From positions 1 to 47,704 of IMG/VR virus record IMGVR_UViG_3300035135_001487: a DNA stretch of 47,704 nucleotides; one strand, given 5' to 3'. This stretch comes from a virus (taxonomy: Duplodnaviria > Caudoviricetes). The notes under the pieces are model-generated. The model was not told the origin of the DNA. It saw only the letters and a program-made list of their open reading frames with translations, and searched no databases. Below are positions 1 to 47,704 of this stretch, in pieces. The stretch's first letter is position 1. The number at the start of each line of letters is the position of its first letter. The position numbers and the translations under genes were made by a program.

Positions 1-236
1 TTCATCATATTACGGATATTCTTAAATTCTTCTTTTGCAGACTTCACACTTGAGAAGTCTTCATCCAATAACTTGTTGTTTAAAAAGATATTAACGTTCT
101 TACCTTCTCTGGCAAACACAACGTTTAATACCTCTTCACCCAATCTAAAAGAATCTCTTTCTAATATAAAGAAATTCTCAGGAATAACTGAGACTGATTC
201 GACTAATTCTTTTCTGACCTCAGAAAAACTTCTCAT
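1..236 (-). CDS. Hypothetical head-assembly-region protein, truncated by the window edge (MRSFSEVRKELVES...)
   Basis: Translated by hand, not in the ORF track. ATG at 236-234 overlaps the upstream TAA (TAATG) and the frame is open to base 1. Position matches the prohead core region after the portal. Confidence 0.7.
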   Translation of the reverse strand, partial: MRSFSEVRKELVESVSVIPENFFILERDSFRLGEEVLNVVFAREGKNVNIFLNNKLLDEDFSSVKSAKEEFKNIRNMM

Positions 237-406
237 TATTCCTTCTCTTCTGCCTCTTGAGCCATCCAGTCTACTTGCATTTCGACTCTTTTCATGTCTA
301 CGGCGTCAGCAGCCTTTTGTTTAATTCCTGTAAAGATACTATCTTTAGCATCCTGTAACTGACCTTTTTCAATTTGGTCTACAATTTTATTTGCTATTTC
401 ACTCAT
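236..406 (-). CDS. Small prohead core protein, gp67-like (56 aa, MSEIANKIVDQIEKGQLQDAKDSIF...)
   Basis: Translated by hand (below the track cutoff). Short, charged, helical-looking ORF directly after the portal, where T4-like phages carry gp67. Function assigned by synteny. Confidence 0.65.
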   Translation of the reverse strand: MSEIANKIVDQIEKGQLQDAKDSIFTGIKQKAADAVDMKRVEMQVDWMAQEAEEKE

Positions 407-409
407 TTA

Positions 410-1945
410 TTAAAAACTCCCGAACTCATCACCATCATCTTCTCCGTCTCCTTGTGACTTTTCGTCTTCAATTTGACCGTCAATGATTCTGATATCATCT
501 TCTGTTTGTCTTAGTATATACTTTCTCACGTAATCGTGTGAATAGTATTTACCCACATAATCTACTACTTGACCCAATGTATCCATTCTCTCTCTAAGAA
601 TTTCTGCATCCTTCAACTCAGTGAAGTGGTTATCAGTAGCATAATCAAACTGTAAGAAGTCTTTGAATTCATCAAACTCTTCTGCAGTTACAATCTCTTT
701 GAGTACTAGTTGAGTTCTTAACATATCAACGAATACTCTTCCAAATTTCTTCTGAAGTCTATTAGTAAACTTATTAAACTTCAGTTCGTCTCTAGTAATC
801 TCTGAAGACTTACCAAGGTTGAAACCATTGTCACTCTCCATTCTAGAGACTGGAACGTTTAAAGCACGATATAACTTCTTCTTGAAGTATTCGATATCTT
901 CAATCTCTGATAGGTTTTGTCCGCCTGGCAGAGTTGAGATTTCCGTTCCTCTACCACCTTCTCTACGTGGTAACCAAAAATCTTCAAGCATAGACATATG
1001 TTTTCTGTCGTCTTTAATCTCACCTGTTTGAGCATTATAGACTAACTTATTTCTATACTTATTCATTACATCTGCAAGATATTGTTCTGCTTTCGCCTTA
1101 GGTAAGTTACCTACGTCAATGTAGAAGATTCTTCTTTCAGGCGCCCTTGATATCCTATAGATAACAAGTGCATCTTCCATCATTGACAACTGATTTGCAG
1201 TTTTCAATGCCTTATGCAGATACCCAACTACTACGTTTTTAGTGTAGTCGAGTAATCCTGAAGTAGTATAAGATACTGCCTCAGGAGCAATTTTAACTGT
1301 TGTACCCTCTGTTGTGGTACTTTTATCGAATCCTTTATCACTAAAGATATAGAATTCTTCGACTTTTTTAATTACATCGATTTTGGTTTTTGGGTCTTTA
1401 CCTTTCTCAACATTTCTAACCTTCTTGATTTTAAGAGGGTCAATGTTTCTGATATCTTGAATACCTGCTTTAGGACGTTTGGAATCTACCACCTTATGGA
1501 AATAGATTCTTCCATCAACGTACCACTTTCTGAAAATTTCATGAGAGTTCTGATTGAACTTCATTTTTGATAAGATATATGCAAACTCGTCTTGTATCTT
1601 GTTTTTGATACTATCAGAGAGTTTAACATCTCTGAGGTCAAGTGCAACTATTCTATCTGAAGTGTCAGATGTGATACACTCATTTACAACGTCTTCAATT
1701 GCCGAGTCGCACTCGGGTATTAAAGATACTTCACGGTATCTTCGAATGAGCTCAACCTCATTCTTAATACCACCTTCCATGTCAACGTAAGCACCATAAG
1801 CAGCGCCAGTAACGTAACCACTCTGTTGTTGAATAACGGGGGTGCCGTCATCGTCAACAGGTGGCACGAATGACTTTGCATTCGGTGCCTCTGTTGTTCT
1901 TAACTCGTCTTTTTTACGAGTTATTTCAAACCCAAAAATTTCCAT
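410..1945 (-). CDS. gp20: Portal vertex protein
   Basis: Motifs YRISRAPERRIFYIDVGNLPK, EDFWLPRREGGRGTEI and FRKWYVDGR; follows gp19. Confidence 0.98.
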   Translation of the reverse strand: MEIFGFEITRKKDELRTTEAPNAKSFVPPVDDDGTPVIQQQSGYVTGAAYGAYVDMEGGIKNEVELIRRYREVSLIPECDSAIEDVVNECITSDTSDRIVALDLRDVKLSDSIKNKIQDEFAYILSKMKFNQNSHEIFRKWYVDGRIYFHKVVDSKRPKAGIQDIRNIDPLKIKKVRNVEKGKDPKTKIDVIKKVEEFYIFSDKGFDKSTTTEGTTVKIAPEAVSYTTSGLLDYTKNVVVGYLHKALKTANQLSMMEDALVIYRISRAPERRIFYIDVGNLPKAKAEQYLADVMNKYRNKLVYNAQTGEIKDDRKHMSMLEDFWLPRREGGRGTEISTLPGGQNLSEIEDIEYFKKKLYRALNVPVSRMESDNGFNLGKSSEITRDELKFNKFTNRLQKKFGRVFVDMLRTQLVLKEIVTAEEFDEFKDFLQFDYATDNHFTELKDAEILRERMDTLGQVVDYVGKYYSHDYVRKYILRQTEDDIRIIDGQIEDEKSQGDGEDDGDEFGSF

Positions 1946-1950
1946 ACTAA

Positions 1951-1958
1951 TATTTATA
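1951..1958 (-). promoter_or_regulatory. T4-type late promoter TATAAATA upstream of gp20
   Basis: tatttata on +; overlaps an 8-bp inverted repeat (1954-1961/1971-1978). Confidence 0.7.
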
Positions 1959-1988
1959 CCCCAAAATCAAGGGTATAACTCACTTGTT

Positions 1989-2486
1989 TTAAAGAACTCT
2001 TTCCCAGTGAGAGAATTCAAATGTTACCTGAAATGTTTCGATTGCAGTTGCTTCTTCTGTTGAAAGTTCAATAGCAGCGATATTCTGAGGGAACATGTTC
2101 ATGAATTCATATCTCGCAAGGACTGAGTCGTCTTTGTGTAATTGTTCTACGAAAGCACGTGATAATAGGTAATCTGTATTAAGAGCACCATCACTTGTTC
2201 CGTAACCTTGAATCTCTTCTTGCCATGCCTCTAAAGCAGTTCTTGAAGAAAACTCTACGTCATTCATAATTGTTACAGTCCAAGGTTCGAAAGTTCTATC
2301 TCCAGCGAGTTTTAGAACTTGACCTCTAAACGGAACTGCCAATGTATTAATGTTTGCAGAAGGTATCTGAGCAGCAGTACACAAAAACTCAATCTTCTCT
2401 CCCGCTCTTGGGATAAAGACTCTGAATCGGTTAGCTCTTGGGCCACCACCGATTAGTTGTGCTTTAAATTGGTCTATTGTTGCCAT
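1989..2486 (-). CDS. gp19: Tail tube protein
   Basis: GGGPRANRF, FRGQVLKLAGDRTFEPWTVT; follows the sheath gene. Confidence 0.96.
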   Translation of the reverse strand: MATIDQFKAQLIGGGPRANRFRVFIPRAGEKIEFLCTAAQIPSANINTLAVPFRGQVLKLAGDRTFEPWTVTIMNDVEFSSRTALEAWQEEIQGYGTSDGALNTDYLLSRAFVEQLHKDDSVLARYEFMNMFPQNIAAIELSTEEATAIETFQVTFEFSHWERVL

Positions 2487-2499
2487 TTATATTCTCCTG

Positions 2500-4509
2500 T
2501 TATACTGCACCGTAGATTTCTTCAAACTCTACACCACTTCTAGCAGCGACAAAGTTCAAGGTTATGAAGTTAATTGACCTAGCAGGTTTGACAAAGATTG
2601 AACATACAAATTCATTTCTGTCAATCACTGAATCAGTGTTATTTGTTTCGTCACAAATTACTGAGAAGTCAACTAAACCTCTTCTGTTCTTTACGTCTCT
2701 TAAGAAAGGTTCTACAGCAGCACGGAACTGAGCTCTTGTGAATGCATCATTGAATTCAAAGAGTTGTGCCTTAGCAGCAGTAGCAATTGCTTTCTCTAGG
2801 ACTATGAATAATCTTCTAACGTTTATTCTGTCAAAAGCAGAAGGTGTTGAAAGACCAGTCTTGTCTCCAAATAATACAGTACCTTGGCCTGGGAATGTAC
2901 AAATTGGGTTGACTCTACCTCTATATAGGTCGTCTCTTGAACCCTTGCCTGGATTTAAAGCAAGTTTTGTAATTCCTAAGTATTGTCCTCTTGAGAAACC
3001 AGCAGGTGAATACCATGGGTCTTGTAAGAGGTCTGACCTTGCCATAATACCAGCGGTGTGTCCGTTGCCTGGTATCCAGCAATATTTGTCATTGTATCTA
3101 TCGTATTGATAAATCCATCCTGACTCTAGGACTGCATATGAAGATGAAGATACTGAAGAGTAATCTGCAAGTACATTTACTACTGCAGTAGACTCAACTG
3201 CGACACCAACTACTGATGCACGTCTAGGTGATGCAATCACCATACAGTCTTTTCTTCTTTCTGCGATTAAAATTAATTGGTTAACGATTGTGTTATGGTC
3301 TGCCAAAATGTCTTGGTCTGTACCTGAACCGTTATCTGTTCTTGTTGAACCAGCGATAAGGAATGAAACATCTGAAGTTTCTCCATCACCGAAGTGTGTG
3401 TCATATGCACCCCACTTCTGACCTGCTGTTGGACTTCTACCATCAGCACCATTTGCTAATGAATCAGCAACTGGTAGGTTAGGTTGTGAGAATACAGTTG
3501 ATACTGCACTTAGTAATGTTCTATGTTCACTACTTGTTGTCATGATGTCTGTTGAGTGTCCTGACCACCATACCCACTTAGACTCTCTTGCGATAACGTC
3601 TCTATAGTAGTTTGATTGTCCTACACTGTTTTTTGCATCTGAACCTAATGAACAGAAACCGTGTGTCTCTAATACTTCGCCTGGTGTACCTGAAATTGAA
3701 CCATCTTCGTCAATAACAACTACGTGAACTTCGTCATTTACAGCACCAGCTTTTACTGCAGAAGCAGATGTGCCTGGAGCTTTATCGAATAAACCAGCAA
3801 ATTCCCATTGTCTTGACACTGTCACTGCATCTGGCACAGCGGCTTGAAGTGTTTTACTTGGTGAGTTTAACGCTTCAATTGTAAGTGTGTCATGGTCTGT
3901 TGTTGTAGCTGTATCGATTGCTGTTACTTTATATTCTGTAGTGTGATTAGAGAATGTTACGATGTCACCGACTACAAAGTCTGCACCATCACCTTCCTCA
4001 ATATTCACAGAAACACCGCCCTCTGGGTTTGTACCCTCAACAACTGCCATAGCAGATTGTGAATAAGCGTTTGGTGTAGAACATAAAGAAACTTTTAACG
4101 AATTACCTAATGCACCAGCGTGTCTAGCGACCCAGCGACCTGCTGTACCACTTGAACCACCACTTCTTAGGTTGTCAACGTAATCGTCCTCTCCTTTGAT
4201 TAATAAGTCAACGTCACCACCACTATTCGCACTGAATAGACCAGTTGAGTTGATTCTTACTACTCTTAAAGATGAACCATATTTCAAGAATGACTCTGCT
4301 GAAAAGAAGTCTTCTGCCCCAGCATTTGAGTCAGCAGGTTGAAAAAATACATCGACCAAGCCTTTCGCATCTGAAACTGTTATTACTTCATCAACAGGGC
4401 CCCATTGGAATGTTCCAGCAAAAGCACCTGTAGTACTTGAAACTGCTGGCACAACATTTGTTAAGTCAACTTCCTTGACTTGAACGCCTGGTGATACTTG
4501 AAATGCCAT
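2500..4509 (-). CDS. gp18: Contractile tail sheath protein
   Basis: SPGVQVKEVDLT, FQWGP, PWYSPAG, FDRINVRRLF, KPARSINFITLNF. Confidence 0.98.
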   Translation of the reverse strand: MAFQVSPGVQVKEVDLTNVVPAVSSTTGAFAGTFQWGPVDEVITVSDAKGLVDVFFQPADSNAGAEDFFSAESFLKYGSSLRVVRINSTGLFSANSGGDVDLLIKGEDDYVDNLRSGGSSGTAGRWVARHAGALGNSLKVSLCSTPNAYSQSAMAVVEGTNPEGGVSVNIEEGDGADFVVGDIVTFSNHTTEYKVTAIDTATTTDHDTLTIEALNSPSKTLQAAVPDAVTVSRQWEFAGLFDKAPGTSASAVKAGAVNDEVHVVVIDEDGSISGTPGEVLETHGFCSLGSDAKNSVGQSNYYRDVIARESKWVWWSGHSTDIMTTSSEHRTLLSAVSTVFSQPNLPVADSLANGADGRSPTAGQKWGAYDTHFGDGETSDVSFLIAGSTRTDNGSGTDQDILADHNTIVNQLILIAERRKDCMVIASPRRASVVGVAVESTAVVNVLADYSSVSSSSYAVLESGWIYQYDRYNDKYCWIPGNGHTAGIMARSDLLQDPWYSPAGFSRGQYLGITKLALNPGKGSRDDLYRGRVNPICTFPGQGTVLFGDKTGLSTPSAFDRINVRRLFIVLEKAIATAAKAQLFEFNDAFTRAQFRAAVEPFLRDVKNRRGLVDFSVICDETNNTDSVIDRNEFVCSIFVKPARSINFITLNFVAARSGVEFEEIYGAV

Positions 4510-4549
4510 ACTTTTCTCCTGTTAATGTAAAAAGTTTGTTTTACTGTTA

Positions 4550-4557
4550 TATTTATA
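4550..4557 (-). promoter_or_regulatory. T4-type late promoter TATAAATA upstream of gp18
   Basis: Exact consensus in the intergenic gap, ~40 nt before the ATG, which has an AGGAG RBS. Confidence 0.8.
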
Positions 4558-4569
4558 ACTTTATTAATT

Positions 4570-6153
4570 CTAAGACTTATCTACGAACCATCTATCACCT
4601 GTAGAATCTACAAATGATGTATCATCAGCGTGTTTACCGAATACTCCAACGGGTAGAATATCATCTTCTATTAGTTTTTGTTGTTCCGAATAAAGCAAAT
4701 TCTTAACTTGATAATCAGTTAGGTGGGTAAAATACTCTGTAGTAATAAACCATGAAAACAATACACAATTCATAACCATATCATCATTATATCCCCTATC
4801 TGCTTCATAGGACATCCCTTTATTTATAAAAGTCATAAGTTCCGTGATAGTAACCCTATCTACGATACTTAATCTGTTTTCTTCTAAAATCTCTTTAAAT
4901 GTGGAACATCCGACTCTTTTAATCTTTTTGGTCATCTTGACACCCACATCTTCTGCTTTGGTCAGACCCTGTACAAACACATTGTTGTATTCTATATCAT
5001 AGTGTAACTGTTGTGACACCATAGCACCCTCAGCATTGTTTTCTATAATAACTAGTGCATCGTTGTATGCAGTTGCATATTTGTTGATGATATCGGGAAA
5101 TAACATAGGGGATATCATATTATCTCTGTAGGTTGCGACTTGTTCAAACATCTCCGTAGATACATCGAAGATAGTAAAGGTTGAGTAATCCAGTCCTCTA
5201 CCTTGTGATACATCGACTGTACAGATATAAGTGTGACCTTCGACTGGTCTTTTATACATTATAAAGTTGTCTTTTGACCACTCACCATCCCATGCTTTAA
5301 GACCTAGAAGTGTATTACTGTTGATAAGTGTATTACCTGTTCCTAAGAAACTGTTACCATATTCTTGTTCAAATTGTGCTTCTGAGGTGTTTGCAATGGT
5401 CTCTTTCTTCCATTCTTCGTCTCTGCCTGGCACATCATACCAGTTGATTGTGAATGCTCTATACTCAGACTGTTCATGAACTGCACTTTCGTATATCTTA
5501 TGGAACATATTACCAACACCGTTTGCAGTTGAGGTAATAATAACCTTTGAATCTTTACCCGATGTAACCACGGGATATGTAGCAGTATAGAATGTCTCTG
5601 CATCATCTACGAATGCAAACTCATCGAGATATAGTAAGTTAATTGACAATCCACGAATCGATGATGATGACGTTGCAGCTGCTACAACTTTAGAATCATT
5701 TGCAAACTCAATTGAACCTTTGTTTAAAATCTTGACACCTGGCTGTAAAAAGAATGGTACACTCTCCAACATAGTGACCAAACGTGCAATCATTTCTCTT
5801 GCAATTGCACCTTTGTTAGCGAGGATTGCAACTGTAACTTCGGGTTTAAACAATAAAAACCACAAGAGATATGCACAAGAAGTGATTGATTTACCACTCT
5901 GACGGGATGCAAGAACCACATTAAAACGATTCTTATTATAGTGTTCTATCAGTTTATCTTGATATCCACGTAATTTAAACGGAACCATACCCTCATCTAG
6001 GGATATGATTTGTGTGTAATTCTCAATAAAATGACAAGGGTCTTCAGAACACTTCAAGTATTCTCTCATCTCCTTATCGGTGTATTGGGTTTCTATTCCA
6101 GCACGCTTGATAAGTGCATTACCCAAGTAACCTTCGTTCTTATTGATTGTCAT
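4570..6153 (-). CDS. gp17: Terminase large subunit
   Basis: Walker A SRQSGKS, Walker B LLYLDEFAF, ITSTANG, FEQEY; nuclease DVSQGRGLDYS and DDMVM. Confidence 0.98.
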   Translation of the reverse strand: MTINKNEGYLGNALIKRAGIETQYTDKEMREYLKCSEDPCHFIENYTQIISLDEGMVPFKLRGYQDKLIEHYNKNRFNVVLASRQSGKSITSCAYLLWFLLFKPEVTVAILANKGAIAREMIARLVTMLESVPFFLQPGVKILNKGSIEFANDSKVVAAATSSSSIRGLSINLLYLDEFAFVDDAETFYTATYPVVTSGKDSKVIITSTANGVGNMFHKIYESAVHEQSEYRAFTINWYDVPGRDEEWKKETIANTSEAQFEQEYGNSFLGTGNTLINSNTLLGLKAWDGEWSKDNFIMYKRPVEGHTYICTVDVSQGRGLDYSTFTIFDVSTEMFEQVATYRDNMISPMLFPDIINKYATAYNDALVIIENNAEGAMVSQQLHYDIEYNNVFVQGLTKAEDVGVKMTKKIKRVGCSTFKEILEENRLSIVDRVTITELMTFINKGMSYEADRGYNDDMVMNCVLFSWFITTEYFTHLTDYQVKNLLYSEQQKLIEDDILPVGVFGKHADDTSFVDSTGDRWFVDKS

Positions 6154-6553
6154 CTTTTTTTGATTTCTTTAGAAATTTCTGTAGTTCAGAAGTCGAACCG
6201 ACATATAAGTGATTGTGTTGTGTACCTATCTTCTGTTCGTCTTCCTTTTCTAGGTCTTTAATTTTCTTCTGAACATCTAATAGTTTCTCTGCAACGTCAG
6301 CAGTAGTCTTTAAAATCTGACCAGCGACCTCATAAGCACGTGGATTTTCCATTTCTTTTGATAACTGGAGTATTCCATCCAATGCATCTTGACCTCGTTC
6401 TACGAGGTTGTAGAGGTTCTCACGTGCATACTTATAGTCTGTTTCTATGTTCTCAGAACGAGAAGGAAGTTTAACTACCTGTGCTGTTTCTTTTTTAATA
6501 TCGCTGTCGATATCTAAAAGATTATTTAATTGTTGGTCTATATCTTTTGCCAT
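6140..6553 (-). CDS. gp16: Terminase small subunit
   Basis: DYKYARENL, PRAYEVAGQ, VGSTSELQK; directly upstream of gp17. Confidence 0.93.
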   Translation of the reverse strand: MAKDIDQQLNNLLDIDSDIKKETAQVVKLPSRSENIETDYKYARENLYNLVERGQDALDGILQLSKEMENPRAYEVAGQILKTTADVAEKLLDVQKKIKDLEKEDEQKIGTQHNHLYVGSTSELQKFLKKSKKDDNQ

Positions 6554-6555
6554 AA

Positions 6556-7605
6556 TTAACTCGAATCACTTGTTGTATCCTCTGAATATGTAGAATCTGT
6601 ACCATCGTCATAGAAGGTTACGGTTTCTGCAACTACGAATGTATCGTTAGGGTCTACAGAACCTACAAATTTAAGTTTAGTATTCGCATCTATTGTTATA
6701 GCAGATGACAATACAATTGATAATTTGTCTTCTGCAATAGATGATACAGTTGGATTTGTATCTTCTCCTGTTCCGAATACTTCGTCTCCAGTACTAATAC
6801 TACTATTTATTGCACTTGCAAAAGTTACAGTAGTTGAGTTGGATACTGCATTTGCTGTTTCAGCAAATGCTGGTTCATAATGTTTCACTTCTTTCACAAG
6901 ACCACTATTATCAATTGCAGTCGATGTAAATCCTGCTGTGACACCATCGGTTATATAATCTCTTTCTATTACAGAATTGATTATACCACCAGTGTAAACA
7001 GGGCCGAAGAAATAGAGTTTCATTGTAAATTCTAAAGTATACTCTATAACTCTTCTAGTTAAATAATCTGATTCATATTCATCCGAAAATGATACACTTG
7101 ATAACACTATGGGAACATCTCTATGGTCTGCCATGTCATCAATCATCTTCATTGTGACTGTATATTCGGGTTGGAAATAAGGTAAAATCTGTTCAACAAT
7201 CTGCAAAGCATCGTTCATATTCTTCGCAAGGATACTTAATTGAAATGATAAATCGTATGGAGCAGGGTTATACTGATATTTTCTATTAGAACCACCCGTC
7301 TCTAACGTTGTTTTTGAATGTCTTATTAATTTGTTTTGTTGTCTATTTGCATCGTATGAGAATCCATTTAATTGAAATGCCATACGTGGTAATGAAATTG
7401 CACTTCTATTACCATCTGATAAGTCTGCTTCTTCAGCAAGTCTCTGTAAAAACTTTTGTTTTGGGCCGTATGAGATTGGTACTAACTGTTCAGTTAATAC
7501 TGTACCATCTGCTTTTGTTTTCTTGACCTTGATATTATTAAACAATGTACCAAAGATAGATACTGCTCTTTTAATTGTTTCATTATAAAAATGGGTTCCA
7601 AACAT
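6556..7605 (-). CDS. gp15: Tail terminator / sheath stabiliser with C-terminal extension
   Basis: FGTLFNNI, VPISYGPKQKF, LPRMAF, QIVEQILPYFQPEY. Confidence 0.95.
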   Translation of the reverse strand: MFGTHFYNETIKRAVSIFGTLFNNIKVKKTKADGTVLTEQLVPISYGPKQKFLQRLAEEADLSDGNRSAISLPRMAFQLNGFSYDANRQQNKLIRHSKTTLETGGSNRKYQYNPAPYDLSFQLSILAKNMNDALQIVEQILPYFQPEYTVTMKMIDDMADHRDVPIVLSSVSFSDEYESDYLTRRVIEYTLEFTMKLYFFGPVYTGGIINSVIERDYITDGVTAGFTSTAIDNSGLVKEVKHYEPAFAETANAVSNSTTVTFASAINSSISTGDEVFGTGEDTNPTVSSIAEDKLSIVLSSAITIDANTKLKFVGSVDPNDTFVVAETVTFYDDGTDSTYSEDTTSDSS

Positions 7606-8480
7606 TATGTCACCTCACCGAAAGGGTTTGTCTCAGAGAAATCTAGATAGTTATCTGCAGTTGTTTCAAAGTCTTTGTTATCTGCTTGTGGGTCTTGTGC
7701 CATTGTCATTACATCGTCAATTGATAATATTTCTCTTGCAGTTCCGTTTGCACCAGTGACCGTATCACCCACTTGAAGTGTCCTAGTGTTATCCTTAATC
7801 ATAAGTTTTCTAGTTTGTGGTGACCAACTTACAACTTCACCAACAACTGTTGCAGTTCCATCGATTGTTACTGATACATCTTCATTAACATAATAAGCAC
7901 CATCACCACCACTGTAAGTGTTTGCAAGTGTAAGTCCAATTTGATATGCTTGTTCGTCTTCGATTTGGTCGATGAGATTACTTCCAGTATCAAAGTCTTC
8001 ACCACTATATTCAAACAGTTCACATTGCATTTTAAAGGTGAATAGTTTACCGACTTGATAGAAAGGATTTTCATGTTCTACAAATTTGATTTCAAACATA
8101 GAACCACTGAGAGGGAAGTAAATTAAATCTCCCTCGTTAGGTCTTAATGATGTTGCAAGGTTTGAATCTAGCGATATAAATCTCTCCCATGAACGTAGAG
8201 ATATGATAAAGGTTGCTTGGTCTCTTACCTGTACACCAAACTTACTGAAAAGGTCACCCTCTCCTTCGAAACCTTCTGTATTTTCAATATACATTTCAAC
8301 ACTATATGCATCACCAAATTTAGACTGTACGTCTTCACCTAATATAGAATCTTCTTCTATAATCTCTCTAGGTAAATAGAAACACTCGTGACCATATATG
8401 CGTAAAGACTCAACAACTAAATCCTCGTATAGGTGTTGTTCAGTACTTACTGCATGGTTAAAAAATACATTTGTAGGCAT
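7605..8480 (-). CDS. gp14: Neck protein
   Basis: LVVESLRIYG, RPNEGDLIYFP, FEIKFVEHENPFYQ, DFSETNPFG. Confidence 0.95.
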   Translation of the reverse strand: MPTNVFFNHAVSTEQHLYEDLVVESLRIYGHECFYLPREIIEEDSILGEDVQSKFGDAYSVEMYIENTEGFEGEGDLFSKFGVQVRDQATFIISLRSWERFISLDSNLATSLRPNEGDLIYFPLSGSMFEIKFVEHENPFYQVGKLFTFKMQCELFEYSGEDFDTGSNLIDQIEDEQAYQIGLTLANTYSGGDGAYYVNEDVSVTIDGTATVVGEVVSWSPQTRKLMIKDNTRTLQVGDTVTGANGTAREILSIDDVMTMAQDPQADNKDFETTADNYLDFSETNPFGEVT

Positions 8481-8486
8481 AAAAAA

Positions 8487-9302
8487 TTACCCCATCATAT
8501 CCATGACAGGCATTTCATAATTCAGTCTTGACTCTTCCTCTAACTTAGTGATTTCTTCTTGTGCTTCACTCTTCATTTGAGAACCGTCTAGTGTTACTCC
8601 GCCTGGCAATGCGATACCTTGGAACTTAGATAGGTTTTCACCCCATTGATATTTGACTAATGCAGTTGCATATTTCTTTAACCACATATCATTATAGATA
8701 TCTGTAAAGTCTGTTGGGTCTATCTTTCTGTAACACTCGATAATTATATACTCATTTTCGTTGACTGATTCCATATCCATGTCTAGATATAATCTGTTCA
8801 TATGTGTGTTATATCTTACAGGTGTTCTACCTACAAGAATTTTATCTATCAATGAAAGGTTTTGTTGAACCATTTCATAATAGAGAATGTTTGTTGCTGT
8901 TAAATCATAGATATCATTCAGTCTTAATTGATATCTGAGGTCAAACATATTAAGGTTATGTTTGTCATTGAACGGGAATATGTTGATTACTGATAAAACA
9001 TATTCAGGCAGAACAATATAGTTCTGTTGTTGTTTGAATTGTTGGTCTGTATATGCATGTGTACCAGCAGATGACTCTGTAAAAGTCTCATCTGTTCTCA
9101 TAGTACTAATCTCAGAGGACGTTAATTGATGTTTGAGATACATCTTGATAGAACCATCATAGTGATACTCACGGAAGTATTGTAATGCTTCATCAATTCT
9201 GTCGTCAAACTGGTCGTCATCGACATTAATTTCAAGTACAGGAGCACCTAGTTTTCTTTTTATATACTCTTTAAGTGCTGATTTTGAATTCGGTTCTGCC
9301 AT
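8487..9302 (-). CDS. gp13: Neck protein
   Basis: LGAPVLEINV, WLKKYATALVKYQWGENLSKF, LPGGVTLDG. Confidence 0.96.
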   Translation of the reverse strand: MAEPNSKSALKEYIKRKLGAPVLEINVDDDQFDDRIDEALQYFREYHYDGSIKMYLKHQLTSSEISTMRTDETFTESSAGTHAYTDQQFKQQQNYIVLPEYVLSVINIFPFNDKHNLNMFDLRYQLRLNDIYDLTATNILYYEMVQQNLSLIDKILVGRTPVRYNTHMNRLYLDMDMESVNENEYIIIECYRKIDPTDFTDIYNDMWLKKYATALVKYQWGENLSKFQGIALPGGVTLDGSQMKSEAQEEITKLEEESRLNYEMPVMDMMG

Positions 9303-9320
9303 AGTAAGTTCTCCTCTTAC

Positions 9321-9328
9321 TATTTATG
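9321..9328 (-). promoter_or_regulatory. Late promoter variant CATAAATA upstream of gp13
   Basis: One mismatch to consensus, intergenic, followed by GAGGAG RBS. Confidence 0.6.
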
Positions 9329-9340
9329 ACAATTCAGAAC

Positions 9341-9604
9341 CTAATCTTGGAAATAAGTCTTAGTTTGAAGTTTGTCTATTTTTTCGTCTATTCTACGAAT
9401 AGAATCTAAGATACGTTGGAAATCTTGTTCTACTTGTTCTCTTGTAACATAGTCTTTAGCAATCTCTTCTCTTGTTTTGTTGATGAGAATGTCGATTCTT
9501 TTTTGCTCAGCAAGTAAAGACCTAACTAAAAAACCAGCAGGTATTACAATAAGTGTGATTATGATATCCCACAAAAGATGTGGGGCAATAGTAACTGTTT
9601 CCAT
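9341..9604 (-). CDS. Small membrane protein (one N-terminal TM helix plus coiled coil)
   Basis: Hydrophobic LLWDIIITLIVIPAGFLV followed by a heptad-like charged tail; TCTAAATA at 9610-9617. Confidence 0.75.
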   Translation of the reverse strand: METVTIAPHLLWDIIITLIVIPAGFLVRSLLAEQKRIDILINKTREEIAKDYVTREQVEQDFQRILDSIRRIDEKIDKLQTKTYFQD

Positions 9605-9617
9605 ATTACTATTTAGA

Positions 9618-10346
9618 CTATTCGTTTCCTTCTGAACCTCTATCTGCTGTTACTCTAGCAGGATTTCCACACTCGTCTAAATCAAAGACGAATTCGTTAG
9701 GGTCATAGTTCCATATATCTCCGAGATTACCTTTTGGGCCGTATTTCATCTCAATGTTAAACGATACACTATACCTATCCTTCTTAGTGTCATTTGGTTC
9801 TACCATATGCATCATTCCACTAGGGAACAATACTAATTGACCTGTTAAAGGTTGAAACTCCCAACTTGTAGGTGTTCTAGGTGAATGAGGAAAGTCTGCA
9901 ACAACTTTTGGTTGTGTATCTATAGCACAAAAATTACCTTCGTCTCCTTCAGCGTGAATATAGAATACACCACTATACCAACATCCATTGTGAAGGTGTG
10001 GTTTATTCCATGCAAGAAAATCGTTAATATTTGCCCAACAATTACCTACCCTCATACTTGTACCCGATGGTAAGCCGTGGAAAGGGAAAACTTCGTCATA
10101 GAATGTTCTCTCAATTCTATTAATAAGTTTTTGAAATATTGGTGATGACTCACACCCATCGTTTGATTGCCATCCTGTATAAGCATTAGAGAGTCTTCTA
10201 CCCACTGGGTCTCTCTTTCTCATTGCATCCATTTCTTCTTTCAACATCCCTACATATTCTTCTGTAAGACCAGCTTCTTCGGGTAGTTCAGGGTTTAGTA
10301 AATCTCTATGAAATACAAATGTTGGGAATAATAATCTAACTGCCAT
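9618..10346 (-). CDS. Putative 2OG-Fe(II) oxygenase, TIGR02466-like
   Basis: LFPT start, GWQS, WANIN, HLH...SGVFY, LVLFPS..HMVEPN..RYSVSFN. Confidence 0.88.
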   Translation of the reverse strand: MAVRLLFPTFVFHRDLLNPELPEEAGLTEEYVGMLKEEMDAMRKRDPVGRRLSNAYTGWQSNDGCESSPIFQKLINRIERTFYDEVFPFHGLPSGTSMRVGNCWANINDFLAWNKPHLHNGCWYSGVFYIHAEGDEGNFCAIDTQPKVVADFPHSPRTPTSWEFQPLTGQLVLFPSGMMHMVEPNDTKKDRYSVSFNIEMKYGPKGNLGDIWNYDPNEFVFDLDECGNPARVTADRGSEGNE

Positions 10347-11208
10347 CTTCTTCTCCTTGGTGGAAAGGACACTCGGGTGGTGGAGAATCTTCTTTGAAGA
10401 ACTTACCTTTTGGTTTCCAATAACCTTTGTTTCTATATGGGCCGAATGTTCTCAATCCTTCCTCATCCATTAATTGTCCCCACTCTTGCATAGACTTTGT
10501 AGTGTCACTTTTTTCAAATTCTGTTGTTCCTTCAGCACGATTATCAGTCCATGATTTATGTGTCTTTACAGTATAAGTTGCATTCCACGTTTCTCTTTGG
10601 AAAGGTATAATCTGTACTAAAGGTGTACCCTTCTTAATAACAAAAGAATGGTCTACCTTGGGATAGAATATAATTTGTGCATTGTCCATCCCCACATTGA
10701 AGTCATCGGTATCGATGATTCCTTGCCATGTTGCAAAGTATTTATTCTGAAAAAGAAAGGGGTCTAGATAAAAACAAGAATAGCCTGGGGGTGTCTTTAT
10801 GTTCCAAGGATTTTTCATCTTAAATGCATCCTTGATTTGGTGACCTCTTCCAAGATATTCAAAAACATCTGCGAATTGAGTTGTAGGATGACTACGTGAA
10901 TGATAGTCCTGACCACTAGGGTCAAAAGCAGCGACCTTTACATCATCACCAGTATCATCTACACTGCTACCGTTTATAACTTCAATATCTCTATTGGATA
11001 CAATAATCCATCCCGACTTTAACCAATCATCCATTGCTGGACAAGCACGAATAGTTTGTTGAGTTTGACCCTTAACTATTTCTGCTACCTTGACACTCTT
11101 CCACCAATCGGGTATAATATCCTTTGCAAGAACTGGTCTAAAGTTCTTTACAGTGTTGTCATCGTATGTGTGAAAGTCTATCGTCGGCATAAAAAAATTC
11201 TTCCTCAT
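10336..11208 (-). CDS. Conserved phage beta-fold protein (DUF6065-like); true start may be the ATG at 11190
   Basis: CPAMDD...GW, NPWNIKTPPGYSC, GIIDTD, KKGTPLVQIIPF; a pattern I recall near phage oxygenase genes. Confidence 0.6.
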   Translation of the reverse strand: MRKNFFMPTIDFHTYDDNTVKNFRPVLAKDIIPDWWKSVKVAEIVKGQTQQTIRACPAMDDWLKSGWIIVSNRDIEVINGSSVDDTGDDVKVAAFDPSGQDYHSRSHPTTQFADVFEYLGRGHQIKDAFKMKNPWNIKTPPGYSCFYLDPFLFQNKYFATWQGIIDTDDFNVGMDNAQIIFYPKVDHSFVIKKGTPLVQIIPFQRETWNATYTVKTHKSWTDNRAEGTTEFEKSDTTKSMQEWGQLMDEEGLRTFGPYRNKGYWKPKGKFFKEDSPPPECPFHQGEEDGS

Positions 11209-11869
11209 CTACTAGTCTAACTTCGTCTCCTCTGAGTACAAGTGACCTTCTATCTATATATCTCGCAGACGGATGAGGGGCGTCTGCTCCGTGTGGTATT
11301 CTACCATCAAACATTATTAATCTGTTTGGTTTAAATTCTACTTCTGCAATTTGGTGATTCTTGATGTGTTCTTCACGTCCATCAATACCTCTTTGATGCT
11401 CATCGTATATTCTTAATGAACCACCCCATTTTGGATTCCAAAATCTATTTGGATAATATAGGAATGATATATTCCACTCATCATCATCGCTACAATCAGA
11501 ATGTGTTGTTCCTTGTAGTCCTTGAGTTTGTGAGTTTAATCCCATGTATTGGAATCTTACCCACTTAAATCCAAACTCCATTTGCACTCTACGATTGAAA
11601 TAATAAGCAAAGTGTAGTTTGTCGGGTGTCATACCATCTTCGGGTCTTTCATTCTCTCTATAGTATGTTGCACCCCAAAACTGGTGATGTGGTAATCCTG
11701 TTGGACTATCACTACTAACTTGATTAGTTTTCGCCCATATACCACCTTGACTTATCTGTTTGTCAAAGTGATGCCAGAGTTCCGTACACAAATAGTCATC
11801 TAAGACATAGATGTCTTTTAGGGGTAACTCTTTTATCTTGAAAGGTCGGTCAATATGTACGACATTCAT
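11159..11869 (-). CDS. 2OG-Fe(II) oxygenase, prolyl-hydroxylase-like superfamily
   Basis: HxD (THSD), LYYPN..W..WGG, FKPNRLIMFDGRIPH, distal Arg. Confidence 0.88.
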   Translation of the reverse strand: MNVVHIDRPFKIKELPLKDIYVLDDYLCTELWHHFDKQISQGGIWAKTNQVSSDSPTGLPHHQFWGATYYRENERPEDGMTPDKLHFAYYFNRRVQMEFGFKWVRFQYMGLNSQTQGLQGTTHSDCSDDDEWNISFLYYPNRFWNPKWGGSLRIYDEHQRGIDGREEHIKNHQIAEVEFKPNRLIMFDGRIPHGADAPHPSARYIDRRSLVLRGDEVRLVDEEEFFYADDRLSHIR

Positions 11870-11871
11870 TC

Positions 11872-12432
11872 CTATCTCTCATGGTCGGGAATCAAGGCAG
11901 GAAGAGGAAATTGGTCGACATATTCTTCTAATGTTTTCAAATGGTCTTCTCTTGTTGCAAATATTTCATTAACAACTTGGTCATAGATAACATACTGAGC
12001 ATCAGCATACTCCATAACTCTTCTAGCATTAGACCTATATGGATGGTTTGAACCCTCTCTACCAGCAAATGTTACTTCAGTTAAGTCATCAAAACCATAC
12101 TTCTCAGTAAACTCTTTGATATTTAACTTAACAGTTTCATTCAAATCTCTAACATATTGATTGTTCAGCGTCACACCTGTAGGTGGTTCTGAGTTTTCAA
12201 TGTATTGTTCGATTCTTTCTTTCTCTGCTGGAGTAAGATTTCTTTTTTCTTGTTCGTCCCATGACTTGCTATGGTCATAGTTTTCAATACAAATTTCAAT
12301 GTCATCATAAACGAGTACATCATACTCCCATCCTAATTCGGGAGCATCCACGTTTTCATAATCCCACTCCAAACCATTTGGTTTACGGATTATTAATTGA
12401 CTATTTTCAGTGTAAATTAAAGCATTCATCAT
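11872..12432 (-). CDS. Hypothetical acidic protein, possibly tail-fibre-assembly-like
   Basis: Clean 186-aa ORF. C-terminal YGFDDL...PYRSNARRVMEYADAQY resembles fibre chaperone helices (weak). Confidence 0.5.
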   Translation of the reverse strand: MMNALIYTENSQLIIRKPNGLEWDYENVDAPELGWEYDVLVYDDIEICIENYDHSKSWDEQEKRNLTPAEKERIEQYIENSEPPTGVTLNNQYVRDLNETVKLNIKEFTEKYGFDDLTEVTFAGREGSNHPYRSNARRVMEYADAQYVIYDQVVNEIFATREDHLKTLEEYVDQFPLPALIPDHER

Positions 12433-12458
12433 AATATTATACCCTATAATTATAGAAA

Positions 12459-14036
12459 TTACAACTGATTTTTAAATCTATTGTATATTTCTAAATTATT
12501 TATATGACTGTAATCCATCCCATCTATCCATGGCCCACCTCTAGTATAATGTACTCCAGCGAAATCCCATTTGACTTCGGGGTCATCATATCCTTCAGTG
12601 AATATATATTTCTCAGGAATAGCAGATATTTTATCAGTCCATTCAAATTGGTGTAACTGTTGACCAGTCCACGTGTTAACAACTTCAGGAGTTAATTTTT
12701 TACAGTCGGGATGACCGTTGTTAAAGAACATCATAGATGACCACAACTTGCATGGGTAATCTATATTAACTTCTCCGTTGAATTTCTTTTCATCATGTTT
12801 GATTTGTGGATACTTGATACATGCCACAGCATCATCCATGTTTAAGTAGTAGAACATAGTTAAAGGATTCTTTTGGAAGATGAAATCATCATCTATAAAC
12901 AAACTGAATCCTTCATAGTTCTCTAAGTAAGGAATCAAGAATCTACTGTAAGTGAACCACGTAGATTGATTCTCGTAAGGTCTAGTGTACTCGGGAATCT
13001 TAGATACATCTAAGAATTTAATCTCGGGTTCAAACTCACTGTAGTTGACTAAGTGTCCACCACCTATTGACCTATGTATACTAGTTTCTAACGATTTTTT
13101 AGAAACCTTTTCAATACCATTGTGTGTTGAATCGTAACCGATGTAAATATTTAAAGGTTTCTTTTTTGCTAATCTTGTAACTTTTTCATTGTGTCTGTAA
13201 ACATATTTTCTAAAGTCAATACTACTCATGTCTGATTGAAACTCTAGTGTTCCATTTGTCCATATTACTGACAAGTTATCATGAGCACCATCTTTCTTGT
13301 TTATGAGTCCTAACCAATATTCCAGTGTATCATCTAGTGTCATTGATTTTGCATGAGGAATCATATCAAAAACATCCCAAATCAATAATTCCATATTTGG
13401 GTCTTCCATCTCCTCAAAGACTCCTGACCTAACTGAGCCTGGATGGATTCTCAATTGATAATTATCATCACCAATCTTAACAACATAACCTTGGATAGGA
13501 TTCCAAAGTCCTTCTTCTCTAATACTTTGTGTTAACCAGTGTGCTTTTGCACTATGATAATACATAGATTGTAGACTTGTTTCAAAGTTGTCATATTTAA
13601 AATCACCTTCTTTAATTTCATCCTTCACTACATCTCTCATAGTGACTAGTTCATCATTTAAGTTTGCAGTTTTAAATTTGGTTGGGACAACTGCTCCAGG
13701 CGCTCCATCGGGGTCGGGTTGACCTGAAGTGTAAACATATGGTAAAAATTTATGATAGGTGTTACATTGAAATTGAAGACCATTGAATGCCATCAATTTT
13801 TTATCACGTCTTAATTGTTCTAAGTCACCCCACTTTATTAATCTAAGTGGAGGCATTTTTTCAAAGAACCATGCAAACTTTTTATATGTCTCTGAATCTT
13901 TTTCGTATTTTTTTAGATTGATTGAACCGACATGGAATTGCTCAAGTGCAAATCTCTCTTGATGAGAAAGAGCTTTTAAATCGGGAAACTCAGATAATTT
14001 GCTTTCTAGTTCTTCTAATGTTTTTACTTTATCCAT
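12459..14036 (-). CDS. GT-A glycosyltransferase (C-terminal) fused to a ParB/Srx-like N-terminal domain
   Basis: IYIGYD, STWFTYSRFLIPYL, DxD (FIDDDFIF), WSSMMFFN, HYTRGGPW. N-terminal SIREEGLWNPI...HPGSVR is a weaker call. Confidence 0.8.
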   Translation of the reverse strand: MDKVKTLEELESKLSEFPDLKALSHQERFALEQFHVGSINLKKYEKDSETYKKFAWFFEKMPPLRLIKWGDLEQLRRDKKLMAFNGLQFQCNTYHKFLPYVYTSGQPDPDGAPGAVVPTKFKTANLNDELVTMRDVVKDEIKEGDFKYDNFETSLQSMYYHSAKAHWLTQSIREEGLWNPIQGYVVKIGDDNYQLRIHPGSVRSGVFEEMEDPNMELLIWDVFDMIPHAKSMTLDDTLEYWLGLINKKDGAHDNLSVIWTNGTLEFQSDMSSIDFRKYVYRHNEKVTRLAKKKPLNIYIGYDSTHNGIEKVSKKSLETSIHRSIGGGHLVNYSEFEPEIKFLDVSKIPEYTRPYENQSTWFTYSRFLIPYLENYEGFSLFIDDDFIFQKNPLTMFYYLNMDDAVACIKYPQIKHDEKKFNGEVNIDYPCKLWSSMMFFNNGHPDCKKLTPEVVNTWTGQQLHQFEWTDKISAIPEKYIFTEGYDDPEVKWDFAGVHYTRGGPWIDGMDYSHINNLEIYNRFKNQL

Positions 14037-14054
14037 AATATATCCTCACTCACT

Positions 14055-14062
14055 TATTTAGT
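14055..14062 (-). promoter_or_regulatory. Late promoter variant ACTAAATA upstream of the glycosyltransferase/oxygenase cassette
   Basis: TAAATA core in a 29-nt gap, followed by GAGGA RBS. Confidence 0.5.
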
Positions 14063-14065
14063 GAA

Positions 14066-15328
14066 CTAGGATGAGACTGGTGTTCCTGGCCAGTTTTGGT
14101 TTAGGTCACCATCCCATCTAATTACAGGTGTTCTACCTTGTCTTGCATATGTGACTGGTTGTCTATGTTGATAAGTGAATGGTGTTCTACCTTGTCTTGC
14201 ATAGGTTCCAGGCTGTCTGTTCTGATAGGTAAACGGTGTTTGACCTTGTCTAGCATAGGTTCCAGGCTGTCTGTTTTGATAGGTGAATGGACTTCTACCT
14301 TGTCTCTCATAAGTGACTGGTTGTCTGTGCTGATACGTAAACGGTATCTGATAAGACCTTGGGTCTCTATACGTAAACGGTTGTCTGTTCTGATATGTGA
14401 AAGGAGTTTGTCCTTGTCTTGCATATGTACCAGGCTGTCTGTTTTGGTAAGTAAACGGACTTCTTCCTTGTCTTTCATATGTAACAGGTTGTCTATGTTG
14501 ATACGTGAACGGTGTTTGACCTTGTCTATCATATGTAACAGGTTGTCTATGTTGATACGTGAACGGTGTCTGAGCATTCCTAATATTAGGTTCTTGACCA
14601 TTCACTGGGTTTCTATAGGTGAATGGAGACCTATGGTTATAGGTGAACGGTACTCTATACGACACTGGGTTTCTGTATCCAGCAGGTTGTCTGTTCTGAT
14701 ATGTAAACGGTATCTGATATCCTACAGGGTTTCTGTAAGTTACAGGTTGTCTGTTTTGATACGTAAACGGTGACTGACCTTGTCTATCATATGTGACTGG
14801 TTGTCTATGTTGATAAGTAAACGGTGTTTGAGCGTTTCTTATGTTAGGTTCTTGACCATTCACTGGGTTTCTATAGGTAAACGGTGACCTATGGTTATAA
14901 GTAAACGGAACCCTATACGATACAGGATTTCTATATGTAAACGGTGACCTATGGTTGTATGTGAAAGGTACACGATAACTTACAGGGTTTCTGTAGGTAT
15001 ATGGCGACCTATGGTTATAGGTACTTGGTTGTCTCGCATTCGCAATATAAGGCACCCTATAAGTAAATGGGTTTCTGTATATTAACGGTTGTCTTGCGTT
15101 TGCAATATAAGGCACCCTATAAGTAAATGGGTTTCTGTATATTAACGGTTGTCTTGCGTTTGCTATGTATGGAACACGATAAGATGCCTGATAGGTAAAC
15201 GGATTTCTTCCGTTTGCTATGTATGGAACCCTATACGAAGCTTGATAGGTAAACGGGTTCCTAGCATTCCCGATAGCGGGTTGCTGTGCAGAACGTATGT
15301 TTGGTTCTCTTGCGTTACCTATTGCCAT
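14066..15328 (-). CDS. Arg/Gln/Pro/Tyr repeat protein (420 aa), mirror partner of 15858..17675
   Basis: 398 aa of 6/8/10/12-aa units (RQPVTYARQG, QTPFTYQN, RSPFTYRNPVSY) plus a 22-aa Trp-containing tail. Confidence 0.9.
   Translation of the reverse strand: MAIGNAREPNIRSAQQPAIGNARNPFTYQASYRVPYIANGRNPFTYQASYRVPYIANARQPLIYRNPFTYRVPYIANARQPLIYRNPFTYRVPYIANARQPSTYNHRSPYTYRNPVSYRVPFTYNHRSPFTYRNPVSYRVPFTYNHRSPFTYRNPVNGQEPNIRNAQTPFTYQHRQPVTYDRQGQSPFTYQNRQPVTYRNPVGYQIPFTYQNRQPAGYRNPVSYRVPFTYNHRSPFTYRNPVNGQEPNIRNAQTPFTYQHRQPVTYDRQGQTPFTYQHRQPVTYERQGRSPFTYQNRQPGTYARQGQTPFTYQNRQPFTYRDPRSYQIPFTYQHRQPVTYERQGRSPFTYQNRQPGTYARQGQTPFTYQNRQPGTYARQGRTPFTYQHRQPVTYARQGRTPVIRWDGDLNQNWPGTPVSS
14135..15328 (-). repeat. 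Coding repeat array, 45 units; includes an exact 60-nt tandem duplication at 15042-15163
   Basis: Parsed by hand at Q/R-x-P boundaries; unit lengths sum to 398 aa. Confidence 0.92.
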
Positions 15329-15334
15329 TTCTTA

Positions 15335-15592
15335 TTATGCTCCTGACCCATGATTTTCAAAAGAATATTCCATCGGGTCTACATGCCCATCCATGTTTTG
15401 AAAAATGGATTGCATAAACCCTGAGTTTTCTTCAACAACTCTTTCTAATTCTACTGTATCCACTACACCACCAATTTCGAATACATCTGTACCTGTAGCG
15501 TAATGTGCTGTTCTCTCTTCACCCATATAAGTATATGTGAAGTCTTTGTAAGCGACCTGTATTCCATCTTCTGTTTTATATTGAACTGACAT
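15335..15592 (-). CDS. Small acidic protein (85 aa), paralog of 15592..15858
   Basis: Shared AYKD(F/Y)xYTYMGEERTA, GGVVD, DGHxDP and C-terminal GSGA; TAATG coupling. Confidence 0.85.
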   Translation of the reverse strand: MSVQYKTEDGIQVAYKDFTYTYMGEERTAHYATGTDVFEIGGVVDTVELERVVEENSGFMQSIFQNMDGHVDPMEYSFENHGSGA

Positions 15593-15858
15593 TATGATGC
15601 TCCTGAACCTTCTAATATACCTAAAGCAGGTTCTGATAGAGGGTCAAAATGACCATCAATACTTTCACATAAATGTTTATGACTTACTATTTGTTGGTCT
15701 AATTCTGCTTCTAATCCTTCTGAATCTACAACACCACCAACTGTCCACATATCAGTACGAGCTGCTACCCATGCAGTTCTTTCTTCACCCATGTAAGTGT
15801 AATTGTAATCTTTATAGGCGTGTTCTATCCCTTCTATTAATTTAGTTGAATATGCCAT
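15592..15858 (-). CDS. Small acidic protein (88 aa), paralog of 15335..15592
   Basis: Same shared motifs; start overlaps the stop of the 605-aa gene (TAATG). Confidence 0.85.
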   Translation of the reverse strand: MAYSTKLIEGIEHAYKDYNYTYMGEERTAWVAARTDMWTVGGVVDSEGLEAELDQQIVSHKHLCESIDGHFDPLSEPALGILEGSGAS

Positions 15859-17675
15859 TAGTTATACATCCTTATTCTGAGTAATGTAGACCCAAAACCG
15901 TTGAATCCCAGTGGCGACAATGCCGGATATGGAATAGTCATCGTGCCTGGACTTGTTGTACCAGGCGTTGATACAGTGTAATGAGCAGTGCCTGGCGCAT
16001 TCGGGAAATTATTAGCGTACGGGTAGTTTGGCCCTCTTTGTATACTTATCTTTGTAATTACTGAATAGTCCATACCTGATAAGTTCCATGTACTACCTGA
16101 TGGAGCAGACCACATTAAAATTACCTGTGAAGAGGAAGGTGCAACATATGTATACGGATATGTATTAACACCAGCAGTTACACCAGGCACCGAACCTGTT
16201 GCTGGGGAACCAATCGGACTACCCACAGCAATACCGATACCACTAGAATAACCAAAGTATGGATATGTATAACTTGGATAATGACTCACAAAGAAATATG
16301 CATCATACAAGTGATTATCATACGTGTAAGTGTATGGAGACCTGTAGTTGTACGTAAACGGATTTCTGAATGAATACGTATAAGGTTGTCTCGCATTAGC
16401 AGGATATGTTGCTGGATATCTTGCGTTGTAAGTGAACGGTTGTCTTGCATTAGCAGGATATGTTGCTGGATATCTTGCGTTGTAAGTAAACGGTGACTGA
16501 GCGTTACTTGGTGACTGAGCGTTAGCAGGATATCTTGCGTTGTAAGTAAACGGTGATTGAGCGTTACTTGGTGATTGTGCATTAGCAGGATATCTTGCGT
16601 TATATGTAAACGGTGCTTGTGCGTTTCTAATATTAGGTTCCTGAGCACTTACAGGGTTTCTGTAGGCCGCAGGTTGTTGTGCGTTCCTGATATTAGGTTC
16701 TTGAGCAGAAACTGGGTTTCTGTATCCAGCAGGTTGCTGAGCATTTCTAATATTTGGTTCTTGTGCAGAAACTGGATTCTGATACGTGAACGGTGACCTA
16801 TGTTGATAGGTACTAGGTTGTCTCGCATTTGCAATATAAGGCGATTGTGCGTTAGCAATATATGGATACGGTTGCTGTGCGTTTGCAATGTAAGGACTCT
16901 GAGCGTTTACAGGGTTTCTGTATCCAGCAGGTTGTCTTGCATTCGCAATATATGGTATCTGATATCCTACTGGATTTCTATAAGCAGCAGGTTGTTGTGC
17001 ATTCCTGATATTAGGTTCTTGTGCATTTACAGGGTTTTGATATGTAAATGGAGACCTGTGCTGATACGTACTAGGTTGTCTAGCATTAGCAATATATGGA
17101 CTCTGAGCATTTGCAATATACGGATACGGTTGTTGAGCATTCGCAATGTAAGGCGATTGTGCATTAGCGATATACGGATACGGTTGTTGAGCATCAGCAA
17201 TATACGGGGTCTGCGAATTAGCAATGTACGGATACGGTTGCTGTGCATTGGCGATATATGGTTGCTGTGCAGAAACTGGATTCTGATAAATCGCTGGTTG
17301 TCTTGCTTGTGCAATATATGGCGATTGTGCATTAGCAATGTAAGGGTATGGTTGCTGTGCATTCGCAATATAAGGTGTTTGACTGTTTGCAATGTATGGA
17401 TAAGGTTGTTGAGCATTTGCGATATATGGTGTCTGACTATTTGCAATGTAAGGGTATGCTTGTTGAGCACTTGCAATGTAGGGACTTTGTGCATTCGCAA
17501 TATAAGGATAGGGTTGTTGAACAGATTGTTGACCCGAAGCGTTATTCCACCCCGTAGGTGTTTTAACATAAACTTGGTCTACTGCCTTCCATGTTGTAGA
17601 ACCAGTCTTTACCCATGCACCCTGAGTAGAACTCCATCCCGCTGGGGTTTTTACTTTTTGTGAACCTGTCGCCAT
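15858..17675 (-). CDS. Repeat-stalk protein (605 aa): Trp-rich N-terminal module, 400-aa repeat array, 153-aa C-terminal head
   Basis: N-terminal VKTPAGW/VKTGSTTW/VKTPTGW; units QQPYPYIANA, QSPYIANA, QEPNIRNA; head homologous to that of 25724..27100. Confidence 0.9.
   Translation of the reverse strand: MATGSQKVKTPAGWSSTQGAWVKTGSTTWKAVDQVYVKTPTGWNNASGQQSVQQPYPYIANAQSPYIASAQQAYPYIANSQTPYIANAQQPYPYIANSQTPYIANAQQPYPYIANAQSPYIAQARQPAIYQNPVSAQQPYIANAQQPYPYIANSQTPYIADAQQPYPYIANAQSPYIANAQQPYPYIANAQSPYIANARQPSTYQHRSPFTYQNPVNAQEPNIRNAQQPAAYRNPVGYQIPYIANARQPAGYRNPVNAQSPYIANAQQPYPYIANAQSPYIANARQPSTYQHRSPFTYQNPVSAQEPNIRNAQQPAGYRNPVSAQEPNIRNAQQPAAYRNPVSAQEPNIRNAQAPFTYNARYPANAQSPSNAQSPFTYNARYPANAQSPSNAQSPFTYNARYPATYPANARQPFTYNARYPATYPANARQPYTYSFRNPFTYNYRSPYTYTYDNHLYDAYFFVSHYPSYTYPYFGYSSGIGIAVGSPIGSPATGSVPGVTAGVNTYPYTYVAPSSSQVILMWSAPSGSTWNLSGMDYSVITKISIQRGPNYPYANNFPNAPGTAHYTVSTPGTTSPGTMTIPYPALSPLGFNGFGSTLLRIRMYN
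16201..16280. repeat. 80-bp direct repeat, copy 1 (copy 2 at 26145-26224)
   Basis: 77/80 identical, with a 45-nt perfect run; encodes YPSYTYPYFGYSSGIxIAVGxPIGSPA. Confidence 0.93.
16320..17519 (-). repeat. Coding repeat array, 45 units, 400 aa
   Basis: Hand parse; unit sum equals the coordinate-derived length (aa 53-452). Confidence 0.92.
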
Positions 17676-17704
17676 ATCCTAATTTTATCCTTTAGTTTAT
17701 ACTC

Positions 17705-17712
17705 TATTTATT
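17705..17712 (-). promoter_or_regulatory. Late promoter variant AATAAATA upstream of the 605-aa gene
   Basis: One mismatch to consensus, overlapping the upstream stop codon. Confidence 0.5.
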
Positions 17713-20008
17713 AAGAGTATAAAATCCATAAATCACCAACTGAACCATCACCAGAGCCTGGAGATGAAGTTGATTGATATATGTTTCTCACATATCCACC
17801 TGAGTTGTTTGCGTAACTTGTTGTTATTGACCCAAGTGTTGCGTTAGAACCACTCTCATATTTAGAATTTAATGCAGTCTGTAAACCATCTATGTTTGAT
17901 ATCACGTGATTGTGTGAATCATCAGCAACTGTTGCTGAGATAGATATGTTTGCAGAACCGTCAAATGATGCAGAACCTGAAAGGTCTCCACCTAATGAGA
18001 TTGTTCTCGCAGTCGTTAACTGAGCAGCACTTGAAGCAGTACTTGCGTTACCAGTTAATGAACCTTCGAATGAAGATGCTTTTACGTTATATGAACCGAA
18101 AGTCCACTCATCTTCTGATTCGTCCCATGTCAATGAAACGTTAGATGATGTTCCTCTTTCTACTTCGATACCAGCATCTTGTGAAGGTGTTCCAGTTACA
18201 TCGTTGTTAAGTGTAATGATATTATCTGAAACGTTAAGTGTTGCAGTGTTAACAGTGGTTGTAGTTCCGTTAACTGTTAAGTCGCCTGATAGCGTTAAAT
18301 CTCCAAACTGAACATTACTTGTAGTACCAACTGCCTGACCGATACTTACTTGACCTGAACTGATTGAAACACCAGTTCCTGCTGAGAAATGAGCACGTGT
18401 TTCTGAAGCACTTGGGCCAGTGTAAGTAATTACACCAGTACTTGAATTATATCCAAGTGAACCATCTCCACCTGAATCTGTTACTGAAATTTTTCCTCTT
18501 ACTTGTGCATCTGTAATACCTGAGTATGTAATTACACCAGTTGTAGAGTTATATGAAAGTGTACCGTCTCCAGCACTATCTGTTACTGAGATAGCACCTC
18601 TTGCATCTGCATCTGTATATTTTGTTACAGAGAAAGCACCAGTTCCACTGTTGTATGATAAGTCACCACCAGCAGAGAATAAACCTCTGATATCTGAATC
18701 TGATAAACCAGCAAGTGTTAATGTACCAGCAGCGTCATCATATGTTGATGTGATGTTTGTTCCACCGACTACTAAACCATTAACAATATCTTCGATTTCT
18801 TCTTCTGTTTTACCTGAAGATGAGATTGTAAGTGTACCATTTGCATCATCATAAGACAATGACATGTTAGTACCTGCTTGTAACAATGCATTGACTCTAT
18901 CATCTACTCTTTCGTTTGTAAAGAAGAGATTTCCATTTTCTGATAAATCACCAGTGTCAAGTGTTACAGCACCACCCAATGCAGTTGCATTTGAGTTGAT
19001 TGTGATTGAACTGTTTGCAAGTTTAGCATTTGAGATAGAACCCGCTAACATAGCGTCTGTAATACCTAATGCTTTTACTTGTAGTGTGTCTGAACTTGTT
19101 TCGATTGAACTATCATCAACATTAACTGCAAGTGAAACTGTACCTGAAGTTCCACCACCTGACAAACCGTCACCAGCAGTTACACCTTCGATATCACCAG
19201 CATCGTTTGTGAATGAGATTACACCAGTTGTGGAGTTATAGGACAAGTCTCCACTTACTGAAATCGCACCTCTTGCTCTTGCTGTTGTGTGATAGAGGTT
19301 GGTTGAACCTTCAGTGATATCATCTGTATCACCTGAAAGTTCTGATAATGCATCTTTACTTGCAACTTGCGAATCAACATATGCTTTTATAGATTGTTGA
19401 GAAGCAGCATGAGTTGCAGAGTTTGAAGACATGTTGTCTTCATCTTTAAGGTCTAAATTAAGAGTAACTGCACCACTTGAACCGCCTCCTGAAAGACCTG
19501 TTCCTGCTGTAACACTTTCTATATCACCAGCATCGTTTGTAAAACTAATTACACCAGTTGAAGAGTCGTAACTTAAATCACCACCTGCTGATATTGCACC
19601 TCTAGCTCTTGCGTTTGTAAAATATTGATTCGAGGAACCTTCAGATAAGTCATCTGTATCGAAAGCAGACATGTTAACTGCAATGTCATCTGCGTTTACA
19701 GTAATACCTGTACCAGCACCAACATTTAGTGTTGCATCACCTGAAGTTGCAGTACCCGTTAAACCAGCACCAGCGTTAACTCCAGTGATATCACCGACAT
19801 TACCTGTAATTGTTAGTTGGTTGTTTGCATCATCATATGATAATGAGATACCTGAACCTGCTTGTAAGAGGTTCGCAACTCTATCGTCTACACTTTCATT
19901 AAGTGCAGTTGCAGAAATGGAACCTACATATGTTCCGTCTGACTGAATGACCTCTGTTCCTTGAACAGAAAGACCATTCTTAATATTAAAATTCTTTTCT
20001 CCTGCCAT
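17711..20008 (-). CDS. Tail fibre-like protein (765 aa)
   Basis: G/S/T/D-rich repeats (DTDDLSEGSSNxYFTxxRARGAIS, GDLSYNSTTGVI, AGDIESVTAG), GDLTVNGTTTTVNT, C-terminal GDLWILYS. Confidence 0.85.
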   Translation of the reverse strand: MAGEKNFNIKNGLSVQGTEVIQSDGTYVGSISATALNESVDDRVANLLQAGSGISLSYDDANNQLTITGNVGDITGVNAGAGLTGTATSGDATLNVGAGTGITVNADDIAVNMSAFDTDDLSEGSSNQYFTNARARGAISAGGDLSYDSSTGVISFTNDAGDIESVTAGTGLSGGGSSGAVTLNLDLKDEDNMSSNSATHAASQQSIKAYVDSQVASKDALSELSGDTDDITEGSTNLYHTTARARGAISVSGDLSYNSTTGVISFTNDAGDIEGVTAGDGLSGGGTSGTVSLAVNVDDSSIETSSDTLQVKALGITDAMLAGSISNAKLANSSITINSNATALGGAVTLDTGDLSENGNLFFTNERVDDRVNALLQAGTNMSLSYDDANGTLTISSSGKTEEEIEDIVNGLVVGGTNITSTYDDAAGTLTLAGLSDSDIRGLFSAGGDLSYNSGTGAFSVTKYTDADARGAISVTDSAGDGTLSYNSTTGVITYSGITDAQVRGKISVTDSGGDGSLGYNSSTGVITYTGPSASETRAHFSAGTGVSISSGQVSIGQAVGTTSNVQFGDLTLSGDLTVNGTTTTVNTATLNVSDNIITLNNDVTGTPSQDAGIEVERGTSSNVSLTWDESEDEWTFGSYNVKASSFEGSLTGNASTASSAAQLTTARTISLGGDLSGSASFDGSANISISATVADDSHNHVISNIDGLQTALNSKYESGSNATLGSITTSYANNSGGYVRNIYQSTSSPGSGDGSVGDLWILYS
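19596..19660. repeat. 65-bp direct repeat (second copy at 20099-20163)
   Basis: 62/65 identical; encodes DTDDLSEGSSNQYFTNARARGA in both the 765-aa and 86-aa genes. Confidence 0.9.
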
Positions 20009-20268
20009 TAGATGGTTCCCCCATCAACAGAAGTTAGAGACAACTCACCACTTGTTGAGTTGTATGATAAACTTGATTCGCCAGATGCTAATGATATAGC
20101 ACCTCTAGCTCTTGCGTTTGTAAAATATTGATTTGAGGAACCCTCAGATAGGTCATCTGTATCTAGTTCTGAAATTGCTGATGCTACTACTTTACCCGAT
20201 GATGTGATGACTTCCGTTGAACCTACTGATAATCCATATTCTATAACAAATTTGTTTTGTGTTGCCAT
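20008..20268 (-). CDS. Mini fibre-module protein (86 aa)
   Basis: N-terminus paralogous to the 765-aa gene (GLSVxxTEVIxSxG), one fibre repeat, C-terminal DGGTI; TCTAAATA at 20310-20317. Confidence 0.8.
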   Translation of the reverse strand: MATQNKFVIEYGLSVGSTEVITSSGKVVASAISELDTDDLSEGSSNQYFTNARARGAISLASGESSLSYNSTSGELSLTSVDGGTI

Positions 20269-20339
20269 TATCGTGTCCTATAGGTTGTGAAGTTTAATTC
20301 TTACTATACTATTTAGAAGATAGAGTTCTTTTACAGACC

Positions 20340-21083
20340 CTATACTACTAACAAATTTCTACTAAATTTAAAAATTGTAAGTGAAGTTGAAGCGGGTGTG
20401 ACTTTAACTCTTACATTACCTGAATCGGTATCAACTGTAACACTAAACAAAGATGAATTTGTAAAAACATCTGAAGTTTGTGATACGAATGCACTGGTTC
20501 CATTGTGTATTACCATCAATTCTGTTGCGTGATGATTGTTCCCTTGGGTCGCTTGAAGATGATATTTACAACTTCTATATGTCAATGCTGGGAACGAATC
20601 TAAAACAACTTCGTCTGTTGCAGTTGTTGATAAACTTAAGTCTGCATCTATTCTAAGATTACTTAGAGATAGAGGCCCTACTGCAGATAATTGACCTGTA
20701 GTTTCCAAGTCACCAACTTTTAAGTCTGCATAAGAAAACCCACTATCCGTTATGTCAACTGTAGTAGTAGGTTGAGTTTCCAGTCCATCAAATAGTTTCC
20801 ATGTTGAGTCACTAGCGTCTCTGAATAATCCTGTATATTCACTAGAACCATCTGACAAACCGTCATCATAGTTTCCATAGAGACCTATATCTAATAAGTC
20901 ACTCAACGTATTTCCACTTGCAAGTTCCATCATAGAATCTGTAACGGAAATTGTAGTGGAATCGACAACTAGATTATCACCCTGTACAGTTAGGTCTCCT
21001 GTAATCGTAAGATTACCCTCTACGGTCTGATTACCTAGAGAATGGAATCCTAAATCTGTAAAAAACTTTTGCTTCGTTGCCAT
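20340..21083 (-). CDS. Fibre-associated protein (247 aa)
   Basis: GNLTITGDLTVQG repeat, YTGLFRDASD; C-terminal domain shared with the 136- and 274-aa genes. Confidence 0.8.
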   Translation of the reverse strand: MATKQKFFTDLGFHSLGNQTVEGNLTITGDLTVQGDNLVVDSTTISVTDSMMELASGNTLSDLLDIGLYGNYDDGLSDGSSEYTGLFRDASDSTWKLFDGLETQPTTTVDITDSGFSYADLKVGDLETTGQLSAVGPLSLSNLRIDADLSLSTTATDEVVLDSFPALTYRSCKYHLQATQGNNHHATELMVIHNGTSAFVSQTSDVFTNSSLFSVTVDTDSGNVRVKVTPASTSLTIFKFSRNLLVV

Positions 21084-21088
21084 AATAC

Positions 21089-21096
21089 TATTTATA
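21089..21096 (-). promoter_or_regulatory. T4-type late promoter TATAAATA
   Basis: Exact consensus just downstream of a terminator and 5 nt from the ATG at 21083. Confidence 0.75.
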
Positions 21097-21125
21097 CAAA
21101 AAGAAAGGGGGACATAAAGTCCCCC
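21097..21125 (-). terminator. Rho-independent terminator
   Basis: GGGGGAC-ataaa-GTCCCCC stem (21107-21125) followed on the minus strand by TTTCTTTTT. Confidence 0.85.
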
Positions 21126-21147
21126 CCGATTTTCTCTAAGCGTCTAC

Positions 21148-21558
21148 CTAGGCGTCTACTGTTGTTCTATCAAGTTTAATAACAGTTGATGCGTTAGAAG
21201 CAGGAGTACATCTTAATCTTAAGTCACTCCCATTTATATCTGCATCAAATGTCGCTAATGATGTCGACTTTAGAGTGCCGTATTGTGTTAATGTTACCGA
21301 TGAACCATCATGTACAACAACTATCTCTGTTGAATGGAAATCTGAACCCTTAGACATTGCAACAATGTATCTAGCAGCTCGATATGATGCGTGTGCAAAA
21401 GTATCGAGTGTAAATTCTGCTGTTGATGTCTTTGTTTGAGAAGCAGATTTTCTATCCTTAGATTTAACTTTCTTAGTTGTAACAATTTCATCGTTGTCGA
21501 TATCAAACTCGATACCTCTAATCAATTCGGCAAGTTTAAATGCTTTAGTCTTGGCCAT
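21148..21558 (-). CDS. Single-domain fibre-associated protein (136 aa)
   Basis: YRAARYIV...HSTEIVVVHDG...QYG...LRLRCTPA, paralogous to the neighbours' C-termini. Confidence 0.8.
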   Translation of the reverse strand: MAKTKAFKLAELIRGIEFDIDNDEIVTTKKVKSKDRKSASQTKTSTAEFTLDTFAHASYRAARYIVAMSKGSDFHSTEIVVVHDGSSVTLTQYGTLKSTSLATFDADINGSDLRLRCTPASNASTVIKLDRTTVDA

Positions 21559-21568
21559 TTGTTACTCC

Positions 21569-22393
21569 TTATGTTAACCTAATTTGGAAAGTTTTAAATG
21601 TTGTATTTGTGTTAGCAGGTGTTGCTAATAGTCTCATGTTTCCACTATTGATATCACTTGAAAGTGAGAATAATGAAGAACCTGAGTAAGCGTCACCATA
21701 CTGTACAAAGTATGCATTACTTCCATCGTTTATTAATAATACTTCGGCCGCATGTGTTCCAGCAGTTGCATGTGATGCCATAATGACATATTTAACTGCT
21801 TTGTTTGCTACTGGATTTCCACTCAATACTTGGTCACTTGTTGTAGCAGTCATTTCGACTGTTGTGAAGAAACCTTGTACTAAATTAGAAATCGAAGCTT
21901 GTGCGACTACCTCTAATACATCCCCTGATTCTGCATTCGCTTGTAATGTAATAGTACCACTGTTAGTTCTCGCATAGTCGTCTCCAACTATGAGTTTAAT
22001 ACCGTTCAAGAATACTTGTTCGATACCAACTGTATATGCCAACGTTGCTCCGTTGTCATCTGAACCTGTAAATACAGTTTGTGTACTTGTTACACTATAT
22101 GTGAATGTCACTAATCCCGAAGAAGGTGCGTTTACAAAAGTTAGTGAACCACTACCATCTGTTTGTAGTATCTGACTACTTGCACCATCTGAGGTTGGGA
22201 ATGAGTATGCACTGTTTACCGACAGCGTTGACGGGTTAGAACCAATTTCGACTATGGCAGCGCTTCCATCATTTTTCTCTAAAAATAGTTTACCGTCATA
22301 AGTGTTGACCGCTAATTCACCAGCGACTAGGTCGCTGACAGCAGGGACATCACCAGCAGTACTACTATTTTTGAGTTGGATTACTGTTGCCAT
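21569..22393 (-). CDS. Fibre-associated protein with Mtd_N-like N-terminus (274 aa)
   Basis: MATVIQLK...P...DLVAGELAVNTYDGKLF; FPTSDGASSQILQTDGSGSLTF; shared C-terminal domain. Confidence 0.8.
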   Translation of the reverse strand: MATVIQLKNSSTAGDVPAVSDLVAGELAVNTYDGKLFLEKNDGSAAIVEIGSNPSTLSVNSAYSFPTSDGASSQILQTDGSGSLTFVNAPSSGLVTFTYSVTSTQTVFTGSDDNGATLAYTVGIEQVFLNGIKLIVGDDYARTNSGTITLQANAESGDVLEVVAQASISNLVQGFFTTVEMTATTSDQVLSGNPVANKAVKYVIMASHATAGTHAAEVLLINDGSNAYFVQYGDAYSGSSLFSLSSDINSGNMRLLATPANTNTTFKTFQIRLT

Positions 22394-22417
22394 GTTACTC
22401 TCCTATTGATTCGTTAA

Positions 22418-24022
22418 TTAAAATGTACCACCGTCAATAGCTGTAACAGTTACGGCACCACTTGTCACTGTAAAGTTATCAGCAGAGAAAGATGCAATAC
22501 CTTTATTAGATGTTGTAGCATCTTCACCAGCGATTGTTACTGTACCTGAAGAGTATGAAGCGTCCATACCTTCACCAGCAGCAACGATAACAGCACCTAA
22601 GTTGGAGTCTGTACCAACTTCAGCAGCGATTGTGATTGAACCTGAACCGTTAGTAACATCAATACCTTCACCTGCTGTTAGGGTTGCAAGAGCAACGTCT
22701 GAACCTGTACCAATCATTAACTGACCGTTTGCAGGAGCAGCACCGTCTATCTCAGTGATTGAACCACTTAATGCAAGACCTGAACCTTCGATACCACCGA
22801 AGACTGCATCCATAGCAGTTCCTGAGAATACAGATGAAGAATCTGTTGCAGCTTTTAATGCAACAAACTTAGTTGTGTTTTCATCGTAACCAAAGAAACC
22901 TACTTTTGCAGAACCATCGTTATACTTAAATTTAATACCTCTGTCTAGGTTATCGTCTGAAGCGTCATCACCGATTTCAAATACTGGGTCAGCAACTGAA
23001 GTAGTTGTTGAGTTTACAGTAGTTGTTGTTCCGTTAACTGTTAAGTTACCTGAAACTGTTAAGTTACCTGAAGCAGATATGTTTGTTGATGTAATATCGT
23101 CTGATGTAAGTGTTCCATCAACGTCAACATTGTTAAATGTTACGTTGTCTGATGTTCCAACTGACTGACCAATTGCTAATGTTACACCATTACCTGAAGC
23201 AGTTGATGATACACCAGTTCCACCTAAGATTGAAAGAACCTCTGAGTCAAGGTCTACAGCAATACTATCTGTACCGTCTGTAATATCTAAATCTTGTGCA
23301 GTTACTTGTGAGTCAACATATGCTTTAACAGATTGCTGTGAAGGAACTTTAACTGCAGAGTCTGAAGCCATATTGTCTTCGTCAACTAAGAAGTCAATTT
23401 TTCCAATAGTAACGTTACTATCTGCAATCATTGCTGTTTCTACAGCACCGTTTGCGATTGTTACAGCACCATTTGATGCTAATGTTACGTCACCACTTAG
23501 TGATACGTTATCAAATGAGTCTGAACCATCATGAACAAGGATTTGTCCACTTGAAGGAGCAGAAATATCTGAGTCTGTTGCACCTGCTAATGTTGATGTT
23601 GTTGATAAGAAAGATAGGTTACCTGAACCATCTGTTCCTAATACTTGGTTTGCTGAACCGTCTGAACCAGGCAATGTAAACGTTACGTTACTTGCTACAG
23701 AGTCAGGCGATTTTAAAGCGACATAGTTCGAACCATTGTCTGAATCTTCTCTAAGTTGTACACTTGCACCAGCAGTTGAACCATTACCAACAATAAAGTT
23801 TGCTGGAGTTGGAGCAGAACCGTCAACGATATCGGTATAGTATTTACCACCGATTTCGTGGATAGCAGCCGCACCTAATGAGTCTACTGATTCAATGTAT
23901 AATTTAGCAGAAGCACCATCATTCGACCTATCCTGTACATACGCTAATTCGCCTTCGCTCAAGTCTGAGACTGTTGGCGCACTCGCTCCTGTACTTCTTT
24001 TAATCTGAATTACTGTTGCCAT
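22418..24022 (-). CDS. Tail fibre-like protein with Mtd_N-like N-terminus (534 aa)
   Basis: MATVIQIKRS...LSEGELAY, LPGSDGSANQVLGTDGSGNLSF, GNLTVNGTTTTVNST, C-terminal IDGGTF. Confidence 0.85.
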   Translation of the reverse strand: MATVIQIKRSTGASAPTVSDLSEGELAYVQDRSNDGASAKLYIESVDSLGAAAIHEIGGKYYTDIVDGSAPTPANFIVGNGSTAGASVQLREDSDNGSNYVALKSPDSVASNVTFTLPGSDGSANQVLGTDGSGNLSFLSTTSTLAGATDSDISAPSSGQILVHDGSDSFDNVSLSGDVTLASNGAVTIANGAVETAMIADSNVTIGKIDFLVDEDNMASDSAVKVPSQQSVKAYVDSQVTAQDLDITDGTDSIAVDLDSEVLSILGGTGVSSTASGNGVTLAIGQSVGTSDNVTFNNVDVDGTLTSDDITSTNISASGNLTVSGNLTVNGTTTTVNSTTTSVADPVFEIGDDASDDNLDRGIKFKYNDGSAKVGFFGYDENTTKFVALKAATDSSSVFSGTAMDAVFGGIEGSGLALSGSITEIDGAAPANGQLMIGTGSDVALATLTAGEGIDVTNGSGSITIAAEVGTDSNLGAVIVAAGEGMDASYSSGTVTIAGEDATTSNKGIASFSADNFTVTSGAVTVTAIDGGTF

Positions 24023-24161
24023 TTTTTTCTCCTAAAAAATGAATTTGGGTTATGTTAAAATTTACGTAAATTCTCGTTCATTATCCCGAGAGACCATTAT
24101 CTATGCTATCCACTCACAATGTGGGTCGAGTCTCACTGATTGACTCCTTGATGTGTAAAGA

Positions 24162-24169
24162 TATTTATA
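24162..24169 (-). promoter_or_regulatory. T4-type late promoter TATAAATA, ~140 nt upstream of the 534-aa gene
   Basis: Exact consensus at the start of the longest intergenic gap in the window. Confidence 0.75.
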
Positions 24170-24172
24170 AAA

Positions 24173-24418
24173 CTAAAATGTTCCGCCGTCTAATACAGTT
24201 GTGGTTGTCCACTTGTCTGTAGTAGCATCGTATGAAAGAAGTCCGTCATCTGTTTCAGTTGCATCAACATCTGCAAGTTCATTAATAGATTTTGCTGCCA
24301 AATTTACATCTGCAGACGAATTACCAATTGCAACTTGTTTAGCACGAAGGTTTCCAGTTCCCTGAATTCTTCCACCAATTGTTGCAACTCTACTAAGTGT
24401 ACCTTTAATATTACTCAT
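24173..24418 (-). CDS. Small virion-type protein (81 aa)
   Basis: INELADVD...DGLLSYD...KW fibre motif; C-terminal LDGGTF. Confidence 0.75.
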   Translation of the reverse strand: MSNIKGTLSRVATIGGRIQGTGNLRAKQVAIGNSSADVNLAAKSINELADVDATETDDGLLSYDATTDKWTTTTVLDGGTF

Positions 24419-24420
24419 AA

Positions 24421-24756
24421 TTAACTCCTTGTTACGCCTGGGGTTACAATTGCTTGACCTTCTACAACTCTAGTTGTCACACCACCCGAACTTGTAATGT
24501 TTAGGTCGTAAACATATCTACCAGCATCTAAACCAGTAGTTACAGTGTCACTAAGTGTTAGTGTAACTTGACCAGTTGCTTCTGCAATAGATGTACCGAA
24601 ACTAGCACTTGTACTCGATGAAGAATATGTTTTTCTTATCTGAGCAGCCGCACTATATCCTGATAAGTTCAAGATATCTCCTGAACTATCTGTTACGTCT
24701 ACGGTGATACTGAAATCAGCACCTTGGTCAATGAATAAGTTTGCGATAATAGCCAT
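24421..24756 (-). CDS. Conserved T4-like beta-sandwich virion protein (111 aa, BppU_N-like)
   Basis: NLFIDQGADF, AQIRK, GRYVYD, RVVEG...VTPGVT; CATAAATA at 24763-24770. Confidence 0.75.
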   Translation of the reverse strand: MAIIANLFIDQGADFSITVDVTDSSGDILNLSGYSAAAQIRKTYSSSSTSASFGTSIAEATGQVTLTLSDTVTTGLDAGRYVYDLNITSSGGVTTRVVEGQAIVTPGVTRS

Positions 24757-24782
24757 GATAACTATTTATGTATTTTTTAGTT

Positions 24783-25724
24783 TTATCTATTGAACTGAGC
24801 AGTAGGAACTGACTGGTGTACTTTCTCTACTGTACCATCATCGTTGGTGTATACTTCGTCCACTTTTCTAATTGTTCCACTATCATTAACATATACACCT
24901 TTAACTTTTGCAATTGGGCCGATAGGTCTTGTAGTTGCATACGGTTGTTGATAACTGTAAGGTTGTCCAAACGAGTAAGGAACCTGATAAGGATTTTGGT
25001 ATATCGCTGGTTGTCTTGCTTGTGCAATATAAGGTGTTCTTCTATTAGCAGGATTTCTGTAAGTAAAAGGTTGTCTGTTCTGATACGTAAACGGTGTTCT
25101 ACCTGTAACACTAGTTGTATATGGTGCTTGTCTTTGATATGTTGTAGGTGTTTGACCTTGTCTCGCATACGTAGTAGGTTGTCTGTTCTGATATGTAAAC
25201 GGTGTTTGACTGTTTGCAATGTACGGATACGGTTGCTGAGCATTAGCAATGTATGGATACGGTTGCTGAGTTTGTGCAATTGCTGGTTGTCTTGCACCAG
25301 CAATATACGGATAAGGTTGTTGTGCAACTACAGGATATCTAGCAGGTTGTCTTGCATTTGCGATATAAGGATAGGGTTGTTGCGCTTGATATGTAAACGG
25401 TGTCTGACCTTGTGTTTCATATGTTGAAGGAACCTGAGCAGTATATTGATACGCTATTTGATAAGTTCCATTCGATGTAGTTGGGTGTCTATATGAAACT
25501 TGATATGTTCTAGGTGACTGATAGATGTAAGTTGTCTGAACCTGATTTATGTAAGGTGCTGGGGTTCGTCCCTGAATATTTCTAGGTTGTTGTACTGTAA
25601 CTTGATAGATTTGTTGGCCAGGAACCTGATATTCATATGGTTGCTGAGTTTGTGCAATCTGTTGATAGGTATATGGTTCTTGTCCAGCTGCAACTACCTG
25701 ATTTTGTCTTTGTCCTATAGCCAT
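24783..25724 (-). CDS. Gln/Pro/Tyr repeat protein (313 aa), mirror partner of 25724..27100
   Basis: Starts MAIG like the 420-aa protein; 264-aa array plus C-terminal VKGVYVNDSGTIRKVDEVYTNDDGT module; TAATG coupling. Confidence 0.9.
   Translation of the reverse strand: MAIGQRQNQVVAAGQEPYTYQQIAQTQQPYEYQVPGQQIYQVTVQQPRNIQGRTPAPYINQVQTTYIYQSPRTYQVSYRHPTTSNGTYQIAYQYTAQVPSTYETQGQTPFTYQAQQPYPYIANARQPARYPVVAQQPYPYIAGARQPAIAQTQQPYPYIANAQQPYPYIANSQTPFTYQNRQPTTYARQGQTPTTYQRQAPYTTSVTGRTPFTYQNRQPFTYRNPANRRTPYIAQARQPAIYQNPYQVPYSFGQPYSYQQPYATTRPIGPIAKVKGVYVNDSGTIRKVDEVYTNDDGTVEKVHQSVPTAQFNR
24933..25724 (-). repeat. Coding repeat array, 31 units, 264 aa
   Basis: Hand parse; the N-terminal third is degenerate. 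Confidence 0.8.
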
Positions 25725-27100
25725 TAGTCGTAAAACCTCATTCTAATAAATGCACCAAATGATGGAAGACCCAACGGATTCATAGTACTAGCAGGAATAG
25801 TCAAACTTGATGAATATTGTGGCGACACTGTAAATCCAGTATAAGTTATCGTAGTAAACGAAGTATTAGCAGCTGTATAAGCTGGGCCAGGACTTGTCAT
25901 AGTTCCCCTTCCTATTTCAATTTTAGTTACAGTAGAAAATAACTGTTTGCCAGGATAATTATCAATTGGAGTAGGCCCAGTAGGCGTTGAGAATCCTGAT
26001 ACTTGGAAGAACCAATTCGGGTTTGATGGCCCTGCTTGATAAAGGAACAATATCGATATACCCGGCCCGCCTGGGTTCGAAAAAGGCAAATAGGCATACG
26101 GAAATGTACTGGTATTAATTGGAGAAGCAATTGGATGTCCCGCTGCTGGTGAACCAATCGGATTACCCACAGCAATACTGATACCACTAGAATAACCAAA
26201 GTATGGATATGTATAACTTGGATATGGCCCAACGAAGAAATATGCTGTTCCCAGTAATCTATCATAAGTATATGTTGAAGGTTGAGGCGTTCTATAAGGA
26301 ATAGGTTCTTGACCTGTTACAGGTGTTCGATAAGGTACTTGAGTTCTACCTATCAATGGAACATCAATTGGGCCTCTAACTGCATTCTGATACGCAACTT
26401 GATATGTAAATGGATATGAAACCTGATAACTCGCATTCACTTCTGAAGGTGTAGTTCCTATAGCAGGGTGTCTATAAGAAGCAGGTTGTTGTGCAATATT
26501 TTGTGTATTTACAATATACGGTGCTGGTTGTCTAGCAGTATGTTGATACGTTGTTTGTTTGTTTGCAGTGTACGGATACGGTTGCTGAGCATTAGCAGGA
26601 TAAGGACTTCTTCCTTGTCTTGCATATGTAAATGGATTCTGATACGACTCTTGTCTAGTATAAGGCAATTGACCTTGTCTTTCATATGTGAAAGGAATCT
26701 GATGCTGATATGTCGCAGGCGTTCTACCTTGTCTTGAATAAGTAAAAGGTGTTCGTCCTTGTCTTGCATAGGTCGCTGGTTGTCTTGCTTGTGCGATATA
26801 AGGCGATTGTGCGTCAGCAATGTACGGATACGGATTTTGTGCATTTGCAATATAAGGATAATTTGCGTTTGCGATATACGGATATGGTTGCTGTGCGTTT
26901 GCTATGTAAGGACTCTGAGCGTTTACGGGATTTTGGTAAATACTCGGTTGTTGATTGTTGTAAGTAAATGGAGTCTGAGAACTAGCAATCGCCTGTCTTG
27001 GTTGCTGAGCGTTTACAGGTGTTCTACCGTTTGCAGGAGCTGTACCTTGGTAGGGTTGCTGGAACGTAGTTCCAATATTTACATAGATTTCATCAGCCAT
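25724..27100 (-). CDS. Repeat-stalk protein (458 aa): 266-aa array plus 179-aa head
   Basis: Same unit vocabulary as the 605/420 pair; head begins TYTYD...AYFFV..YPSYTYPYFGYSSGI. Confidence 0.9.
   Translation of the reverse strand: MADEIYVNIGTTFQQPYQGTAPANGRTPVNAQQPRQAIASSQTPFTYNNQQPSIYQNPVNAQSPYIANAQQPYPYIANANYPYIANAQNPYPYIADAQSPYIAQARQPATYARQGRTPFTYSRQGRTPATYQHQIPFTYERQGQLPYTRQESYQNPFTYARQGRSPYPANAQQPYPYTANKQTTYQHTARQPAPYIVNTQNIAQQPASYRHPAIGTTPSEVNASYQVSYPFTYQVAYQNAVRGPIDVPLIGRTQVPYRTPVTGQEPIPYRTPQPSTYTYDRLLGTAYFFVGPYPSYTYPYFGYSSGISIAVGNPIGSPAAGHPIASPINTSTFPYAYLPFSNPGGPGISILFLYQAGPSNPNWFFQVSGFSTPTGPTPIDNYPGKQLFSTVTKIEIGRGTMTSPGPAYTAANTSFTTITYTGFTVSPQYSSSLTIPASTMNPLGLPSFGAFIRMRFYD
26145..26224. 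repeat. 80-bp direct repeat, copy 2 (copy 1 at 16201-16280)
   Basis: 77/80 identical. Confidence 0.93.
26264..27061 (-). repeat. Coding repeat array, 31 units, 266 aa
   Basis: Hand parse; unit sum equals aa 14-279. Confidence 0.8.
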
Positions 27101-27101
27101 A

Positions 27102-29333
27102 TCATACTACTAACCATAAATGACCAGTAGATGTACTACCTACACTCGAAGGTGCAGATGATGTTATTTCGTAGTCTAGTTCTACATTGTTAGTACTGGT
27201 GTTCACGGTTACTCCATTTTGTGCGAGAACTTCTGCTGTTATTTCACCATCCAATGCAGTATCAGAACCACCATCGGGATTATCAGCATAAGTTAATTTA
27301 ATACCTTTATAGGATTCTGTATCTCCATTACTACCTAACTTAAAGATATCAGCGACCCTATCGTCTGTAAAGTATTTATTGTTACCCTCAGTAGTTGAAT
27401 CTGTTGTTGTACTTTGGTTAACAGGAACCCAGTTAGAACCATCCCATCCTAATACTTTACCAATTGCATTTCCTGTTACATCAACGTTACCGATGTCATC
27501 TAAGTCAGCAGCACCGATTCTTAAGTCTGCTCTTGCATCTGCTCTTGCATTTGTAAAGAATAAGTTAGACCCCTCGGTGATATTACCCGAGTCTCCACCT
27601 AACTCACTTAAATGGTCTTTACTTGCAACTTGTGAATCAACGTATGCTTTTACTGATTGTTGTGTTGGTACTAAACTAGCACTATTACTAGCCATGTTGT
27701 CTTCATCTACGAATGCAGTGATTGATATACTACCATCTGATAAAGTTTCAAACGATGTAGTACCTGTTAAACTTGCATTAGCGAGAGGTGCTTTCAGATT
27801 AAGTTGAGATTGGATGTTTGATGTTACACCATCCAAGTAATCGAATTCTGTTGATGTTACACCAGTTGCTCTCAAGTCTTTTGCATAGTTAAGGTCTGCT
27901 ACGACACCAGTGAATCCATCGAGTTTGTTAAGTTCTGCAGTGGTTGATGTAATACCATCTAATGTGTCAAACTCTGATGCAGTTACACCTGTATCGTATA
28001 ATGATTTTGCATAATTAAGTTCTGTTGCAGAACCAGTATATCCATCTAGTTTGTTTATTTCAGCAGCAGTAGAAGTAACTGTAGTTCCGTTAATAGACAA
28101 TGTATCAACTTCTGCTGTACCGTCAATATAGAGATTTCTCCATTGTTTGCCATCACTACCTAGGTCATAAGTATTTGATGCGTTAGGTAAGATGTGTGAA
28201 TGTATATCAGCACCAAAAGAAACACTATCAGTATCTTGGTTACCTAGTGTTAGGTTACCATTAATTGTTGCGTTACCGTGAACTGTTAGGTTAGTAGAAA
28301 TATCTACACTACCATTTAAGTCTAGGTCACCATCGATTGTTGTTCCGTTTAATGTGGTTGCACCATCAACGTTTAGATGGTCAAGTTCTGTAGTTCCATC
28401 GACATCTAGGTTACCGTGTACAGTTGCATTTGTTGATACATCGACACTACCGTTTAGGTCTAGGTCACCATCTATGGTTGTACCATTCAGTGTGGTTGCA
28501 GAATCTACGTTTAGAGTTCCATCGATATCAACATTACCGTTAGCATTGATGTGACCATCTGAAGTAATCGATACTCCTGTTGAACCGAATCCACCACCAA
28601 CGTCTAGGTTACCAACGTTGAAGTCACTACTAAATGTACCAGTGACACCACCTGTAATATTACCTTGATTGATTGAAAGTGTATTATCTGTAATAGTTGG
28701 TGCTGTCAATGTCTGACCAGTGTCTAACTTGACGTTACCTTGTGAGAATGTATCACCTGCTAATTCGATATCAAAGTTACTGACATCTGTTAATACTGTT
28801 GTTCTATCTGTACCACTACCATTAATAATAACACCGTTATCGTTTGTGTTGTAAATTGTTTGAGCAGCAGTTTGTGTGAAGAAACCTGATGCGGCTCCAG
28901 TGTCAACTACACCTAAGTACGAACCAGTGTATGCATATACAGTAACTACATCACTGTTGTTTAATGCTGATGAGAATGTAATAGAACTATAAGTTTGTGG
29001 ACTTACAACTCCGAATCCACCAATAGAGAAATCTGTATCTCTGATTTGGTGAACACCATTCACATATACTTGGAATCTTTTTGTTCTGTAACTTAAGAGA
29101 TTACCGAAATTATCGTTACCTGAAAATACAGTGTTACCACTAGCACCATCTGAACCATCAAAAACGAATTCTTGGAAGAAGAATGATTTATCTTCTAGAC
29201 TATTAACTGCATCGACAAGAGTTTCTTGATTCTCTGTTCTTAAACCGCTAATGTCACCGACATCGTTTGCTAGGTCGTTGTAACGATTTCTAAATTGTTC
29301 TATAGTTGAAAACTGGTCTACGGTCTTAGGCAT
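27102..29333 (-). CDS. Tail fibre-like protein (743 aa)
   Basis: N-terminal TIEQFRNRYNDL; repeats TTLNGTTIDGDLDLNGSVD and STxAELNKLDG; DEDNMAS..QQSVKAYVDSQV; C-terminal GHLWLVV. Confidence 0.85.
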   Translation of the reverse strand: MPKTVDQFSTIEQFRNRYNDLANDVGDISGLRTENQETLVDAVNSLEDKSFFFQEFVFDGSDGASGNTVFSGNDNFGNLLSYRTKRFQVYVNGVHQIRDTDFSIGGFGVVSPQTYSSITFSSALNNSDVVTVYAYTGSYLGVVDTGAASGFFTQTAAQTIYNTNDNGVIINGSGTDRTTVLTDVSNFDIELAGDTFSQGNVKLDTGQTLTAPTITDNTLSINQGNITGGVTGTFSSDFNVGNLDVGGGFGSTGVSITSDGHINANGNVDIDGTLNVDSATTLNGTTIDGDLDLNGSVDVSTNATVHGNLDVDGTTELDHLNVDGATTLNGTTIDGDLDLNGSVDISTNLTVHGNATINGNLTLGNQDTDSVSFGADIHSHILPNASNTYDLGSDGKQWRNLYIDGTAEVDTLSINGTTVTSTAAEINKLDGYTGSATELNYAKSLYDTGVTASEFDTLDGITSTTAELNKLDGFTGVVADLNYAKDLRATGVTSTEFDYLDGVTSNIQSQLNLKAPLANASLTGTTSFETLSDGSISITAFVDEDNMASNSASLVPTQQSVKAYVDSQVASKDHLSELGGDSGNITEGSNLFFTNARADARADLRIGAADLDDIGNVDVTGNAIGKVLGWDGSNWVPVNQSTTTDSTTEGNNKYFTDDRVADIFKLGSNGDTESYKGIKLTYADNPDGGSDTALDGEITAEVLAQNGVTVNTSTNNVELDYEITSSAPSSVGSTSTGHLWLVV

Positions 29334-29556
29334 TTATTTTCTCTAATATCTCTTTAAGTAAAAACTTTACGTCTTGTACCTCATCTCTTAAACTATTTAT
29401 TTCATTTCTCTGAGATAAGAACATTTCTTTTCTTCTTTTCTGTAATCTCCATGCTTGTATATCAGTTGATACAATAGCAGTAGAATTTTCATCTCTAACT
29501 AAAGAAGTGTGTCCTTCTACTTTAACATACTCTGACATTATGCAAGTCCTAGACAT
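29326..29556 (-). CDS. Small coiled-coil protein following the VrlC-like gene; probable start 29538 (MSEYVKVEG)
   Basis: KVEGHxxLVRDxxSxAIV plus coiled coil; the ATG at 29538 overlaps the upstream stop (TAATG). Confidence 0.75.
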   Translation of the reverse strand: MSRTCIMSEYVKVEGHTSLVRDENSTAIVSTDIQAWRLQKRRKEMFLSQRNEINSLRDEVQDVKFLLKEILEKINA

Positions 29557-32500
29557 CTTAATGCAGACACCATTGGGACTACAGATGTGTTTGTTCCTTT
29601 ACCTACAATCTTAACTGCAAATGCTGTGAACTCAGGCAAGTCTTCTACAGTAAATTCGTACTCTTTGAAGTTCCTTGCATCTGCTTCTATTGTTGCATCG
29701 GGTGAACCATCGGTATTGAAGTATTTCCAATCTACATCATCGAAAGATGTTGAAATATCATTTTCCAATACTTTATACATAAACTCCACTTCTGTTGTAG
29801 GTGGTCTGAATACATCTGCAATCACTTTAATAGATGTAGCAGGTGTCTTCAAGTTTACTTTTCTTGTACAGTAGATATATGCGTTGTTGTCACCATCTGC
29901 TTCTGTAGATGGGACATACGTTGTACCTGTTGGTACGTCACTTGAACTACTGATACTGTTAATTCTGTTACCAACTGCAATAGCACCGATTGTACCTATG
30001 TCAATCACTGGTGATACGTTTGGATTCATTGTCATCAACTGTAATGTTGTTGTGAATGATTTCTCTGATTGCAATAGATGTGATGCACCTTCATTAGTAG
30101 CTGATGCAACTATATGTGGTGAACTAAAGAATACATTATCATTTAGTGTGATAAATTCATTACTTGTTCTCTTACTATATGCAGTTCTATCTGAATATCC
30201 TTCAGGCGAATTCATTGGTGTTTGTAATACACTCGCACTAATTCTAGTATTTGCAAAAGTGATGTTCGGAATCATTGTGTGTAGTGTATCATAATAATAG
30301 TTTCTTGAACATGTTGCATTTGCACCACCACCTAATACGTCATCGTTAGCAGTATAAGATGAATCTAAACTGTAAGATGTTAAGTCGGGGGTCACGGTGA
30401 ATGAATCCATCTCTATATTATCGATGTTTGTTCCTGAACCAGTAAATGAAGCGTTAATCGCTGCTACAGGGATACCACCAAGTGTATCACCTACACTCGT
30501 TACTGTAATTGATAAGTCTGCAGTTCCACCATCGAAGTTTGCATATGTTAATGAATCTGATTGTGCGTATCCTGAGCCTGGGTCTGTAATGGTTGCTTCG
30601 ACATCTGAACCACTGTTCGAAACTACAACTTTTACAGTTACACCTGAACCACTTCCACCTGACATTGATAAATTGTAAGTACCATCGTTTGGTGTCTCAC
30701 TTACACTAGGTGTTCCAATTCCTAATACACCGTTTAATTTATCTCCAGTTACACCAGCGATTACAACTTGTGAACTGTTGGTGTACATTCCATGGAAATA
30801 GTTATATACTTTTACATATGTTTGTCCATTAAATGTTTCAATTGGGTTGTCTTGTAGTTCGGAAACAGGTAATGAAGCATTCGAAAACTTGAGTACAGGT
30901 TTCTTTCTTGTGTCAAAGTTTGCTATCTTCATGTGGAACTTGAGGTCGTCTTCCTGAGTTGCTGTCCATGTAGAAGCGTTCTGAGATAGGAATAACGAAC
31001 CAGCATATGGTTGTCCTGAAATTGTTTGTTGTGTTTTAAGGTCTTTCTCACCCATTCTAGAAATCCAACACTCATAGTTGTTTGAGTTTGAATATACCAC
31101 AAAACAATACTCATGATTCTCTTCTAAGTAGACTGGTGAATCAAATGTGAATGTAGTTGCAACTGAACCATCAGCAGAGGTATTGACATCTGCTGGATTT
31201 TTTGTTACAGTAGAGAAAGGAAGAACTGTTTGGCCTGGATAACCATTTACCATATTTCTAATTTCTACTGATACTGGTAGTGAACCATCCTTTGCTTGGA
31301 AGAATACATCTAAGGATGTCATGAACATACCACCACTCTTGTCAACAAGGAATGATTGTGCTAATGGGTCACCCCACCCTCTAGGCATGAATCCCCTACG
31401 TGGGAAGTCATCAATTCTCAAGTCCCTATTAAACAAGTCGGGAATTGGAGAAGGTTCTGGCGCCACAAACACTGGTGGTACAGGTTCGGGTATCGGTAGA
31501 GGTGGTAATGGAGGCGGAACCACTATCGGTGTAGCGATAGGGGGTAACCTCAATGGAATTGTATCAATTGGGAAACCTATGTTAATTGGTGGTAACTCGG
31601 GAATCGGTACTTCTTGTGGTGGTAATTCGGGTGCAATTGTATCAAACTGTTGTGCGTTAGTTCTTTCACCACTTCTGATAAAATCTCTTTGTCCTGAAAC
31701 CCTTTCCATGATAACTCTACCATTTCTAGTAGACACCACTTCAGTTTGGTTTGATTGTAATAAACCTTGCGCCTGATATGTACCAGTTGCTTGTGAATTT
31801 GGATTCGACAAGTCATAGTAACTTGATGTAATTCTTAATTCTCTAGCACCAGTTGCAAATCTTTGTGCATTATTGTTTGGTAACTCGAAGTATGCTCTTA
31901 GTCTACCATTACCATCTGACTTGAGACCTGAAGATACAGTCACCCCACCATCTTGTGAATAGGATGCATTAAATGGTCTTACATATTGGTCAACTCTGAT
32001 TCCATCAAAGAAGAAGTAATGGTTTGAACCTGGCTTGAGGTTTGTTGCATCGACTTCAATTGTTCTCGCCCTCATGAACGGAATGATTGATACGGATACA
32101 ACTCTATCATTTCTTGTTTCTACAAAGTCTTCTACAACACTTGTTGTTACACCTGTTCTTGTTTGTGTTTCTACAGTTTCAGTTACTTCTCTAGTTACCT
32201 GAAGACCTGATACCCATTCACCACCTTGTGCTGGGTCTCCACTCCAAGAACCATTAGAAGTTGCTTGTACTTCTGTTGATACTACGTTAGGTTCACCGAC
32301 CCATGTTGTTTGCCATGCATTCCATACAGTACCTAGTGAGTTTGCATTCTCAGCGAGAACTGCATCGAAGTTACCTTCTCTATTGATTCTAACTTCGGGT
32401 AATTGTTCTGTATCTTGCCATATATCTGTTTCGGGTGTTAATTTAACAGAACCGAAGAAGTTAAACACATGGTAGGGGTTAACATTAATATGTCTTGATG

Positions 32501-35500
32501 CTTTATCTTGATTTACATATGTTACTTGGTCATATGGTACAGTAATCAAATCACCAGTCTTTTGGAAGTTTGATGATAATGCAGACTCAAAATCAATGTC
32601 AAAGAATTGTGAATATGATTTTGGTCTCATTGCACCTAGTTTTGAATCGATAGAAATCTGATAGTCGGGATGGTTTACATCACCAACTCTATGTCCTCTG
32701 AAATTATCTACGAGGAATCCTGACTTGAATCTATCGAATCCGTCAGCATCTAAAATCTGTTTTGTTTGAGTGTCTCTTTCTAATAATGATAGAGATGTGA
32801 TTCTTTCTAAGTTTGTGACACGGTTATTAATCTTACCGATGTCTTTCATAGTGAATCGTCTATGGTCTTGAGACCTAACTCTGAGTTCTTTTAACTTGTT
32901 TGTGTAAGCAGGAATCTGCAATTCAAATAATTCAATTGCATCGTCAACTGCTGATGGTTTAGTTGGTGTTAATGATGGAATACCACTTGATACTTGGAAA
33001 CCACCATCTTTATGCAAGAATACTTTATCAATTCTTCCAACATAGAAACTTATATCACCTACGATACTACTTCCAGGCACTGGAGTGTCTTGTGCAACAG
33101 CACCATTTGAACCTGAGAAATCTCTACTCTCATATTTGAAAGGAGATGCAGTAATACCTGAACTATTATTTGATATATCAACTGGTGAAGTTGGAGTCAT
33201 AGTCGCTGATTCAAAACCTGAAGTTCCAATCAAGTCTGCAACTACTGGTCTACAGTCAACTGCATCTGATAACTCGAATGTTCCATCGGGTTCTAATCCA
33301 CCTAAGTCTACTCTGTTTGGAGAGTATACTGGGATATCACCATAATCGATTGATGAATATGATTCAACATCAAAGTAATCACCAGCACTAGATGTAAAGT
33401 AATCAAATAAAATTAACAGTTTACCTGTTGGTGTTGGGACACCATTCTTTCTGACTAACTTACATAAGTCGTAGTAACCATCTCTCTGACCATCGTCAAA
33501 GGTAAAGTTGTTTTTGATATTTGGTGAACCTGCTGATATATTTGAAATTGTGTAAACACCAGCATTGTCTTCACCCACTAGTGATTCACCATCTACAAAA
33601 GTTCCACTAATGTAGTAATAGTAATGTGTTGAACCACCTGCTGTAATTAATCTAGCTCTTGCACCTGAAGTTTGTCCCTTTACAATCTCATGAACTGAGA
33701 AAGAACCTGACACTTGAGTGAAGGTTGCGTTTGCTGGTAGTGGGTCAGCACCACCTACACCTTCATATACTCCGTGAATTTTAAATACGTCTGCAACACC
33801 CAATGATATGTCTTTATCATCGTATGCAGTTCCGTAGAATCCACCAGCACTTCTCGCACTTCCTACTTGTAATAATCTTGATTTGTTAAGTGTCTTTTGT
33901 CTAGATGTTTGGTTTGATAAACTTGTAGTATTCTTCTGTACTGTATAAGATACAAGTAGTTTTGCATCGTTATTATTGTTAGGTACTGTTAGTGATAATG
34001 TCTGACCACTTCCTGAGTTCGCTGGATTACCACTTAGTGTGGTAACATCGATTAAGTCTCCAACTGAGAAAGAAGTTCCAGCAGTATTACCACTATCTTG
34101 ATAGATACATGCAATATTAAAGTTATCTGTACTTCTATCACCAAAGGTTGCGTTATCTCCAGTTTCTAGTGCGATAGCATTAGATGTAACAGTAACAATC
34201 TCTTGTCTCTTAACTGTTACAAAATCACCTGAGTGTGTTGCAACATAGTCTCTAGGCCATGCAAAGATAGATGCAGTTTGGTCTTGGTCAAATAATCTTG
34301 CACGTCTTCTGACAACGTTACCAGTGAAACTAGCAGCACCGTTTGCTGTGAGTTCTAATTCTGTATCGTTAGTGACCGATGATACTATTCTAACATTACC
34401 AGCACCATCAACTAATTGGTCACCTTCTTTTAATTCTTTTGTAAACTGAGTTGCGAAACCTGTAACAGTTGGGTCTGAACTTGTAAAGGTTAACTGACCT
34501 GTTAATACTTTATCAGAATCTAGATAGATGTCTGCAGTAAAGTCTGCGTTTGAATTTGATGTAGCATTTTGTGCGACACCTCTAGCACGGTCTAAATTAT
34601 AATTTCTAACTGCAGTTAGTGTTGTTGTTCCTGAAGTCGCACCTTGTGTTGTGATTGTATCGTTAACACCAAAAGTACCCACTACATCATACACTAATAC
34701 TGTTGAACCACTGTTTACTGTTTCTGCAATGATACCTGTTGCACCTGAACTACTTACGAGTTTATCACCAGCAGTAAATGTTCCACTTACTGTTCCTGAT
34801 AATTTTGTAAACATCTTGATATCAAATAGATAGATATTAAAGATTGAAGTGTCATTAAAGACACCACTGTTTACTGTTCCTGATTGTAAGTCTACACTTC
34901 TTGCACGTGCAATACCGATACGTCCACTTGTTGGGACTGTACCTGCTGAAGGTGTAGAATCTAATAGATAGATTTCGTTGTGTGGTGTTGGGCCTGTCTC
35001 ATTACCAAACTCGGGGAATGAGTGTGTGTTAAAAACTCTTAATTTATTACCTAATCTTACAGGTGTATTTGTGTTTGCAAGTGATTGTGTTGTTCTAGCC
35101 TTTGGAATTGGTATGTTAGTTGTTCCAACTTTATCAATTTCATAACCTCTAACATATGCTTTACCAGGCGACACTTGGAACATAAACTTAGTTGCATCAC
35201 CACCATTATCAGCAGGATAAAAACCTCTGTTATCGTTTAAGTCTAAGTGTTCTCTTAATGAATGTGTAAATTGTCTTAATACAAAATCACCATTAGCATC
35301 GAATGTTCTTCTTGCAAGTGTGTTTTCGATTTCTGAATATCTTGGTTTGGTGATTTTGATTTCGATGATACCTTTGTTGACTCTTACAAGTTCTACAAAG
35401 TCTGTATCTTCTGTTGAATCCAATGCATACTTAGATAGAACGAGTTCCATCTTAAGTCTATCAGCACCAGCAGCATTCTCGTTTGTTGTACCCTGAGAAT

Positions 35501-36227
35501 TATCTAATAATGAAGAATCGTCTGCAGAAGACACTAGGGTCTCTGTAATTTCTAAACCGACTCTATATGATGGTTTACCTGAATACTTCTCTAAGATTAA
35601 TGTTTGTGCATCTACCTTACAGAAAAATCCTCTAACGAATACGATACCTTCTGTTATACTTGCAATGGATGCTCTACCGATAGGTGAACTAGTTCCTTCT
35701 AGAACCGTGAACTCATTGTTGTTACCACTAACTGCAGTTACTGTTCCATCATTACCTAATGTACACTCTTGTAAATCTTCATTTGAATAGAAGATTGCTG
35801 AGTTAGCAGAGTCTGTACCTTGTTGTAAGAATTTTACGAATAGTGTTAAGGAATCGTCTGAGGTTTCTGCAGATGAGTTGAATACTTGTGCAACAACACC
35901 TGAAGATTTACCTCTAATGAATTTATTGTGAAATGATGTTCTGTAACTTTCTGCAGAAGTATCACCTGAAGAGTTTGGATTTGCTGACTTGACTTTGACA
36001 TAGTTCATTGCCATATCAACATCTGATTCAGCACCAGTTACAATAGAACCTTCCTCAAACATATGAGAACCAAATCTCTCGACTTGATTCTGTAAGATTG
36101 ATTGAGTCTGAGTTAACTCTCTAGATTGAAGAGGTCTACCTGCTCTAAAAAGAACTTTTTGGAACTTCTTATCCTCTGAGAAGTCATCGTAATATGGTGA
36201 TATGTTTAAATCAGTTTTCTCTGGCAT
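29538..36227 (-). CDS. Large VrlC-like / DUF4815 virion (baseplate-associated) protein, 2229 aa
   Basis: LNISPYYDDF, VLFRAGRPLQSRELTQ, AGADRLK, RRFTMKDIG, RFKSGFLVDNF, DPLAQSF, SQNASTWT; follows gp8. Confidence 0.9.
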   Translation of the reverse strand: MPEKTDLNISPYYDDFSEDKKFQKVLFRAGRPLQSRELTQTQSILQNQVERFGSHMFEEGSIVTGAESDVDMAMNYVKVKSANPNSSGDTSAESYRTSFHNKFIRGKSSGVVAQVFNSSAETSDDSLTLFVKFLQQGTDSANSAIFYSNEDLQECTLGNDGTVTAVSGNNNEFTVLEGTSSPIGRASIASITEGIVFVRGFFCKVDAQTLILEKYSGKPSYRVGLEITETLVSSADDSSLLDNSQGTTNENAAGADRLKMELVLSKYALDSTEDTDFVELVRVNKGIIEIKITKPRYSEIENTLARRTFDANGDFVLRQFTHSLREHLDLNDNRGFYPADNGGDATKFMFQVSPGKAYVRGYEIDKVGTTNIPIPKARTTQSLANTNTPVRLGNKLRVFNTHSFPEFGNETGPTPHNEIYLLDSTPSAGTVPTSGRIGIARARSVDLQSGTVNSGVFNDTSIFNIYLFDIKMFTKLSGTVSGTFTAGDKLVSSSGATGIIAETVNSGSTVLVYDVVGTFGVNDTITTQGATSGTTTLTAVRNYNLDRARGVAQNATSNSNADFTADIYLDSDKVLTGQLTFTSSDPTVTGFATQFTKELKEGDQLVDGAGNVRIVSSVTNDTELELTANGAASFTGNVVRRRARLFDQDQTASIFAWPRDYVATHSGDFVTVKRQEIVTVTSNAIALETGDNATFGDRSTDNFNIACIYQDSGNTAGTSFSVGDLIDVTTLSGNPANSGSGQTLSLTVPNNNNDAKLLVSYTVQKNTTSLSNQTSRQKTLNKSRLLQVGSARSAGGFYGTAYDDKDISLGVADVFKIHGVYEGVGGADPLPANATFTQVSGSFSVHEIVKGQTSGARARLITAGGSTHYYYYISGTFVDGESLVGEDNAGVYTISNISAGSPNIKNNFTFDDGQRDGYYDLCKLVRKNGVPTPTGKLLILFDYFTSSAGDYFDVESYSSIDYGDIPVYSPNRVDLGGLEPDGTFELSDAVDCRPVVADLIGTSGFESATMTPTSPVDISNNSSGITASPFKYESRDFSGSNGAVAQDTPVPGSSIVGDISFYVGRIDKVFLHKDGGFQVSSGIPSLTPTKPSAVDDAIELFELQIPAYTNKLKELRVRSQDHRRFTMKDIGKINNRVTNLERITSLSLLERDTQTKQILDADGFDRFKSGFLVDNFRGHRVGDVNHPDYQISIDSKLGAMRPKSYSQFFDIDFESALSSNFQKTGDLITVPYDQVTYVNQDKASRHINVNPYHVFNFFGSVKLTPETDIWQDTEQLPEVRINREGNFDAVLAENANSLGTVWNAWQTTWVGEPNVVSTEVQATSNGSWSGDPAQGGEWVSGLQVTREVTETVETQTRTGVTTSVVEDFVETRNDRVVSVSIIPFMRARTIEVDATNLKPGSNHYFFFDGIRVDQYVRPFNASYSQDGGVTVSSGLKSDGNGRLRAYFELPNNNAQRFATGARELRITSSYYDLSNPNSQATGTYQAQGLLQSNQTEVVSTRNGRVIMERVSGQRDFIRSGERTNAQQFDTIAPELPPQEVPIPELPPINIGFPIDTIPLRLPPIATPIVVPPPLPPLPIPEPVPPVFVAPEPSPIPDLFNRDLRIDDFPRRGFMPRGWGDPLAQSFLVDKSGGMFMTSLDVFFQAKDGSLPVSVEIRNMVNGYPGQTVLPFSTVTKNPADVNTSADGSVATTFTFDSPVYLEENHEYCFVVYSNSNNYECWISRMGEKDLKTQQTISGQPYAGSLFLSQNASTWTATQEDDLKFHMKIANFDTRKKPVLKFSNASLPVSELQDNPIETFNGQTYVKVYNYFHGMYTNSSQVVIAGVTGDKLNGVLGIGTPSVSETPNDGTYNLSMSGGSGSGVTVKVVVSNSGSDVEATITDPGSGYAQSDSLTYANFDGGTADLSITVTSVGDTLGGIPVAAINASFTGSGTNIDNIEMDSFTVTPDLTSYSLDSSYTANDDVLGGGANATCSRNYYYDTLHTMIPNITFANTRISASVLQTPMNSPEGYSDRTAYSKRTSNEFITLNDNVFFSSPHIVASATNEGASHLLQSEKSFTTTLQLMTMNPNVSPVIDIGTIGAIAVGNRINSISSSSDVPTGTTYVPSTEADGDNNAYIYCTRKVNLKTPATSIKVIADVFRPPTTEVEFMYKVLENDISTSFDDVDWKYFNTDGSPDATIEADARNFKEYEFTVEDLPEFTAFAVKIVGKGTNTSVVPMVSALRCLGLA

Positions 36228-36245
36228 AATTCCTTACTCTTATTA

Positions 36246-36262
36246 GGGGACATAATGTCCCC
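36246..36262. other. Intergenic hairpin GGGGACA-taa-TGTCCCC
   Basis: Perfect 7-bp stem between gp8 and the VrlC-like gene; weak U-tract. Confidence 0.65.
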
Positions 36263-36267
36263 ACAAA

Positions 36268-37734
36268 TTACATCTCGATGATAAGTTTGATATCTTCGAT
36301 TTGGTCTGAAGCACGTGTTACAGCACCTCTATTCTCTACGTATAACAGATTACCAGTAAATCTTTCTACTTCGGGGAAGTTAGAATCTACTGAGTTGATG
36401 TTACCAATTGATACACCATTTTTATATACTGTTCCACTTGAGAAGTTTACATATTCACCACCACTGTTTGCGACTGGGATATGTGATACTACGTTTCCAC
36501 TAATTGAAGTGATTCTAGAAACTGCGACTGCATCACCGTTTGATGAAGCGTCCATAATAGTATCATCGACTGAAAGTCCTGACACATTTGATAGTGTCAT
36601 TTGATAAACTGCAGATAGGGTTGTACCTGTTGCAACTGTTGTTGTACCTGCTGTGAATGGGTCTTGTAATAGACCAATTCTTCTGAAATCGTTATCTGTT
36701 GGGAAGTCACCTGAACCTTCGTTGAACTCAAATCTTGAGTTAACGATTACATAGTTACCACCAAGTTCTTCAACTGGGTCAGCACCATGTCCGTTCATAG
36801 GTGAAATTACTGGAATAACACTTGCACCTGAACCACCACCGATTCCTGAGATACCATCGATGTCGATTGATGCACGTCTGTAACCTGAACCGTATGCTGG
36901 AGAACCACCTGCTGTCATTGCAACTGAGGTAACTGCGCCACCACCAACTGTTACTGTACATGTACCACCTGAACCATCACCGTCTACTACAACACCAGTG
37001 TATGTTCCGTTTGTATAACCTGAACCACCGTTTGCAACTCTTACGTGATAGATTGCACCGTCAACTGCTGAGTTTTCTACATCCCATTGTGCAGAACCAT
37101 CGTTATCTGCAGATGAACCTAATGCACCGTTAGTTCCTGAACCACCAACGTTTGTTTTTGCACCCAATGTTTTGAGTGGGATAAAGTCTGAGGTAACATA
37201 TTTAATTGTGTCTGAAGCAGAAACTGAGAACATATACTTCCAAATATAACCGTTGGCAGCGCCTGTATCTGAAGTATAAACTAAGTCTGTTGCACTTGTT
37301 CCTGTTGGTTTAACAGTTGAGGCGACTGTTGCACCGTTTGAATCTCTACCTGTTCTTAAACACTTGTAGACATTATATTCATCCGTCATTACGTAGAAGT
37401 TTGCATCCCACAAGTTGTTTGAACTGTTTCCTGTTGAAGTGTTAGATGAACTAATATCATGTCCATACTCATCGTAAGTTGTACCTGAAGTCCAATCTAT
37501 TCTTGAAATACCATGTGATACATCTGAAATACCAATCTTCTTTAAAGATAGCATGTCTGAAAATGCATCCATCTCCTCGCCAGTTCCATTTACTGGTGTA
37601 GGTGGTGAAGTGTCATCCGTCCATGGATATGACCTTCCTATGAAAATATAAGTCGATGAAGCGGTTTCACCGAAGTCCTCTCTGAATTGTTTCGCATTAT
37701 GGGTACGAAACTTTTCTGTAATAATTGCTGCCAT
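36268..37734 (-). CDS. gp8: Baseplate wedge subunit
   Basis: MAAIITEKFR, YNVYKCL, GYIWKYMF, GHGADPVEELG, NDFRRIGL, QIEDIKLIIE. Confidence 0.93.
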   Translation of the reverse strand: MAAIITEKFRTHNAKQFREDFGETASSTYIFIGRSYPWTDDTSPPTPVNGTGEEMDAFSDMLSLKKIGISDVSHGISRIDWTSGTTYDEYGHDISSSNTSTGNSSNNLWDANFYVMTDEYNVYKCLRTGRDSNGATVASTVKPTGTSATDLVYTSDTGAANGYIWKYMFSVSASDTIKYVTSDFIPLKTLGAKTNVGGSGTNGALGSSADNDGSAQWDVENSAVDGAIYHVRVANGGSGYTNGTYTGVVVDGDGSGGTCTVTVGGGAVTSVAMTAGGSPAYGSGYRRASIDIDGISGIGGGSGASVIPVISPMNGHGADPVEELGGNYVIVNSRFEFNEGSGDFPTDNDFRRIGLLQDPFTAGTTTVATGTTLSAVYQMTLSNVSGLSVDDTIMDASSNGDAVAVSRITSISGNVVSHIPVANSGGEYVNFSSGTVYKNGVSIGNINSVDSNFPEVERFTGNLLYVENRGAVTRASDQIEDIKLIIEM

Positions 37735-37753
37735 TTTTGTTTATCTCCTCAGA

Positions 37754-37772
37754 TATTTATATACTATTTATA
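37754..37772 (-). promoter_or_regulatory. Tandem late promoters TATAAATA x2 upstream of gp8
   Basis: Exact copies at 37754-37761 and 37765-37772. Confidence 0.8.
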
Positions 37773-37775
37773 ACA

Positions 37776-40700
37776 CTATGCAGACTTAATGTAAGAACTA
37801 AATGCAAAATTTGTACGTTCTCTTTCATGAGTTGCATAACTTGGGATATATCTTCTTGGATACATATCGTCTAAGTCATACAATCTTAAGCCCTCAGGCA
37901 CGGATTCTTCACTCAGAATACTTCCATAACCATCTTCTAACACAATATCGTCCCCATGTGTTCCTGAATTTGATGCAGAACCATCGTCTTGTTTGAGATA
38001 ATATGCTATATCGTAAGTGTTTTGGTTTTGTATTATATTTAGACTCCTTAAAGTCGACCCTAAAGGAGCATATGATACATTTGAATGTGGTGTTGAGTGT
38101 TCATCTATAATCTCATCACCATCTTCTGTTATTAGTCTATCTCCATTTTCGAACAATACGTATTTGTCATCTGTTTCAATAGACCTTTCTGTAATAAAGT
38201 AGAATGTTTCTTCGATTGTAGTCTCGGATTCCATTCTCATATATGTGCCATCTTCGTAAATCATGTTGTCACCAAAGACACCTTTTACGATTGCACCGAT
38301 TTGAGGTTCTGCTCTTAGTAAACATACCTCATCTTCAATTAGTATCTGACCACCATCCTCTAAAATCAATCTCTCATCTACAGGGGTATAATGATAATTA
38401 ATCTTACCTTGGTCTGCTTGTACTGGTGATACTTCCTCACCATATGAATTGATAAAAGTTCTTCTATGATGGTCAAGAACTATTTGATTGTCTGTTAAGT
38501 TGAGTGAACCATTGATTCTTGATTCACCTCTTGCAATAGGTGTAAGAGAAACAGACTGGTCGTAAGATTGTATCTTGGTAATATTAACGTGTCTGTTTCT
38601 AACGGATGAGTCACCATATTCTGTTGCAATTTCTGTAATTGCACCACCCGTTCTTGGGTCTGTATTATATGCTGGTTGACCTGCTTCTTCTAATCTTGTT
38701 AATGCAAAACCACCTTCAGGCCCATCTGCTGTCATATCTGCATGAAGTATTGCAGTTCTCCAAGAATTTGAGAATGCATCTGGCACATATAAGACTGGTT
38801 CCATAACAAACACTACAGTGTGTAAAGATGATATCTGATTCTCTACTACTGTATTGATTGAGTTTTGTATACCTACTTCACCAAAGAATACATGACCAGC
38901 AGGGTGAATTAGGTCTTTTAGTACTGACCTATATTTGTTAATTGATTCACCAACTTTTACAACATACGAGTGAGTTTGGTAATACAAACCATCTTGCATA
39001 TGTGCTGACTGAGCATTTAGTTGTCCCTTGTCGGTGACGAATTGCTCTTGCATTTTACCTTCACCACCAAATTGACCCCTTGCATTGTAGGCACTTGTCT
39101 GTAAAATATTGAAATTATCTGAGGTGTTGAATTTGACGTTTTCATTTTTCAAGAAACATCCATCAAGATTTGTATAGGTCATGATGTGTCTATCAGCATC
39201 GTATCTCACTACTTCTGCAGTTGTTCCTGAAATTTCACCTGTAATTGTTAGACCTTTAAATGGTGTTGCAGTTGGTGTAGTAATCAACATAGGGAAGTAA
39301 GAGTCATTCGACACTACACCGTCCATGGTAAATTTACTACCCTGATTGATAATGTTTACAGACTTAACTCCACCGATATCATCTGAATATGCAAAGAGTT
39401 TACCACCTGTACCACTAGATACATTTGCTTGAACTAATCCTCTAGAAGTATTGGATGTTTGTCCAACGATAGTTTCTGTTTGTTGGAAAGCACCAGTATC
39501 TGTATCTAATCTCTTGACTACCAATCTACCTTTATCTGATTCTATTCTAATAATGGTTGCAGTCGCACTAGAGTTTTGTCCTTCTACTACTTCATCTACT
39601 TGGAAACCTGACACATCATTTAGATACAAATAACCGCCTGGGTTTATCTTAGGTACTTGTGTATAACCACCACCACTGTTTAGAATCTTGACACTTCTGA
39701 TATCACCTACAGTTGTTTCTAATGCAATTGGGTCATCGTTTTCATATACAAGTCTATTGTAAGCAGTAAAGAATTCTATTCTTTCTCCACCTGACATTGC
39801 ATTTGTAAATGTCACTCTATCGTTTTGTGAAGTGTAATCGTTTGTAGTGTAAGATGTACTTCTAGTTTGTAGAACACCATCGACATACACATCTAAATCT
39901 TGGTCGTTAAAAATAATTAATTGACCAAACTTATCTCTGACACCAGGCCCACCATAAAGTGATTGACCATTGACACCATCAAACTCGTAGTGACCAAATT
40001 GTGTTTGTGCTTCTAGTAATGCTTCATCACCGACAGCACCAATGACGGCTTCTGCACCACCACCTTGTGTACCATCGTTATCAAAAACTATCAAGTCTCC
40101 TGCTTCATAGTTTTGACCACCATCTTCTACATAGATGTGTGTGATACCACCTTTTGATAAACCATCTACTCTAGTTCTACATTCTTCAGTAGAATTATTT
40201 GTAACATCTTCTTTACTTCCTGAGAAATTTATGTTATCATTAAGAGAGTAGAGTGAACCAAGTGATGATGATTCGTATAATAAACCACCACCAGCATTTG
40301 CACTTTGTAAAACATTCTCACCATCTAAAGCAACAGATGGATTTGCTGTCAACGTAATAGTTTCATCATCGATTACTTTATCGACTGTAACGGTATATGT
40401 TGTATCTGAAACTACATAGGTTAATATATCACCTGCTGATACTTCACTTGTAAATTTAGATTGTGAACCTACAAGAGTTGTTGAATCTGTTGTTAGTGTA
40501 GTTGCACCAGTTAAGAATGAGTTTTCAAACAATATGACACCATCGTCATCATGTTCAATATATGTCGATGATGACCTATCGGTTACATCGTTGATGACAC
40601 CTACAATTGTACCTTTATATTCTGTTAGACCATCTCTATCAATAAACGTTACTTCACTACCCTGAGTAAAAGTTCCAATATGGTTTTCTGTAATTTCTAA

Positions 40701-41591
40701 AGAGTATCTTTTTTCTTCCAATGAATCAACGAATACATTTTCAACAACTGCTTCTGCATCAATGGTTGTAGTAGACCCAGGCCTAAATTGAATGATTCTA
40801 TCTGTTGCACTTGGAGGCCCTGAACTTACTTGTACTCTAACTCTTCTTACTTCATTGTAGTCTGATTCTGATACATAGATGGTCTCATTGTTTGGATATC
40901 TTACTTCTGCATCCTGACCATATAATAATCTCATCAAGAATTTGATAGAATCTGCAGTACCTTTATTCTGATAAAGGTCTTTGATATTTTTGATTGTTAA
41001 TCTTTTATTGACTGTACTACCGATATCTAATGACGGTATAAAGTCGTTTTGAAAGTATTGTAAAAATTCTTCCGATGTAGTATCAACGTCTGAAGATTGT
41101 AAAAGACGATTGTTTGCTGATATAGCATTATGTTTGTATGATGATACAACACCTGTTTGTTTGGATTCTCTACCAGTAATTTTCTCACCCTTGGAGAAAC
41201 CTTCTCCTAAAACAGTAGAGATGTATAATTTGTTACCATTGATTACATCAATTTTTGCAACACACTTCGAGACACTACCAACAACATACTCACCCTTCGT
41301 GAAAGGTGAAGCAGTTTCGTTTGCGTTTGCAACTGTTGACTCGAATGCAATCTTTGATGAATCTTGGTCGGGTGAAGGAGAAACGGTGCTAGTTTCCAAT
41401 AACATGGAACTAACACCATCCTCTAATAAGAGTGTATCGATTTCCTCTTGAGATTCAAGAGTGATAATCTCTGACTCTAGATATTCAGTGTAAGCAGAAA
41501 GGAAAGACTCAAAGACAGGCGCTTCGTCCCTGATAAAATCGGGGAGAATCGTTCCTATTCTTTGAGTTAAACTTTCTGTATTACTATGCAT
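37776..41591 (-). CDS. gp7: Baseplate wedge initiator (gp7-like), 1271 aa
   Basis: LPDFIRDE, IKNIKDLYQNKGT..SIKFLMRLLYG, QDGLYYQTHSYV, LIHPAG; lies between gp6 and gp8. Confidence 0.85.
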   Translation of the reverse strand: MHSNTESLTQRIGTILPDFIRDEAPVFESFLSAYTEYLESEIITLESQEEIDTLLLEDGVSSMLLETSTVSPSPDQDSSKIAFESTVANANETASPFTKGEYVVGSVSKCVAKIDVINGNKLYISTVLGEGFSKGEKITGRESKQTGVVSSYKHNAISANNRLLQSSDVDTTSEEFLQYFQNDFIPSLDIGSTVNKRLTIKNIKDLYQNKGTADSIKFLMRLLYGQDAEVRYPNNETIYVSESDYNEVRRVRVQVSSGPPSATDRIIQFRPGSTTTIDAEAVVENVFVDSLEEKRYSLEITENHIGTFTQGSEVTFIDRDGLTEYKGTIVGVINDVTDRSSSTYIEHDDDGVILFENSFLTGATTLTTDSTTLVGSQSKFTSEVSAGDILTYVVSDTTYTVTVDKVIDDETITLTANPSVALDGENVLQSANAGGGLLYESSSLGSLYSLNDNINFSGSKEDVTNNSTEECRTRVDGLSKGGITHIYVEDGGQNYEAGDLIVFDNDGTQGGGAEAVIGAVGDEALLEAQTQFGHYEFDGVNGQSLYGGPGVRDKFGQLIIFNDQDLDVYVDGVLQTRSTSYTTNDYTSQNDRVTFTNAMSGGERIEFFTAYNRLVYENDDPIALETTVGDIRSVKILNSGGGYTQVPKINPGGYLYLNDVSGFQVDEVVEGQNSSATATIIRIESDKGRLVVKRLDTDTGAFQQTETIVGQTSNTSRGLVQANVSSGTGGKLFAYSDDIGGVKSVNIINQGSKFTMDGVVSNDSYFPMLITTPTATPFKGLTITGEISGTTAEVVRYDADRHIMTYTNLDGCFLKNENVKFNTSDNFNILQTSAYNARGQFGGEGKMQEQFVTDKGQLNAQSAHMQDGLYYQTHSYVVKVGESINKYRSVLKDLIHPAGHVFFGEVGIQNSINTVVENQISSLHTVVFVMEPVLYVPDAFSNSWRTAILHADMTADGPEGGFALTRLEEAGQPAYNTDPRTGGAITEIATEYGDSSVRNRHVNITKIQSYDQSVSLTPIARGESRINGSLNLTDNQIVLDHHRRTFINSYGEEVSPVQADQGKINYHYTPVDERLILEDGGQILIEDEVCLLRAEPQIGAIVKGVFGDNMIYEDGTYMRMESETTIEETFYFITERSIETDDKYVLFENGDRLITEDGDEIIDEHSTPHSNVSYAPLGSTLRSLNIIQNQNTYDIAYYLKQDDGSASNSGTHGDDIVLEDGYGSILSEESVPEGLRLYDLDDMYPRRYIPSYATHERERTNFAFSSYIKSA

Positions 41592-41597
41592 GATTTA

Positions 41598-42059
41598 TTA
41601 TGCTACTGTACATCCTTTGTTTGAAAGAATCCACCAGTTGCTTCCATCCCACATAAGGATACAAGCATCACCTTGGTCATTCATGGTGATTGTGGAAACG
41701 TGTGATTCATATGAACTGTTAACTGTAATAACTGCATCATATCCACCGTCATCTTTCATCCAAATCACTTTTAACTGACCTACGTCTGTACCATCATCTA
41801 ATGTGAAAGCTACTTGAGCAGAGAAACCTGAACCATCAATTGCAGTTGCAAAAGAAGATGCAAGGTTACTTGCAGTTGCAGTTAATGTTGTAATATCATC
41901 TACTGCTAGGTGAGTTGGAATGTTTTCGAACAATTGACCAATGGTCATCTTCTTGTTGACTGGTGTTCCGCCAGGATTGTCAACAATGTGTAGTAAGTCA
42001 TCAGCACCGATTTCTGAATCAGCAACCGCTGTTAATGCACTAATTTTTTTATCTGCCAT
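41598..42059 (-). CDS. Small putative virion protein (153 aa, MADKKISALT...)
   Basis: AGGAG RBS; N-terminal KISAL...DDLLHIVD..NKK module and beta-rich C-terminus ending LMWDGSNW. Confidence 0.75.
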   Translation of the reverse strand: MADKKISALTAVADSEIGADDLLHIVDNPGGTPVNKKMTIGQLFENIPTHLAVDDITTLTATASNLASSFATAIDGSGFSAQVAFTLDDGTDVGQLKVIWMKDDGGYDAVITVNSSYESHVSTITMNDQGDACILMWDGSNWWILSNKGCTVA

Positions 42060-42139
42060 TTTAGTTTACTCCTATAAAAACCAAGTTAATGGGATGCTAC
42101 TTCAAGCACGGAACCTACCGTCTTGAATCACTTTATACA

Positions 42140-44011
42140 TTAATAAGAAGTACTAGATGTGGATTGATAACCAACTCCAGCACTCGATTCACCACTTGCG
42201 ATGGTGTCGATTTCACCTTTTGCCGAAATAGATTGTTGGTCGATATCAATGAGAGAACCTCTCTTTGCAACTACGTCAAAACTATTAGGGACTACCGTGA
42301 AATTGATTGTGTTATCAGCATTATCAGTACTTGTAAAGAATATACTGTTAATCACAATCTTTCCAGTTGAATAATCTACTGTACCAGCAGTATTATCCTG
42401 ATAAATTCTAGTTGAACCTGACAATGTGTATCTTCTTAGATTTCCGTTACCGTCATCATCGAAGAATTGTAGATTCACTGAATCACCTGAAACTTTAAAA
42501 CCTGATGTGGAAACGACACCCCCAGCACTTGCATTATGGCCTGGATGTGGGTTGTATAGTCCGTTTCCGAATTCTATTGTGACACCTCTTGAAGTGTCTG
42601 TAAATACTTTATGTGATTTCTTCAATCTTATATTTGTAATGTTGGATAAGATTGCACTGTTTGAATCATCGATTGAACGAACAAGATTCGAGTGTCTAAA
42701 GATTGAATCGAAGTTCTTTAAGTTCTCTGCATCAAAAGTATTGATTGCATTTACTACTACAGACTCTAATTCACCTTTTGAAAGTTCTGTAGCGTTTGCA
42801 TTATATTTGAATGTTGTTGAAACCAATATCTTAATAATCTCGGGGTCTACGATTGTAGGTCTTACTGTTAACATATTTAGACCCTTCAAACTAGACACTA
42901 CAGATGCCTTTTCTGTTTCAGATAAATAGTCTGAATTCTTTGGTTTCAATGCAACGAATACCTTACCATACTCGGGTGGGTCGTTGTCTTCACCACCCCA
43001 TACTGCAACAGCATCTGCGTTAGGATAGTATTCTGAAATTTTTGCCTTATAGTCGTTGAGTGTTACAAGTCTGTTTTGTGAAGTGTAAAACTTCGTTGCT
43101 TTAAACTTGATAGACTCGATTGATTCTTTTTCACCACCACCAGCAGAATTAACTGCAGTGGTAACAGTTGCATTTGAGAATCCGTTAATTGCATTCTGCA
43201 TTACGAAATTCTTTGCACCGTTAGCGTGGAATGGGTTGACAACAATATAGGTAACTGTTATAATGTCACCATCTAATAGTTGTTTACCTAAAACACCATC
43301 ACCAAAATAGATTTCTCTAAAACCATCTTCATTTTCTTGTTCATAGAATACTTTAGATTGCGTATTGATATTTGATACGTTTGTTGATAAAGCATATGAT
43401 GAAGATGTTCCACCTGAGTTAACAGAAATATTGATATACTGTTTGTCAACTCTTTGGTTAGATAGTACAAACTTCTGATTTTGTATTTGTGAATCATAAA
43501 CAAACACATCTGAAGCATATGTACCTTGTACTAAATTCACGTCTGTATAATTATATGTGGTACTGTTCTGAGTTGGTTGCACTGAGGATGGTACTACGAA
43601 CTCGTATGTTGAACCATCGTAAACTGTTGTGAAGATGCTACCACGTGGGATAACCATCTCACTTGTTGTCGGGTAAGTTCCGTCTGCGTTCCTGACATTT
43701 TTGAGTTCGACATTTACTATCGCCTTTGAACCAGTTTCTGAGCCTGGCACGAATCCTAAATCTTTTGCACGAGACACGACATTTTTTCTTATTTGTGCTG
43801 AATCTAAAAATAGTTCACTACCAGCAATGTTTGTATTTACAGCGGATACATGAGCAGCGTAAGACAACATGTCAATAAGAACTGACATAGTTGACCCTTC
43901 GAAGTCGTAATCTTTAAATTTCTCTTGTCCTTTTAGATAGTCTTTGATACCAAGAGCAATATCGTCAAAGTCTGTATCCGTTATATTAATTTGTGAACTT
44001 TTTACTGCCAT
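42140..44011 (-). CDS. gp6: Baseplate wedge subunit
   Basis: FKDYDFEGS, ELFLDSA, FGDGVLGK, QNRLVTLNDY, WGGEDNDPPEYGKVF. Confidence 0.96.
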   Translation of the reverse strand: MAVKSSQINITDTDFDDIALGIKDYLKGQEKFKDYDFEGSTMSVLIDMLSYAAHVSAVNTNIAGSELFLDSAQIRKNVVSRAKDLGFVPGSETGSKAIVNVELKNVRNADGTYPTTSEMVIPRGSIFTTVYDGSTYEFVVPSSVQPTQNSTTYNYTDVNLVQGTYASDVFVYDSQIQNQKFVLSNQRVDKQYINISVNSGGTSSSYALSTNVSNINTQSKVFYEQENEDGFREIYFGDGVLGKQLLDGDIITVTYIVVNPFHANGAKNFVMQNAINGFSNATVTTAVNSAGGGEKESIESIKFKATKFYTSQNRLVTLNDYKAKISEYYPNADAVAVWGGEDNDPPEYGKVFVALKPKNSDYLSETEKASVVSSLKGLNMLTVRPTIVDPEIIKILVSTTFKYNANATELSKGELESVVVNAINTFDAENLKNFDSIFRHSNLVRSIDDSNSAILSNITNIRLKKSHKVFTDTSRGVTIEFGNGLYNPHPGHNASAGGVVSTSGFKVSGDSVNLQFFDDDGNGNLRRYTLSGSTRIYQDNTAGTVDYSTGKIVINSIFFTSTDNADNTINFTVVPNSFDVVAKRGSLIDIDQQSISAKGEIDTIASGESSAGVGYQSTSSTSY

Positions 44012-44436
44012 TATCGTGTCCTAGTTACTGTTAAGTTTAGTTCCTGATTTCTTTTTCCATTTTTTACATTGTAGAATACTGTTAATGCTAATTCGTTTGA
44101 TTCCATACCCTCATTATTGACTCTGACTAATACATTCTCAACTCTAGGTTCGAATGTTTCTATTGTTTCAGTCAATTGTTTGGTGACTCTATTGAGTCCT
44201 CTATCGGTATCTAATTGAAATAGTAATCCAATCAAGTTACCACCAAGGCCTGGTTTAAAAGGTCTTTCATAATGATTGGTCATTACAATATTTCTTACTG
44301 ACCTACGGATTGCATCTGTATCTGTTTTACGAGTCACGTCACCTGTAACAGGATGTGGTGTGAACTGTAAATTCAAGTCAGCATACAACTCTTTGTTTGC
44401 TACCGTTTTACCTTCGTTGACTACGTAATCTACCAT
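44011..44436 (-). CDS. gp25: Baseplate wedge subunit
   Basis: YADLNL.F..HP, AIRRSVRNIVMT..ERPF.P, IETFEPRV. Confidence 0.93.
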   Translation of the reverse strand: MVDYVVNEGKTVANKELYADLNLQFTPHPVTGDVTRKTDTDAIRRSVRNIVMTNHYERPFKPGLGGNLIGLLFQLDTDRGLNRVTKQLTETIETFEPRVENVLVRVNNEGMESNELALTVFYNVKNGKRNQELNLTVTRTR

Positions 44437-44441
44437 ATATC

Positions 44442-44449
44442 TATTTATA
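44442..44449 (-). promoter_or_regulatory. T4-type late promoter TATAAATA upstream of gp25
   Basis: Exact consensus in a 17-nt gap, 5 nt from the ATG. Confidence 0.7.
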
Positions 44450-44453
44450 CAAA

Positions 44454-45737
44454 TTAATTAGGTTTCTTTGTATTTCCTGCTGAAGAACCACCAACAATCT
44501 TATGAGTATGAGTTGATAGTTTAACTTTATTCTTCGCTGTAACCTCACCAGCAGCCTTAATACTCGAATCGTTAGTTTGAGCACCAGTGATATGGACTGT
44601 TCCATCCACTGTTAGGTTTGTGGTCATGGTTGTATTAGGTGAAGTAAATGTTGTGTTACCTGTTACATCTGCATTGAGTGTCCCACCGATAGTCGCATCT
44701 ACATTACCATCAATGACTTCGGTTACATTACCTTTCACGTATAAGTCTGCATTACCTTCCATGACCTTTGTATCTACATTACCTTTTAACACTGTAGTAT
44801 TGACATTACCAGTGTTAACATGTATATTGACATTACCTTTTTCTACGATTAAATCTACATCTCCAGCAACATACATTTGATTGTCTTTTAACACTGCAGT
44901 GTAATTATCGTTTACTATTCTTTGTACAATACTACCATCGGGATGTACTTCTGAGAAAGTACCTGACCTATGATATTGTCTCAATCTTTCTTTACCAAGT
45001 GTATCGTCTATCTCGAATACATGTCCTGACTCTGATTCGTAAACTTTGTTATACGGATATACAGGTTCTGCTTTTGAATCGGGGAATGTAATCTCACCAC
45101 CCGTGATACTTTCTTGAAGTGTAGTGTTAAAGTCTACTGGTAACTTTTCACCTCTTGCATACTTTGACAAATCGGATGCATCAGTGTATAATGGATAGTA
45201 AGGTAAATCATCTTCTGTTAATTCTTGTTCTGTAATCTTAGAACCAGTTGCATCATATGTGATTTCTAATGACTCGGGTTGTTTTGGTGCTGTATCTAAT
45301 GCAGTTGTTAATCCAAAAGTTCTGAGAGGTTGTTCTGCAGAATTAGGCCCATCGGGTTTATCTGTATATGCATCGAGTGTTAAACCTCTTGGGTCATTGA
45401 ATCCTTTTTCAATTGACCTTTCTAATAATTCATCTGTAATAGTTTCTTTATATCCTGCTTGAGGAATACCAGCAGCAACACCAGTCACTACGTAATCTTG
45501 CATGACATCATTGTCTCTAAAGAAACCGATTACCGTAGACCCTTCAACGAGTCCGTGTTGTGTTCCAAAACCTGAAAGACCAGCACCAGTTGTTGGAAGA
45601 ATAACTTGTGACCATGGTAAGTCGGGGGTTGCAATCAATGCTTTAACGTCTGTATGGATTCCATGTACACGAACTCTAACTCTACCAATCTTGAGAGGGT
45701 CTTGTCTATCTTCAACTATACCATAAAAATATTTCAT
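44454..45737 (-). CDS. gp5: Baseplate central spike (gp5-like, no lysozyme domain)
   Basis: OB-fold GIVEDRQDPLKIGRVRVR..LPW, YPYNKV..ESGH..EIDDT, VxGN beta-helix repeats, C-terminal HTH (His-Thr-His). Confidence 0.92.
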   Translation of the reverse strand: MKYFYGIVEDRQDPLKIGRVRVRVHGIHTDVKALIATPDLPWSQVILPTTGAGLSGFGTQHGLVEGSTVIGFFRDNDVMQDYVVTGVAAGIPQAGYKETITDELLERSIEKGFNDPRGLTLDAYTDKPDGPNSAEQPLRTFGLTTALDTAPKQPESLEITYDATGSKITEQELTEDDLPYYPLYTDASDLSKYARGEKLPVDFNTTLQESITGGEITFPDSKAEPVYPYNKVYESESGHVFEIDDTLGKERLRQYHRSGTFSEVHPDGSIVQRIVNDNYTAVLKDNQMYVAGDVDLIVEKGNVNIHVNTGNVNTTVLKGNVDTKVMEGNADLYVKGNVTEVIDGNVDATIGGTLNADVTGNTTFTSPNTTMTTNLTVDGTVHITGAQTNDSSIKAAGEVTAKNKVKLSTHTHKIVGGSSAGNTKKPN

Positions 45738-47185
45738 TATATCTCCTCAGGCCCTTCCATGTTTTCTTGTGGATTGACATCTCTCAAGTCAACTGCAAAA
45801 CTTTCTTTGACACACTCTAAAATACACACACCACTAAATTCAGATGGGTCTGCTTCCATTGCTATATCCGTAATCAAATATCTATTGTCATTTGCTTTAT
45901 TATCGTTTTGATTTCCTGTTTCGGGTTCAGTGATTTCCAACTCTACAATAGTTCCAACTGATAAGTCTGTTCTTAATGGTATAGTAACTACGATTTTATG
46001 TTGTTGTAATATCTCCAACAATGCACGTCTCTCTAATCTACCATTGTCTTTTGTTTTGTAACCTTCAAAATTTTCTTGTGCAGAAATATCATCTGCATTA
46101 TCATAAGCATGAAGTGTAGTGTAATCATATAACACTACTCCATCTGGCACTTTGTTGGGTGCAAGGTCTACATCCACTTCTGATACACTAGGAGATGTAG
46201 TTTTCTCGATTACTTCTCCAGTAGTGAGTGTCTTTTCTACAAACTCTTTTTTCCCGTCTGTTAAAATCATGGGGAAACCTGATAAGTGTTTTCCTCTATC
46301 AAAAGTTTCTTCCATATCATAATACACATCTTCTTCCACCTTTCTGATAGGGTCATATACTTTCATACTCGATGCATAAGCACCAGTAACCGTTCCTCTT
46401 AATGTATCAAAGATATGTGGTTTATAGTGGTTGATGATTTGTGCATTTAGACCTGCCTTCGCATTGATATCCATCTCTTCTGTATCCAGTGTTCCTGATA
46501 CTGGACGATTTGAAAAGACCATAGGAAACTCTGACTCAAACATTTCATCGATGGACTTAAATCGGAACCCACCATTTAGCGTCTGATAAAAGAACATTCC
46601 ATTTCTATAGGAAGGGTTAGGTGATTTGTTTGAGTTGTTTACAACGTAATCTATGAAGGTTGCAACGTTCCAGTTGGGGCATATGAACTGTTGATTCTCG
46701 GGTAATGTCTTCTCCCAGTGGTCAAACTCTTCGGGTTGTATATGTGCTTCATCTATTAACATGTTCTGAAGCATTTGGTCGTATGAACCTCTGAGAACTT
46801 TACTAACTCTCTTACGTCTCACAAAGAACATACGGGGGTCACATAACTTTAGAACGTAAGTAGTGAGGTCTTCTTTTGGTCTATTTACGTTTTTAACTTT
46901 ATAGACTCTAAATGTCTTATCGATTGCAAATTCTTTTTCTGCAGTATCACCTACGCCTTCGATTTGCTTCATACAGACACGAACATATTCTTGTCCTGAA
47001 AATTTAAAGTTCTTGATTAGGTTGAGACCATCAAATAAATCGACACTACCTGTTACAAATTTTTTGTAAATACTTTCGTAAAGTTTAAAGCCAGTACAAA
47101 GTTTAGTGATGTCTACAGACTCACCATCTTGATTTACCAGTGTAAGGGCATCTAGGTAAAATCCACCCGCTTTAAAATTTTCCAT
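45737..47185 (-). CDS. Probable baseplate hub protein (gp27-like)
   Basis: Lies between gp53 and gp5; LYESIY, FFYQT..GFRFKSID, YLITDI. Assigned mostly by synteny. Confidence 0.6.
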   Translation of the reverse strand: MENFKAGGFYLDALTLVNQDGESVDITKLCTGFKLYESIYKKFVTGSVDLFDGLNLIKNFKFSGQEYVRVCMKQIEGVGDTAEKEFAIDKTFRVYKVKNVNRPKEDLTTYVLKLCDPRMFFVRRKRVSKVLRGSYDQMLQNMLIDEAHIQPEEFDHWEKTLPENQQFICPNWNVATFIDYVVNNSNKSPNPSYRNGMFFYQTLNGGFRFKSIDEMFESEFPMVFSNRPVSGTLDTEEMDINAKAGLNAQIINHYKPHIFDTLRGTVTGAYASSMKVYDPIRKVEEDVYYDMEETFDRGKHLSGFPMILTDGKKEFVEKTLTTGEVIEKTTSPSVSEVDVDLAPNKVPDGVVLYDYTTLHAYDNADDISAQENFEGYKTKDNGRLERRALLEILQQHKIVVTIPLRTDLSVGTIVELEITEPETGNQNDNKANDNRYLITDIAMEADPSEFSGVCILECVKESFAVDLRDVNPQENMEGPEEI

Positions 47186-47188
47186 AGT

Positions 47189-47704
47189 TTACTTGGATAT
47201 CACTCTTTCAAACTGAGATACAACTTGTCTTATGTAGTTTGGTTTAATGATTTTAATTGTTCTTTTTTCTTCGTTTCTTTCTGATTCAACTTCAAAATTA
47301 CTTACTGCAGTAAATCCTTCTGCTGGGTCTGTTCTTTTTATACCATCACTATTCTTATAATGATGTGGAGCATCTTGAGGATTTAAAACAGATGATACTG
47401 TAAATGACTTTGAACTGTTTGCACCTGTTACTACACTACCACCCACAAACACTTCTTTATCAACTTTGATTCTTTTATGTAGGGGTTCAACTGAAACAAC
47501 ATGTGCTGATTGTGAAGCACTTGATATACTTTCACCCACAAGAAATTTACTGGATGATGTTATGATGTCTGAGGTTTGAGATGCAACAAGATATTGTCCA
47601 CTGTATTTTTCAGTCATGTAATTATTAAATGTCTCTGAGTCTTTATACCAATCATAATAATTATCGATGTCATTTATCATGAAGAATACCCAGTGCAAGT
47701 CACC
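47189..47704 (-). CDS. gp53: Baseplate wedge protein, 5'-truncated by the window edge
   Basis: Frame open to the edge (GDLHWVFFMINDI...DW); PHHY; C-terminal E.ERNEEKRTIKIIKP. Confidence 0.85.
   Translation of the reverse strand, partial: GDLHWVFFMINDIDNYYDWYKDSETFNNYMTEKYSGQYLVASQTSDIITSSSKFLVGESISSASQSAHVVSVEPLHKRIKVDKEVFVGGSVVTGANSSKSFTVSSVLNPQDAPHHYKNSDGIKRTDPAEGFTAVSNFEVESERNEEKRTIKIIKPNYIRQVVSQFERVISK

What the first reader, a model, noticed from the sequence alone, without database searches (positions are those of the whole stretch)
14066..17675. Two genes encode exact mirror-image repeat arrays: a two-chain antiparallel 'protein zipper'
Seen: cutting at Q/R-x-P, the 605-aa protein (aa 53-452) has unit lengths N->C of 10,8,10,8,10,8,10,8,12,8,10,8,10,8,10,8,8,12,8,12,8,12,8,10,8,8,12,8,12,8,12,8,8,6,6,8,6,6,8,10,8,10,8,8,8 (45 units, 400 aa). 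The 420-aa protein read C->N gives the same series; only its last unit, MAIGNA, is 6 rather than 8 (398 aa). Matched units differ in sequence but pair consistently: QQPYPYIANA with RQPVTYxRQG, QSPYIANA with QTPFTYQ(N/H), QEPNIRNA with RVPFTYNH or RQPSTY(Q/N)H, and 12-mer with 12-mer. The genes lie on the same strand and cognate units are not reverse complements, so the symmetry is at protein level. All units are even-length, which fits beta-strand alternation. Inference: the chains zip antiparallel in one register into a long stalk (about 130 nm if fully extended at ~3.3 A per residue). I know of no described phage fibre built this way, but could not search.
Basis: partly seen in the sequence, partly recalled or inferred. 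Interest (0 to 1): 0.97.

Follow-up and report, generated by a model that had tools for sequence, protein, structure and literature searches.

The report
Mirror-coded two-chain phage fibre stalk
Two neighbouring genes of an uncultured T4-like phage encode repeat proteins whose units run in exactly opposite order, a match that related phages keep as the lengths change, so the two chains likely zip together head-to-tail into a thin stalk, predicted to be up to about 130 nm long, at the end of a tail fibre.

Summary
Observation confirmed. With a finer cut, 51 of 51 unit lengths of the 605-aa protein (A) equal those of the 420-aa protein (B) read backwards; 200,000 shuffles reached at most 34. There is no DNA-level inversion. 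The mirror holds at the end-anchored register in 57 of 59 distinct related pairs, B being 206-562 aa, and insertions are matched in reverse order in the two genes. A residue code learned on 23 other pairs (P-Q/R, N-T, A-Y/F) scores A-B 1160, against 101 for the next register and at most 247 for other partners. Prolines keep one parity. A second pair lies in this window, and 42 relatives of it are fused into one chain. Best reading (0.72): an in-register antiparallel beta stalk. It is capped onto an upstream fibre protein and carries a swappable tip (beta domain, Hint domain or short Gly tail). The pairing is inferred from sequence; no confident structure model exists. I found no description in 8 paper searches. 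This scan noted the same system earlier on other genomes.

The parts
15858..17675 (-). Chain A, 605 aa: N-terminal cap, repeat array, tip domain
   Evidence: ORF; no Pfam family at cut-off, no PHROG
17520..17675 (-). A aa 1-52: conserved cap with three K-T-..-W repeats; inferred adaptor onto the upstream fibre
   Evidence: Near-invariant in 26 aligned homologues; role inferred by analogy with S16 gp38
16320..17519 (-). A aa 53-452: 52 even-length Q/R-x-P units, strand 1 of the stalk
   Evidence: 61 of 61 Pro on one parity
15861..16319 (-). A aa 453-605: variable tip domain, likely all-beta; candidate receptor-binding head
   Evidence: 39% identical to the tip of the second pair; low-confidence all-beta model, pLDDT 55.6; replaced by Hint domain or short Gly tail in relatives
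14066..15328 (-). Chain B, 420 aa: mirror array (aa 1-398) and conserved C-terminal RWD...WP segment (aa 399-420) that falls beside A's cap
   Evidence: 52 of 52 Pro on one parity, 51 facing a Pro of A
15592..15858 (-). 88-aa small protein, likely partner or chaperone of a beta tip domain
   Evidence: Homologue lies between A and B in 14 of 14 other pairs with a beta tip and 0 of 44 with Hint or short tips
15335..15592 (-). 85-aa paralogue of the 88-aa protein
   Evidence: 45% identical; two copies here go with two diverged tips
17711..20008 (-). 765-aa fibre-like protein ending GDLWILYS; inferred carrier of the A/B stalk
   Evidence: PHROG structural and long-tail-fibre hits; the gene upstream of the pair ends G[DH][LM]W in 60 of 60 loci
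17705..17710 (-). TAAATA, T4-late-promoter-like site 35 nt before A
   Evidence: within 70 nt upstream of the first array gene in 45 of 60 loci; the motif as a late promoter core is recalled
25724..27100 (-). Chain C, 458 aa: second (type-2) pair, array plus paralogous tip
   Evidence: Mirror with D at one register, code score 262 against -62 next
24783..25724 (-). Chain D, 313 aa: mirror partner of C; carries most of the cap at its C-terminus
   Evidence: fused to C in 42 distinct relatives
27102..29333 (-). 743-aa fibre-like protein ending GHLWLVV, after the 2229-aa baseplate gene; inferred carrier of the C/D stalk

Best explanation
Chains A and B are residue-by-residue mirror complements over about 400 positions and likely pair antiparallel in one register, forming a predicted two-stranded beta stalk up to about 130 nm long on a phage tail fibre. 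Shown in sequence: the mirror, the pair code (Q/R-x-P across P-x-Q/R, N-T, A-Y, A-F, V-Y, G-Y/F), single proline parity, co-variation of lengths, and natural fusions of the sister pair. Inferred: all prolines sit at the non-hydrogen-bonded positions, so they leave the shared strand pairing intact and block further strands at the edges; small residues face aromatic ones; the irregular order of 6-, 8- and 10-residue units allows only one full register and only the cognate partner. Inferred: A's N-terminal Trp repeats and B's C-terminal RWD...WP segment lie at the same end and form a cap on the GDLW end of the upstream, presumably trimeric, fibre protein, probably one duplex per fibre. Inferred: the far end holds A's variable tip domain, helped by the small proteins, for first contact with the host surface.
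For: 51 of 51 mirror units. 57 of 59 distinct type-1 pairs have at least 70% of B's prolines facing a proline at the register predicted from the two end motifs (median 96%; B 206-562 aa; 40 spacing patterns). Matched indels: window against L028 differs by blocks of 18, 28 (net), 38, 60 aa in A and 60, 38, 28, 18 in B; single blocks of 16, 18, 16 and 44 aa are matched in four other comparisons. Proline parity 1283 of 1283 (A) and 1130 of 1131 (B) in 26 representative pairs; mutual information and size anticorrelation are best at shift -2. The code trained on 23 other type-1 pairs gives A-B 1160 (next 101), A-A 18, B-B 115, A-D -60, C-B 20, C-D 262, and places 30 of 31 split type-2 pairs at a near-constant end offset of -32, -33 or -39. 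42 distinct fused type-2 proteins; in 41 the best stem joins the N-half to the C-half at offsets -19 to -42. Context: structural operon between baseplate and neck genes; upstream gene ends G[DH][LM]W in 60 of 60 loci. The tips of the two fibres of one genome are each other's best match in 7 of 7 genomes.
Against: 4 of 59 pairs carry an uncompensated 18-44 aa block in A (L071, L133, L068, L009); three have a near-identical relative that is matched, so they may be assembly slips in tandem repeats or tolerated bulges. Single chains hold internal complementary stretches (148 for A, 166 for B, up to 290 in L010), so local self-hairpins compete. Many type-2 pairs and fusions fit the code weakly (26 of 42 fusions score 130 or less; L180 margin 7). 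The loci are related, so counts are not independent events. No cultured phage record carries the pair, so virion location, host and receptor role are untested. Both shift 0 and shift -2 carry signal, so the exact register is not fixed.
Confidence: 0.72

Rival explanations
1. A and B pair antiparallel in the same register, but three (or two) duplexes bundle into a multi-stranded needle, like a much longer T4 gp37 needle.
For: The presumed carrier is fibre-like and tail fibres are typically trimers (PMC12143355 passages). A lone two-stranded ribbon 130 nm long would be thin and floppy (inference). Aromatic residues crowd one face, which could pack against other duplexes.
Against: No HxH metal motif in A, B, C or D. 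The three Trp repeats within one A chain suit a single chain capping a trimer, as S16 gp38 does with three tryptophans (PMC6851490 passages). Prolines on every unit would block edge-to-edge sheets (inference).
Confidence: 0.15
2. The chains pair in register but not as beta strands, for example as two intertwined extended or polyproline-II chains held by Tyr-Pro contacts, as in the antigen I/II stalk.
For: Arrays are about 13-15% Pro and 12-13% Tyr; Tyr-PxxP interlocking holds the antigen I/II stalk (PMC7732690 passages).
Against: The period is strictly two, not three: every unit is even in length and proline parity holds in 2413 of 2414 cases. Neither chain has a heptad helical partner region (sequence).
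Confidence: 0.07
3. B is a folding template or ruler that pairs with A only during assembly, or the duplex is a whisker or decoy on the neck or head rather than a fibre extension.
For: The A/B pair lies in the interval before neck gene gp13. Jumbo phage CBB has tail hairs of about 119 nm whose genes are unknown (PMC5259590 passages).
Against: Fusion of the two chains in 42 type-2 proteins argues for a permanent pair. The pair always follows a fibre-like gene with the same C-terminal motif (60 of 60). Tips are variable and shared between the two fibres of a genome.
Confidence: 0.05
4. The mirror is a DNA-level by-product (inverted duplication, gene conversion or mis-assembly) without protein pairing.
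For: A and B share 24 same-strand 16-mers; no public contig spans the arrays whole.
Against: No reverse, complement or reverse-complement similarity. Matched units differ in sequence. The rule holds over 40 spacing patterns, with compensated indels.
Confidence: 0.01

Closest known systems
Needle (D10-D11) of the T4 long tail fibre tip, gp37
   Same: Elongated antiparallel beta-strand element at a fibre end that carries the receptor-binding tip (PMC7291167, one passage; PMC6957217 passages). That each chain runs out and back is recalled.
   Different: gp37 is one gene, a homotrimer, six-stranded, held by seven His-bound irons, within about 230 residues. Here two genes (or one fusion), about 400 paired positions, proline-punctuated units, no HxH, and no sequence hit to solved structures for the A cap and first units.
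Streptococcal antigen I/II (SpaP) stalk
   Same: Two distant repeat regions pair to form a stalk of over 50 nm that lifts a variable domain; the N- and C-terminal parts meet at the base (PMC7732690 passages).
   Different: One chain; an Ala-rich heptad region pairs with a PxxP region, two unlike partners. Here both strands use one alphabet of units with period two, and the unit order is irregular and mirror-coded.
S16/T2-type gp38 adhesin capping trimeric gp37
   Same: A single chain attaches to a trimeric fibre end through three tryptophans spaced 120 degrees apart and carries the variable host-range part (PMC6851490 passages).
   Different: gp38's cap is a helical bundle followed by a short beta-helix and polyglycine sandwich; here the cap has K-T-..-W repeats, is completed by a second chain, and is followed by a 400-residue array. 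No sequence family hit.
Epiplastins (articulins, alveolins)
   Same: Low-complexity Pro-containing repeats predicted as long beta strands that form filaments (PMC6212826 passages).
   Different: Val/Ile- and charge-rich eukaryotic membrane-skeleton proteins; no mirror partner or register code in the passages read.

Membership tests
T4 gp37-type needle | His-x-His motifs binding iron along the stem | tested here: not met
   0 HxH in A, B, C and D
T4 gp37-type needle | Sequence similarity to gp37 or a gp10/gp12-like collar domain | tested here: not met
   No Pfam family at cut-off and no PHROG for A or B; profile of A 1-144 finds no phage chain in the PDB
T4 gp37-type needle | Homotrimer, six-stranded | not testable with these tools
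   Needs mass-per-length or a structure
gp38-type adhesin | Follows the distal fibre gene | tested here: met
   Upstream fibre-like gene with G[DH][LM]W end in 60 of 60 loci
gp38-type adhesin | Glycine-rich polyglycine-II sandwich and gp38 sequence family | tested here: not met
   No G-x-x-G-x-x-G run in A; no family hit; only short Gly tails in some relatives
gp38-type adhesin | Three tryptophans dock one chain on a trimer | tested here: inconclusive
   W14, W21, W29 and W43 invariant in 26 rows; docking not tested
Antigen I/II stalk | Ala-rich heptad helix paired with PxxP polyproline region | tested here: not met
   Both chains have even-length Q/R-x-P units with period two
Antigen I/II stalk | Variable domain at the stalk end, termini meeting at the base | tested here: met
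   As sequence layout only
Epiplastins/articulins | Val/Ile-rich acid-base-dyad domains with VPV motifs | tested here: not met
   Arrays are Ala/Pro/Gln/Tyr/Arg/Asn-rich with few acidic residues
Hint-domain proteins (tips of relatives only) | Hint fold with first Cys and His-Asn end | tested here: met
   Pfam Hint-type hits, above cut-off in L047 and L227; CF...HN in sequence; absent from the window's own A
MATH/TRAF-like or other known beta-sandwich (A tip) | Fold match | tested here: inconclusive
   Low-confidence model; best Z 5.1, rmsd 4.0, 112 aligned

The most novel reading that the evidence does not exclude
A protein duplex with a base-pairing-like code: two genes write complementary strands from a small set of 6-, 8- and 10-residue units, so length and partner are set by unit order. 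It forms a single two-stranded beta ribbon of 60-180 nm on phage fibre tips, can be one fold-back chain or two chains, and evolves by matched insertions in both genes. It would be a natural, programmable protein zipper.
Probability: 0.55. Interest if true: 0.93.

Novelty: categorically new. Interest (0 to 1): 0.86.

Why it matters
It would add a fibre design to the known trimeric ones: a non-trimeric, two-chain stalk whose register is written in sequence. It explains unannotated genes in the host-recognition island of abundant aquatic T4-like phages. It makes a general question testable: whether long protein strands can pair by a simple complementarity code, with dozens of natural cognate and non-cognate pairs as ready controls. 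The unit code could serve for length-programmable protein rods and orthogonal heterodimers. It also poses an evolutionary puzzle, since each unit gained in one gene needs its mirror unit in the other.

Tried and rejected
Complex prediction of A 1-144 with B 313-420, each with a 26-row alignment: no answer (score 0.00, controls not folded), no evidence either way. AlphaFold2 of a natural fused protein (L097, 12 rows): pLDDT 30.8, only the C-terminal cap strands formed; uninformative. AlphaFold2 of A's tip: pLDDT 55.6; no Foldseek hit at E<=0.001 in BFVD, best VIA Z 5.1; no fold assigned. ESM Atlas gave no usable hit for the tip. Protein searches for longer forms of B and for the centre of the fusion found nothing, although such proteins exist in the loci, so they are insensitive here; no type-1 fusion was seen, which is weak evidence. 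Tip search in viral contigs: none; among representatives, 4 credible relatives of 6 hits. GenBank phages: only weak low-complexity hits or none. GTDB genomes: 2 loci, not examined further. PDB sequence hits of the 765-aa protein: one 45-residue match to phage L Dec, the rest calmodulin hits that I treat as spurious. An end-independent length correlation (r 0.82) is degraded by my array-end rule failing in L027, L038, L039 and by the mis-called start in L014; I rely on the anchored test instead. I looked for branched stems in the fusion heads; inner stems were weak, so the idea was dropped. DNA-level inversion rejected.
Full report
Setting. The window is a 47.7-kb virus record holding the structural operon of a T4-like phage, all on the minus strand: baseplate genes, a 2229-aa wedge-like gene, fibre genes, then neck, terminase, sheath, tube and portal (these names are my reading of the sequences, and only the neck gene was checked by search). 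The neck protein is about 52% identical to those of HTVC008M, Melnitz and Mosig. [quoted passage not shown] No cultured phage record has the array genes. The host is unknown.

Observation. A (15858-17675, 605 aa) and B (14066-15328, 420 aa) are as described. Cut at Q/R-x-P, with 12-mers kept as 6+6, 51 of 51 unit lengths match in mirror order, against 17 in parallel order and at most 34 in 200,000 shuffles. The arrays share no reversed, complemented or reverse-complemented 12-mers, but 87 same-strand ones: the symmetry is at protein level and the two genes draw on one unit stock. Contig pieces from four public runs match the window with 0-1 differences in the rows shown; none spans the arrays.

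Relatives. B retrieved 71 viral loci; 60 held both array genes and 11 only one, mostly at contig ends. With loci there are 59 distinct type-1 pairs including the window, with B of 206-562 aa and 40 spacing patterns. In 57 of 59, at least 70% of B's prolines face a proline of A at the register predicted from the two conserved end motifs (median 96%). That test also required the best code register to agree, which is circular for the 23 training pairs; the proline fraction is not. Four pairs carry an unmatched block in A (44, 18, 20 and 20 aa); three of them have a matched relative 99-100% identical. L014's partner was first cut short by my ORF caller; from its GTG start it matches 56 of 58. Indels are compensated: window against L028 differs by 18, 28 (net), 38 and 60 aa along A and 60, 38, 28 and 18 aa along B; four other comparisons show one equal block in both chains; three more distant comparisons gave gap placements too ambiguous to read. 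The loci are related, so these are not independent events.

Code and geometry. In 26 representative pairs 2413 of 2414 prolines in the paired span share one parity. In an antiparallel two-stranded ribbon this is what prolines at the non-hydrogen-bonded positions would give (established geometry, from my own knowledge). Mutual information, and size anticorrelation on the non-proline face, are strongest two residues off Pro-Pro. There Q/R-x-P faces P-x-Q/R and the common pairs are P-Q, P-R, N-T, A-Y, A-F, R-Y, I-Q, V-Y, H-N, E-S, G-Y. A score trained on 23 type-1 pairs, window left out, gives A-B 1160 with the next register at 101, A-A 18, B-B 115, A-D -60, C-B 20, and at most 247 for A with any of the 58 other B chains.

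Second pair and fusions. C (25724-27100) and D (24783-25724) mirror each other (code score 262, next -62). Of 31 distinct split type-2 relatives, 30 score best at an end offset of -32, -33 or -39, several only weakly. Forty-two distinct proteins begin like C and end like D in one ORF at the same locus position. In 41 the best stem joins the N-half to the C-half; 16 score 160 or more, with stems of 88-175 pairs, and in the clearest cases these close a central head of about 130-160 aa. Split chains alone also contain internal stems (148 in A, 166 in B, up to 290), but local ones, not end to end. The fusions place the two strands in one molecule with the expected polarity.

Ends. At the base, A's cap (three K-T-..-W repeats) meets B's RWD...WP tail. 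In type 2 the division is swapped, with most of the cap on D's C-terminus. The gene upstream ends G[DH][LM]W in 60 of 60 loci and is fibre-like. By analogy with S16 gp38, which caps a trimer with three tryptophans (PMC6851490, passages), I infer one duplex per fibre; this is untested. At the far end, B's N-terminus meets the end of A's array, after which A has a beta-type domain, a Hint domain or a short Gly-rich tail. Among 58 other type-1 pairs a small gene like the 88- and 85-aa ones lies between A and B in 14 of 14 with a beta tip and 0 of 44 without (L038 and L039 moved to Hint; L014 set by hand). The type-1 and type-2 tips of one genome are each other's best match in 7 of 7 genomes (87-95% in five, 48% here, 44% in one), as expected if both fibres track one receptor. 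A TAAATA site lies 35 nt before A and before the first array gene in 45 of 60 loci.

Mechanism. Most likely A and B zip antiparallel into a long beta stalk of at most about 130-135 nm (400 residues at 3.3-3.4 A, a recalled figure; twist would shorten it) that extends a tail fibre and presents a variable tip. The mirror, code, parity, co-variation and fusions are shown. Binding, beta geometry, stoichiometry, attachment and receptor role are inferred. Rivals are a bundle of duplexes (0.15), non-beta pairing (0.07), a transient or non-fibre role (0.05) and a DNA artefact (0.01).

Comparison. It works like the T4 gp37 needle (PMC7291167 one passage; PMC6957217 passages) and like the antigen I/II stalk (PMC7732690 passages), but fails their defining features: no HxH, no family hit, no helix-polyproline pairing. 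Passages of a fibre atlas describe 16 classes modelled as homotrimers, with no occurrence of 'heterodimer' or 'hairpin' in its main text; it covers about 24% of annotated fibres (PMC12143355). Eight full-text searches showed no description of mirror-coded fibre genes in their listings; the library lacks most subscription papers and I read no supplements. This scan's earlier notes report the same system, fusions included, on other genomes. I had reached the reading before and found the fusions; I took the two gp37 papers and the antigen I/II comparison from those notes.

Verdict. A real, conserved and unusual feature; categorically new as a design, unproven in the laboratory. Interest 0.86.

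Noticed in passing
window 9618-14036 (-): A GT8-like glycosyltransferase gene follows the pair directly (58 of 58 type-1 loci), then a 186-aa gene and 2OG-Fe(II) oxygenase genes. They might hydroxylate and glycosylate the Pro-rich stalk; PMC7029224 instead proposes host LPS modification.
   Followed up: partly
L024, L033, L040, L043, L047 and others, C-terminus of chain A: Hint domain after a Gly run, ending His-Asn plus a short tail without Cys/Ser/Thr in most; removing it would leave an end much like the short Gly-rich tips of L010, L019 and L063. B's N-terminus is predicted to lie beside the junction.
   Followed up: partly
L063-L070: Gene order is swapped (B before A) with the mirror intact.
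   Followed up: partly
L097 3938-5404, L099, L101, L201: The central 130-160 aa head of the fused proteins is itself Gln/Pro-rich with two or three turn-like motifs; its fold is unexplained.
   Followed up: partly
window 24421-24756 and 24173-24418 (-): 111-aa protein like the T5 L-shaped-fibre collar protein (LtfC) and an 81-aa gene head a run of small fibre-like genes, several ending in a DGGT(F/I) motif, that leads to the 765-aa carrier.
   Followed up: no
L258 (NYWG01000101.1): A B-like gene lies in a contig binned as a Verrucomicrobiales MAG; it may be a mis-binned phage contig or a host hint.
   Followed up: no
window 27102-29333 (-): The 743-aa carrier has a weak bactofilin-like beta-helix match, below cut-off.
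   Followed up: no
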